64,000 nucleotides of DNA from Entomortierella parvispora E1425. Taxonomy: Eukaryota > Fungi > Mortierellomycota. Below the pieces are notes generated by a model that ran no database searches, was not told the origin of the DNA, and saw only the letters and a list, made by a program, of their open reading frames with translations. The position numbers were made by a program, and so were the translations under genes. Shown here one piece after another: positions 1 through 64,000 of this stretch (position 1 is its first letter; each line of letters starts with the position of its first letter). The DNA lies in contig BQFW01000013.1 of the NCBI GenBank assembly GCA_020891255.1, forward strand, positions 1,116,001-1,180,000, written 5' to 3'.

Positions 1-1949
1 CCCTCAAGTCCTTTTCACTTCGCATGCCTCACGATCGGAAGCTGAGGTGACGTTCAACCGTATATTGCGCCTTGTAAGCGGCTTATGGAAGGCGGCCATT
101 CTTGTCGAATAGCTACCCATGGAGAGTACAAGAACTGGATCGAAGGCCATGAGATCGAATTTGGCCATGTTGGAGTAAGTGATAGAGTGTCTCGCAACTC
201 CCGTAATTGCCCAACGGAATGGAAAAATAATAATAACCAGAGATGCTCTACTTTTTCACAGGGTGATCCTGGAGAACCAATTGAGCTCTGCGTGGAAAAT
301 GGCATGTTCACGGTATCCTTCATCCGTGAGGGCTTGAAAAAATTCAGAGGTTGGCTGGACGATAACATGAAAACACCCTGGAAAGCTTGCCAAAATACGG
401 ATGTGATCATTGAATCACCCTCAGCCATGGCAGGAATCCATGTCGCGGAGAAACTTGAAATCCCCTATTTTCGAGCCTTTCCGTTCCCTTGGAACCGAAC
501 TCGAGCCTTTCCTCATCCCTTCGCTGTCGCAGAGCGCAACCTGGGACGAGGTTACAACTACATAACCTATGCCACGATTGAGCAAGTCTTTTGGAAAGGC
601 GTTTCGGGTCAGATCAACAAATGGCGCCACCGTAGTCTAGGTTTGCCCGCAGCGACTTTAGAGCGGATGGAAGCTCATCGCGTAGCCGACCCTTTACTCT
701 TGGAGCCCATGTGTCGTCCCCGCTCCTATGGATTAGCATTCTTGGGTTCACGTAACTGGGTACCGGTTTCTGGACAATCCGGATCATTCTTGGACTCCAC
801 CAGACGGCCTAGAGGAATTTTTAGAGGCGGACCCCGACAATAAGCCCGTTTATATTGGCTTTGGATCTATGGCCGTCTCAGATCCAAATGAGATAACTAG
901 GACGATCATCGAGGCCGTCCTCAAGTCCAACGCTCGGGCGATTATCTCCAAAGGCTGGTCTGACAAGTCTGGATCAAAAGACGGATCGAAGACAACAAAC
1001 TACCCTGCCGCCATCTACATGCTTGAGTCTGTACCTCACGACTGGCTCTTTCATCGCCTCGCTGGCGTGGTCCATCATGGAGGAGCAGGAGCAACCGCCG
1101 CGGGACTTCGTGCAGGAGTCCTGACCATGATCAAGCTGTACTTTGGAGACCAGCGCTTTTGGGCCCAGCGTGAGGAAGATGATGGAGTCAGTGTTTGGTG
1201 CCGCGACCTCACGGTCAAGAAATTGTCTTCTTCATTGTCGACTATTACCACCGACGAGAAGATGATTAAGAAGGCTCAAATGATGGGAGAGCGTATTCGT
1301 GCAGAGGATGGTGTTGGCACTGCGATCCAGTACTTTTACCACGACCGAGCCCTTGCCAAGGGGCGCCTCGGAGATCAACAGAAGAAAAAAGAAAAGGTGT
1401 CAAGGTTCAATGGGATCTGGACAAACCAAAAGCCACAGGAGCCATGGACCGGGATTGGGCTCCAGAGAGAAAGTCCAGCCCCACTGTGACAACAACAATG
1501 GAGCATTCGGCCACATTTGGAGGCAAAAACAACCATACCAGAATGGACGATGCCATCTCTCATTGTAGTGACCGTCTCCAAACCTCTGCGACCGAACCAA
1601 TTCCAGACCATTTCGAAGAAAAAACAAAGGAGAGGAACGATAATCTGTCCCCGGTGGAACTTGCGGCTGACCTCGAGGCAATGCACCCCCTCACCCAGGC
1701 CAACCCACTCATGTTACCCATCTAGGATATTCTTCGAGTCATGGGGGTCCGGATGAAGACGGCGACGACGAGGACACGTGTTACCGAGATATCTCAAAGG
1801 ATGATTATGAGGATATGGGGGAGACAAAGAAGAATCCATCAAAGGTTCGAAAAGCGATGAAATCGCTCAAAGCGAAAGCGAAGCACGTCAAGGGTCGCCT
1901 GAGATCATCCTCTCCTGGCAACACCGGTGTCGAAACAAGGGAAGCCTAG
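1..1949 (+). pseudogene. Sterol 3-beta-glucosyltransferase (ATG26/UGT51-like) glycosyltransferase domain, disrupted; 5' part lies outside the window
   Basis: Frame 1 reads LTIGS*GDVQPYIA, with TGA at 43-45 where the family has GSRGDVQP. A +1 frameshift at about 685 separates HRV from PTLYSWSP. A TAG at 734-736 gives D*HSWVHVTGY. Then follow KPVYIGFGS, VPHDWLF and VHHGGAGATAAGLRAG. The C-terminal tail to about 1949 needs further frame changes. Confidence 0.85.
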
Positions 1950-2046
1950 CGCAAAAGGACAGTGATAGGCGACGAGTCGCCAACAGTATAACAATTCAAA
2001 GAATTAAGTAACGTAAAGCGTCCATTATTTTATTTTTTAGTCTGTC

Positions 2047-4133
2047 TCATAGTTCTCGTTTACCGACACCGGGAACAAAAGTGGATGGGGTTTGAGGCCT
2101 TGGTTGCAGTGCCCCCCCTACTGTGACAAAAGGGAGGAATTCTGCTTGAGGTCGGTCATAGCTGGCACGGTCGTTTGCCAATTGCATTACCCAGCGCGGG
2201 GTCCAGCGCAAAGCAACTTTCCTGATGATATCGTTAATCAAGCTCTGTTGAACCAACCCGAAGAAAGTTGCCAGGGGATATGTCAAATGAATCATTAGAA
2301 CGTCATCCAGTCATATTGTACCTTTTTATCGTGCGGAAGAAAAAAAAAACTGTGGTTACCTTCTTATTCATGAGATCTCCGAGATGCCTGGACATTTCCA
2401 CCATGGACTGTCCAGTAGGTGACCGAGCCTTGTAGTAGGCGGCAAAAACCTTTTCAATCTCGGGTACGGTATTGCTCTTCAGCTCCACAAGGTAATTGAC
2501 AAGCGTCAGCACGTCATGGATGGCTTGGTTTGCTCTACAAATGCAGACAGAAGTTCCATATTAGTCACGTTCCAGAAGCCATGAACGCTGGCATGATGAG
2601 CGATAATGGTGTTCGTTTTGAATGCCTACCCCTGTCCTCCAAATGGCATTACTTTGTGGCAGGCTAGAGAAATGATAAAGCGACGAGATAAGTATAAAAA
2701 AAACAGTTCATCATACAGTGAGTGAGTGAGTGAGTGGGTTTTTCTCATCTAGTAGTCGATTATTCGATTATATTACCGTCTCCAGTCAGGACAATGCGAC
2801 CCTTATACCATGTTTTGAAAAACTGTAAGGGGTTGGAATGAAGAGTGCGTTAGAGAACCTGTCCAACGGGATGATCCGTGTCTCTGTTGTCACAAACAAT
2901 CTGTTCAAACTATATAGCTCGGCTAAAAGGCGAGAGAATGAGGTTTACCTTTTCCTCGAGCATGACTTTTGCCATGTTGCCTCTTGGTGTTTTGTCCATG
3001 AGGAAGCCGAGCTCACAGCCATAGGCTGTAGGAAGTTCCCGGAATCCATAGGACATGCTCTCGGCCACATCCTCGCCCCAGTCCGACTGTTTGAAAATCT
3101 GCTTTTCACCAAACTTTTTGTCCTTACCATGGTGTTTGACCACCATCCACGATATCCTGTTGTAAGTCAAGGGAATACACCAATACTAATGGGAAAAAAA
3201 GTTCACTTCATTAGTTGCCTTTTTACTCTTTTCCATTTTTTCCCCCTTCTGTTTTCACATTCTTGCTTACGGAGCACGCAGCGTCCTTGGTAAGGATAGC
3301 CTGAAATTCTGAGAAGGTACCACTGAGCGCAGGGATCTGGACTGGGTCCAGTGGGGCGGTTACGCCAACCAGACAATCGTATTGGTAGCCCATAGGGATC
3401 GAATCCTGCTTTGGGAGATGCCCCTTAGTCTCCAGTTCCTTGTGTAGACATTGCCTTACACTACTATAAGCGCCATCGCACCCCACCAAGATATCACAGT
3501 GGAAGATCGACTTGTCGGAGCAATCCAAGATGACCTCGCCAGAGTTTTGGCGGATCTGAAGGACTCGCTTCCCAAATTTGATCTTGTGCCTAGGGACTTG
3601 ATCGGCCAAAAGTGCACAGAGGTCCTTTCTTGCGATGATCTGACAGTACTCTCCATATCTATGGGTCGTTTAATACAATAGTACCCACGAGTGAGTACTG
3701 CAGCTCGTCTGAGACGGCTCAAAAAAAAAAGTCCTTCGTACCTTTCCTTGATATCCAACGGCTTCTGGCTTGAATATGTGCCAATCACTTCCATGTCTCC
3801 TTCACGGAAGACCATAGCCCCAAAAGGCTTGGACAATCTTTTGATCTCATCCAGCAGTCCAAGCTGTTGAAACAACGGCTGAACGGAGGGAATCAGACAA
3901 ATGGCACTGCCTGCAGATGTGCGATCGGGAGAGAAGGTTGTATTAATAAGAGAGTAAAACGAGATCCGAATTGAGCAAATGAGTCTTTGGCTTTTACCGA
4001 GGGGGTTATGGCAGTGGTGCTTTTCGAGAATCTCGTACTCTATCTGCGCCTTCTCGAGGAGGATAGCCATGACCAATCCTCCAATGCCCGCGCCGACTAT
4101 AATGATTTTGAGGTTCGCTGCAGCTGTGGCCAT
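2047..4133 (-). CDS. FAD-dependent monooxygenase (FAD_binding_3 / salicylate-hydroxylase-like), multi-exon
   Basis: GAGIGG Rossmann motif, DILVGCDGAYSSVR and RIVLTGDACHKVMPFGGQGANQAIHD are joined by GT-AG introns. The apparent frame break at 3640-3741 resolves with one intron (ERYGEYCQIIARKDL). Confidence 0.9.
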
Positions 4134-5791
4134 TTTAGGGCTGTATGTATGTAGGTACTTGTGTACAGATATATGGAAAAAAAGGGAGGGTTCAGATGTC
4201 AAGACGGTGAATTGAGATGAATGCGACGAAGGGAGGGAATGGGAAAGGAGTGAACGGAATGGACAGAATGGAAACAATGGGAAGTAGGATGAGCAGCAAG
4301 GAGGACGATTATGAAAAGGGAGGGAGAGGATGGTGGACGCCTGTTGTGTTGTGTTGTGTTGATGTATGAAGGAAAAGGACGATAGAGAAGAATGAGGATC
4401 GAGCTCTTTGCTTCAGCGCCGGGTGAGTTGTTCCTGAAATTCGGTTCCCCCTCCGCTCTCGAGCTTCCAGCGGTTGTGCAAGCGCCGTTCTGGTTCGCTG
4501 ATGTGGTTGACCCCTCTCATGGGCATGGTCTTTTTACTGGTTTGTCATCTGTCCTCTGGGCAAGCAAGCAGCTGGGGGACGCGTCAACGATCTGTGTCCA
4601 GCTCTTGTGATTGTCGCAGTTGTTGCAGGCACTCTGGAAGCAATTTTGATCGAGATGAACATGAACACAAAAACAGTTGCTGCAGTCTTTTTGGACAGGC
4701 ACCCACATGTCCAAGAGAGTTTGGTGCAAGTGAGCACCTTGCCTTTTCTTTCTTTCTTTCGGCCAACTGTTGCTATATACTGAGTTGCTTCCGCCCTTGT
4801 CTTCTCACGAGCACGGGAGCAAAATTGCTATTGGATTCGCAACAAGGGAAATCGGGGCAAAAGGAGGACAGGACATCGAGAACGAGAGCACTTTTTTTTT
4901 GTTGTCTCTTCATGCACAACACACAGCAAGAGCTCTCTTACCTTGCCTGTTCCCACTCCACTGACCGCCCAGTTCTTCACTTTGTGGATTCAAATCAAAG
5001 ACAAATTACAACCCGGGGTCTGGATTATTTCTTTTTTGCGTTCATGGTCCAAATGTTGTGGTCGCGTTTTCTTCCGATTGTGCCCTTGAAAAAAAGCATC
5101 CTGTCAACAATAAACCAACAACCATGAATTCATTTGTGCTTGGCAACAAACAAAAGAGGGGCAGCTTATCCAATTCCTCTTCTCCCACCTTCCGCTATCT
5201 TTTTTTTTTTTTTTTCTTGAAACGATGACTGGACATTCTCTAAACCATCTGCCGAGGACATTTCAGTGAACTGCTATTATCAAAGGCGATACTTGTTGGC
5301 GTTCTGTGTCGACATAGGTTGCCCGCCGGTAGACGGCTAATCTGCAAAAGTCAATGGTGGGAAAGAAAGACCCTGCATGGTCAATGTTTCACATTTGTAA
5401 TTTTCTCCTGAACAGGCCTTTCGCCCTCGAGATCAAAGACGCGCCATAGATCATCTAATTGACAACCATGGAGAGCCTTCCTTTTGGGGTCACTTCTCCG
5501 CCGATCTTGACCTCCTCTAACCGTTGACTTTTTCGTCTAATGAAAACTGTGACGAAGTAGATAGAAGGTCATAGACGTGTTCGACAGCTTATCAAAGCAG
5601 TCGGTGGATAAAAGCCCATAGTTCTTCGTCCTTTACATATAGTCGTCCTCGTTGGCATGATAGAAAAATAATCTTAGTGGGCAACAACTTTGAGTATCCC
5701 TGCGGAGGGGTATGACTGACAGTTCCACGAGTGGAGGTGGTCCAAAAAGGAAGGTCTCCCTGCGATGTGGTCAGAAAGCTGAAAGAAGGTA

Positions 5792-7596
5792 GAGACCATG
5801 CCAAAAACATCCATACCTCTGATTTGAATGTCCGGTTTCATATGGATCTCCACCCCTTAATAAAAGTTATGACTTTTCGCGCACTCAAGGGGAGAAAGGG
5901 ACGCCACTCAGCTCTCTGGAGATGCAACTCCCATCTCTCTACCATGTCGGATCCTCGATTTAAACGGAATGCAGCACGACTGACTCGTAATGAATACTGC
6001 ATTCTGGCGAACGTCCAAAGCTACTTGAATGGGACTGGGGCCTTCCACGAGCACCGTGGCAAAGTCACCGCCCGCAAGCGTCTTGCCCTCATAACTGGGA
6101 TCGGTTCAGATACGGCGCGGAAAGCTATTCAGTTTTATAACGGCGTGGGGGAGGTTTCGGAGAAACGCATTGGTCGACCAAAACACATCATTGAGACTGA
6201 CTTGGGCGCAGCCATTCGAGAATTTGTGTTGGCATGCAACAAAGATGGAGTGCCTGTGACAACGAATCTAGTTTTGAAGGAGCTGCGGGAAAAACACGGT
6301 ATCGTTTTCGCGAAGCGAACCTTGGTCCGTCGATTAAAACGGCTAGGTCTTCATTACGGCAAAGGAAGCAGGAGGAATATCCTCCATGACTCCCAAGCGG
6401 TGATCGACTATCGTGATGTTTACATCGAGCGTCGCCTCTCGAATCTGAACCCCAAGGGTCTTCCAATTGTTCCTGAGGTGTTCCTTGATGAGTCATATTG
6501 TCATCTAGACCATCACAGTCTTCGGACATGGTTGCCTTCTGGAGGCTCTGTCAATGAGCGAGGACGAAAGCCAATGCTTGTCATTTTCGGTGCATTCGTG
6601 GTATTCCGAGTTGACAACAAGCTCAGGGCAGAGCTCGTCAAGAAAAGCATCCTCATCTGGCCGGTCAAGGGTCAATTGCGTGGTCGAGAGGGTGGACGTG
6701 CCGCAGACAACGAGCTATGGAAGACTGTTCCTGATTTTGTCCGAGAGGCGGGTATTGCCCCTGACTACCATGACTACCACGGTAACTTTGATGCGGATCT
6801 GTTTGAGCGATTGTTTGAGGCTCTGTGCACAACACTCCATGAAGACTATGGGCCTTGTCACATTCACATGGATGGCGCCAAGTACCATGTCCGCGAAGAG
6901 AATCCAGTACCGAAAGCAAGCTCCTGTGTGAGAGATATCCATTCGTGGTTCGAAAAGAATGGCATAGAGCTACCAACAAATGACCGGGGCAAGATCAAGT
7001 CTAGACTCGAGCTTCTTGAGCACATCAAAGGTCTCAACATCCCCAAGACCTTTGCTTCATACCGAATTGCACACGAATACGGACACACCATTTGCAAGAC
7101 ACCTCCGTATCATTGCGAGCTACAGCCGATTGAAATGGTCTGGGGAATGGTCAAGAACCCAATTGCAGCCAATCCTAACTTGGACGAGACTGAGCTGTCA
7201 CTGCGAAACCGCCTTTTGGGACTCTTCGCTGGCATTCAGGAGTCACAGCTTATTGCTGTTTGGAAAAAGACTGTCCAGGTTGGGAGGGACTATCGGATTC
7301 TCTACGAAAGACGACTCGAAAACAATGAAAACTACAGTGAAAGTGACGATGATGACCGCGAATTTGATAGTGACACAGACAACAGTGAAATTTCTAGTGA
7401 CGAGGAGGCATAGTATTTTCTATTTTTTTTCAGTACCATTGTTCTCAGTAGACATGACCCCAGTGAGTCCAGTCCATCATGGAACATCGTTTAGAGTCAA
7501 TGAAGTTTTTAAAATCAGAAGAGAATAGAAAAAAAAAAGGCAGAGGGGTGTGAGAATTTAGGTTTTGTGAGGTATGGATATTTGTGGCAAGATCTC
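5792..7596 (+). mobile_element. Full-length IS630/Tc1/mariner-superfamily DNA transposon (DD86E, Sailor-like), 1805 bp
   Basis: Left TIR 5792-5819 GAGACCATGCCAAAAACATCCATACCTC matches the reverse complement of 7569-7596 at 24/28 positions. TA flanks both ends (5790-5791, 7597-7598). It encloses a single transposase ORF. Confidence 0.88.
5944..7413 (+). CDS. DDE transposase, 489 aa, intronless
   Basis: Probable start is ATG 5944; the track start at 5731 lies outside the TIR. N-terminal HTH and winged-HTH-like segments are present. The triad is FLDES (D 6487), HMDGAKYH (D 6871) and PPYHCELQPIE (E 7132), with 86 residues between the second D and E. Acidic tail. Confidence 0.92.
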   Translation: MSDPRFKRNAARLTRNEYCILANVQSYLNGTGAFHEHRGKVTARKRLALITGIGSDTARKAIQFYNGVGEVSEKRIGRPKHIIETDLGAAIREFVLACNKDGVPVTTNLVLKELREKHGIVFAKRTLVRRLKRLGLHYGKGSRRNILHDSQAVIDYRDVYIERRLSNLNPKGLPIVPEVFLDESYCHLDHHSLRTWLPSGGSVNERGRKPMLVIFGAFVVFRVDNKLRAELVKKSILIWPVKGQLRGREGGRAADNELWKTVPDFVREAGIAPDYHDYHGNFDADLFERLFEALCTTLHEDYGPCHIHMDGAKYHVREENPVPKASSCVRDIHSWFEKNGIELPTNDRGKIKSRLELLEHIKGLNIPKTFASYRIAHEYGHTICKTPPYHCELQPIEMVWGMVKNPIAANPNLDETELSLRNRLLGLFAGIQESQLIAVWKKTVQVGRDYRILYERRLENNENYSESDDDDREFDSDTDNSEISSDEEA

Positions 7597-7627
7597 TATA
7601 TGACCCCAACAAAACAAAAAGAATCTG

Positions 7628-7710
7628 TGAAGAGAGTGGGATTTGAACCCACGCCTACGAATAGACCGCGGCCTTAACGCGGCGCCTTAGACCAACTCGG
7701 CCATCTCTCC
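7628..7710 (-). tRNA. tRNA-Leu (anticodon AAG), long variable arm, no intron
   Basis: Reverse complement folds as GGAGAGA-TG-GCCGAGTTGGTCTAAGGC-G-CCGCG-TTAAGGC-CGCGG-TCTATTCGTAGGC-GTGGG-TTCAAAT-CCCAC-TCTCTTC-A. A T5 Pol III terminator follows at 7616-7620. Confidence 0.97.
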
Positions 7711-7814
7711 AACTCGATATTTTGATCGAGACTTCTGTCATTCTTAATTCAGAGAACACGTGACCCATAATAATCTTTATTTCCCAGCAAAATAGCTATT
7801 TCCCAGCAATAATT

Positions 7815-8115
7815 AAGGCATCTGCCCTGGTGCCCAAGACAATCCCACGCTGGCCGACCAGCGCTTACTGGCTTGTGTGCGTGGCCAGGTTCATTTATCG
7901 ACATTAGAAAAGATGGGGAAGATCCATTTTTTGTAACATTTTACTCTTCTTTATTACACGGTGACGAGCCGTGGCATTTGTTGCGCGGGGATCCGGGGTC
8001 TTTGTTCGTCTGGACCACGCGGCTTAGCTCAGGTTGTAGATAGTTTGGTATCGCACTTCACTTCTTTGGCTCGACACAGCAAATAAAATGTTGCAAAAAA
8101 AAAAAAAAAAAAAAA
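7815..8115 (+). mobile_element. Poly(A)-tailed retroposed insert (5'-truncated non-LTR retrotransposon 3' end, or SINE)
   Basis: Identical 18-bp direct repeats TATTTCCCAGCAATAATT at 7797-7814 and 8116-8133. AATAAA at 8082-8087. An A21 tract at 8095-8115 directly abuts the second repeat. Confidence 0.72.
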
Positions 8116-8195
8116 TATTTCCCAGCAATAATTTCTCACTTCGCCCGCAAGCCATGATGTTGGTGGCAGTAAGTCTACTCACCACAGCCATTCTA

Positions 8196-8225
8196 AGAGA
8201 GAGAGAGAGAGAGAAAGAGAGAGAG
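8196..8225. repeat. (GA)n microsatellite
   Basis: Directly visible dinucleotide run with one interruption. Confidence 0.9.
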
Positions 8226-8287
8226 CGGCAACATGGTATCGTTTTATTGTCTCTGAGTCATGAAATATCAAGTTTAATGGCGACAAT

Positions 8288-8991
8288 TTAGGAGGTCTTT
8301 GACGCTGGTGGACTCTTCGGATCATCCTCGACGTTCTGCACAAGTTCTCCAATTGATTTTTCCAAGTCCTCGATCCTTGACGACATTTCATCCACTGAGA
8401 TAGAGACAAATGCATTACGAGACAGAGAATTGACAAAGAGGAAGCAGGGGTTAGTGAGTCTTCGCTGAATAAAATGTATCTTTTCAAGAACAAAAGGGGA
8501 TTGCAGTAGAATGAAACAGAAACGAGCCATACTCTTGTTAAAGATCTGTCCTGATACCCCGTCGAGCTTTGCGTTGATCTGTTCGAGCAACTTTTCAACC
8601 TATACAATGGAAGAGTAAAGAACAGGTGTCACGCGTTGGCCTTTAGTTTTTCGTGGAGATGCAGTGTCAGTTCATTCATCTCAATGTGAAGAGAAATGCA
8701 TACAAAGAGCGTGAGTTCCTGTGGACTGACGTTCTCGTTATTGGGGTCGTTATCGTGTTGAGGCGGTTGAAACTGTTGCTGCTGCTGCTGCTGCTGCTGT
8801 TGTTGTTGTTGCTGTGTTTGAGAATAGCCCTTGTTTCCAATGTCAAGTGAATGCGTTTGTGCTTGTGCTTGTGCTTGAGGTTGCAATGGTGCGGGGGTGG
8901 ATGACGACTCTGCATCAGGCTGACTCTCCTGGACCTGGGTTGGATTCACATCGTTTTCGCTGTCAGTGGCCATCATTCCTGTCGAGGTCAA
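8288..8991 (-). CDS. HSBP1: Heat shock factor binding protein 1-like, with Q-rich N-terminal extension; 3 exons
   Basis: Spliced reading SPQELTLF-VEKLLEQINAKLDGVSGQIFNK-..DEMSSRIEDLEKSIGEL matches the HSBP1 coiled coil. Confidence 0.8.
8773..8814 (-). repeat. CAG/CAA repeat encoding Q14
   Basis: 14 consecutive Gln codons in HSBP1 exon 1. Confidence 0.9.
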
Positions 8992-9093
8992 AGATGAGTG
9001 GTGTGTGTGTGTTTCTGCAAGGAATGAAATGAAAGAGAACGTGATATCGCGACTAGAATTTTTTTTAAAAAAAAAAATGGGTTTCTAAACTTT

Positions 9094-11040
9094 TCAGAGA
9101 CGGGTCAAGGTCATGACACCTTCAATATGTCTTGTCTGAGGGAACAAGTCGAACCCACGGATAGCCTCGACCTTGTAACCTGGGAGGCCCTTAGCCTCAC
9201 AGCGGTCAAGAAGTCCCTGAAGATCCCTTGCCTGCGTCTGGACGTTACAGCTCACGTAGACAACGCGAGCGGGCAAGAACGCCACCATCTGGTCCAAGAA
9301 TTCTTCGGAGCAACCCTTTCTTGGGGGGTCAATGATCAAAGCAGTCTCGGCTGAAGGGAAATCAATATGGGCAAAAATCTTGTCGGCATCATCCAGATGG
9401 AAGGCAGTTGTCTCGGTCGACAACTTGTTCAGCACAAGATTGTTGGTGGCACAGGAGATCGAGGCAGCTGAAATTTCCACTCCGAGCACCTTTTTGAATC
9501 CCTCGTGGCAAGTAATTCCAAAAAGACCAGAACCGCAGTATGCATCCACAAGGTAGTTGATTTCGTGGTTAATGGCTGTGGATGAGGACATATCGGGGGC
9601 AGCCTCTGTGCCTGATGCTGACTGAGAGGACGCGGTGAGGGGAAGGTGAAGTTGCTGCTGAACGTATCCAATAAGAGAGGGCAAGATGGCGTTGTTGTTC
9701 TGGAAGAAGGATCCTGCTGGATAGTCGAACCGGTACTTTCCAACCCATTCTGTGATGTTAGCCTTGTGGTCAGTGACGCAGATCTTAGTTGTTTGAGGAA
9801 CGGGGTCCGACTCTGTTCCTGGGACAATTGGGTTACTCTCACGAAGGAGCATCGTCGCGCCTTTTTTGTATGAAGCAATGTTTCTAAGACACAGATTGAA
9901 AGGTTAGATAACAGAGCTACCACTTTTGGAAATGCAGACAGCTTCGCCTCCAGGCTGATTCTGTGATACGATCGATCCACTTACTGTTGAACCTCTGCTC
10001 TCATTTTCTTCATGCCTTCGTTGACGATAGGGGTGGCGATAGGGCATTCCTCAATATCCATAACTCGACGCTGTCCTGCTTTCAAGAAACCGATCTGAAC
10101 TGGCTGGGCGGTTCCAGCAGACTGGTGCTTTGGGTTCTGTGCCTCAAAATGGGGTGTAATCTTCGTCCTGTATTGCGATTGAATAGGCGATCCGGAAACA
10201 GGGTCGACAGGAGGAAGAGAAGCAAAGTACTTGCCTAGAAGAAGGAAAGAATACCAGGTTAGCGGCTAGATATCAGGCATTAGCTTGATGAGATCCTCCT
10301 GGTTGTATCTAGTACCAGCATAGTTCTTGAAGGCATTCTCGACAACCTTGCGCTTGAAGATCATCTGGTCCGGGTATGAGATATGCTGCAGCTGACATCC
10401 TGCACAAGTTCCAAAGTATTTGCAAAGGATATCCTTCTTTTCGATCCTGTTTGCAGCTGGCTCGATCACTTCCACAAGATCCGCGTGTGAGTAACCCCTA
10501 TAACGGTGTGGTTGAAGCGAATATCAGTATATAAAGTTGTTCATCCAATTTTAAGTGATGAGATGTACAAGCCTTATACCAATTATGACGGTAGACTCTG
10601 GCCTTGACTTTTTCTCCTGCAAGCACAAAAGGAACAACAACCACCCATCCGTCACCACGTTCGGGTAGCAAAGCCAAGCCCTCGCCTGACTGAGCCATTG
10701 ATCCGATTGTCACCTCAAGTTCTTCAAAGTTCTGGAAGGGAGGAGGGGTTGTTGGCTCCCATGTCCAGTGGTCGTGTCCACGCAAGTCGATGATATCCTT
10801 CATCAGAACATCGTCGATATCCTTCTTTGTCAGTTTCTTCACTTTCTTGTTGCGTTTTGTCATAGCAGCAGGGGCTGCTGGAGCTGCAGCCGCGGTCGCG
10901 GGAGCTGGAGTAGTAGCCGCCTGAGCAGCAACATTGGTGGCTGATGCCATTACAGGGATGCCAGTAGAGGACATCGTTGACTTGAATGAAGAGAATGATT
11001 TGCAAGACCGTGGAAATGTAGTTGTGATGATGCGAAGCAT
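9094..11040 (-). CDS. TRM2: tRNA (uracil-54-C5)-methyltransferase, TrmA/RlmD family, multi-exon
   Basis: TRAM-like segment (VVVPFVLAGEKVKARVY), CKYFGTCAGCQLQH cluster motif, LVDAYCGSGLFG, IIDPPRKG, VYVSCN and FDLFPQTRHIEG. Confidence 0.92.
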
Positions 11041-11206
11041 AAGAATAGGAGAAATGACACCAAAAGGTTGGAAAAAAAAAAAAAAAATCCGCAAGGCCGA
11101 AATAAACATGAAGAAATCCTGGTGACTGCTTCTCCGTCCTCCGAGATTCCTAATTCTTTGGCATTCAGCAGTTTTATTGTAACGACGTGAGGCACAAAAC
11201 GCGCCT

Positions 11207-12980
11207 CTACGAGATGAAGACCTTTTTCATTTGCGAAACGTCAAAGACGGCCCCGGTTCTGGGGCATGTAATCTTGCCGTTATTAAGACTTGCCATCTCG
11301 ACCAAAGCCTATAGGAAAAGAAGTAAGGAGGAATACGTTGAGATTCTCTAATAATGGTTAATAGCACGCAGCACAGATTGGGCTTACATCGTATGAGTAG
11401 ACATATCCATTCGGTAGAGCCATGGGCAGGTTATCTTCATTCATGATCTGGCCACTTATACGGCAGACAATAGATGAGATTGAGTGATGACTGAGAGGAA
11501 GATCAGTAGCGAGTGCTCCAAGTGTTGTTGGGTCACAGACAGGACAGTTAATATTCCTGTGTTCCGGTTGATAGCAGAGAGGTGTCTTCAGTGCTGCTAG
11601 TCCTGCCTGGAGAGTCACGTTGAGAAGTGGCTCTGGCGTGAAGAACTGCAAGGCAAAGTTGTTGGAGCGGAACTGAGCGATGAGGTCTTGCCACCGCGAT
11701 TTGTCGTAGAGTCTCTGTAAGAGCAATGATTTCAGATGAAGTTAAAGTCTGTCGTGCTAAATGGGATTACTGACGCACGTTTAAAATATACACGGTGTGT
11801 GGTACCTTATAAGGATGACATTTTGTATCTGGAGGGAATGCCAAAAGACCCATCACTTGGCTAATCTCCTTCATATGGGTGTCTTGCCACGACGTAAGAT
11901 ACTTCTTGGCATAGGCAATGGCTTCCTGGGATCGTCGTTCAATAGCTAGTTCAATAAACTCCTGCTCCCGCAAACTAAACTCCAAGGTGCTCTTTGAGAA
12001 TCAAGGTAAAGGGCATGGCCAGATTAGACAAGGATCCTTTAGAAGACGAGCCAGTAAAAGGTGTACCGCTGCAAAACGACAGACGAGACTTACCTTTATC
12101 TTTTTCAAGTTTGTCTTGTTTTCGTTACACCACTGCAGACATTCCGTGCAGCTCTGGCGCATCAGTGCCTGTTCAACTTTGGCCGATTGATTGAACAGCT
12201 CAATATCAACATAGTCCTAGGACCAGAATGAAATATTTCATGATTAGAGCTGGTTCTAATCCCAGGTATCAGTGTATTGTTATTAAAGCGATTTTACCTC
12301 CATGTTTTCATTCTTGGCCAAGAGGGAGGCTGTTTCCCTGAATCCTTCCCGAAGCATGTAGTCAATCAAAATTCGATTGAGACGCACTCGGCTCCAACGA
12401 GCAAAGTCATCAGAGTCGAGTGTGTTGATGGTTGTAAATTCTTGCAAGTGCTGCAGTCGCACTTTGGTGCGTTGAGAGTACAGCTTCTCTTCTGCCCGTG
12501 TATCCTTGAGCTGAGGAATTGAGTTGACACAAAAAGGCAATCGTGGATACAGGGCAATAGTACGTTAGAGACGGTGGTTCAGAGAGTAGTATCATCCTGT
12601 GCGAAACTTTCACAAAACGTTTTTGTACCTTCCGCTTGAGTGTTGTGAGACGGCTGACAATGGCCTCGAGTGCAACTTCCACCTGCTTGGGATCCATAGT
12701 GCCTTGGGCAGATTTCTTCGTGATGTCGGATACGCTCGAGGTCAAAGTGCCTATCTCTTTCTCGATGTGTTTCTGTGAGAGCTTGAGAGATGCCTTGAAT
12801 TTCTCAACGGGTATCTATAAAAGCAGACGAGTGCAGCCACCACAAGAAACGTGTAAGTACGAAAAGCAGGCATATAAACCATGTTCTGCGAAAGCGTATG
12901 CTTTCAGCTGCAGTTTGAGGACGGACCTTGACAAAGGGATGCTCCAGTGACAGGAGTTGGTCATGGTTAACTTTGTTCAT
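11207..12980 (-). CDS. MAEA: GID/CTLH E3 ligase subunit MAEA/Fyv10 (Gid9), multi-exon
   Basis: N-terminal LEHPFVKVP, LisH (RLNRILIDYMLREG), CTLH (LEFSLREQEFIEL), LQAGLAALKT, CPVC, PMALPNGYVY and C-terminal ITCPRTG...KKVFIS. Confidence 0.92.
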
Positions 12981-13203
12981 CGTGCTGAAGGGAGAGAGTG
13001 ACTGAGAGTCAATGAACTGGTTGGTAGAGGGTCGTGATTAGACAGATGCACACACAAGCTGAGGAAAGGGGATGCGGTCAAGACAAGGGCAATGGGAATG
13101 ACATGCATGCATCAAAAAAAAAGGGAGGACACACGTGACTGCGAGCCACTTGCTGACGCGTGAGGACACGCGACGAGTGAGAGGCGGGCTTCGGTTTTTT
13201 TAT

Positions 13204-16200
13204 TCAAGACTTCTTGCGGGATTGGCCTGCGTAGTATCGTTCCCCACAGAATCCACAAACACAGTTCGCCCGAAGAGCAGCCTCGACCCATGTCGCAGAC
13301 TTGCTGTTTGAGAGCAAGGTCGTTCCTGCCTTTGGATTAGGTACCATTAATGTCTTGCGCCGACATCCCCGACAGGTGCGAGGGTAAAAGTCTGAGATAA
13401 CCGCCAGCGTCAATGAACAACGCTGCCACATGTGTCCGTTTGCGCAAGTGCCTCTTTCATCGTTTTCCAAACGAACTCTAGCCTGACATGCAGGACACGA
13501 CTCTCTTGCAGATCCAAGTCTGCTCAAGGCCGAGGTGTTTCCTTTCCTGAGCTCGAGAAGAATGTTTGTTCTGTGGTCGTCTTGGTCGTCAAGGGTGTCA
13601 ATTTTTGTCTGCAATATCGAGTATGCGGTTTCAGCAGTTGAAATTAATTCCTTGTCCTCATGGTGGAATAAAAGCACGCTGTCGCAGAGAACAAGAAGCA
13701 TCGTCTGGTCTCGATCTGGCCAAAATAGAAATGGGGTTAGAATTGGGTAGTATGAAATCGGTGTCAGTTCTTTTGGTCCATTTGTTACCTGTAATAAGAA
13801 GACCAAGCTCCGACTCAGTGTCTGAAGTTGGCGCATTCTCCATGTGCCTGACAAACCCCTCCAATATACATTTGATATTGTGCCTCTTTATCCTCATCAC
13901 CGCCGCAGCATATCGTCCGTCAAGGGTTTCTTTCGATCCGGCAGATAGCTCAAGAGTCTGGTCAGTCCATTCACCAAACAAGAGCCATTAGTTATCTTCA
14001 ATTAGTGCACAGCAGCCGACATAAAAAAAAAGGTCTGGAAATACCTGCAACTGAGTCCAAATAAACACGCAAGCTCTTTCTGAATTGATGGACACATCCT
14101 CAAACAGAGCTCGTCGTAGACTAGACAAAGAATGCAGATTGGTTAGCGCCGCTATTCTGTCAACTGGGATCTTTCTTTGAAAACTTGTCTTATACATACC
14201 TTGATTCCAATGATTCACCTGTATCCATGATAGCTTCTCTGCTTGCTATGGACTTGGACACCCTGTTGCTTGGAATGAGAGACTTTAGGAGTGTCTCAAG
14301 AACGTCCACGCTGCCTTCATGTTCCCGTAATGATTCGCCAAGGAAGAGGAGGAGGTCCCAAAGTTGATAACTGGGGTTCATCACCTCCACTAGCAATGGA
14401 AGTCATATCTCATTAGTTAGAAGGTCGATCCCACCGCTATGTCCGTGTTGTATCGTCAGATTGGTCGCTTACCTGAGTTTGGAATGCCAATGTAGTCAGT
14501 GAGATTCTTGAAAAGCAAGTCCTTCACGTCCGAGTCAGCTATATCCCCATTTGCTTTTGTCATTACAACAGTACATGACACGTAGCGATCTCGCTGAAAC
14601 TCCATAAGAAACGGTGATGTGACGCTACAACACGAGAATAGTTGGTCATCTCTTCAAAAAACTCATACTATTCACAAGTGTCCATCACTGTGGATGACTT
14701 ACCAGTAAACAGTAACTAACTGAGTGCTTAGCGCAGAACGATCCCCGCCCCAGATATGAAGCTGTAGTCTTGATTTCGAAGAGCCTCCTCCCGCCCCGTC
14801 CTCACCGCCTTCCTCATCCACGTTCGCGTTTTCAGCCTCACCACCTTCCTCAGGTTCAATATTCGTTTTGGCCTGTGTATGACATTTGGAGATGATGGCA
14901 CGAGAAATATATTCAGTGCAATCGTCATCTGTAACCAATCCTGAGGATTCTAACCGCAATACGTCGTGCTTTCCATCCATAAAGAACACGTATATCCGGT
15001 TCTCCCGCGTGCCCCATGCGATTTCGGCGATGGTTTTGGCCATGGGCCTCCGCCATGAAAGAAATGTGTTGGATTCCGGATTCCAAAAATGTAATCGGTT
15101 CGCCTTATTGAATGCCAATATATTGCTTTTGCTTGAGTTCTAGTTTTCAAATAAAAGTATATGTTTAGTCCACTATGTTTCGTCGATAAAAAGCATCCAT
15201 ATTACCTTACTTACATTCAAGTGCGTTGGTTGCCACCGTAATACGGAGCAGGGGTGCGCAGAACGGGGGGGATTAGACATTAATATGTCTGAAATCTTCA
15301 TACTCTCCAAAGGCTCCAGTGGGTCGCAGGTAATTTTATAAGCGTTGATCAATCCATCTGCAGAAGCAAACGCAAGAGTTGACACGTATTTTTTGCCTTC
15401 CAGTATCCAGGGCGACCATGAAAGTTTGATGATCCAACTGTCAGTCCACGTCTTCCAGGACTTTATGCAACGGATCTGGTCCACATTGGTGACGCTCCAA
15501 ATCATGATATGTCCAGCTTTGTTTCCAAGGGTCAGTAGAGAGCCCTCTTGACCCGCAAGTATTTTCGGAGACCACGCCACAGACACCATCTCGATTTTGT
15601 CCGCCATGTCTAGGTCAATTTCGGGGGTTGCCATCCAATGCGTCATCATGTAGTGGTCCAGTACAACTTGCTATTAAAAGACAGTTATAAATGTCAGATC
15701 ATTGTGTTTATCGCATCTCGTCCCACCGGTCCAATTGAGCCAGAGCTTACTCTTTTCCACTGTTTTTCGAGTCCTAATGACGTAGGAACATAGATAAACA
15801 CCTGATTCCTGTTCGTCAAGCATGCCAGCATGCATCTAATACAGTAAAGACCTGATTAGTAACAGGCGCCTGTATTTACAGATAATCCAGGGCCGTCCAG
15901 TTCCTCACCCGCGAAATAGTGTACAGCCCGTTGGGGACCATGCTCCTGCAGCATATTCTAACGTCAGTGTTGGCAGCGCGTGTCTGATGTCCGTAGCTTT
16001 TAAAGAGTCGGGATTACGAAACAGGTGTTAGATATTGGTAGTGATGGTGGTCTTCGTATTTTCCTGAAAGCATCCAGTCCTTACTCCCTATTGCGATGTT
16101 CCACGGTGGTCGATCCTCCTTAAGGACCAGCGCTGGAGTTGTAGTCTTCAGGAATTTGACTGTCTGATCCGGGTCGAGGCAGCCCTTCAAAGTTGGGGTC

Positions 16201-16393
16201 TATGACAGGAGGATTGTGGTTATGTTAGTACTTTTACGCCACCAGTCGCACTTTCGTGGTGTTGGTAATGAATGCATCGTACAAAGATGTGGAGAATGCT
16301 TGGAGTAAGCAGCGCCAGAAGATTATCCTCGGACCAGATAAGCGATCCTGTGCGGTCCGGCCTAGAGTCGAAGTCAGATTCTACGGATGCCAT
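13204..16393 (-). CDS. TFIIIC subunit (GTF3C4/Tfc8-like): WD-type N-terminus and C-terminal zinc finger, multi-exon
   Basis: N-terminal LIWSEDNLLALLT, WD-like segments (VAWSP, LSWSPW) and C-terminal CPAC...CANGHMWQRCSLT...CRGC...CGFCG. Confidence 0.7.
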
Positions 16394-17013
16394 TGTGGTA
16401 GTCCTGGCAAAATGCGACGATCGCGAAGCGCGTTTTTTGAACAAAGAGACAGGCATCAAAGATGCAGTATGTGCGATCACATATACTTCTGTGACAAGCC
16501 GCTGCGGGTGCGGGCACAAAAGCTGCCCTTCATGCTGCCTGCTTCTGTCGCACCATCGACATCTCTCCCCCTCCGCCATTTAAGCGTTCGCTCTCCCTCG
16601 CGCTGCACTCCCCGCCCCTTTTATTCTTCATCACTGCTCCAGAGCACCCTTTGTAGACAATCACTTCGAATTCGACCTTCACCTGCAGCCACTGAGGTAT
16701 CGTCTCTCTATCTCCCTTGGTGTACCCGTGTTGTGCCTCCACCACTACCGCCTCTGTTCACCCTTGGAACTAACGTTTGTTCGTCTCCAGTTTTGCTCGA
16801 AAGGAAAAAGCGACACCAGTAAACAACCAGAGGCAAAGAATTTCAACCGCTGGTCTATAATTTGGTTTTATCCTCCACTGTATGTACACCACCGCGCGAC
16901 CCATTTTATGATCTGTCGGAAGCGCGAGAATCATAGGCACGGACTATTTGCTGATCGAGAGCCAATGCTTTGTTTCACATAGGCTACCTACCGATCGGTC
17001 ACACCAAAACTAC

Positions 17014-19276
17014 ATGGCCGACGTCGATGCTACCAACGGCTTCCACGCCTCCAGTGACAGTCTTAAGAAGCGCAAATCGCAGAGTTCACCCATCTCGGAC
17101 AACCATGAATCGCCTCCTATTTCTGTAGAGTCAAAACGACCAAAGCTATCCGACATGCCTGAAGGCTCATCACCGCAACAGAACACTGAAGTGACGCAGG
17201 CTGAATTTAATGAGATGCTATCCAAAGTCATTCAAGTGATTCAAGGATTGGACAAGGACAATATCCTCACAATGGCGACGTTGCCTCTCACCAACGGCGA
17301 GCACTCAGCGATCACGATCAAATCGATTCAAACAAAACTGAAAGAAGGAGAGTACTCGAGTACTTCTGCGTTGAAGGTAACTAATTAACATCGACGATAT
17401 GTACCATGGATAACATATCCTGTTGGGCATTTTCATAGCTAACAGAGCAATTGTTTACGTTATAGGATGATTTTACTCGATTGTGCAATTCGGCAACGAT
17501 GGACCACAGATTCACCACTGAGCAGCGTGAGCACGCCAAAAAGCTACTTCGTCTTGCCACGGATCTCATTGGCGACAAGTCCCATTACTCCATTCGGTCC
17601 CATGGAAAGAAGGCTCTTTCGAAGGAGGAGGATCAGACAGCACGGCCAGAGCGGGATTACGAAAATATCGCGTTGTTTCAGAGAGGAACAGAGGGAAACT
17701 TTGTGTTCTCTAGCAAAGCCATCATCAAGGACGACACCTTGGATAAAGACCTTGCCAAGAGTATCATTGTACCAATTGCATCTTCATCCGAGCCACCATT
17801 AATCAAGGATGTCAACACAAAACCCAGGACACAACCTCGTGCAGCGGATCAGTCGAAGAAAAAAAATTCTGGAGGTAACTTTAACACGGCGATACAATTA
17901 CAAAGACAATTATTGAACCTACATGCACGGCAAGACTGGGTTGTTAATTTGTGATCCATTTTGTTCATAGTCGAATACTGCGTGTACTCGCCGTTTACAT
18001 CGTTTGCACCCTTTGTGGACTCGTCAAATGCAGAGTTGAACGCCGAGGATACAGCTACAGCATACAGTGCACTCTTGGACAAGTACTCGCAAAAGGTTGC
18101 ATCTGCAGTTGTAAAGCCCGAAGAAACCGAGACAGTCAAGGCTCAACTGAACAGCGTTTTGGAGATTGCTGACCAATATCGACAACAGGAGAATGCGGCT
18201 GCAATCAGTGAAGCTGACTTGGCCTTCCTTTCTAAGGAAGGGTTGGATGTTGCAAGTCTTGCTCAAGCGACTGCTCGTTCTAGTATCACCAAAACTTCCT
18301 TGTCGCCAGTGGAAGCTATTCAACAGAACGCCATTTTGTTGTTCGAATTGCACAAACTTCAGGAAGAGAGGTTCAGTTCCAAGAGCCAAACTATTACAGC
18401 GCGTGAGCACGATCTTGGTAAGAACATCTCTTCACCAACTGGATGGATGGATGATTCGATTTGCTGTACTGACCGTCATTGTCCATGCTCATGTTTGTCG
18501 TAGCGGCACAACTCCAAAATTCTTTGATTTCATTGACAAGTCAAATTCCGTCCTCGAAACTTGTCAGCCCACAGGCGATTGAAGAGACGATTCGTAAATT
18601 GCCATACAAGGATGCTGCGTTCGTTGGAACATTGCCACCCAACAAGCCCTTTGCCTTCCCCACCAACATCGCACGTGGGTCTCTCCCAGCAACCGCGACG
18701 GGATATCCTCTCCATTCACCCGTGGCTCTTCGGAAGACGGCCGCACCAACAACCATTTTCCCTCAGGTGGCGCTTTCGCCCCATCTCAACATGACTGGAG
18801 GTTACCCGTCAGTCCCTCAATCTCACCAATACCACTACACAGCTCCTCAACAGCCTACCCACCAAAAGACATATTCCCGGCCTCGAACCAATCTTGCTCC
18901 CACCACAGCAGCGCCGCTGCAGGTCAGCGCAAATGGAGATATTACTTTCAGAAAGAATCTTCATACAGTGGTCACTATTGGAGGTACACCATCTCACTGG
19001 CGCCGCAATGACTCCCAAACACCTTGCGCCAATTGTGGCACCCTAGTTTCTCGTAAGTGGTCTGATCCCTATTGATAATGATTGGCATGCTTGACTGAGT
19101 GTTTTGCTCACCGCAGTTGGCAATTTTTAACTTTTTTCATGATAGCTATTTGGCGCCTTGGCGTAAGGAATGAGAAACTTTGTAACGCATGCGGCCAGTA
19201 CAATAAGAAATGGAATGGACAGCATCGACCAATCTCTCTGTTCCCAAACACCGAAGTTCCTACCTTTAGAAAATAG
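17014..19276 (+). CDS. BRD7/BRD9/Rsc58-like bromodomain protein with C-terminal GATA zinc finger, multi-exon
   Basis: Bromodomain-like TIKSIQTKLKEGEYSSTSALK-DDFTRLCNSA. BRD7/9-like YSPFTSFAPFVDSSNAEL and LLFELHKLQEERF. The spliced finger reads CANCGTLVSPIWRLGVRNEKLCNAC (CX2CX17CX2C). Confidence 0.7.
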
Positions 19277-19566
19277 CTTTGAAAAAATAAAGACTGACAG
19301 ACTAAGAATGCACGTGATATCATTAAGGGTCTGTCCCACAAAATTTTTTCCTCAATATAAACTGAGCTGTTCAACATCATGTTGGATCCTTCTCTCTCAA
19401 TTCCATCAGACTTGGTACATATTTGGATTTCATGGACGGGCTGATTCTTCATTCCATCGGGAATCATCCCAGGATCAGTCTGCAAGCAGTGGTCAACTAA
19501 GGACATAGTCGCTAATCAATCTCGGCCCCGATTGCATTTCGCCACCATTTAGAAATATATTCAACA

Positions 19567-20576
19567 ATGGCCCCTATCAACAAGAAGAAGGTTAAGTCCG
19601 GTGAGGGTATCAACTCCCGTTTGGCTCTTGTCATGAAGTCTGGCAAGTACCAGCTCGGATACAAGTCCACCCTCAAGACTCTCCGCAACGGAAAGTGTAA
19701 GTTTATCTTTTACAGGATCATTTCAACAGGAGGGCTGTTGATCATTCATTGAGGGGGCTCACCTCTTCCATTGAATGAACGACGTCTTGCCTTGACGAGG
19801 ACAACTTCTCGGATCGAAAATACGGAGATAAGGATAGAGGCGCTCGAACGGATCTTTTCATCATTGTGTCATGGATGAATTTCACATTTTCAGATTGTTG
19901 ACATTCAACATTTGGAATGATAATTCATTTTTGAGGCATGTTTGTGTTGGTCTGGTTCTTGCTACCTATTCTGTTGCCCTTGTCGATCGTTTTCAGAAGA
20001 TTGTCCCCCTTGGCTTTCCCAGTTGCTTTCTTTCCTTTTGGTGACCGGAGCTCGCAAGGGCTGAGAACGTCCCAAAGACCTTTTTTGCTCACCAAGATAT
20101 TCCCTTTTTTGTTATCACCCCCCTTCTCTCTTTATATGTTGTCTTGTTTCTCTTCATTGGTTCATATACGGCACATTTGTCTCTTTTCTCGCGATCCTTG
20201 TTGGACCTGGTGTGGTGGTTGATGCTGGATATGACTTTTTCTTTGCTTGTTTATTCACGTAAACAGCCAAGTTGGTCATCATCTCCGGTAACTGCCCTCC
20301 TCTTCGCAAGTCCGAGATCGAGTACTACGCCATGTTGTCCAAGACCGGTGTTCACCACTACACCGGCACCAACGTCGAGCTCGGTACCGCCTGCGGAAAG
20401 TACTTCCGGTAAGTTGTCTTTTATAGTTGCGCCTCGATCATTTGAGGTTACTTTTCTTTCCTGAGTAAAGTCCTAATGTTCGCATTCCTTCATTTTCAAC
20501 CTTTAGTGTTGGTGTCCTCTCCATCACTGATGCTGGTGACTCTGATATCATCAAGCAGCAGGAGGCCTCCGCTTAA
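19567..20576 (+). CDS. RPL30: 60S ribosomal protein eL30; exons 19567-19696, 20267-20408, 20507-20576
   Basis: [48 protein letters not shown]...[24 protein letters not shown]. Confidence 0.97.
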
Positions 20577-20787
20577 ATATCTTCCATGGTATTTTAGCAT
20601 CTATTATGAATATTTGTTTTGACACATCGCTTCTTTTCGAGGTTGTTGTGAAGATTCAATTGTGAATAAAACAGGGTCAACTTGAATATTATTGTCCATG
20701 GTTCAGTGCCGTGTTAGATGTGGCCTTCAATTGATTATGTACAATGAGTTGCTGTGCTATATTATGATGTTGTTTGCAAGCAAGTAC

Positions 20788-22182
20788 TCAGTAGCGTGCC
20801 CTTTTCTTCTGTCTTTCTTCTCTCAATGATGACTGTGATGTTTCTGGGGGTGTTGGACTATGACTTCTGCTAAGACTTTGACCACGGTGGCCCGGTCTCG
20901 AAGAAGACCTTCCTCCTCCGCTACCGCTCCTGCGACTGTGGGTATCGTGCCGTGATTTGTTACTACTTGTAGAACCGGTCCGAGCATGACTAGAATGAGC
21001 GGTGCTCCCTGAAGTAGAATGGCTCCTTCCTGAACGACCACTGGCGTTTTCACGCCCACGGGAGGAAGATGCCGATGCCAAGAAAGAAGTTGAAGTCGAG
21101 CCACGCAGTGATTTTGAACGTGAGCCAGATGGGGTGGTGTCGTTGGCGCCCGCCGACGTGGACGACGATGCGGGCTCTGGAAAAAGGACTTCCTGTAGGT
21201 GGCTATTTGAAAATGACGCTGAGGATGATGCCGCCGAAGTGGTTCCTCCTTGTTGAAGATCCCCATGGCGCCATTGGCCCCTTCTCTCTTCCAGGTATCG
21301 GCCCATGACCTCGGCTTGCTCCTGTTCCAACGATGGCAGGGGCCGGAGGCCCTTTTTCGTCCGCATCTCATCGACTTCTTCCTTGAGAGTTTTGTAATCG
21401 TGGTCCCGTATCTGTTCAAGTTGCTGTGAAATATCGTCCCGTTCCTTGATCAGTTGCGCCTCTGCTTGTGACGTCTGCTCATTTTATAATACAATAAAAG
21501 AGGAGATTAGGAAGGGTACCCTTTTGAATAAAGAGAAACGAAAAAGAAGGTGATAGGCTTTCTAATTACCAGCTCATAATCCTTTTGAATCTGCTTGACC
21601 ATGGCCACATATCGGTTGAGCTCCGTCTGTAGAGACTTTCGCTCAGATCGAACCTCATCCAAAAGTCCTTCCTTGTCCTCCAGGTTGTGATTCATCTGAA
21701 CGATTTGATCTTTCAAGTGCAACAGATCATCCTGCCGGACCCTTGAAAAAGAAAGATGCAACAACAAATTAAACATGAAAAAAAAAAAGAAAAAAAAGAA
21801 AAAAAAGAAAAAAAGGTCAAAATTAGAACGATATTCGTCAAATCTCAAGAACGAGGTGTACACTAGAGAATAGAAAGTCCTCCACTTCGTCTTACTTTAG
21901 ATTCTTGAGCTCCATAAGTTCAGCCAACTTTTCTTCCGGATCCTTGTGATCCACTACGGCAGGTGGTGTCGCCGGCACATTGGTGTATACATAACCCACA
22001 GGAAGTGGCCGAGGTGTGGTCGTTGTTGAAATAGGTGGGGGTGACGGTGAAGATTTAAGTAGTAATTTCCGCTCGACCGGCGCCTTTGCGACGGATGAAG
22101 CTACAGGACAGTCAATCTTGCCTTCATCTCTGGGTAAAGGAAAATTTGACATACATTAGCCAGATTATACCTTTATCACAAC

Positions 22183-22213
<31 letters not shown>

Positions 22214-22592
22214 AAAGAAAAAAAAAGGCACTTTGGCGCCGATCTCAAAGAGTGTAAGCAGGAAATTACCTCCGCAGGTCTTTAGATGCTGAAGATAATT
22301 CAAGGTCTTTCGAGTTCAGGAGTGAAGGAGAGAGGGACGCGTTCTGTTCAAAGCGGACGGATTTCTTCTTGATCTTCAAATTTGGATCGGGAGCGTTGGC
22401 CAGGATATGTTGAAACCTTCTTCGGTGATCGCCTTCTGGAAACCAGAGCCGGACTATTGTTGGTGAAGATGATGAAGTAGATGGCAAGGACGAAGGCACG
22501 ACCCTTGCGGTAGCTGCGATCGGACCTGGAGGAGAGACAGCGGGGTCTGCAGGTATAGTGTCGCGGTCTATGGGCGAGGTTTGGTGCAACAT
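20788..22592 (-). CDS. Uncharacterised coiled-coil protein with S/R-rich tail, about 4 exons
   Basis: Consecutive ORF segments are bounded by GT-AG. Heptad-like segments (LKDQIVQMNHNLEDKEGLL). No family recognised. Confidence 0.6.
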
Positions 22593-22917
22593 GGTTCAAG
22601 GTTCGATTTGCAGTTTGGACAGGCGCAGCACGAACAGAGAGAGGTGTGTGCGAGGTCGCTTCTGTGCATGGGCAGCCTCTGGTCCAAAGCACAGGTAGAT
22701 AGATGGATAGTGTGCTGCGAGGATTGAAGTACAAGAAAAACGAAGCGTCTCTCCTCCACAAGCGTGGAATCTCAAAAGGAAGCTGTGCAGTGCTTGCGAC
22801 AATTTTGAATACGGTGACATTTTTTTCGCGCGGTGGTGTCCTCCGGGCAGTTCTCCAGGCACAATCTGTTGCCACCATTGTCAAGTTTCCCCGTTTTCCA
22901 CCTTCATACATACAGCC

Positions 22918-23494
22918 ATGTCCGCATTTTTGAGATCAACGTTGGGTATGCATCGCCTCCCCAGTACCAACACAGGAGAATGGAGACAGCAGAATGGTAG
23001 AAAGGCCTCTAACTGGTCTGTTGTTTTTTTTGCCCATTACAGCCCTTGCCTGGAGCCCTCTTAAGTCTGCATCAAAGATCGCTACTTCATTACCTGTTGC
23101 ATCCTCGACCCCTTCGACCACCAACTCTGTCCTTTGCAATGCTGTTCGCCACATGAGCTACAAGCTCAAGACCAACTCTGCAGCCAAGAAGAGGTATGGC
23201 AAAATAGGAAAAAAATAAGAGAAAAAGGTTGCCGGATCGAAATATCCGAGGGTTGTACCAAGACTATTTTGACGATGTGTGGATCATGAGTACTGATCAG
23301 GGTCCTAAATGTTGTGGCTCTTTGTTATGTGTAGATTTGTTGCCTTGCCTTCAGGAAAGTTCAAGCACTGGAGATCAGGAAAGCGTCATATCAACACCGG
23401 CATGGATCGTGGTCGTCTCAACAAGGCTGGTATTGCCTCCTACGCTACCCCCCGCCAGTGCAAGCACTTGCGTCGTTTGATGCCTTACGCTTAA
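22918..23494 (+). CDS. Mitochondrial ribosomal protein bL35m, 3 exons
   Basis: Presequence MSAFLRSTLALAW, then YKLKTNSAAKKR-FVALPSGKFKHWRSGKRH and a C-terminal LRRLMPY. Confidence 0.85.
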
Positions 23495-23806
23495 AGAAGG
23501 ATCCGATAGCCTTGGAAACTCTGTTGCCCACACCAATAGCAAAAACAACAACACCAACTGCAGGAAAAAGAACTGCTGCTGTCCAACCAGTTGGGAACAA
23601 TAGAAGGAATATCTTCCTCGACATAGATCTGTACATCAAATATATCATTTCCACACCTTTCCATGATTGGGGTCGACGATAATGGGTTCTTTTTATTGTA
23701 CAGCGTCAGGAAAGAGGAATAGGTGATAAAACGGAGAGAAAAAAGAAAGTCATGAGGGTCGAGAGATTGGAAGAGGAGGGTATCGATTCTAAGGGTCTGT
23801 CTATAT

Positions 23807-25243
23807 TCAATGCTCGTGGTCCACCGACAAGATTAATGGTACGACCATTCCGCCGATAACACAGAGTACTTCGCCAACTGATAGGCCTTTCTCACCCCCC
23901 GCACCCCCAACGTTGTAGCCATTGGCACTAGAAGATCGATCAGAGTTGTTCATCTCGCTCATCACATGCATGGCCACGTAGAGAAAGGTGCCTCCAGAGA
24001 ACAAAAGAAGCATGCCTGTCCACCAATGCAACGAAGCGCCTTCCCTCTGTCCAGAGAGCTGGATAAAAATATAGGTGACAAGAGCGCCAATGGGTGCGGC
24101 CAGCGAGAAAATAGCAACCTGTTGTCGAGTTTGTCGACGCGAGAACCCATGTTGAAGCAAAACAGTGGACAATCCAAAAGCCGCTGGTGCCTTGTGCAGC
24201 ATGATGGCCAAGAAAACAATAAAGCGCAACTCGGGTTTCGAAGCCGACGCTCCCAGAGCAATACCATCTGCAGCAGCATGGACAACCAATCCTATCGTGA
24301 TGGGGTTTCCGCGCTTCTTGGTCCCAACGTTCATTCCAGCCGCAGAAGGCATACGGATGTTGCTGTCCTCCAGCTGCAAGTTGTGCAGCTCCGTAAAGTC
24401 GGCGACCGAGACGTGGTTGTTGTGGCTGTGGGCATGCGTAGGGCCCATTTGATCAATCAAGAACATGAGAATGAAGCCTGAAATAAGAGCCAGACCAATG
24501 TACTTGTGCGCCTCATTCTCCTCGCCTTCGTCTTCGTGTCCAGTCTGATCGTGGCCGCCACTGGGAGGTTCGACCTTGTCGTCGCCCTTTTGATCTTCTC
24601 CATCGCCATTACCCTCGCCTGTTTCGTCGGTATCGTCTCCATCAGTAGCCTGTCGCTTCACGATCTTGGGCGAATTCTGTTGGATGTCATTAATCTGCAG
24701 GGCATCAAGACTAGACGATTTCTCGAGATCGTGCTGAAAGGTCACAAATCGATCTGCCTGACGTGTCATCAGCATGTTGTCTTCAAAGGAACTCGAAACT
24801 GCAGCCGCCTTGGCGTTGATTTCGGCTTTGAACTTGTCCTGGATCGCATAGGCATGGTGAGGTTCTGTGACGACAACGCTGTCGTCAGCGCGTTTCATCA
24901 TTCCGCTCGCACGGGCAGCTCTCTTAAGACCAGAGAGCATGCTAAATCCAGAGGCACTCGCATCCGGGTGTTGCATCAATGATCGCTTGATAGGATTGCT
25001 ATGGCCGCCAATACCCGCGTTGCCATTTGGTGAGGGGGCGGCAGAGGGTGAGCTGTAGAGGGTTTCAACGCCCTCCGGGATGATGACGACCAACGATGTG
25101 CCGACAAGGAGTCCGACACCAAAGTTGGAGATGAGCTTGAGCCGGTCTTCGGAAAGATGAAATGAGAGAGGGATGTTTCCTGCCAGGAACGATGCGACTA
25201 GCATTGCAATGCAGAGCAGGATGAGGCCAAGGAAAGGGTCCAT
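23807..25243 (-). CDS. ZIP-family metal transporter (ZIP9/Atx2-like), single exon, 478 aa
   Basis: GLLVGTSLVVIIPEG, GLVVHAAADGIALG, AIMLHKAPAAFGL and LLFSGGTFLYVA. Confidence 0.92.
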   Translation of the reverse strand: MDPFLGLILLCIAMLVASFLAGNIPLSFHLSEDRLKLISNFGVGLLVGTSLVVIIPEGVETLYSSPSAAPSPNGNAGIGGHSNPIKRSLMQHPDASASGFSMLSGLKRAARASGMMKRADDSVVVTEPHHAYAIQDKFKAEINAKAAAVSSSFEDNMLMTRQADRFVTFQHDLEKSSSLDALQINDIQQNSPKIVKRQATDGDDTDETGEGNGDGEDQKGDDKVEPPSGGHDQTGHEDEGEENEAHKYIGLALISGFILMFLIDQMGPTHAHSHNNHVSVADFTELHNLQLEDSNIRMPSAAGMNVGTKKRGNPITIGLVVHAAADGIALGASASKPELRFIVFLAIMLHKAPAAFGLSTVLLQHGFSRRQTRQQVAIFSLAAPIGALVTYIFIQLSGQREGASLHWWTGMLLLFSGGTFLYVAMHVMSEMNNSDRSSSANGYNVGGAGGEKGLSVGEVLCVIGGMVVPLILSVDHEH

Positions 25244-25547
25244 CTTGGCGTGCTGATTTGGTCAACTGGAGCTTTTTTTTTTTTTTTTTTTCTCTTCAAA
25301 AAGATGGGAGCGCAGCAGCACCAGTGTCAGTCAGTCGGTCGGTGGGCGATGTTGCTTGTCGGCGGCAGTTGTCGCTGACCTCTGTCTGTGAGTTGTGAGG
25401 ATGAGCGTTGGATGAAGAAGTGGCAGGAGAGGAAGAGGAGAAGGAGAGGAGGAAGGAGAGTTGAGCACCAAACAGGAGCTTGGTGTCGATGTGGCCGTTG
25501 CGATTGTTTCAGGACCCCTTAAGAAATGTCATCTTCATTTATTGCAA

Positions 25548-27533
25548 TTAGCAGGTCGCCTCGGTGATCTGCTCTGGCGCCCTTCGTCCAGAGATTCTTG
25601 CGTCCCTCAGGATTTTCAGGCGATCCGCTAGGCGCTTGCATTCCTCTGATCCTTGGCCTTTGAGTGTCTGCGAGTCCCATGGAGCATGGTCGCCAGGGTA
25701 GCTAAGAGGATCGGCTCGGTCTTGCTCCTCTTGATGCTTTCTCGAACTCGTCGCGTCCAAAGGCAAAATAGGGATTCGGCCTGGTCTGAATGCACGCGTT
25801 TTCTTAGCGTCTGCAAGGTACCTGTGGAAAACTTTGAGCTTCCCACGGGTTAGTTCTCCTCCTAAAATGTAGACAGGTTTTCTGATCAAGGTATAAGTTA
25901 GTATCACTGCCGTGTCATGCTTTGCAAGGTACTTGGAATTCGTGATCAATGCCATAAAAACTTACCCCGTGGCAAGTGCATCGTTCGTCATAGCAATCGA
26001 GTCGGCACTGACAACAATTTTATCCGCAAGGGCCAGCATGGCCTCATAAGGGTTGCGCTCGATGGTAAATCCCAAGACTCCTTTAGGTCCTGGGACTTTC
26101 TCCCAATCGACAGTTGAGACCGAGGTTTGGTCACCAACAATTACCGCCATGGGGTCATACAAGAATACCTTGTCCTCGTTACCGGACTTGACTAGATTAC
26201 CTACCAGCCTCTGGTGGATGGCTCTCTTGGTACTTTCGGCCGTCCTCTGAGAGAAGCTGATGAGAAGACGGCAATTCTGAACATCCACAAGTCGAGCCAG
26301 TCTGTTCACCATCCTTTCTGTATTGTGTGAGCAATCTTCGTTTGGGCCACCGATCAAGACTGTGACCACAGGTGATGACGAGGCGCCTCCCTTCTTCATA
26401 AAGAATGACTTTGGGACTAATCCATGGTCCAAAGCAAACGATCGAGCCTGATCCAATGACTTTGGTGAAATGGTGTTCAATGAGGACGAGATCCTGAAAT
26501 AGTTCTTTTGATCCTTCATCAAGCCCAATCCAGCTATTGTATTCCAAAGCACACGCATCATAGAGTTAGCCTGTGATCTTCACAACAAGTTATCGCAAGT
26601 TCAAGTTCGACGACAAATTTTACAAAGCTGGACAACGATTTCGTGACGTTGCAGAAAGACCTGGTCAAAGTGTACAAATGGAAGTGCAGGGAAATGAATA
26701 TGTGCTAATGTATCAAAATTTGAGAAGATTCGCGGTCAGAGAAATCCATTACAGCTGGCTTTCCAGTACTAATTGAACTCTTGGTTTTTTGATGTTACCA
26801 GAGTACGACGCTCTTCCGCTCATCCTTGAAACATGAAGCATGCCGGGTAAAGTTCCAGCACCCGATCCAATCACATAGCTAGGGTAGGGCCCCTTCAGAG
26901 AATCGCCAGTCAAGAACCACGGCTTTCTATCGGCTGTATTTGTTCAAGTCATAGCTTGGTTAGTCGAGCTTAAGAACCCTTCACACGTGTTGAGTTGCCG
27001 AAATGTGGACAGTACCCTGCTTTCTGTTGACCACATGCCAGTAGTCCATGATCAGCTTTTTAAAGGGGATTGGAAGCCATTGAAATCCTAGATGAACCAA
27101 TATGTTAGAGCACAACGGTCTGCACACGTCGTGTGAGAACTGTCGCGCTAACTTCCGACTTTGAGCTTGGTTACGCCATTATGGATAGTTTACCTTGTCG
27201 CCACTGAACCCGCTTGATTGACCACGGCAGCGCTAGTCCTTTCGCCAAGGCGATTGCTTCTTTATCAGCGCTTACAGAGCCATCCGAGATAATCCAGGTA
27301 GAGGCGCTCGTAGGCTGGTAATTGATTCTCGGCGCCATCCGTCTCTTGCTTCCAGTTCGCTCATGGGTCGTCCCTGAAGCATTACGCCGTTGGTGGAATG
27401 CACCTGACAATTCTAATCGGATGCTCACAGGGCCATGACTTTTGGGGATAGCGGTCAGGAATGTAGCCCAACGCCGAATGCCGTAGTGATGATAGCGAAG
27501 GCTCCCCGCGGTGGTCCGGATGAGGGGGTCCAT
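25548..27533 (-). CDS. Mitochondrial fission ELM1-family protein, multi-exon
   Basis: Presequence-like N-terminus; WIISDG...AIALAKGL, VLIGGPN, LLISFSQRT and NPYEAMLALADKIVVSADSIAMTNDALATGKPVY...GKLKVFHRYL. The splice junctions I checked keep the frame. Confidence 0.8.
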
Positions 27534-28214
27534 TAATCCTGTGTAAGCTGATCAAGTCGGATGTTCCTCCGTCTCGGAGTCCCTTTTTTTTGTTCCCATT
27601 CAGAATAAAAAGTCACACCGCCACCAACTCGAAGTTTTTATTCGTCTGTTGCTGTTTGGCTGCAAAGTCGACAATCTTCGTGAACACACACCGCAAAGTA
27701 AGGTTGTTGTTGACCAAAGAGGCTCCAAGAGTCGAAGCGTCGAAGGTTTCGAATGTTCTGATTGCCATCAGACACGCGCGCGGTCCTTGGCCCTGGCCTT
27801 TGACCTTCATCGAGATGATAAATAAATCATAATTGGCTCAACCCTCTTGCAATCCACCAACAAGCTCTCGTTGTGTCCGAGTTTTTCCCAAAGGATAAAT
27901 AATATTATGGTCTGGTGAGAACAGAGAACAGGAGAGCGATGCAAACAAACACAAAAAAAGCGTGATGGACAAAAGAAAAAGAAGGTTGATTTGGAGGGCG
28001 AGTGGCCAGGGGCAATTATTACCTTTTGCTTCCTCTCTTTGTTATTGGCTTTTCTCTCTTTCCTTCCTCTCTTCCTTCTTGTCCCGTTCATCCACACCTT
28101 TGCTCTTTCGCACGTCTCTCACCTTCTTCTCGTCGGCTGTCTCCACCTCTCCACCAGCGAGACGAGAATCCATTGAGCCAGAAGAAAACACCAAGCGTCT
28201 TCGAAAATCACAAT

Positions 28215-29795
28215 ATGTCTGGAAAGCTGGCGAGCTCAATGAACTTCACTATTGAAGCCACGTTGGACACCCGTGCACCTTTCGTCATAGACCTTCTGGG
28301 TGCACCCAGCGCAGTTATCAGGGATGTCACTGGCAAGGTGCGTCTGGTTGTTAATAGGCCCGTTCTTATAAAACAAATCTCCGCATCCTTTCTTGGCCAA
28401 GGTAAACGCCCAGGAACTTCTGAACCCAGCTCCCAAACCCAGCCGCAGCGTCTTGGTGGCAGATATTCTCCACAGGTGAAGGCTGACATACTTCTATCTT
28501 TGTTTTTGTTCCTAGCCTTTGTGAATGTAGCCGTTTTCGGACAAAGCAAGCTCAAAGTGAAGAGCGAACCTCTGACAATAGACAGAATTGATGCATCACT
28601 CATCAGTGAACCCACGTATTACCTGGCAGGCGAGTATACCTTTCCTTTCGAACTCTCCATTCCGACTGACATTCCCGCCACGGACACCTCCAGGATCCCG
28701 CCCCACAGTCTTCTCCTAGAGTACTATTTGGTCGCCACGGCAGTGCCTGCAGGACTACTCAGTCGCAAAAAGGAATGGAAACGGCGACTGGAGATAAGTA
28801 GAGTTCATGTGGAGCAGTCAAGCACTTCCAACGCCCTTTTTGGTGCCAAAAGGGCTGACAAAATTGAGTGCTCAATGTACGCACCAAAATTCTTGCCTTT
28901 TGGTCAAGACAGCATCGTTCTCAACGTGTTCATGCACGCTTACTCTCAAGAAAACAGAGTCAAAAAAATCGAGGTCAAGATGCTGCAGAACCAATGGGCT
29001 GACCTAAGGACAGAGACGCACGCCGCAAGTCGTCGAGGGCGAAGGTTCCTGTATGTTTGTTTCGCTCCCTAATGACCACAGCTCTGGTGTGGTTGTATGT
29101 TTGATTCAGGTCTAGAGGTTCTAACGAATGTTGTTTTTGCAAACACTTTTCTGTACTCTTTGCTTTATGATAGTCTCCCGACCGATCCGTCATATTTGAT
29201 TACCTCAAGTTGGAGAGGACAGCACGTGGACACAATCGTCAGTCTGTTCAACGTACTTCCAGTCTCAGAACCTTTTGAGATTGAGAACCCGGACAACCAC
29301 TGTTCGACAGCATGGGGGAGAGAGGATCCGATTGAAATTGTACTAAAGCTTTTGCCAGAGATGATGCAGCCTTCCGAAGTTCTCAACTGGCTCAAGTTGG
29401 TTCATGTGCTCCAGTTCACACTTCATTTCGCCGAAGAGTCCGTGCGACCAATGGTAGTCAAGACGCCAGTGGTTGTAGGCAAGATCATTGATGGTTCTTG
29501 GACAGACCACGTCATTTGGCAGGTGGACGCGGATGGACAACAGAGAATGGATGCGACCGAGGGCGAGGAGACAGAAATGCAACGTCGATTACGGTCCGAG
29601 TTACCCGAATATGGGCAAGAAGTCGCAGACACGACTCTGTTGGATGCGAACACGCACAGAGTGCAAAATGCTATGTTGTTCAGGGAAACCTATCCTGAGC
29701 GCGGAGAGTTGATTGTACCGGACGTGGCAGATGACCAACCGCCGGTCTATGAACGAGAGGAAGATATAGCAGAACAGCAGACAGTGAAGGCGTGA
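28215..29795 (+). CDS. Alpha-arrestin-like protein with PY motifs, multi-exon
   Basis: VTGKVRLVVNRPVLIKQISASFLG, YTFPFELSIPTDIPAT and LEYYLVA; C-terminal LPEY and PPVY. Confidence 0.7.
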
Positions 29796-31026
29796 AAGAG
29801 GAGAAAAGAAAAAAAGAGAACCTCCTCTTCGTCCTTCCCACATTGTACTTGTATAAATCATAATATCACGCTGCGCGCCGGAATGCTCTACTTTTGGGAA
29901 AAGGAACATGGTTTGTCCACCTGCCCTTTTCCTTTGTCAACATTGGAGAGTTAGAGGCTCACTCCTCCCTTTTAGTGCGATGATCTCAAAACTGGCTTGC
30001 AAATTCCCCGGGATATTTTCCTTTGCATGCTATGCTCGTAATTAGCAATGGTCAGTCCTCCCTGTACTCAATGGTACTTTGAGGACCATTGAAACATTAC
30101 CGAGGAAAGGCGCACACGCCCAACTTTGCCCTTTCTGTGTTTGAGCCCTCATGTTGATCTGCCAAACATAGACTCTCCCCACCATGCCTCATACGAGCCC
30201 CTGCGAGACAGAGATTGTTGAGCATGAAAGGAACAAGTTTGTTTCCGCATCCTTCCTTGGTGACAAGTCATCTCATCAAAGCGTCTTGAAGATTAGCTTG
30301 GTCTCCCCAGCCCAATCTGTCGGAACTGTGCAGCGCCACATTCATCGTCATCCATGCGAGGTGTTGACGGCAAAGTGTACAAGGGATCGGCACAACCGGT
30401 ACGATGTTGTCCGAGGAGATTTCAGGCACAAGCCTGGAGAAAAGACTTTCCGATCGGCCCTAAGACTTTGGCACGTTTCGACTGTTCAGTCTTCTAACCG
30501 AACGGCGTGTTCTCCTTCTGTCCGGTTTATCATCGTCATTGCGTCGGGGCCGCTGTGGATCGATCCGCGGATAGAACCTCAAAAATGTCATTCTGTCTCA
30601 GCGGGACATCCTTGATTGCTGCTGCTCAAAAGAAGGCTCTCGAACCAAGGAGTTACTAAAAAAAAACAAAGGAATGAGCGCTGCCGAGTCGGCCCCCCTC
30701 ACTTCTTTTTTACTCGGTTCTTTCCCTGCATGCAGTGCCTTCAACGCCGAAAGGAAGAAAAATCCCGCGTGTTTATCTCTTTTTTATATGCTCTCAAGGA
30801 GTTTGCTCTTGTGGGAAGGGATAGTGGTCTTGTGGGCACCTTTTTTTTTTGCTTCAACTGCGTATTTAAGCATGCTTAGCCCTGGGTCTTGCTCTTTCAA
30901 CTCTTCCTTTTCTACTCCTCCTCTACTCCTGAACACCCCACAGCCCATCTCATCTTCATATCTTTTCAACCTTACCACTTTTCTCAATTTAAGCATACCA
31001 ACACAGACGCACCTGTACAGATCATC

Positions 31027-32869
31027 ATGTTGTCCTTTGCTTTTGATGTCGAGCTGAACACGGAGCAGCCTTTCATTGTCGAGTTGAACATGAACCCAAA
31101 CCACACTGAGACTTTAAGTGGTGCCATTTCCTTGAAGTTGGATCGACCCGAAGTCTTCAAAGTCGCCACTATCGCTATTCATGGTCATCGTAAGTGAGGA
31201 GTGTGTCAGTTGTATATTTCCTCCTTACTACTCTCCATGTACCTGTGCAAGTTTATCGTTGTTAAATATTGACACCTTTCTCTTCCCTGTTCTCGTTGAA
31301 AAAAAAACTGTCAGTCGGTGCAATGGTCAAGATCGAAACACCTAATCAAAACTTGGTTCGAAATACCTTGGTCGAGGCCACTGTGGATCTGATTGCCGCC
31401 AACGACACTGACGGTCGAGGTACAATTCGCTTGGAGGAGGGTCAACAATACATTCCCTTCAGGATCGATCTCCCTCGCACAGGAACTCTGCCCCCAACCT
31501 TGATCAACAAACTGGATACACCTTATATCGACTGGAAGTATGAGATTCATGCAACCCTTCGTCGGGATTACTTTTTCTCTACCACCCGTGTGGTCAAGCA
31601 CGACTTGATCCTCCGTCGACCCATTGCCCCACCCCAGGCCTTGTTAGAACCTGCTGCCGCTGTGGAGGAAGCGGGAGTTACAGTTTCTTCGACAGAGTCG
31701 GTTCATCATCATCTGAGCAGATTACTCGGCATCAAGTCTTCGTCGGAAGGGGAGGCAAAGGCTGAGGCTGAGGAAGGAGTTGTCGCGGCGTCAATTGACA
31801 GGGCAGGTGAATACCGATCCAAGATCAAAGTGCCTGGAACGATGATTTTGGGCCAGGATCGACTCAAGGCCACTGTGGAATTAAAGGCGAGAAACAAGGC
31901 ATTTGTGATCAAGGAAGTGGACTGCGCCATTGTCCAGACAGAGGACATCGACTATGATACCAGAAGAGGAGGCGCTCCTATTGAGGAGGAGGGGTAAGTG
32001 AAAAACAACAATCGTACTGAAAATCGTTTATCCGTGAATCTGGGACGAGTGAAGGGAAGGTCGCTACCCACAGTACCCGCAGTGAATACAGGGACAGAAC
32101 CTGCGGGGGATGATGAAAGAGTGCAGTATCATTGGCAGCTGCAAAGAGGGGAACAACGACAAAAAAAAACCCTCATCCTTCCTTCTCAAGATGATATCAT
32201 TAAGGCTAAGGAGTACCATCCCTGGATCAAATGGATGGGCTGTTGCTGTGGGCATGGAGAAAAAATGAACTCAGAAAATGGAAAAAAGTGAGCAAGGAGG
32301 ACCCATCGCGTGCGAACGCCGACAGTTGGAGTTGGGGAAAAAGATCTAGTCCCCTTTCGTCTGTTTGGGTCAGATTAGGCAGAAATGGTCCATGTGGGAC
32401 GCTCTGTCCTTTCTTGTTTGGACATTCGAGCCAAATGAACTCACCAGGCCTCTTTTGTTCCTTCTCTTTCTTCCTCTTTACTAGTGAGAGCGAAACAGTC
32501 TGCAAGGTCAACGCAACCAGACTGGTATCTTCCCACGTCGTTCTCACCAATGACGAGGGTGATATGGACTTTGGTCGATTTGAGCCTCTGGAGTTTGACC
32601 TCCGTGTCGATAATGATCAGCTTATCCCTACCGAGTATGGCCTCGGCTGGCTCCAGGTCTCGCATGTCCTCCGTTACACCATCCACTTCATGGATGTTGC
32701 TCATCGCTCCGTCATGACCTCGATCCCTCTTTTCGTCGGACACGGTGTTGTCTCCACAGTGAACCCTGAAGGCCAGTCTTCCCGTCTTGTTGGAAATCTC
32801 AAAATCGCAGGTGCTGAGGACCACTATCTCCACAGTGAAAGAGAGGTGACGCCAGAGCCTGAACAATAG
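31027..32869 (+). CDS. Arrestin-fold protein, multi-exon
   Basis: LSGAISLKLDRPEVFK, YIPFRIDLPRTGTLPPT, WKYEIHATL and LQVSHVLRYTIHF. Confidence 0.7.
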
Positions 32870-32950
32870 GGAGCAGCGCTTAATAAAAACAAGAAATTAT
32901 ATTACTGATGACCAGTGCGTCCTTTGAACTATTTGGTCATTCAAATCCAT

Positions 32951-35155
32951 TCATCCCTCGATTGCCGTGGAGCGCTGGATCAAAATTGATCCAAAGAACT
33001 CATCGACATCGTTCCAGGCACTCTCTCCAGTGCCTTGAACCCGATAGGCGATATAAGAGTCAGGTCTAACGACCACGAGCGCGCCCCCAGACTCCACAGA
33101 CTTTTTGGCCTTCGTTGAAACGCTGTACCTCTTGTGAAGCACTCCCTTCTGATCCGCAAATGCCTTTCCTTCGCCGAGAGTCATGTGCACCAGGGGGTTG
33201 GCTGCGTTGGGGCAAAGAAGAGTGGTAAGCGTATGGGCCACGAACTGATGATGTCGGATCGCATCGTGCTTTCCATTTTCGGCCATGGACGGCCACTTTG
33301 ATCTCCAAGCTGAGAGATGATGATCCATGGTTTTAGCCAGGTTTACAGCGGATTCAGGGCTGCTCGCCCAAAGGTCGGCAGTAAAGACCAGGATCTGGAA
33401 GGCACCAGGATGACCCATAAGTTCATGAAGCCGGACCGTGCCCGTGCTGTCTTTGTTGCCCAAGGGGATCAAAACGGAGTCGCGAGCGCGTCGACCGACC
33501 GCACCTGGTCCTGACGGCGTGATTTGTGTCTTGTGGGTCGTGTTCAGAGAGTTCTCGTGGTAACGCAAACCAAGCTAAGAGCAATGCTAGCCTTTTAGTC
33601 TAAGAACACAAGTGCATCGGTCCTTAATCGCGCGCGTGTTATTGTAATTGCTTACCATCGAGTAGGGTGGAGAGTCGTCAGCTAGGAAGGGCATGATAAG
33701 CGGCGCAAGAGCGACAAATACACGTTTGAAGGCGCGTTTGAACATATTGCTGCTGGATCCAAGTTCCTCATCCAGAGTCTTGGCCGTTAGTTTGATGATC
33801 TCATCTGCGATTGCAGGCCGCTCTTCGCCGTAGGAATCCAAGAGAGAGTTGGGGGCAGAGCCATTGACTACCAAGCCAATCTTCCAAGCGAGATTATAGG
33901 CATCCTGGAGTCCTGTGTTTAACCCCTGCCCTCCTGCGGGCGAATGAACATGGGCAGAATCGCCAGCTAAAAAGATACGACCCTTGTAAGAAAAGTCTTT
34001 CGCCCTCCGCTCGTTTATACGGTAGTTGGTCAGCAAGTCCACTGTCTTGATCGTGATCTTGTGTGGATGGATGGTCTCGTCCAACATCTGTTGATACGCC
34101 TCGAGGACCAGTGTCTCTGACTTTTGGGCCTCAAATTGTTCGGGCGTCAAGAAACCAGTTTCAACAATTAGCTGGATTCTATTACCTCCGAGTGGGAACC
34201 ATCCAGCTGTACGATTGAAGTTGCCGTTGAGGAATCTAAGTGCAATTTGACCAAAGTATCAGAAGAGTATGGTAAGTTTTCTCTTTTCGATGTTTCGTTT
34301 CCTTGTTTTTTTTTTTTTTTTTTTTTTGCAAGTAGATCCATGTCAGGTCATTGTATCTGATCCGCCTCTCGCTTACGTGATCTCATCCAACGGTACATTA
34401 CTCTCGACGGTGCCTTCAAACAGAATCATGTTGATGTCTCGAGTCGTCCCCGGGAAGGGCATGTTAATTTTGTGGCGAACTGCAGAACGGCCTCCATCCG
34501 CGCCAATCAAAAACTGTGACCTGATAGTTTCGTACTCATATTGTTTGTCCTCATCCTCCAAGACAAGATCGACCGTTCCCAAGACTTTGCTCTCACCCGT
34601 TCTCTTGTTTGTTCCGTCCAGGGCTCTCCTTATTGTGGTCTCCACCCAAGTCGGTGGGGACGAAGGGGAGGAAGAAGGAGAGGAAGAGAGGGTCTCATCA
34701 CTGGACTCGACCACCTTAGTGTCAACAAGCTCCCAGCCCCAATCGATCTCCCCCCCTGCCTTTTCCAATGCCTTGGACAAGATGCTGACAGTCTTGAACT
34801 GAGGCAACAGGACAACATTCGAGAAGTACGATTCCTTGCTGGGTGCCTGCTCAATTGAACCTGCGAATGTCCCTCCAAAGTAGATTCGAAACAAGTTGGC
34901 CTGGCGTCCGTTTTCCAAGAATTCCTGGACCAATGCAGGATCAGTCATCTGCAAGATTTCTTGAGTGCGTGAATGAAGCCCAAGGGCTTTGGAAAGAGGG
35001 GAGAAGGTGAGGTCACGCTCAATGAGACGAAAAGGGATGTTCATCTTTCGAAGATGAAGCGCGGCAAAGAGACCGGTTGGTCCAGCTCCTGAGATCAGCA
35101 CGGGAACTTCGGTCATCTTGTGGTTGGTGGATGAGTTGGTTGATGGACCTGCCAT
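32951..35155 (-). CDS. FAD-dependent aromatic hydroxylase-type monooxygenase (PheA/TfdB-like), multi-exon
   Basis: VLISGAGPTGL, FLIGADGGRSAVR and RIFLAGDSAHVHSPAGGQGLNTGLQDAYNLAWK; thioredoxin-like C-terminus VVVRPDSYIAY. Confidence 0.92.
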
Positions 35156-36346
35156 GAAGGATGCAGCTTCTTTTTGGTTTGTTAAGTATGGTGAGTGCTG
35201 TATTTGTTGGGTTGAGCTTTGCTGAAAAGAAAGAAAGAAAGGAAAGAAGCGTGTAACCAGCTATATTTGTGCTCGGGCTGTCCTCGGAAGGGACAAGAAT
35301 GGGACGTTGCAATGTACTAAGCCGGCGATCATCTGCAGTTGGGAGTCGGGCCTACTCTTGAGCCAGAGGATTCATTGGCACCAGCAAAGGAGGGGACACA
35401 AACAAGGGGGTGTCCGCACTGCTCATTGACGAGCCTTTGGAGTATCCGAGATTTCTCGTGTGCTACGGCGATAGCCCAAATTGGGTGTCTGCGCAGAGAT
35501 CAGGGGCAGACGTTCTTCCGTGCTTTCCATTAACGCCCGAAGTCTAGTCGGCTTTGAGTTTTTGGACCAACTTCGAGTCCTGGTCGTTTTTTTTTCTCGT
35601 GTGAGATCCAATGCTGATCAAGCATGTTCAAAGCAGTTCATGAGGTTCGCGTCCTTTATTCTTTTTTGGATACAGTAATAGTTTGCCCAGTTTTTCTGCG
35701 ACGGGAAGAGCCACTTCCACCGATCGAGTTAACATGCCTTTCAAACTTCGAGGCTTGGTCGTGGACACCTTGATTGAGTAGGGGTTTATGCTTTTGTAGC
35801 ATTATTGGCGTAGATAGCAAAGGGATTTGGAAACCGATGCTTGTCGCGTTACTCAGAAGCGGCTTCCTAGGATTCAAAAACTCGTTCATGGTTCTAATGC
35901 TTATTCGACAACAATTTCACTGTAGAAATGGCGACTGCTCGGTGGTAGTCAACTCGACAATTGATTGTCTTCTATTCGCCTTCATTGTCTTTCGATTACA
36001 AATCTAAGTCAAGGGAAGAGTACTGAGTTCAGTCCTTGTCATATGTCGATAAGCAGATTGGACAAAGGTTCACGCTGTTGACGTTGCCAGCGATGAAGCC
36101 CTCTCCCGAACACAATCATAACAGTATGTAGTTGGTGGCGCATCACGTGGACCATTCTGAACTCTGAAATGAACGCACATCACCGAGCCGAAAACTCTAA
36201 TTGGGCCGTTGTTGCGTCCTCATCTTTTCGGCCGCTCTTTTTCTGTTTGTCTCTCTCCACTCTTTGTCTTCCGCCGTCTCTTTCCCCCAACCCTCTACAT
36301 CTCATATCCCCACACGACCCCTCTTCGGCCCAGTTACCCTTTAGCC

Positions 36347-38013
36347 ATGACGGCCACCACCATCTCGCAGAACCAGAACGCCTTCAAATACTGGCAAGTA
36401 TCTACATGACGATTCGTCTTGACCCTGTTTATTGATATCCGCATGTACCCCGCGCAATACAGGGGCGAGACAAGGGCTTGCGATCCATCACTGACCATGG
36501 CCCATGCTTTGTCGTCTATCCCTCCCTTCTTTTGTCTTAATGCTGTACAGGGGCCCCATTGCCTACACTCGCCTTATCCTTTACATCAGTAAGTTCTCAT
36601 ACTGGACCAGGCGGGGTTTCGGCATTCTTTTTTATTTGAGTTACTGGCTGGAGTGGTAGTGAACCGATCATCTTGTTCTTCCCAGCCCCTTTTTCTAATT
36701 CACGTTGACATTGGTGCTGCAAACAATAATAGCTGCATACATCCTCAAATCAACAGTTCGCCATGTTTTTGGCAGAACCCCCAAGGGTGTGAGTCTCCTC
36801 GAGGGATACACCGTGATGGTCCTCCGGATGATGATGAGTCTCCGTGTCCTGAACGTTGCCCAATCCCGACGAATGATGAACTTCTCCAACGCCATTGTAC
36901 ACCTGAGGACCGGCACTTTCAAGCAGTCGTCCAGAGATCAATGGGCCACCAAGGTCAAGGGTCAGGGCTGGGAAGGATTCTGGATTCCCTTCAAGGATCA
37001 ACTGAACAAGGAGCAGCTCAAGAAGGACTTGGTCAAGAAGCACACGATCGCTGATATCGGTGCCGGATGCGACATTGTCATGTTTGCAATTCATGGTATT
37101 TTTTTTTTGTGTTTCTTGGCTTTTTTTACACTTTAATGTGATTTTTTTTTCGCTTTGGTCTGGTTTGTTCTCAGGTTCCAACTAATTTTTGACTTTTTGT
37201 TTGGCGCTTTAGGTGGTGGCATGGTGTTGGGAGATGCCCTCATGTTCTTGGCCAACTACCGTTCTTGGATGAAGGGTATGCAAAAGAACCACAATCTCAA
37301 GATTGGTATCCTTTCGGTCGAGTACAGTAAGTTTTTTGTAATGTAGCAGTCGAAAATATTTCTTCAAAGCAGGAGAACTGATCCTCTTTTATGATTGTTC
37401 GGTAGGCCTTTCGCCCGAAGTCATGTATCCTGGAGCATTGAACGAGTGTGTTGCCGCATACAGACACTTGATCGAGCATCAAGGAGTAGACCCCCGCCGT
37501 GTTGTGATGTGCGGTGATTCCGCAGGAGGAAACCTTTGCTTGACTACAGCCCTGAAGATTCGTGACGAGTACAGCCACTTGGGCATGCCTGCTGGTCAGG
37601 TCCTCTTCTCGCCCTGGGTGATGTGCCCCAAGCCCCTGAAGGACTCGCCTGACGACTATATCACCAACTTGGGTGGTCGAACCTTTATGGAGGCATACAC
37701 CCATAACCTGGCGAAGATCCAGACTTCGCCCTACGCAGCACCGATCCGAGCCTCCTCCCTTACTGGAATGCCAAAGATGTTGGTCTTTGCCGGAGGTGTA
37801 GAAAGCTTGAGACCTTCGATCGAAAGCTTTGTGGTCAAGGCGCAGAACGAGGATGTGGATGTGCAATTGGTCGTCAAGGAAGGCAGGGCCCACGACTATG
37901 CCTTGATCGAGGAGATCTCGGGTCCCAAGGTTATTCGTGAGGCTGAGGAGAAGATCGGACACTTTGTGGCCAAGATCCGCGATGTCTACATTGGCCTTGC
38001 CCCCACTGTGTAA
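36347..38013 (+). CDS. Alpha/beta hydrolase (HSL/GDXG family esterase), multi-exon
   Basis: IHG-GGMVLG oxyanion motif across an intron, CGDSAGGNL nucleophile elbow, LFSPWV and His in RAHDY. Confidence 0.88.
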
Positions 38014-41000
38014 TACACACGAGGCGATCGTAATTGATAGCATCCCCTTAAACGAAGGAGAGAGGAAGAAAATAAAAGATACCATGCAGCAAGAAGCTGT
38101 GCACAGACACCGCATTCTATTGATCTTGTCACATCTGTTTCCATTTCAATTCGTCTTTTACATTTGTCCTTCATTCCATTTCTACACAATTTACATGAGC
38201 ATTCCCAGTTGTGATTTGTGTTTCTTCAACATCCTCAACGAGAAAACGGAGGACGCACGAAAAGCTTCCCCCTCACAAAAGTATCGATTGATGGACGGGA
38301 CGTGACAGAAACTTGTTGTTTCGTGACCGCCTGGCTCCAAACCCTCGACGCGGCTTTCTGCATTTGCGTCAATTGGCTCTGGTAGGAGACCTTCATCCCT
38401 TTATCGCACAGCGTGTAACCCCGATTTCCAAGACTACTGGCCCTCGTTTGAATGGCATCTTCACCATGTCCGCTGTTACGAGTTTCGCTCACGTTTGACT
38501 CTGTTCGTCTCGAAAAGATACTGGAGAATCGAAGACATCCTGACAATTGGCATCTACGCTTATAGGGTTTGGTGGCCTTGTTTCCTTGAGGTTTTGTAAA
38601 AGAGAACCCTCAATTGCTCGAGGTTGAGGTGCGTGGATCTAACAAGTTAAACACGATAAAGTTCAAACTGATGTTCATCGCCACTGTTAAACCATGTGCA
38701 CATCTCTCGAACCTCCAGCTCATTTCGCAGGGGCTAGAGATCGGGTTGCAACATGCAGTTCTGACCATGTCCTCGTGTCTGACAAAGTCGAGCCTGCTAC
38801 GCTGCCACATTCGCCCTAACAAACCTTCTGAATATTGCCCCAATTCTCGTCTTGCCGTATGTTTCTAAGATCCGCGTCGCTCGCGCATCACTTCTTCAAT
38901 GCCCTGAGCATTGCCTTGTCTTACGATTAACTGAGGCGACATCCACACTTTTTTTTTTTTTTTTCTTTTTTTTCAAAATGTGCTCTCGAGACTGGCTTGT
39001 TCATTTGAGAAGCAGGGATGTGAAAGGCGCTGTGGGGTGTATACCGCTGCTGGAGGGTAGCCAGGTAAAGTATAAGGTAAGCGGGGTGTAATGGCCTGCC
39101 GCCTGCTCGTTGGCGCACCCTGCACAACATTGCCTTTCCATTATGGAATGCAAGTTGACTGAGAACATGCCTTTACATAGAGTTGGAACAAATTTGGCAA
39201 CGGCATATAAACAGTGACCGGAAAGAGTAAAGAGGGATATGACAGAGGAAGAAGAGATTCTTCAACAGGCACGACCATTCGCAATGCTGGTCAATGTTCC
39301 GAGGATTAACCTCTTTACGATCTTGCCGGCAGCTTGAAAGACACAGGGAGATTCAGTATTGATCAACTGCCGATGCACTTACATGTCCTTCATACTCTCT
39401 GAACAAACGGATAAAGAAGAATCGACGTAGATATTCAGATGGAAGGTGAATCGTAGCGCCCTGAGTCCGTAATAGTTAGCGATGTGGACCATAGCCTCGA
39501 TAGTGGTGACAAGAATGCGTTACAGCCAGAATAAGGTTGCGATTTGGGCTAGGGTCAAGATCGATCGCATCGCGTCTGGTTACGCCAGGGATACACTGTT
39601 TCGTTAGCTCTACCCGCTGAAGCGATCGAAGGAGGTTCATATCTGTAGGGGAAGGACTGTTCACGGCCTCTATGGACTCGATCCTTAGGGTCCATTTAAA
39701 CTGAGCTGAAGTCGAGACGTTTCAAGGCGGGAATTGCAGCGTGAAGAAGACCCAACGCGAAAGACCCGTCGACGTCTGCTAAAGATCTAGCCACAATTGA
39801 TGAGGTGCTGCTCCCCCTTGTGAATACCCGTCCAGCAGGCACCCCGCCTAATAAAATCAACCAAGAAAAGGGCAGTCTTTCGATCAGACCCGAGTTGAAC
39901 ACAGACGATCTTCCTTCAATCGTGCGGCCAAAGGGGAAAACTAAATGTCTCTTCTCCCGCTTTGTCATGCAAGGTGAAATCCGGGGATCTGTTCGAACTT
40001 TGTCTTTATTCGTCTCAAAGACTCTTTTTTCCAACATTTTTCAGTCGCCGCACGAATTTGTATGTAAACATGGTTATGGTTCCTTAGTTCATCAACTCAA
40101 TCCCTTGCAGGATCATTGCAGAATAGAATCCTATTGACTCTTGAAGCGCAGCGATAATGCAAACCTGCAACCTGCCCATAAAAGTCATATCCGTAAATTG
40201 AATAGAGTCCAGCTTTAAACATGGATCAACTAAGCAAATATATAGCAAGAGACTCAACTACATCCTCAGTCAATCCTATCGCAGAGGAGAAGAGTTCTTC
40301 ATCCAAGGACAGGAGAGCAATCGACCCATGTCATACCATGATCCAATCGTTCTCGAAAACAAAAAAGTGCAGGTTGGCGCGAGATCGATCTGTGGGGGAA
40401 AGAGTTCGTTTCCTCTTGTGCAACCAAAGAGAAAAAAGACAAAAGCAATGCACCGCGCCCTCAAACACACTGATATCAATCTTTCCGAGAGGAGGGTTTG
40501 TCTTTCCTCCCCCACAGAAAATCTTGCTGGAAAGTATTCTTGAATGTAGACTCAAACAACGCCATGGCTGCAGCGAAACACAAGGTCAAAGACAGGGTAC
40601 GAGCTGAGAGCACACCCTGCTTTTTTTCCTTCTCTTTATCGATTTCATTCGAACCAACTGTTTCCTTTACGCCAACCAGTGCTATCAGAAAGATCTGTCC
40701 CTCAGCTTGCTCTTGTTTATTCCACAGTTCTCTCTCGCGCATCACAGAAAGAAATAGATCACCATCATGTCGGGATGACAGGCTACGCGACCACCTTATT
40801 TCTTGAGGCGGATCTTTTTTTTTTTGTGGCTGGACATGGTATTGGACAATGACGCGTCTCTGGAAAACAAATCTGCAGCAGTGCCACACCTTGCACGACG
40901 GCCAAGCAGGAGTGGAAATTCTATCCTCCGCACCATCAATGACACCCCCTTCACTGCAGGTGCTGAATCAGGAACAACAAGCGTTGTGTCATCCAGAGTC

Positions 41001-44000
41001 TTGCGCCGCAGAGACCTTGATCCAAAGTCGGATCGGATCCCGACGAGTCCCCACGGTAGGAGCGAGTAGAATGTAGTAAAGTAACCCGAGCAAGGGGCAA
41101 CACTAAGGTTTCCATGCTTTCGGAAGGCTGAATGAAGGTTTCATCGATTCTCTGTCTGAAAAAACGAGTCGGCAGCAAACAGTCAGCAGTAAGCAGAGTG
41201 AAAAAAAAGTGGGGAGGAAACGAGGCTCTCTCGAAATCTAGCCCTTTCACCTTTGTTGTCATCTGTCGCCAGATGATCGATTCCGACGCAGTAGTGGTGC
41301 AGGTTGTCCGATTACTGCAGTAGCAATTGTCTTCTAGGCAAGGGAGGTCCAGTGTGTTTGTCTGTCTGTGTGTGTGGGTGAGGGGGAGAGCCTGGCAATT
41401 AATCAATGCGACCCCATCGTGAGACGTGACGGATGAAACCCAGAGCCTCCAAATTGAGAAGTCTGTTTGTGTCTATTAAGGCCAGGGACTGCCAGTGCGC
41501 CGCAATTGCGAAGAGCGCCTCCAATTTCTCGCCCTGCAAATGGGATGCACGATGCGCGATGTGCCGATGAGGAAGTATGAGACAGAGACAAAGGTGAAAA
41601 GAGGACCTTGAACCCCATCCGGTAAGAAAAAAAGTATCAATCGGTCAGTCGAGAGAACGATTTGCTCTTCTTTGGCAAGTCCATGGAAAGCCCTAAATTT
41701 TCCGGGAGTTGTTCGCGGCGGGTGCACGATCTTGTTATCGTAACAATCCCTGCATGCACCACATGAGCATTTTTTTATTTTTTTTATTTTTTTGGTACGT
41801 CTGCTGTGGTATGTTTCTTTCTCTGCTCTCTGCCATGGTTTCTCTCAAGGTGGGAAACATGTTACCGAATGACCGCGTCCTCTTCGGAGCAGCGTCTTGG
41901 CAGTCCGTGTGCTAGGTTGTTTGTTAGTCTGGTTCTCTTTCCATTCATGTTTATTCTTGGTGTCGGTGAAGAGTTGTTTTGTTTGGCAAAAGCGCTAGAA
42001 GACACTGCGCACAAGGATTAAAAGTGTGGGGACGGATGAACTGCTGCTGATAAGATCAAAAAGTGAAGTACAAATGTTTACGAGATCACAAGAAAAAAAA
42101 TCGACTGATCCCAACTGCTGAACGGCGCGTTTTTTAGAAAGCATCCCGCATTGAAAAGGAAAAAAGGAACAAACGAGGGCGGCTATTCTTGGAGACGAAC
42201 GACCGGTGCACGCGCTTGACATGGTTAGTTCCAGCAATTGTGTCCACAGTGCGCGGCGGCATTGACCTCCTGCCCTGTTTTCATTCCGTGCATGGAGAGT
42301 CATGTTTTTAATGTTTTCTAACCCCAAGGTCAAATCCAATGTTGAGCGTAAAGAGCTTGGTTCTCTTTATCGGAAGAAGATCTTTCGCAATATATGGCAG
42401 TGCACACAGTATATGGATCGGCGTCTGGCCACCAAGAGTTGGGTGGCAGTGGAAAGAAATGAGGGCCAATTGAGAGTTAACCCAACAAGGGAGATACTGA
42501 AGAAGGAAAAAGAAAGGTCTAGAAGACAAAGAGTCTTCTGTGAGAAGCAAAGGAAAGAGGGTCAACCGAACCAAAGTTCCAAACAAACAGCAACAGAGGT
42601 CGGAAGGAGCCATCTCGACCTGTTTTTTTTTCTGTGGGAGAAAGACAGACGGGAGGACAGAAAGTGAGCGTTTGTCGTGTTGACTCTGTCCCTGAATGAA
42701 CAGAGTGTGTGTGAACAACAACGGCAACAACAACATGACCAGCTGCCCTTCCCTGCCTTGCCCCAGTGCTCTTGCATAAAACTCGCCAAAAGACGAACCA
42801 ATCCTGTCTGCACCACTTTAGGTTTGGTCACAATCAGGCGCAGGAGCACTTTGATCACAGCGCCATCCTCCGTGGTCGAAGATGGACAACGCAGTCAACA
42901 CGCACTTTATCAGCAATTGCTCTCGCAACTCAATCGAGTATTCAGTCTGGCATGCGCCACCTGATTCTGCCAAACGTGCCCGGTCTGGCGAGCAATCGGG
43001 GTTCCTTCTGGCCAGCTTCTTGTGGCACCAGGGGTCCAATCCAGGTGCTGTCCCCATTCAAATCGATACTTGAGGGTGGATGGAAGGACCCTTCCTGATG
43101 TTCGGTAGCTCATGCAGAATAAAGAACCGGCGGTTGGTATCGAGCCAAGCATGGCTGATTCGATGGCAAGACAAGGTTCTTGTACGACCACGACTCTCCC
43201 AATCAGATTGCAATCATTCATCTAATCTCGAGTGCCACGGACAAAGTGAACTGAAAAAATTACCCCCCATCCTTGTCCTCAAATGCTCTCACGACCTCTC
43301 CCTGTCTCTTCTCATTTCTCTGGCCAGCCTAGTCCCTTGTTTACTTACGCTTTTGTTCACTCTGTCAACAAAATAAGTTCTTGCCCAGTCTAGCACGAAC
43401 TTCGACTCCTTTTTTTTTTTTTTTTGTGCTTTTGTTGACATGTCGAAAACATCATCAAAACGCAGGGCATCTTCCCTCTCTTTCTTTTTGCATCTTTGAG
43501 ATTTTTGTGCGATGGAAATCGATGTTGATCGAATAAACGTACAGTTGAGCTCGACAGTCGGCGTAATAGGTGTTTTTTCTCCTTCATGCCGTGAATTTCT
43601 TCTTGGAAGGAATGTGGAGCAAATGAGGGTCGCTACCCGTAAATCGAAATCGGGCTTTTGATGAGTAAGATTCATGCTCAGGCGAGCGAAATGAAGAGGG
43701 AAAGAGACAGGGTTGGCCCGCTGGGGTTGAATAAGTCAAAATCCCATGCACCTAAGAAAACGCGACTCGGAGTTGTCAGCATTACTGTTTTCTATGTACC
43801 TCGTGGTAAAACAAAGTGCACTCAATTGAATGGAGCGAGAAGACTGTGGCGAGCGAACGACAGTAGAGGGCTGAGAGCACCGCTGATAGAGAATCGACAA
43901 GCGTTGAGAGTGAGAGCCTCTGTCTTGGACAGACAAAAGCAGCCGACAGGGCAACAAGGTTGTCCATTCTTGTCGCCCGCCAGCAGACAGCCGGATGTTG

Positions 44001-44378
44001 ACACCGTTTTCATTCATTCCCTGCAACGGTTAGGACAGAGCACCCTCGGCCCTTCCCTTATTCAATCCTCTTTCAATCGCGCTCGGTTGCGGCCACTTTC
44101 CCCAAGAAAGGAAGCCATCCGACCTCACGCTGCAGCTCCATCCTTCCGTGGCACTTTGCATTGAGCGCGGTCCTTCTTTTGTTCACACACACCTTCCTCG
44201 ACTATAAAAGAATCCCTTCCTTCGACCCCACATCCTCTTTTTTTTTTCTTCTTTTCTCCCTTGTCTCTCAACCAACCTTCTTCCTCACCCCCACACTTTA
44301 CTTTCTCTCTCTCGCCCTTTCCTTCCTTGACCTATACCTCCCTCCCTTTCTCTCCTAATCCTAATATCCTTCGCAACC

Positions 44379-46229
44379 ATGAAGATCTCCATTGCCGCCG
44401 CTATCGGTCTTGTGGCCCTCACCATGACCGAGGCCGTCAAGGTTAACCCCTTGCCAGCCCCCGTTACTATCAAGTGGGCTTCTTCTGGCCCCGTCAAGGT
44501 CGACAACAACTTCCGCATTGTTGGACCTAAGAACGACATTCTTTCCAAGGCCTATGCCCGCACTGCTTCCCTCATCAAGAGCGAGAGGTGGACTCCCCAG
44601 ACCTGGGAACAACCCATCGGTACCTTTCCCCCATACCCCATCCTTAGCAAGAAATCCGATGTCGAGGACAGCAGCAACCATCACGGAAAGGCCACCCTCA
44701 AGACCATCAACGTCGTTGTCTCTGACTTGAAGGCTGATCTCCAGCTCGGAGTTGACGAGTCCTACACCCTTGACATTACCGCTGCTGGCCAGGGTACCAT
44801 CAAGTCCAAGACCGTCTGGGGTGCCCTCAACGCTTTCCAGACCCTCAACCAGATCATCATCAACGATGGTCACAACGGTCTCCATATTGAGCAGCCTGTC
44901 CACATTGAGGATGCCCCCAAGTACTCTCACCGTGGTGTCCTGTACGATACTGGCCGTAACTTTTACAACTTGAAGTCCCTCTACAGACAGATTGATGCTC
45001 TTTCCTACGCCAAGATGAACGTCTTCCACTGGCACATCACCGACTCCCAGTCATGGCCCGTTGAGATCAAGAAGCACCCCCAGATGACCAAGGATGCTTA
45101 CTCTTCCCGCGAGGTCTACTCCCAGAAGGATATTGCCGCCTTGATCAAGTACGGTCGTGAGCGCGGAGTCCGTATCATCCCTGAGGTTGACATGCCCGGC
45201 CACTCTTCCTCTGGATGGAAGCAGGTCGACCCCAAGGCCGTCACCTGCGCTGACTCCTGGTGGGATAACGATGGCTGGACCTACCACTCTGCCGTCGAGC
45301 CCAACCCCGGTCAGCTCGATATCTCGTACGATGGTACCTACAAGTTGATCAAGGATGTCTATAGTGAGTTGTCCAAGGTCTTCACCGACAACGTCTTCCA
45401 CGTCGGTTTCGATGAGCTCCAGACCTACTGCTTCAACTACTCGACCTCGGCCATGGATTGGTTCAAGTCGCGCCCCGGCTCGACCTACCCCGACTTTGCT
45501 CAATACTACATTGACCACGCACTTCCCATATTCCAGGACAAGCCCAGCCGTCGCCTGATGATGTGGGAGGATGTTATCCTCTCTCCCGATATTCCGGCCA
45601 AGAAGGTCCCCACCAGCGTCATCATGCAGTCCTGGAACAACGGTGTTGAAAACATCCAGAAGCTCGCCGCAGCCGGTTACGATATTGTTGTCTCCTCCTC
45701 CGACTTTGTCTACCTCGACTGCGGTTATGGTGGATGGGTTACCAACGATCCCCGTTACAACGTTAACGCGCCCCCTCCATTGCCCCAGGCCATTCAGGAT
45801 GCCTTCAACGACAACCCTTCGGCTTACACTCCCGTCACCACCAACTACCAGGGATTCGGTGCCTCCTGGTGCGCCCCTTACAAGACCTGGCAGCGTATGT
45901 ACGACTACGATTTCACCGCTGGCTTGACCGCCGCTGAGGCCAAGCACATTCTTGGAGGTGAGGCTGCCATCTGGTCCGAGCAGTCCGACTCAGCTGTCAT
46001 TGACAACAAGGTCTGGCCCCGTACCGCTGCCTGGGCCGAATCTCTCTGGTCCGGCAACCGCAACGCTCAGGGCTACAAGCGTACCACTGAGCTCTCTGCC
46101 CGTATCTTTGAGTTCCGTGAGCGTCTCCTCGAGCGTGGCATCAACGCCGCTCCCTTGGTTCCCAAGTACTGCCTCCAGCACCCTCACCACTGCGATCTCT
46201 ACCTCAACCAGACCGCCTTGGGCATGTAA
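44379..46229 (+). CDS. Secreted beta-N-acetylhexosaminidase (GH20), single exon, 616 aa
   Basis: Signal peptide; HRGVLYDTGRNF, MNVFHWHITDSQSWP, IIPEVDMPGH, catalytic FHVGFDE, GGEAAIWSEQ and VWPR. Strong C-ending codon bias. Confidence 0.96.
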   Translation: MKISIAAAIGLVALTMTEAVKVNPLPAPVTIKWASSGPVKVDNNFRIVGPKNDILSKAYARTASLIKSERWTPQTWEQPIGTFPPYPILSKKSDVEDSSNHHGKATLKTINVVVSDLKADLQLGVDESYTLDITAAGQGTIKSKTVWGALNAFQTLNQIIINDGHNGLHIEQPVHIEDAPKYSHRGVLYDTGRNFYNLKSLYRQIDALSYAKMNVFHWHITDSQSWPVEIKKHPQMTKDAYSSREVYSQKDIAALIKYGRERGVRIIPEVDMPGHSSSGWKQVDPKAVTCADSWWDNDGWTYHSAVEPNPGQLDISYDGTYKLIKDVYSELSKVFTDNVFHVGFDELQTYCFNYSTSAMDWFKSRPGSTYPDFAQYYIDHALPIFQDKPSRRLMMWEDVILSPDIPAKKVPTSVIMQSWNNGVENIQKLAAAGYDIVVSSSDFVYLDCGYGGWVTNDPRYNVNAPPPLPQAIQDAFNDNPSAYTPVTTNYQGFGASWCAPYKTWQRMYDYDFTAGLTAAEAKHILGGEAAIWSEQSDSAVIDNKVWPRTAAWAESLWSGNRNAQGYKRTTELSARIFEFRERLLERGINAAPLVPKYCLQHPHHCDLYLNQTALGM

Positions 46230-47082
46230 AGGATTGATCCTCTCCGCAATTCGATCTCTAGCCTCTCCCTCTTTTATCCAGGCTTTTTTGATTGTTTAGA
46301 ACTTAGAGAACCAAAAAAAAAAGAGCACCAAAAAGCAGGATAGCTTTTCATCCTTCTTTCTGACAGTCTGGTTACCATTAGAAGGAAGATGAAAAAAAAG
46401 AGAGGGCTAAACATCATGATACCACTTACATTGCAAAACACCATCCATCCTCTCAAAAATGAAAAATAATAAAAACCCACGTTATGCATAATATTCACAC
46501 GACGCATTGGGCTAAAGAAGTGGTGGGGATGAGCCGAGTTGGCCTTGATAGAGCGACAGTCAAATATCGAGCTCTTTCATAGCATCCTGAGCACCCCAAC
46601 AAAGGTTAATGGCGGTTGTAGTCAGCCTGTTCAAGACTCCCTGTTTCCTTCCGATCCCATATGTCGAGACCTAATTTGCCGTGTTGTTGTTTGAGAGAAA
46701 GAAAACAAGTACTATTTATTACAGTGGGTTGGGCCAAAGAAAAGATCCAAGTTGCTGCTGACTGAGTGCGTCCTGGTGTTTCTGGCCCGTTGGTTGAAGT
46801 GTGAAAGAGCGAAAAAAAGAAAAGAAAAGGGCGAATATAAAGAAATGATGATGCAAGTATGAACTTTTTCGTAGGATTTCCTCCTTGGAGTCGATCCTTT
46901 GATGTTGGCTTCTATTGTTGATGTCCTCTCCAAAAGTCCTTTTGAATAAAACCAAAAAACTCTCCACAACAGTCCTCAAAGGGTGATAATGATGGAGCTG
47001 CTGAGGTTTGTTTTCTGCTCCTCTGGTATGATCCGATTTGTCCATGACCGCAAGGTCACAATTTGTGTCCTGATCCATGCTT

Positions 47083-47516
47083 TTACTTCTTCTTTCCAAG
47101 AGTCGAACGACGGCCCTGACCTATATTCCGTGATAGCAAAAAGACAAAAACAAGTATGAGTTGACTGATTTTCAACAATGGTTCTCCGAGACTCTCACAA
47201 AATCAAATCCGAATATATATATTTTACCCTTCTTTGGTGGTCCCTTTCCACGCTTCTTGCGCTCTGAAAGATCCTCGAGGCGGGTCTTCTCGAGCTGGTC
47301 GACGAGATTCAACTCGGGAGCCATCCTTGTGATCTCTCTGAGCGTGATTCGCTTGACATTAGGGTAGTAGGCGTTTACTGTGGGTCCGACGAGGCGTTGA
47401 CGAAGGATCTTGTTGCCGGTGCGGATGTTCTGGGGGTTGTAAACGTTTCCAAAGATGGCACAAGACAACTTTGAGAGAAAAGTCATCTTGCCGGCGGCGG
47501 GAATGGCCAAGGACAT
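47083..47516 (-). CDS. RSM27: Mitochondrial small-subunit ribosomal protein mS33 (Rsm27), 2 exons
   Basis: IFGNVYNPQNIRTGNKILRQRLVGPTVNAYYP...RGKGPPKK-GQGRR. Confidence 0.92.
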
Positions 47517-47905
47517 TGTGTTGATGGAGGGTAGGGGTGAGGCGAATAAATGAATGTCGATGGATGCAAGGTGATCTGATCAAAAGGTACAAGAGCGACG
47601 GAATCGCCGTGTGTTCCTGCGCCACATTTCTTTGCTAATTGCAAAGAATCGGCTATTTGTATTTGCGAAGGGTCACTCCTCCACACGTGACTAAAATTCT
47701 CCTCACTCACTTTGCCTCCACGGCTGGGCTGACGGCTCCACCGACAGTGACAGTGTGACACACAGGAAAGAGCTGCATCATCTCCATTCTTCCTCCTTCC
47801 CTTCCGTCTGCTTCCCTTCCTTTTTCCTCTCTTTTGGTCATCTTCTCTGTCTCCCAAACACACCACAGCTGATTCTCTTCCCATCGGCACACCTCTATCT
47901 TCGCC

Positions 47906-50234
47906 ATGAGCGTCACCAGCGAAGAAATCAACTACCTGATCTTTCGCTACCTGCAAGAGTCGGGTAAGATGCGCCAATGACTCGAGATTCTGCCCAGCCC
48001 GACTGCAGCCTATTAAAACCATATTATCTTGAATGATATTTGTCCTTGCCGCATAGGCTTTGTGCATACAGGCTTTGCCTTCCAGAACGAATCGCATATC
48101 CACCGGTCTGAATACCGAAACGCCAATGTCCAACCGGGCGCTCTAGTCAATGTCCTTCAAAAAGGGTTGCTTTACATGGATCTTGAGTTGCATGTCAACG
48201 AAGTAATAATCGCTCCAGGAAGAAAATCGACTTTTGGATACTTCAAGCTTGATGTCCATAGAGGACTAACTTGCTTTTTGTTGACTTTGCTTTTAGGACG
48301 GATCTGAGAGAGAGTGCACTGGACCTGTAGCACTTATTGGTCCTCACCGGTGCGATAAGCAAGCTAAAAAGCCAAAGCGGGAGGAAGTTGTGAACAGAGG
48401 AAGCAAGCGTGATCGCAAGGACTCAAAGAGGGCACAGAAGCAACAACAGGATCGGGAGAAACGGGCAAGGACAGAGGCGGATGAAGAAGAAAAAGATGAT
48501 AATATGATGGACACTGACCAAGTAGAGGACGTCTCTGTCGTTGGCACACGTATGTTTACCTAGCTTTTCATGTTGAAGCAGAAGCGATCGAGTTCGGGAC
48601 ATGGCAACGAAGGAATCAGAGCTTGCAACTGATGGACGTTTTTGACATCTATTCATCTTTTAGCCGCAGAATCGGCAGACCTGGCTGAAGTCAAAGTTAT
48701 ACCCGCAAGCGACGCTATTACTTTGAAGGGCCATGCTGCCGACGTTTTTGTTTGTTCATGGAACCCAACATCGCCATCACTACTGGCATCAGGGTACAGA
48801 AAATCGACAGGGATTTTATGAATAGGATCAGTTCAATTGCAGTGGGCGAACGACAATTAATTTTTTTTTATAATCAACATGGATTTAGGTCTGGAGACGC
48901 CACGGCACGTATTTGGCAAATACCTACAAACGCCGACGAGCCGCTACAGGACCCTATCGTTCTGAAGCACTTGCCAGCGTTGACCAACGCTAACAGGGAC
49001 GTCACCACAATGGACTGGAACGTAAGTTGACAGAAAGCTGAAAGAAGATTTTTGATTTTTTGGCGGTCGTGTGGTTTACTCACATACTATGTTTTTGATG
49101 AACTTGCAAAACAGTCCTCGGGAACGCTTCTCGCCACTGGATTTTATGATGGGCAGGCCCGTATTTGGACCCAGCGTGGACAGTTGAGATACCTGATGAG
49201 CCAACATCGGGGACCCATTTTTGCGTTGAAGTGGAACAAGAAGGGCAACTATATTCTGACAGGAAGTTTGGACCATACCACGATTGTATGGGATGCAGTA
49301 ACAGGAGACGCCAAGCAACAACACGAGTTCCACACAGGCGCGGTATTGGATGTGGACTGGCTGGACAATACTACATTTGCAACCTCATCCTCCGATGGCA
49401 AGGTCTATGTTTGTAAAGTCGGAAGCACAGAGCCTCTGAGGGTATTTGAGGGGCATAAGGATGAAGTGAATGCAATTCGATGGGACCCTCTCGGTGAGTT
49501 GCTTGCTTCATGCTCGGATGATAAAACAGCCAAGGTAAGCATGAATCCTCATATCACAGGAGTGAGTAGCAACATGTCAATATTTTCTAAAACATACTAC
49601 TATCTCTGTAGATCTGGAGCATGTCACAGAAGGATTGTATTTTCGACCTTACAGCACATTCAGAGGCAGTGTATGATATGACATGGGCACCCAGGGAGGC
49701 ATCTTCTAAAGACCCAAGGATTCTTGCAACGGCGTCGTTCGATACTTCTGTTAGACTGTGGGATGCTAACAATGGAGAGTGCTTGCGGGTACTCTCAAGG
49801 CACATCGAAGCCGTTTACACGGTTGCTTTCAACCCATCTGGAACTCATCTTGCAACAGGATCACCGGATCATACTATTAATATTTGGAGAGTCCAGGTAT
49901 GAGAGTCAACGTCGATGCGCAGAGCAATAGATCCGTTCCCATGTGTCCATGTGGGCGAATGAAAACTAACCCATTGTCTATTATCCTTATTCAACCTCTA
50001 GGATGGAGCGTTGGTCAAGACATATCAGGGAGAGGGCGGTATCTTTGAAGTGGACTGGAACAGTACGGGCGATAAACTGGCAGCCTGTGTTGCCAACGGA
50101 ACGGTAAGCCATTTGCATTGCGAGTCATTGGTTTTGCTATCACTTGCTACGTAGGCTTAAAGCTGGTTTCTAACTTTTTCATTGTCTTTCCCCCTTCCTC
50201 TCTTTAGCTGGTAGTCGCCCATGTCAAGCTGTAA
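47906..50234 (+). CDS. LisH + WD40 protein, TBL1/Sif2 family, multi-exon
   Basis: [40 protein letters not shown] and WD repeats ([30 protein letters not shown]). Confidence 0.92.
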
Positions 50235-50469
50235 TCAATCATAGGAATTATTATGTTACCCTACTCTCAATACATGACACTCCCACTTTACTTGCACTAC
50301 GTTCATTTTGTTGAATTTTGAACGCGTTTCGACGTCGCGAAACATCGTGACTGCCAAACATCACGACCCAAAAAACATCCCATTTGTTCTGCATGCGAGC
50401 TGGGGGGCATTTCTTCTTTCTCATTTAAAGACCAACCCATCGCTCTTCTTTTTGTTCATTTACTACACG

Positions 50470-52164
50470 ATGGAAGACCAAGGCAGCTCATTATACCAGA
50501 CCGAGGAAGAGCAGCAACAGCAAGAGCTCTTTGTATATGATGGACCGATCGATCCTGCCACCGAAAGCGCGATTCAGGAACTGAACGATGCCGGCGCAAA
50601 AGCCTTTGCCCTCCAAGACTATGAGCTCGCTGTCGAGAAGTTTGGATTGGCTTCCGAGATGATGTAAGAAAGGAGAACAAAGATGAAAACGGCTTAGTTC
50701 ATTCGCCCTTGCCTTACGCCTTCTTGACTGGGGAGGAGTGAGAATTGACTGGATCAACTGGAATATTTATATTCTATTTTTTTTTCTCCCCTTCTTTTCT
50801 ATTAGGGGCCAAGTCTACGGAGAGACAAACCCCAAATGTGCTGATGTCCTGTTCCAGTACGGAAAGGCTCTGTTGGAGCATGCGATCCAGCAGAGTTCTG
50901 TCCTCGGAGGTGCCACAGAGAAAAAGTCTCAGGAAGAGTTGGAGGCTGTGGTCGCAGCTGCTACCGGTATCACCCCTGGAAGTTCATGTAAGAATCAAGG
51001 GGGGAGAACATACGATGATTGAAAGACAATTGCCTTTTTTTTTCATAATGTCAAATCAGTGGTAAGAGAAAAAGGGAGGAGAGCAACGTCTGACAGCCAG
51101 TTATATACATTTTATAGCCTCATCGTCTGCTCCCAGCAACCCTCGATTCCATTTCGAAGGCGACGATGATGATGACGAGGACGAGGAAGAAGTGGATGCC
51201 GAGGAAGGAGAGCAAGGGGGCGCTTCCTCGGGTGCTGCTGAAGGAGGAGAGGAGGATCAGGATGATTTTGCTGTCGCTTGGGATGTTTTGGATCTGGCCC
51301 GTGTTCTTTATCACCGTCAGGGAACCGAGGAGGCTCTTTTGAAGTTGGGAGATGTTCACATTGCCTTGGGTGATGTTTCGCTCGAGTCCGAGAACTTTGA
51401 GCAGGCCGTGGCCGATTTCAAGGAGGCATTGAAGATCAAGGAGGCTCGTTTGGAGGCTGAGGATCGTGAATTGGCCGAGGCCCATTACAAGCTGGCATTG
51501 GCATTGGAGTATTCGCCCACAGAGTCGGAGAAGGCCCAGGAGCATATTCACAAAGCCGCGACCGTGTTGAGAGCCAGGATTGACAAGTTGAACGGAATCT
51601 TGGCCTCTTATGGCAAGGGCAAGGGCAAGGCCTCGGAAGCCTCGGAGAGCGAGAACAAGATGGCAAAGGAGCTGCTTGAGTTGCACGAGCTCGTGGGAGA
51701 GATGGACCAGAAGGTAGAGGCGCTGACTCTTTTCACGAAGACATAGGATTCGGGTGTCTGCCTTTTCTCTTTCGTTTCTCTGTTTCTGACATTTTATTCT
51801 TTGTTCCCCGATTTTTTTTTTTTTTTTTTTTTTGGGCAACTAGGTGCAAGATTTGATCACCAACATGAACAACAAGCAGCCTGTCGAGGGTCAGACTCAC
51901 ATTGCCATGTTGACCGAGATGTTGGGACAAAAGAAGGCGCAGGTCGTGAACGATATTAGCGGCTTGATTGTCAAGTCAAAGTCTTCAGGTTCCGGAGCAG
52001 GATCAGGATCTGGCTCTTCTTCTACTGCCAATGCCGCAGGATCCTCAGCAGTAACACCTAAAGCGGAAGAGGAGGCTGATGATGGAAAGAAGCGCAAGGC
52101 AGAAGAGCCTGCTGGCGAAGCCTTGAAGAGCGAGGAGGATGCGGACAAGAAAGTCAAGTTGTAA
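50470..52164 (+). CDS. Histone chaperone NASP/Hif1/Sim3 (SHNi-TPR), multi-exon
   Basis: YGKALLEHAIQQSSVLG, DDFAVAWDVLDLARV, LGDVSLESENFEQAVADF and LAEAHYKLALALE; basic C-terminal NLS-like tail. Confidence 0.9.
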
Positions 52165-52279
52165 AAGGGTAGAATACACCATTATTTAGCGAGCAGTGCA
52201 ATCTTTGTTTATTGAGGTTTGTAATAGCAACATAAAAAATAAAAAAAAAAAGGTGGTCATGTAGATGATGAGATACATC

Positions 52280-55200
52280 TTAGATGGCAGAGGCAGCTGC
52301 CGCCTTGGAAGTAGAGGAAGTGCTCCCATCAGCGCTTGGGTTTGCACTCAAGGTTGAGCGTTTCAAGTAGTCGCGGAAGAATTGAACCTCTGCGGCGATT
52401 TGGCTCACTTCCATCTGGAACTTTTCCTGAGGCAAGAGTAAAAGGTCGTTATCAGTTTTCTTGGTAGTCTTGATACCGTTGCTGGACGGGCGTAACATAT
52501 AGCCCTCGCTTGTCGAAGTTGGAGCAGCCGCAGAGGCAGTGGCAGAGGCATCCCTGGTGATAGCAGGACGTGCAGGACCAACATCTGCAGCAGAGTCGTC
52601 TGATTCCAAAGAGTCAGCCTCTAATAAATCCTCGTCTGAGGACTCTGTCTGAAGGTCTGTGATGGTAGATCTCCTGATCTTGATAGGTCCTGAAGTTGCC
52701 GTGGGTTTTTCTCTGGTCAATTGACCAATGTGCAGAGCTTGACGTCGCCTGTCTGTCTGGGAGGAGGGCAGGGAGGACATGGGAGAAGTGTTGGTAGGCG
52801 CTGCCACAGTAACCACTTTGTGCTCATGGTATCGATGCCGCGTACATTTTTGTCCATTGGCTCCACCATCACAGCAAACAGTGCATCGGCGGGGGTCATG
52901 GTTCTTGAGCAAAGACAGGATCCTGGGCAGATTGATGGCAATCTTTTTCTGAGGTCCATTCTATTGGAAGAAAAGAATGAAAGGGTCTTAATGGTCTGGA
53001 TTTAATTCAGGCGACATTATTTCTGGAAAAAAAAATACATGGCAATCAAAAACTTACTGACAACGCGAGCGATTGGTCTCCGCGCGACTCTTCAGCGTTA
53101 TCGTCCAACCGTGTCTCCTGGCCACGGACACTTGATAACAGGGATCGGGCAGTCGTGAGAGCCTGCCGCTGAGGATATTCCTCCGGCAACGTTCTGGCCA
53201 GTGGCGATCTGGATTTATAATCCCGTCGAACATGCGGTCCATCCATCACCACAGGTGCATGCTTCTCTCTAGAGGACGAAGCAGAAGAGCGAGCCGTGTG
53301 AACGCCATCGGAGCCTTCCGTATAAGATCCCCGTCTTGACGAGCGAAATCCTGTGCCAAGATGAACACGGTGGACCTCTGCTGAGTATTCTAAACGATCG
53401 TGCTCTTCCAGTGCTTCTCCAACTCGGTCCAGTCGCATGCCCAAGCTTGGTTTCCGAGAGCCGAGCGCTGTTTGTCCCGTAGGAGAGTTTGACTTTGAGT
53501 GAATACCCAGGAGCTCCAGGATTTCCTCGTCCTCATAGTGGACATGGTGGTGAACATGCACCTCCTCCACCTGCCCAGATTTACTCCGCAAGCTCCTCGA
53601 TGCGGAGCTCTTTTTGCCCGATTTTATCTTTTCGGACGCGTCTTCTGAAGTCCTGACAGAGTGCCTGTGTAATGTTCGATCCGTATAGTTATCCCTTGAT
53701 GTTTTCTTTGCCAGAGACGATGCCTTTTCGGTGGTGATGACGCCTCGAGGGCGATTGACTCCACTGCCGCCACCGCTTCGTCCAACATACCGCACAGTAG
53801 CGCCCAGATCCTCTTCTTGGTCATCTTTGTCCTGCGCAGGTTCACTTTCACTTTCACTTTCGCTGCTGCTGCTCTCGTCCTCATCCTCGTCCTCGTCCTC
53901 ATCCTCAGAATCCGATTCCAAGAGAAGCAACAAATCCGCGCCTTCCTCTGCTTCGAGCATATTCCGCTTCCGAATCTCTTCCCTTTGCTGTTCAAGGGCA
54001 TTGATCTGTTTCTGAAGTTTGGCCACATAACTCTCGACCAGATCCTTTTCCTTGCCAATGACAGCGGCTCGGGCTTCAGTTTCCTGTTGTTCCAGGAGGA
54101 TGGCATTTTGTTGATCCATCGTTTTGGCATTTTTGCTATGTGGGGTCGATTTCTGACTTTTTCTCAAGCCCTCATTCTGGCTCGCGGCGGCATGGGTGGA
54201 TCGAGACTTTGCAAGTTTCTCCTTTGCTTTCCGAGTGCGCTCTAGCTCCCTTTTTGACTGTTTGAGATCCTTTTGCAGATTCTTGATCGTGCTCTGGTAA
54301 TCTCTCTTTTCCCTCTTGAGTCCACGGATGATACCCTTTAAGGTTCCTAGGAGAGAGGCCACAGCTACAAGTAAAGAATTAAAAACGTAAGTCGAGGAAC
54401 AAAGTCAAGTTGTGAAGATGGCCCTTGTAACGCTCTCTCAAACAGGGAATCCGTATCTCAATCTTACCTTGTCCTTCTCCTAGGGATCCAGCAAGATCAA
54501 TGAATCGATCTTCAGCTTCTTTGGCAATGTTCATTCGTGCCAAATCTGTCGCCACCGCCAATGAAGGAAGGTGATTTCTTATCGCGCCATCATTGACACC
54601 TCTTCCTCTTTTCTGTTCCATTCCAGCTTCTTCGGCTTCAAATCCAAAGTGTGTGGGGGATGCAAGATCTTCAAGAGCTAGTCCTCGTCCGTGATCTAGC
54701 TTCCGGACATTGGGCGTTGCGGTTCCACCCCTCCCCGCTCCAGAGTCCTGTCGTTGCTCCTGATTCAAAGACTGGCCGGCTGACTGACCTAGCTCCCGCT
54801 TGGCGCGAGCGCGAGCCACTTCTCTTTCGAATGAAATCTCGCCACTATCATCTGCAGCCAAACTCTGCTCCTGCTCAGGATTGTTTTCCTGTCGAGAAGT
54901 CGCTGGTTTCGAGAGTTCGGTATTTTTGGGAACTAAAGACGATGACGGGAGGATAGGCCGAGAATGAGAAGGGGCAAGTGTAACGATAGCAGAAGGCGTT
55001 GGTCTGGGCGTAGTCATAGAAACTGAAACACCCGTGGGGGTCGGTGTCCCTGAATCCCTCGTGTCGGTCGTATTATTCATGTCCCTGCCATCCTTGCTTG
55101 CATCACCCTGACTGAGATCGTTGTCGAGGTCTTCTGTCTGCGAAAACTCGGAGGGTGAATAGGAGGAATGGTATAAATCGCGCGCTCGCCTCTCGGAGGG

Positions 55201-56423
55201 TGGCGACCGATGTAAGATATCTTGACGCAATCCCGCATTCTTGATAGGTTTAGCGGTAGTAGAAGTAGTGGTAGTTGTGGTAGTGTGGCTTGTTGGTCCA
55301 AATGAAGACGCTGTTACAGGGGTATATTGTTTTTTTTGTTGGCTCCTGGCCTTCTGTTCCTGATTCGTTGGTCCAGATATCTAACAACATCATTTCGATT
55401 GTTTTATGTTAGAGCATTGGAAAAGAACCCTTTTTAAATGGCTGGGGCTAACCGAGAATGCTTTTTGGATCACGTCTGTACCTGAATAGCTGCGTCTAGC
55501 TTCTCTCTGAACTGCTTTTCCAGAAGTGAATGATCCATGGAGAGATCCGTGACCACGCTGTCCTCCTGTGCTGGTCGCCGAGTATTATAGCTGGAGGGTC
55601 CTACCCGTTGAGAAGGATTCCAAAAGGCGCTGCCAGCTCGATTCGCCTCGCTTGCTTTTCGAAGTCGTTCGTGTTGTGCCATGACTTCTGGTGAGAGTCG
55701 CGGATCAAATTCCTGTCCAGGTGACAGGCCCCTTCGGGGATCATCCGGGTTGCTGTTAATGGATCGACGCATCTCTGAGATTTGGTCCCTCAGTTCCTTT
55801 CTATCCAGAATATCCCTTATTGTCAAAGGATCACTCCGGGGCAGTTGTTGCTGTTGACGAAGATTATCTTCTCTGGAGGATCCCTGTTCATGTATCCGTC
55901 TATCCTGGCTGTAAAGGTAGTTTGGCTGGTACTCTTTGTTGGATTCTTGATGGGAGGACGGCTGTCCTCTGAAGGGAAGAGAGCTGTCTTGTTGTGTCCT
56001 GTCTTGATTCCGAGACGACCTTGTGTTGTGGGACCCAAAGGCAGAAAGCGTGGACATTGCTGAAGGGACCCGTTGTCGCGAATGATTCATCATCAGATTA
56101 TTGGACTGAACACCACCACCGACGCCACCTCCATTGCTAGCTTTGTCTGTGGCATAGTTTCGATTCCTGACATAAGCAGGGGGCTCTTGGGATGGGAGAT
56201 GTGTGGTTCTTGATGAGGTCTTTTCTGTGAAGGAAGGAATGGGTTTGCTCGAGATCTTTCTCTTTGGCCTGGAGACGTGGGTCGCAGCGGATGAAGAAGA
56301 GGAGGCGTGCAAGAGATGAAGCTGATGCTGATGGGGTCCCTGTCCTTGTTCCTGTGGATGGGCCAATCCCAGGCCAGGGACTGTACCTGGTCTGCGGTTG
56401 ATCCCACTGGAGGGAGCGAACAT
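52280..56423 (-). CDS. Large low-complexity/coiled-coil protein, multi-exon; weakly reminiscent of Cep57/Ppc89-type centrosome proteins
   Basis: Four long co-oriented ORF blocks are bounded by splice signals. Coiled-coil segments and an HDPRRCTVC motif are present. Family assignment is tentative. Confidence 0.55.
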
Positions 56424-56709
56424 GAGGTCAGAGGAAGAGAGAAGAGGGGTGGATGACAGCAACAGACAAGAAAAAAGGCGAAAGAGGAAGAAGAAGAAGA
56501 AGAAGAAGACAACAACAAAGTGCTGTGCCCAGAGAGAGAGAAGAAAAGTGAGAAGGGAAAGGCACAACAGACAACAAAGCATGGAACACACAACACACAC
56601 TCAAGAATCACGATTCGAGACCCGCCTGCACTCACAAACACCACACACGCACACGCGCACCGCGTCGTCGTGTCTGTTCAGTGTCTCAGAAGGGGTCCTT
56701 TTTTGGCTC

Positions 56710-56740
<31 letters not shown>

Positions 56741-57174
56741 GTGCTGACAGGCAGACAGACAGGACCGAGAGAGCAAAGAAGAAGAAACAAGACCGACCGA
56801 CAGGGATCGATCCTCAGTCCGAAGGAAGGGATGGGTGGAGAAAGGGACCGATGCACACCACACCGCGTTGCTGCCTCTCCTTCTCTCCTTCTTGTCTTTC
56901 GCCACCCTTTTCCTCGTTGCCCTTTGGACTCGTTGACTCTTTGCGCACACTCTCGCACCTTCACGCCTTTGCGCCCTTCTTTCCTTTCTTCACACACAGA
57001 GTCCCCCATTTTGTTCTCACACTCACACAAATAGCCCATCGGATCAGCGGCGACCAAAAAGGAAATCGCCCTTCCGATCCTTTCCTCACTCTCTTTACCT
57101 CTCTCTTTCCTTCCTTCCTTCCTTCCATTCCTTCACTGTCTTCACTCTCTTCACTTTCTTCTCATTCAAAATTG

Positions 57175-57210
57175 CATTCTCATTCTCATTCTCATTCTCA
57201 TTCTCATTCT
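57175..57210. repeat. (CATTCT)6 in a pyrimidine-rich divergent promoter/5' UTR region
   Basis: Six exact hexamer copies with surrounding CT-rich runs. Confidence 0.9.
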
Positions 57211-57354
57211 CTCTTGTTTCATTCTCCTGCTCTCTCTCTCTACTGCTTCTCTTTCTTCTCTTTCTATCTTTTACTTTCACGCACATACTCCTTCCTTCCT
57301 CCCTCCCTTACTTCATACTCTCGCTCCTGACAAACTCAAACTCCTTCGACAACC

Positions 57355-59715
57355 ATGCTGGGCAGGAACGCTGCACGTCCCTTTGGCATGACCCCCTCCC
57401 GACTCGTCGCTGCCTACAGCACCGCAGCCTCGCACCGGGTTGCCCACTGGATCCTGTCAAAGCCCTATGCCATGGTGCACATGCAGCGCTACCTCTTCAA
57501 CAACGCGAACCACCTCCTCACCTCCGCACCGACTTCGCCCTCTGGAATTGTGACTCCGACCCTGGTCTCCCTTGACAGTTGCTCACTCCACACCTCGGCC
57601 ATCCAGCCTTCGCCCTCACCTACCCCGCCATCCTTGACCCCTTCCCCCTCACCATCTGCATCATCACCAGCAGCCACAGCCGCCTCAGCCGCTGCAGCTG
57701 CTACCGCGGCTCAGACCGTTGTTCCCTTTCCAGACGATATTTTTTATCCGTTCCCAGGCGAAAATAAGGGCTATTCATCAGGAGCCGAGGATATTGCGGC
57801 TGCTTCAAAGGATATAGCCTCTACAACGGCTCAATCCGTGGCGTCCAAGAATGCCGTCGCATTCAACTATCTTTTAGCAGCTAGTTGGCATCCTAAATCA
57901 CGGCACAGAGCAAAGGCGCGACAACAGACTCCCCTGGCTAGTGCTATCAACAATAGCGAGAAGGGTCTGGGAAACGGCCATACGCTTCGCTTTGCAGACA
58001 TGCGGGATCGGCCGTTTCCAGGAAAAGTCGACGCAGGAGAGGACGCCTTCTTTCACATCTCAACCCCAAGACGGGTGGCCCTGGGGGTCGCAGATGGTGT
58101 CGGCGGTTGGTCTGAGGTGCGTTGTTGTTGTCATTGTTTGGATATTCTATTTTGGCTGAATTTTGTTGTACTTTTTTCATTTCAAATCATTGGGACACGG
58201 ACTCCTCAGTCGTGAGGCGAAGACGGGACTGGAGGGCTGGATTGACTGGATTGGCTGGACAAACGCCACTGGTTGGACAGACATGTTTGGTTGCGAAAAA
58301 ATGCAAGGATCAAGGCGAGAGGGCTTTTGCCCATAAATGGCTGTGCCGATAGTGTCGCGCTGGCTCGTTCGCTTTTGCATGCGCATCGCAATCAACTGCC
58401 TTTGGACTATAGAAAAAGGACAATATGGGCAAGTGCCCATCACGGATGATGCGAATACAGCTTCCGGACAAAGAGAGGAATTAAATTGAGCTGCTCAAAG
58501 GACCAAAGGAAGCCATTCGCTCTCAATTCATTTTTGGACGACATGAGCTTGCAGATCCGATCGGTTGTCCTTTACGCAGAGCGGTATATTGATGGATATT
58601 TCCCTCCGTCCATTTTTTCTCTTCTCTTTTTATTATCAAAATAGTTGGGTGTTGACCCTGCATTGTTCAGCTGGGCTTTGATGAACAATGCCGAAAATGT
58701 GGCGAGGCTGACCGACACTGTGAGCCCGGAGGAGCAGCTGGCTGCTTCTTCGACCGCCACAGATAATGCCAGTGGACCTGTTCAAAAAGTTTTGGATGCC
58801 CAAACAATTCTAGATGGTGCCTACAGTGAGTTGGTGAACAGTGGCAAGATCGAAGCAGGTACACTAAAGGGACCTTTAAGGTCTATCCACAATTGGCCGT
58901 CGGTGTGAGAACCGTAAAAAAAATGACATGAGGATGACATGAGAACTTACACTACCCTGATTACTGCTATTTGATAGGGTCCAGCACGGCTTGCATCCTC
59001 TCGCTCTGCAAATCCACAGGAACATTACGGGCGTCCAATCTCGGCGACAGCTCATTCCTGTTGATTCGAGACAACCAATGTATCTACGAGTCACCTTCAC
59101 AACAACATTTCTGGAACTGCCCTTACCAACTGACTATTTTGCCACCAAAAGAGCGCCAGCAGGCTGGCGACGAATATAGTGGTGGCAGCAGTGGTAGCGA
59201 TCAAGACTCCACGTCTGCAGCGGACAAGAAGGGTAGCCGGAGTAGCGGCCCAGCAAAACGCAAGAAATATGTCCAAGATTTCCCGACGGATGCTGTGCAG
59301 ACATCACATCAGCTGCAGGATGGAGATGTGATTGTTTTGGCGACGGATGGATTTTGGGACAATGTGTTCACAAAGGAAGCTCTGGAGCTGGTCGACCGAG
59401 AATTAGGAGATATTATTCGGGAGAGCCACCAGGAGATTGAAATTTCTTCGAACGAGTTGATGGCAAAGGTGCAGGCCCTTTCAAAGAGATTGACCAACAC
59501 AGCTAGGAGGTTTTCGACCGATACCACACGTTTGACGCCGTTCAGTCAGGGAGCACGCCATCTCAGGACAGGCGGGTAAGAGCCTATGTACACTATGGGC
59601 ATTGACGCGTTTTTTCTTCTTTCAAATACTGACCTTCTCATTTCAACTCTTTTGATGATCTAGCAAAGTGGATGATATCACAGTGATCGTCACTCTTGTG
59701 CGCGAGGTCATATAG
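57355..59715 (+). CDS. PTC7: PP2C-family phosphatase PTC7 (mitochondrial type), multi-exon
   Basis: GEDAFF, GVADGVGGW, GVDPALFSWALM, GSSTACI, ASNLGDS, QQHFWNCPYQL, LATDGFWDN and GG-KVDDITVIV. Confidence 0.92.
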
Positions 59716-59884
59716 AGGTTCCGCCGGGCTTCTCTTCTCGCTCCTTTTTGTTTACCAATATAACCTACCTAATACCTTTTTTCCCGTCGATAAAATCCAA
59801 TTGATCTTTGGGGCATTGAAATAGAATACCCATTGAAAGAGCAGTATGTCTTGATCATCGAGCAAGTCTAGTGTTATCGTAGAC

Positions 59885-59918
<34 letters not shown>

Positions 59919-61861
59919 GGTTGTCAATTGGGATGAAAATGCCTCCAAAACATTGTGTTGCGCCTTCCATACTCCTCCATTGATTTAGAGGAAAACACGC
60001 ACCATCTATTCATCCAGCATACCACTTCCTACTTCGGTTTGCTGTCTTTCTTGTCTGTAATGTCTAAGGTAATTTCATCCACCTCCACCTTTTATGATCA
60101 CTGCATTTTTGTACAGGTGCTTCTTAGGCCGGCTAAGTCTTTGTCGGCATGTCTTAATTACGCAGAGGAACCTTTTTCTTCACTGCAATTTGACGATATC
60201 AGCGGGGTAGTTGACATGCCCGCGCAATTCCACCAATATTGAGTGGATGGGCTTCTGGATGCGGATACGTACAATATCGGTCACTGATTTGATTTTTGGC
60301 AAAATACAGGGACTTGTCCATTTCATAGCTTTGAGTGTTGTAGGTAGCGCTGGATCTGAACATTGTGCGATGTTGTTTCTGGGGTGCGCACGCAGGGTTA
60401 AGTGCGACTATTGAAGAGCCAAGGACACGAAAGCTAGAGTCTACGTTTTCTTCAGAAGGGGGCATGGATAGAGCGAAAGCGACGTTTCGCAGACCGACTT
60501 GCCGTGGAAGTGAAAGCTTTGCCAGACGTTGAGTGTCTATCGGAGACCATGGATCGGGCTCGACAAAACCCCCCTCTGACGTCGTCTGGTCTGCTTTTTT
60601 TTTTTTTTTTTTTTTTTTTGACTTTTTTCGGTTTCGCGTTGCTCTCAATTGTGATTCATTTCATTCTTTCCTCCATCTCCATCTTCCATTAGCACGTCGC
60701 ACGTCTTTACTCCTCTGCCTTCCCTATATACCCACTCACCTGCACATTCAACTCTTCTTCTACCTCCACCCTTACCCCACCTCCTTCTACCTTTAATAGC
60801 CCTGATGGTAATGCTTCTTGAGAAGACAACGAGAAATGGCGTTCATCCGCTCGGACCATTATCGCTCACTCTTTCTCTCCATTTGCCTCTGTTTCCTCTC
60901 TTTTTGTTTCTGTTTGCATTCCCACCTCCTTACCGAAACTTCTTCATGTAGACGACTGCACCCCCGGATCCTGTCTTTGAGGAGCTGGCCTCCATTCCCG
61001 GGCATGTCGCCTCATTCTCTGCAGATCTCGCCACTGGTCAACTTTTGAATGTATGACAGAATGACAGCATGTACAAAAAAAAAAAAAGGCACTCTGAAGT
61101 CCGCATGAATGTGAATCGACTTTATTTTAACAAGTTGGAACCCATGTCGTAGGCTAAAGGACCCATTAGTCAGGAGCAGGCAACAACGATTCAAAAGCTG
61201 ATGCAGGATGTTGGACAGTTGGTCTCGAGGTATTCGCATCACCCGAGTCCTGTCACCAGTTCTTCAACAGGCTCTTCAACACTCTTGTCAGCAGCAGCAG
61301 CAACAGGAGGACATCACCACGATGAAGATAGTCAAGTTCGGAAAGTTACAGGTAATGGATAGCGTCCCCTATCGTCTTTCTCCCCGAGGAAATAACAACC
61401 AGGACAAACGGCACTTTTTTTTCTGGGATGAGGAGTCCCCCTCCACCCCTGCACCATGTGGACAAGACCGATTGACAGGATCATCAAGGGAGAAATAACA
61501 TCACTAATGATTATTCATCTTTATTTCCACACAGTTCTGACAGAAGGATCGACACTGGCGTTGACGATGGCGGACAACAAGATTTATGGTATCGACAAGA
61601 AGGATTAGCGGCGGCAAATGGACACTCGAGCGGAGACTAGTCACCTGTGTTGGCAAAAATCGGGAATAATAAATGGGACCAAAGACTTTGGATCGGCTCC
61701 TTTTCAATGATCAATGGGCCATGGCCCCATGGGAATTTTATTGAGAAACAAAAAGTGGAGTGGAGAAGAGGAAGAAGAGGGGCGACAAGGAACAATTCGG
61801 AAACAAAAGAACCACCTTTTTTTTTTTTTTTTTTTTTTTTGGCACACAAGACTGTTTCTTT

Positions 61862-63265
61862 CTAACCGACCTCAAGAGTGGTGATACCAAAGACGCCGCT
61901 GGCATCGTGTTTGGGCACCTTGCCATTCCACATCCTCAACGAAGGAAAAGTGTTTGGCCAACCCAGTCCATCGAACAACTTGATGGCCTCGGCATTCGTG
62001 TCTGGCACATCGATGTCCATTTCCAGTGGCACTCCCAAAGGCTTGATCTTCTCCGCCTGGACCATATCACAGGCGAGTTTCACCAGCAACTGCTTCGCGA
62101 TCTTGGGCGTGGCCGCGTAGAGGGGTCCGACTCTGTACGAGGACTCGGCCGGGCGGACACAGGCGTAACCCAGAACGACGGGCAGACCGGACTCGGGGTC
62201 CTTTTGATCCTGAGACAGCACTGCGGCCGTGAACCGATGGTACTCTGGATGGTCCGCATGGAACTGAACCCAATCGCGAACAAAGCCCGGTCGCTTCAAT
62301 CCAGTGTATTTTTGCTCCATTGGCGACAATTGCGCCCAATCCGCCAATTTCGTCACCGGGGCTGTCGGAGCAAGAGACAAGGGGGCGAGGACAGCCGTTG
62401 TGGCGGCCGTGAACGCAGACTCGACCGCGTCCTGGAAATCAGACCCCACCAGGGCATCTGCCTTGAGACCCAAGAAAGACTGATTCCTCTGCTCGTTCTC
62501 CTTTTCTGCAGACGTCACATCAGCAGTAGCGGTGGTCGTGGCAGGAGCCTTGGAAGCAGACGCAGTGGCCCCTGCTTTCTCCTCTTGCTTCTTGGCCTCC
62601 TCGCGCAGGACCAGTTTGTCACGGACAATCAAATCGACCAAACCTGGAATCTCGTCGCGCGAGATCTTCTCGGCAAGATCCTTTTCCTGCTTATGGACCA
62701 AGTCTGATGCGGACCCATGACGACGTTCGTTCAACCATCCAACTTCGGTGAATCCTGAGCGACGGTAATTATCCACCTGGGCCATGACGCCATCCAGTCC
62801 AACGCTGGGTCGGATCACGCCGTCCGTTGACGTACTCTGGGCGTGCTTCATCGCGTTCTGGAAGGACTTGAGACCGTAACCCCGACCACGGTGTTCGGGT
62901 GCCACGACGTAGAACCCAATCCAGGCTTGCTCCTCTCCGTAGCGAACACCGCTGATCATCGATACAGTCTCGAATTCACCTGGGCTGTCCTTCTTGGGGA
63001 CCTTGCCCATAAAGAAACCCTGGGGATCGGCCTTGAACATGGCCCCAGGGATATCTGCGCCTTTGGCTCCTGGGTTCCATTGCTCGGTCTTTGACCAGTT
63101 AAAGAAGAGCTCTTGGGCTTCTTTATCTGAGCATCGTTGGAAAATGATGTCACTATCCGCGGTAGAGGCGGCAGTGGCGCCGGCCCCTTTAGTGGACGAC
63201 GTAGTGGTAGCGGTGGCGGTTGCCTCGGTCGTAGCAGTGGTAGCTGCAGGAGTGTTTGTCAACAT
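61862..63265 (-). CDS. Tandem GNAT N-acyltransferase (YitH/HlmA-like), single exon
   Basis: EQWNPG, DPQGFF, IGFYVVAPEHRGRGYG, VGLDGVMAQVDNYRRSGF, RVGPLYA and IDVPDTN; ends FGITTLEVG. Probable start is ATG 63265. Confidence 0.85.
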   Translation of the reverse strand: MLTNTPAATTATTEATATATTTSSTKGAGATAASTADSDIIFQRCSDKEAQELFFNWSKTEQWNPGAKGADIPGAMFKADPQGFFMGKVPKKDSPGEFETVSMISGVRYGEEQAWIGFYVVAPEHRGRGYGLKSFQNAMKHAQSTSTDGVIRPSVGLDGVMAQVDNYRRSGFTEVGWLNERRHGSASDLVHKQEKDLAEKISRDEIPGLVDLIVRDKLVLREEAKKQEEKAGATASASKAPATTTATADVTSAEKENEQRNQSFLGLKADALVGSDFQDAVESAFTAATTAVLAPLSLAPTAPVTKLADWAQLSPMEQKYTGLKRPGFVRDWVQFHADHPEYHRFTAAVLSQDQKDPESGLPVVLGYACVRPAESSYRVGPLYAATPKIAKQLLVKLACDMVQAEKIKPLGVPLEMDIDVPDTNAEAIKLFDGLGWPNTFPSLRMWNGKVPKHDASGVFGITTLEVG

Positions 63266-64000
63266 CAAAAACTGAGAACAGAAAAAAGAGGATGAGGGGA
63301 AAAAAAAAGACCTTGGCGTCGTTGCAGTCGACGCGTCCAGGTGGTGACAAAAGGAAAAAGTGAAGGAGTGAAAGAAAAAAAAAAGTAAAGTGAAGAAGGG
63401 AAACAAGGAGGAACAAGAGAAAGGAGAGGCTGTTTTTAAAGGAATGTGAATGAGGAAAGAAATGGAAGGAAGGAAAGAAGAGAGACAATGAGCGAGAATG
63501 AGTCAAGGCATGGTGAATGGTGAAAAGCGGAAGGGCACGCAAACGGTGGGAAAAGAAAAGTGAGAAGACCATGACGCGCCGTCCTCTGCTCTGACGAGCG
63601 TGAGTACTTTCGTATGCAACAACAAAAGCGATGATGCGATCCCTGACACAGGTTGTTCCTGCCCCTCACTGCTCACACTGCTGCACTCGCTCCCCCTCGT
63701 ACCCCAGCCCAGTCAATCCTGCATCCTTGGGCCTTCTTTTTTTTTCTATGCTCCTCGTTGCCGAGAAAACTTGAGTTGCGCAGGTCGGAACCAAAAACCC
63801 AGTGTTTCCTTGGGAACGCGTCCTCAACCCCATTGCCCGTCCTTCCTCCCCCTTTTCGTTGCGGCTTTCAACAGTAGTTTGCCTAGACTAACTTAACCCG
63901 CCACCAAGTTATTGGATCTAGAAATTCATCCCACAGAGACATTCCATAGATGGATCTTGTCGATCGCTTTCAGAACTGCCCCATCATATCCTCCCAAAGT

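Follow-up and report, generated by a model that had tools for sequence, protein, structure and literature searches.

An intact leucine tRNA gene of the Mortierellaceae soil fungus Entomortierella parvispora E1425 is flanked by two unrelated young elements that, with a probability of about 0.8, reached it for different reasons: a LINE that targets Pol III genes on one side and an unguided DNA transposon on the other. The window, the whole 64,000-nucleotide stretch of contig BQFW01000013.1 that was analyzed, carries this tRNA-Leu(AAG) gene on the minus strand at positions 7627 to 7710 (ARAGORN; Rfam RF00005, 56.1 bits). A T5 Pol III terminator run (A5 on the plus strand; 7616 to 7620) was read from the sequence 7 to 11 nt beyond the tRNA 3′ end and has been left untouched by the neighboring transposon. 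Both junctions had been described in the initial annotation, which placed a TIR transposon 29 bp from the 3′ end, past the T5 run, and a poly(A)-tailed insert with target site duplications (TSDs) about 104 bp from the 5′ end; these positions hold, with measured distances of 28 nt (from the right-hand TA) and 104 nt, respectively.

The transposon is complete, spans 1,805 bp on the plus strand (5792 to 7596), and was recognized by an inverted-repeat search and from its TA-flanked genomic copies. Its imperfect 28-nt TIRs (5792 to 5819 and 7569 to 7596) lie within a TA duplication (5790 to 5791 and 7597 to 7598), and with the flanking TA included, the arms measure 30 nt each (5790 to 5819 and 7569 to 7598) and are 87% complementary (26/30 match). 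An intact plus-strand transposase ORF of 489 amino acids (5944 to 7413) matches Pfam PF13358 (DDE_3) at 33.1 bits (cutoff, 28.6). On the other side of the tRNA gene, a CACGTG palindrome lies at 7757 to 7762, 46 nt upstream of the tRNA +1 and between the gene and the LINE insertion point. The LINE copy itself occupies 301 bp on the plus strand (7815 to 8115), head-to-head with the tRNA gene and ending in a 21-nt poly(A) (8095 to 8115). It is 5′ truncated, retaining the end of ORF2 and the 3′ untranslated region, and shares 97.7% identity with positions 9496 to 9797 of the full-length copy. A direct-repeat search found its 18-nt TSDs on the plus strand at 7797 to 7814 and 8116 to 8133, in perfect agreement with each other. 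From the geometry of target-primed reverse transcription, the first-strand nick would have fallen at 7796/7797 on the tRNA-sense strand, 86 nt upstream of +1. The six other ORFs of at least 350 amino acids in the window gave no mobile-element family in Pfam (they matched host-type families, among them a ZIP transporter, a GH20 hexosaminidase, and GNAT, or had no match). By this crude test, it is plausible that the two insertions are the only mobile elements in the 64 kb, as had been proposed.

The window insert had 47 matches in the genome. Copies of its family range from 74 bp to 9.8 kb, all sharing the same 3′ end; they are variably truncated at the 5′ end and carry poly(A) tails and TSDs of 11 to 18 nt. 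The possibility that the insert is a SINE or processed pseudogene was discarded, given that other copies reach upstream into ORF2. A length of 5.7 kb was likewise rejected as full length, as the copy at C2:3481291-3491094 continues into an APE endonuclease domain and ORF1; at ∼9.8 kb, it is the one intact copy. ORF1 carries an RRM (Pfam), and a sequence search found no relative of known structure for it. ORF2 is very long (2,323 amino acids), with a low-complexity and coiled-coil insert, and encodes an APE endonuclease, a reverse transcriptase, an RNase H, and a CCHC motif (Pfam E values: PF03372 [Exo_endo_phos], 7.3e−11; PF14529, 2e−6; PF00078 [RVT_1], 7.6e−15; RNase_H, 3e−12). Its top match among solved structures, again by sequence search, was human LINE-1 ORF2p (1.7e−20). 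By both domain content and copy structure, this is an APE-type non-LTR (LINE) retrotransposon. The family is young; copies are 97 to 100% identical to the full-length element and their TSDs are perfect. Three metagenomic relatives shared 50 to 57% identity, and the ≤143 bp of 5′ flank on their contigs held no recognizable tRNA. A metagenome search with the ORF2 C terminus returned distant RNase H proteins only.

To assess where the LINE inserts, 29 sites were considered (28 sequenced loci plus C13:623353 by coordinates). A bona fide tRNA gene lay at 15 of these, and in all 15 the LINE was head-to-head with it. Under a chance model using the published count of 192 nuclear tRNAs (PMC8759367), the probability of 15 or more associations in 29 is ∼1e−50. 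At the 11 sites with a readable target duplication, the first nick mapped to a median of 94 bp (86 to 124) upstream of tRNA +1 and the LINE 5′ junction to a median of 109 bp (104 to 138; standard deviation [SD], 12.7). At least eight different tRNA species were hit, and upstream of a 5S rRNA gene (L057, gene at 3905 to 4025), a single diverged copy had its 5′ end at a distance of 92 bp. In two stacked arrays (C9:250.4-252.1 kb and C1:2879.7-2880.5 kb), the same TSD had been reused within the array, and the full-length copy lies ∼87 nt from a tRNA-like relic bearing A and B boxes. A repeat upstream of two seemingly tRNA-less sites was considered as a possible RNA gene and proved instead to be the 608-bp LTR of a Ty3/gypsy-like element. 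Approximately six sites had neither a Pol III gene nor a relic; therefore, either targeting has exceptions or some of the target genes have decayed. Comobilization of the tRNA with the LINE was also ruled out, since tRNA species and spacers differ between sites and a TSD separates gene from element. Thus, the retroposed insert had been correctly suspected of belonging to a Pol III-targeting family, and that targeting is active and oriented.

These insertions are best explained by target-primed reverse transcription that starts from a constant position on the 5′ side of Pol III genes. Counted from the mature 5′ end, the LINE endonuclease would nick the tRNA-sense strand ∼94 bp upstream, cDNA synthesis would begin at this nick, and a second nick would follow 11 to 18 bp further out, at approximately −109. 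Such a geometry would always leave the tRNA intact and the LINE head-to-head with the gene. Most likely, the Pol III preinitiation complex, or chromatin positioned by it, would serve as the anchor, because the targets include genes for varied tRNA species and one for 5S rRNA, while the spacers are unrelated. That LINEs inserted at random and survived only in harmless tRNA-flanking DNA would suit a compact genome in which some copies do lie elsewhere, but it is extremely improbable in the face of a tRNA spacing with an SD of ∼12 bp, the uniform orientation (15/15), the reuse of the same nucleotide in stacked arrays, and the high identity and perfect TSDs of the copies. A further alternative is that the LINE is anchored by a CACGTG-binding protein rather than by the Pol III machinery. 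The motif recurs upstream of most of the tRNA genes seen, and at nine sites it precedes the nick by 20 to 57 nt (median, 34 nt) with an SD of 10.5, as tight as the tRNA-to-nick SD of 12.0 at the same nine sites; moreover, at C8:2337059 it lies 29 nt before the TSD with no tRNA visible in the DNA examined. However, the usual spacing is kept without the motif at C9:661105, at C12:1679564, and at the 5S rRNA site, and a palindrome alone cannot account for the strict orientation, which makes this anchor improbable.

The transposon presents a different picture. It belongs to the Tc1/mariner/IS630 superfamily, as judged by its TA duplication, TIRs, and DDE_3 domain, and has exactly 13 genomic copies, all TA flanked and 99.9 to 100% identical; no MITEs of the family were found in the genome. 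Besides DDE_3, the transposase has a weak winged-HTH match, an acidic tail, and a putative catalytic triad of D182/D310/E397 with DD86E spacing by motif reading, and a sequence search recovered no relative of known structure. Two copies are at tRNA genes: the window copy, 28 nt past the 3′ end, and a copy (L010) inside tRNA-Gly(TCC), where it splits the gene at nucleotides 11 to 12 and destroys it. Within 1.5 kb of the other 11, no tRNA, other Rfam RNA gene, LINE, or LTR fragment was identified, and CACGTG was absent within 300 bp at 10 of these 11 and present at one. Three pairs of copies are within 17 to 54 kb of each other (P = 0.0015). The element is thus best described as a TA-inserting DDE_3 (putatively DD86E) cut-and-paste transposon with local hops, whose position 28 nt beyond the tRNA would owe nothing to Pol III guidance and at most something to a slight bias for open DNA poor in nucleosomes.

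The initial annotation had suggested that Pol III guidance might extend to this IS630/Tc1/mariner-type element, such that both it and the retroelement would be directed to Pol III genes. Two of 13 copies touching tRNA genes is indeed more than expected by uniform chance (P = 3e−5 for insertion in a gene or within 30 bp, 3e−4 if insertions are tolerated in one third of the genome, and 0.016 for a 1.5-kb window), and therefore some real bias to tRNA genes could persist. As an account of both elements, though, dual guidance is highly unlikely: 11 of 13 copies have no RNA gene, LINE, or LTR fragment nearby, just one of those 11 sites has the CACGTG motif, and the two tRNA-associated copies have no common position or orientation, one of them destroying its target. 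These two copies are also 20 kb apart, consistent with a single local hop, and the distance range used for the test was picked post hoc. An indirect bias, by which the transposon favors bent DNA free of nucleosomes (with active tRNA genes as an extreme example) without recognizing Pol III, would yield a slight enrichment at tRNA genes and would fit the same two copies and the long A/T homopolymer runs that adjoin several others; with so small a sample, and with four copies within open frames of at least 264 amino acids, it is possible but on balance unlikely. The favored reading therefore remains that of an unguided transposon beside a targeted LINE.

A second tRNA-targeting class nevertheless exists in this genome, namely, the Ty3/gypsy-like LTR retrotransposon, found 14 to 35 bp from tRNA 5′ ends. 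The proposal that Pol III genes may serve two unrelated classes as safe havens is hence borne out in that more than one class does so (the LINE and the gypsy-like element), but the DNA transposon is not the partner. The copy distributions in this genome separate the two elements of the window: LINE copies are not independent of tRNA genes, whereas transposon copies lie mostly away from them. Convergence of three unrelated classes, with the LINE at −94/−109, the Ty3/gypsy-like element at −14 to −35, and the Tc1/mariner-type element showing a loose but genuine preference, is doubtful. If true, such a preference would make this transposon the first Pol III-biased member of its superfamily.

A young LINE family with one intact copy makes it feasible to approach experimentally how a host complex positions a LINE endonuclease. 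The insertion site, outside the usual TFIIIB footprint and just past the conserved CACGTG, could also inform on how chromatin upstream of tRNA genes is arranged in early-diverging fungi. Integration that is position specific and spares genes also has practical appeal for delivering DNA to safe sites.

Several known systems invite comparison. Ty3 of yeast and DGLT-A of Dictyostelium, both LTR retrotransposons, integrate at the Pol III start site or close to it by means of an integrase. The LINE and the Ty3/gypsy-like element described here resemble them in that Pol III genes serve as their safe sites; unlike these integrase-dependent elements, which are of a different class, the LINE insert in the window would have used target-primed reverse transcription. 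The transposon conforms to Tc1/mariner/IS630 elements in its TA duplication, short TIRs, single DDE_3 transposase ORF, and local hopping, with a D-to-E spacing of 86 residues according to motif reading only. Dada DNA transposons are specific for small-RNA genes, and nearly every copy of a Dada family sits at the same specific position within its RNA gene (PMC3706591). One copy of the present transposon is similarly inside a tRNA gene; unlike Dada, the family has only two of 13 copies at such genes, in unrelated positions, with the other 11 elsewhere, and it has a TA duplication and a DDE_3 transposase.

The closest parallel to the LINE is in dictyostelid amoebae. For TRE5-A, contact between ORF1 and TFIIIB is known. 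The fungal LINE is likewise an APE-type element with two ORFs in a compact host genome, whose copies lie upstream of many different tRNA genes at a constant distance and with 5S rRNA also hit. It differs from the dictyostelid elements in its very long ORF2 with the low-complexity and coiled-coil insert and in its nearest named relatives, which were Rhizophagus LINEs (25 to 30% identity; best named matches in one protein search); among 8,000 candidates scored against the LINE, no Dictyostelium protein reached an E value of ≤1e−20. The non-LTR retrotransposons TRE5-A and NLTR-B land upstream of tRNA genes, at distances of 40 to 54 bp for TRE5 and 39 to 64 bp for NLTR-B, and both NLTR-A and NLTR-B carry RNase H, as does the fungal LINE (PMC5911963, PMC5006619). 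In contrast to these amoebal elements, the LINE resides in a Mortierellaceae fungus and lands further out, with its 5′ junction at approximately −109 and the first nick at approximately −94. In the literature searched, reports of LINEs that home to Pol III genes were confined to dictyostelid amoebae (TRE5, NLTR-B; PMC5006619, PMC5911963). The fungal LINE would represent a further, and probably independent, invention of Pol III homing, at a different landing distance.

The single tRNA gene found by either ARAGORN or Rfam in the window (G000:C13:1116001-1180000; assembly of 38.9 Mb in 20 contigs) was a minus-strand tRNA-Leu(AAG) at 7627-7710, on which both tools agreed. A T5 run could be read in the sequence 7 to 11 nt beyond its 3′ end. 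The DNA transposon (5792-7596; 1,805 bp) lay on the 3′ side of this gene. Its terminal inverted repeats were imperfect, a TA stood on either side, and its 489-aa ORF scored above the Pfam DDE_3 cut-off. On the 5′ side, 104 nt off, was the 301-bp poly(A) insert (7815-8115), which ended in a 3′-terminal run of 21 A and was bracketed by a perfect 18-nt duplication. All measurements of the initial annotation at this locus proved correct on re-measurement.

The 301-bp insert had at least 47 genomic matches. Similarity ran on upstream of the query in most copies, the 5′ stop points were many and differing, and one complete copy of ∼9.8 kb was found (C2:3481291-3491094); the insert thus represents a LINE tail. 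ORF1 of the complete copy encodes 748 aa with an RRM and overlaps by 8 nt an ORF2 of 2,323 aa, which carries an Exo_endo_phos endonuclease, RVT_1, RNase H, a CCHC motif, and a long low-complexity and coiled-coil stretch. The best relative with a solved structure was human LINE-1 ORF2p. Copies fell into groups sharing ∼97 to 100%, 91 to 95%, or 78 to 89% identity with the full-length copy, the window copy being 97.7% identical to positions 9496-9797; TSDs were 11 to 18 nt and poly(A) tails were intact. The copies in C14:2232600-2243988 and C6:13644-24899 had identical flanks on both sides and are therefore one insertion carried in a segmental duplication, not two events. At tRNA sites, first-family copies repeatedly had another LINE-like 3′ end (ending ...AGATCAAAGTTGCAATAAAAAAA) next to them, in the flanks of the fetched loci L044, L047, and L057 (e.g., directly after the TSD in C12:752858-756121), which suggests a further tRNA-associated LINE family in this genome.

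Fetched loci were merged into 28 pieces, in which LINE segments were mapped and tRNAs were scanned with introns allowed; an intron-containing tRNA at C9:663706 was confirmed by Rfam. In 14 of the 28 pieces, the nearest LINE copy had its 5′ end facing a bona fide tRNA, and a 15th site was identified by coordinates alone (LINE at C13:622948-623239, minus strand; tRNA at C13:623353, plus strand). The arrangement was head-to-head in 15/15. Targets included Leu-AAG (three genes), Leu-TAA, Asn, Ala-AGC, Ala-CGC, Val, Gly, Arg-ACG (two genes), and one intron-bearing tRNA, and the spacers between tRNA and LINE were unrelated in sequence among sites. TSDs were readable at 11 sites, and the tRNA-side edge was taken as the first-strand nick under target-primed reverse transcription. 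This inferred nick lay 86 to 124 nt (median, 94) and the LINE 5′ junction 104 to 138 nt (median, 109) upstream of tRNA +1, the longer distances coinciding with oligo(A) left by earlier insertions. Arrays on C9 and C1 held three or four copies with the same TSD between them, as expected if one position was hit again and again. Using the 192 nuclear tRNA genes published for strain E1425 (genome announcement, PMC8759367), a random, randomly oriented junction would fall in the 56-bp window with a chance of 1.4e−4, giving P ∼1e−50 for at least 15 of 29 sites. That the insert belongs to a Pol III-guided integration system, as had been proposed, is supported by this count together with the fixed distance and orientation. 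Passive survival of random insertions was also considered and rejected, as it cannot explain how copies so young share this spacing and orientation and reuse the same sites.

A LINE copy of a diverged subfamily ended 92 nt upstream of a 5S rRNA gene (L057:3905-4025; C16:100404-100524), again head-to-head and with no CACGTG between. A tRNA-like relic was located ∼87 nt from the full-length LINE (L058:2396-2470, minus-strand reading; C2, about 3491190-3491270); it had good A and B boxes and a broken acceptor stem, and was called as a tRNA by neither ARAGORN nor Rfam. At two LINE sites with no tRNA, the common upstream repeat was a 608-bp LTR (TG...CA, preceded by a purine tract), exemplified by L040:797-1404 (C8:2336355-2336962), with 24 genomic matches listed. 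Its parent element carried an integrase-like C-terminus with weak Pfam matches. LTR pairs ∼5.5 kb apart were 100% identical, and this gypsy-like retrotransposon is very young. By coordinates, the outer end of the 5′ LTR and the 5′ end of a listed tRNA were 14 to 35 nt apart at five places, making it a second, Ty3-like tRNA-targeting element in the genome. At the two LINE sites this element probably lies between the LINE and its tRNA, the tRNA side falling beyond the fetched sequence; the LINE TSD starts 81 nt beyond the LTR end, which fits the usual distance. B-box-like relics were identified at three or four further tRNA-less sites, and at ∼6 sites no Pol III gene or relic was seen in the fetched sequence.

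The motif CACGTG(A), present in the window at 7757-7762, was also seen in front of tRNAs in the fetched loci. Of the 18 tRNA genes seen, ∼14 had CACGTG 46 to 108 nt upstream, compared with ∼0.3 by chance; two of these genes lacked an adjacent LINE. The motif may control tRNA genes from an upstream position in this fungus. The motif lies 20 to 57 nt before the inferred nick, and a factor bound to it could itself anchor the LINE. This appears improbable, however, as the usual spacing was kept without CACGTG at the 5S site and at two of the tRNA sites, and a palindrome cannot set LINE orientation. For these reasons, the Pol III complex, which is asymmetric, or chromatin that it phases is favored as the probable anchor.

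A whole-genome search identified 13 full-length copies of the DNA transposon (99.9 to 100% identity), eight identical and five with a 1-bp insertion within the ORF, and TA flanked both ends in 13/13. A genome-wide degenerate TIR pattern matched exactly 26 transposon ends; thus, there were no MITEs or solo ends. From motif reading, the putative transposase triad would be D182, D310, and E397 (D310-E397 spacing, 86), as a resemblance only. Three copy pairs lay 17 to 54 kb apart against 0.22 expected (P = 0.0015), a signature of local hopping. By direct scan, the window copy alone had a tRNA within 1.5 kb, and no other Rfam RNA genes were near any of the 13. When the 13 empty sites were rebuilt in silico, the copy in L010 (C13:1101865-1103674, 12.3 kb before the window) was found to split a tRNA-Gly(TCC), with the TA at nt 11-12; its removal made the gene callable again. 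Two of 13 copies therefore touched tRNA genes (uniform null: P = 3e−5 in a gene or within 30 bp; P = 0.016 within 1.5 kb), an excess real enough to mention. The two positions were unrelated, one 28 nt downstream and the other inside the gene, where insertion destroys the target. At the other 11 sites, no LINE or LTR fragments were present, only one had CACGTG within 300 bp, and four copies lay inside open frames of at least 264 aa. The element is best read as TA-targeting, at most loosely preferring open DNA. The idea that two element classes use Pol III genes as safe havens thus holds for the retroelement; for the DNA transposon, with 11/13 copies away from tRNA genes and two hits sharing no common position, Pol III guidance was not supported.

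The nearest named relatives of the LINE were Rhizophagus LINEs. Another relative, with an ORF2 57% identical, is on a metagenome contig (L059:1-143; ERZ27249861 k141_1631564) and starts ∼45 nt after a sense-oriented B-box-like hairpin, which was not called by Rfam and says nothing about targeting by that relative. Full-text literature searches returned no case of a fungal tRNA-targeting LINE. A review table lists tRNA-targeting non-LTR elements from dictyostelids only (PMC5911963), and TRE-like elements were reportedly not found outside that group (PMC5006619). Among these, TRE5 inserts 40 to 54 bp upstream, also at 5S genes, TRE3 inserts downstream, and NLTR-A and NLTR-B insert at 2 to 6 and 39 to 64 bp, respectively (PMC5911963). 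The LINE described here behaves like TRE5 and NLTR-B, landing approximately twice as far out.
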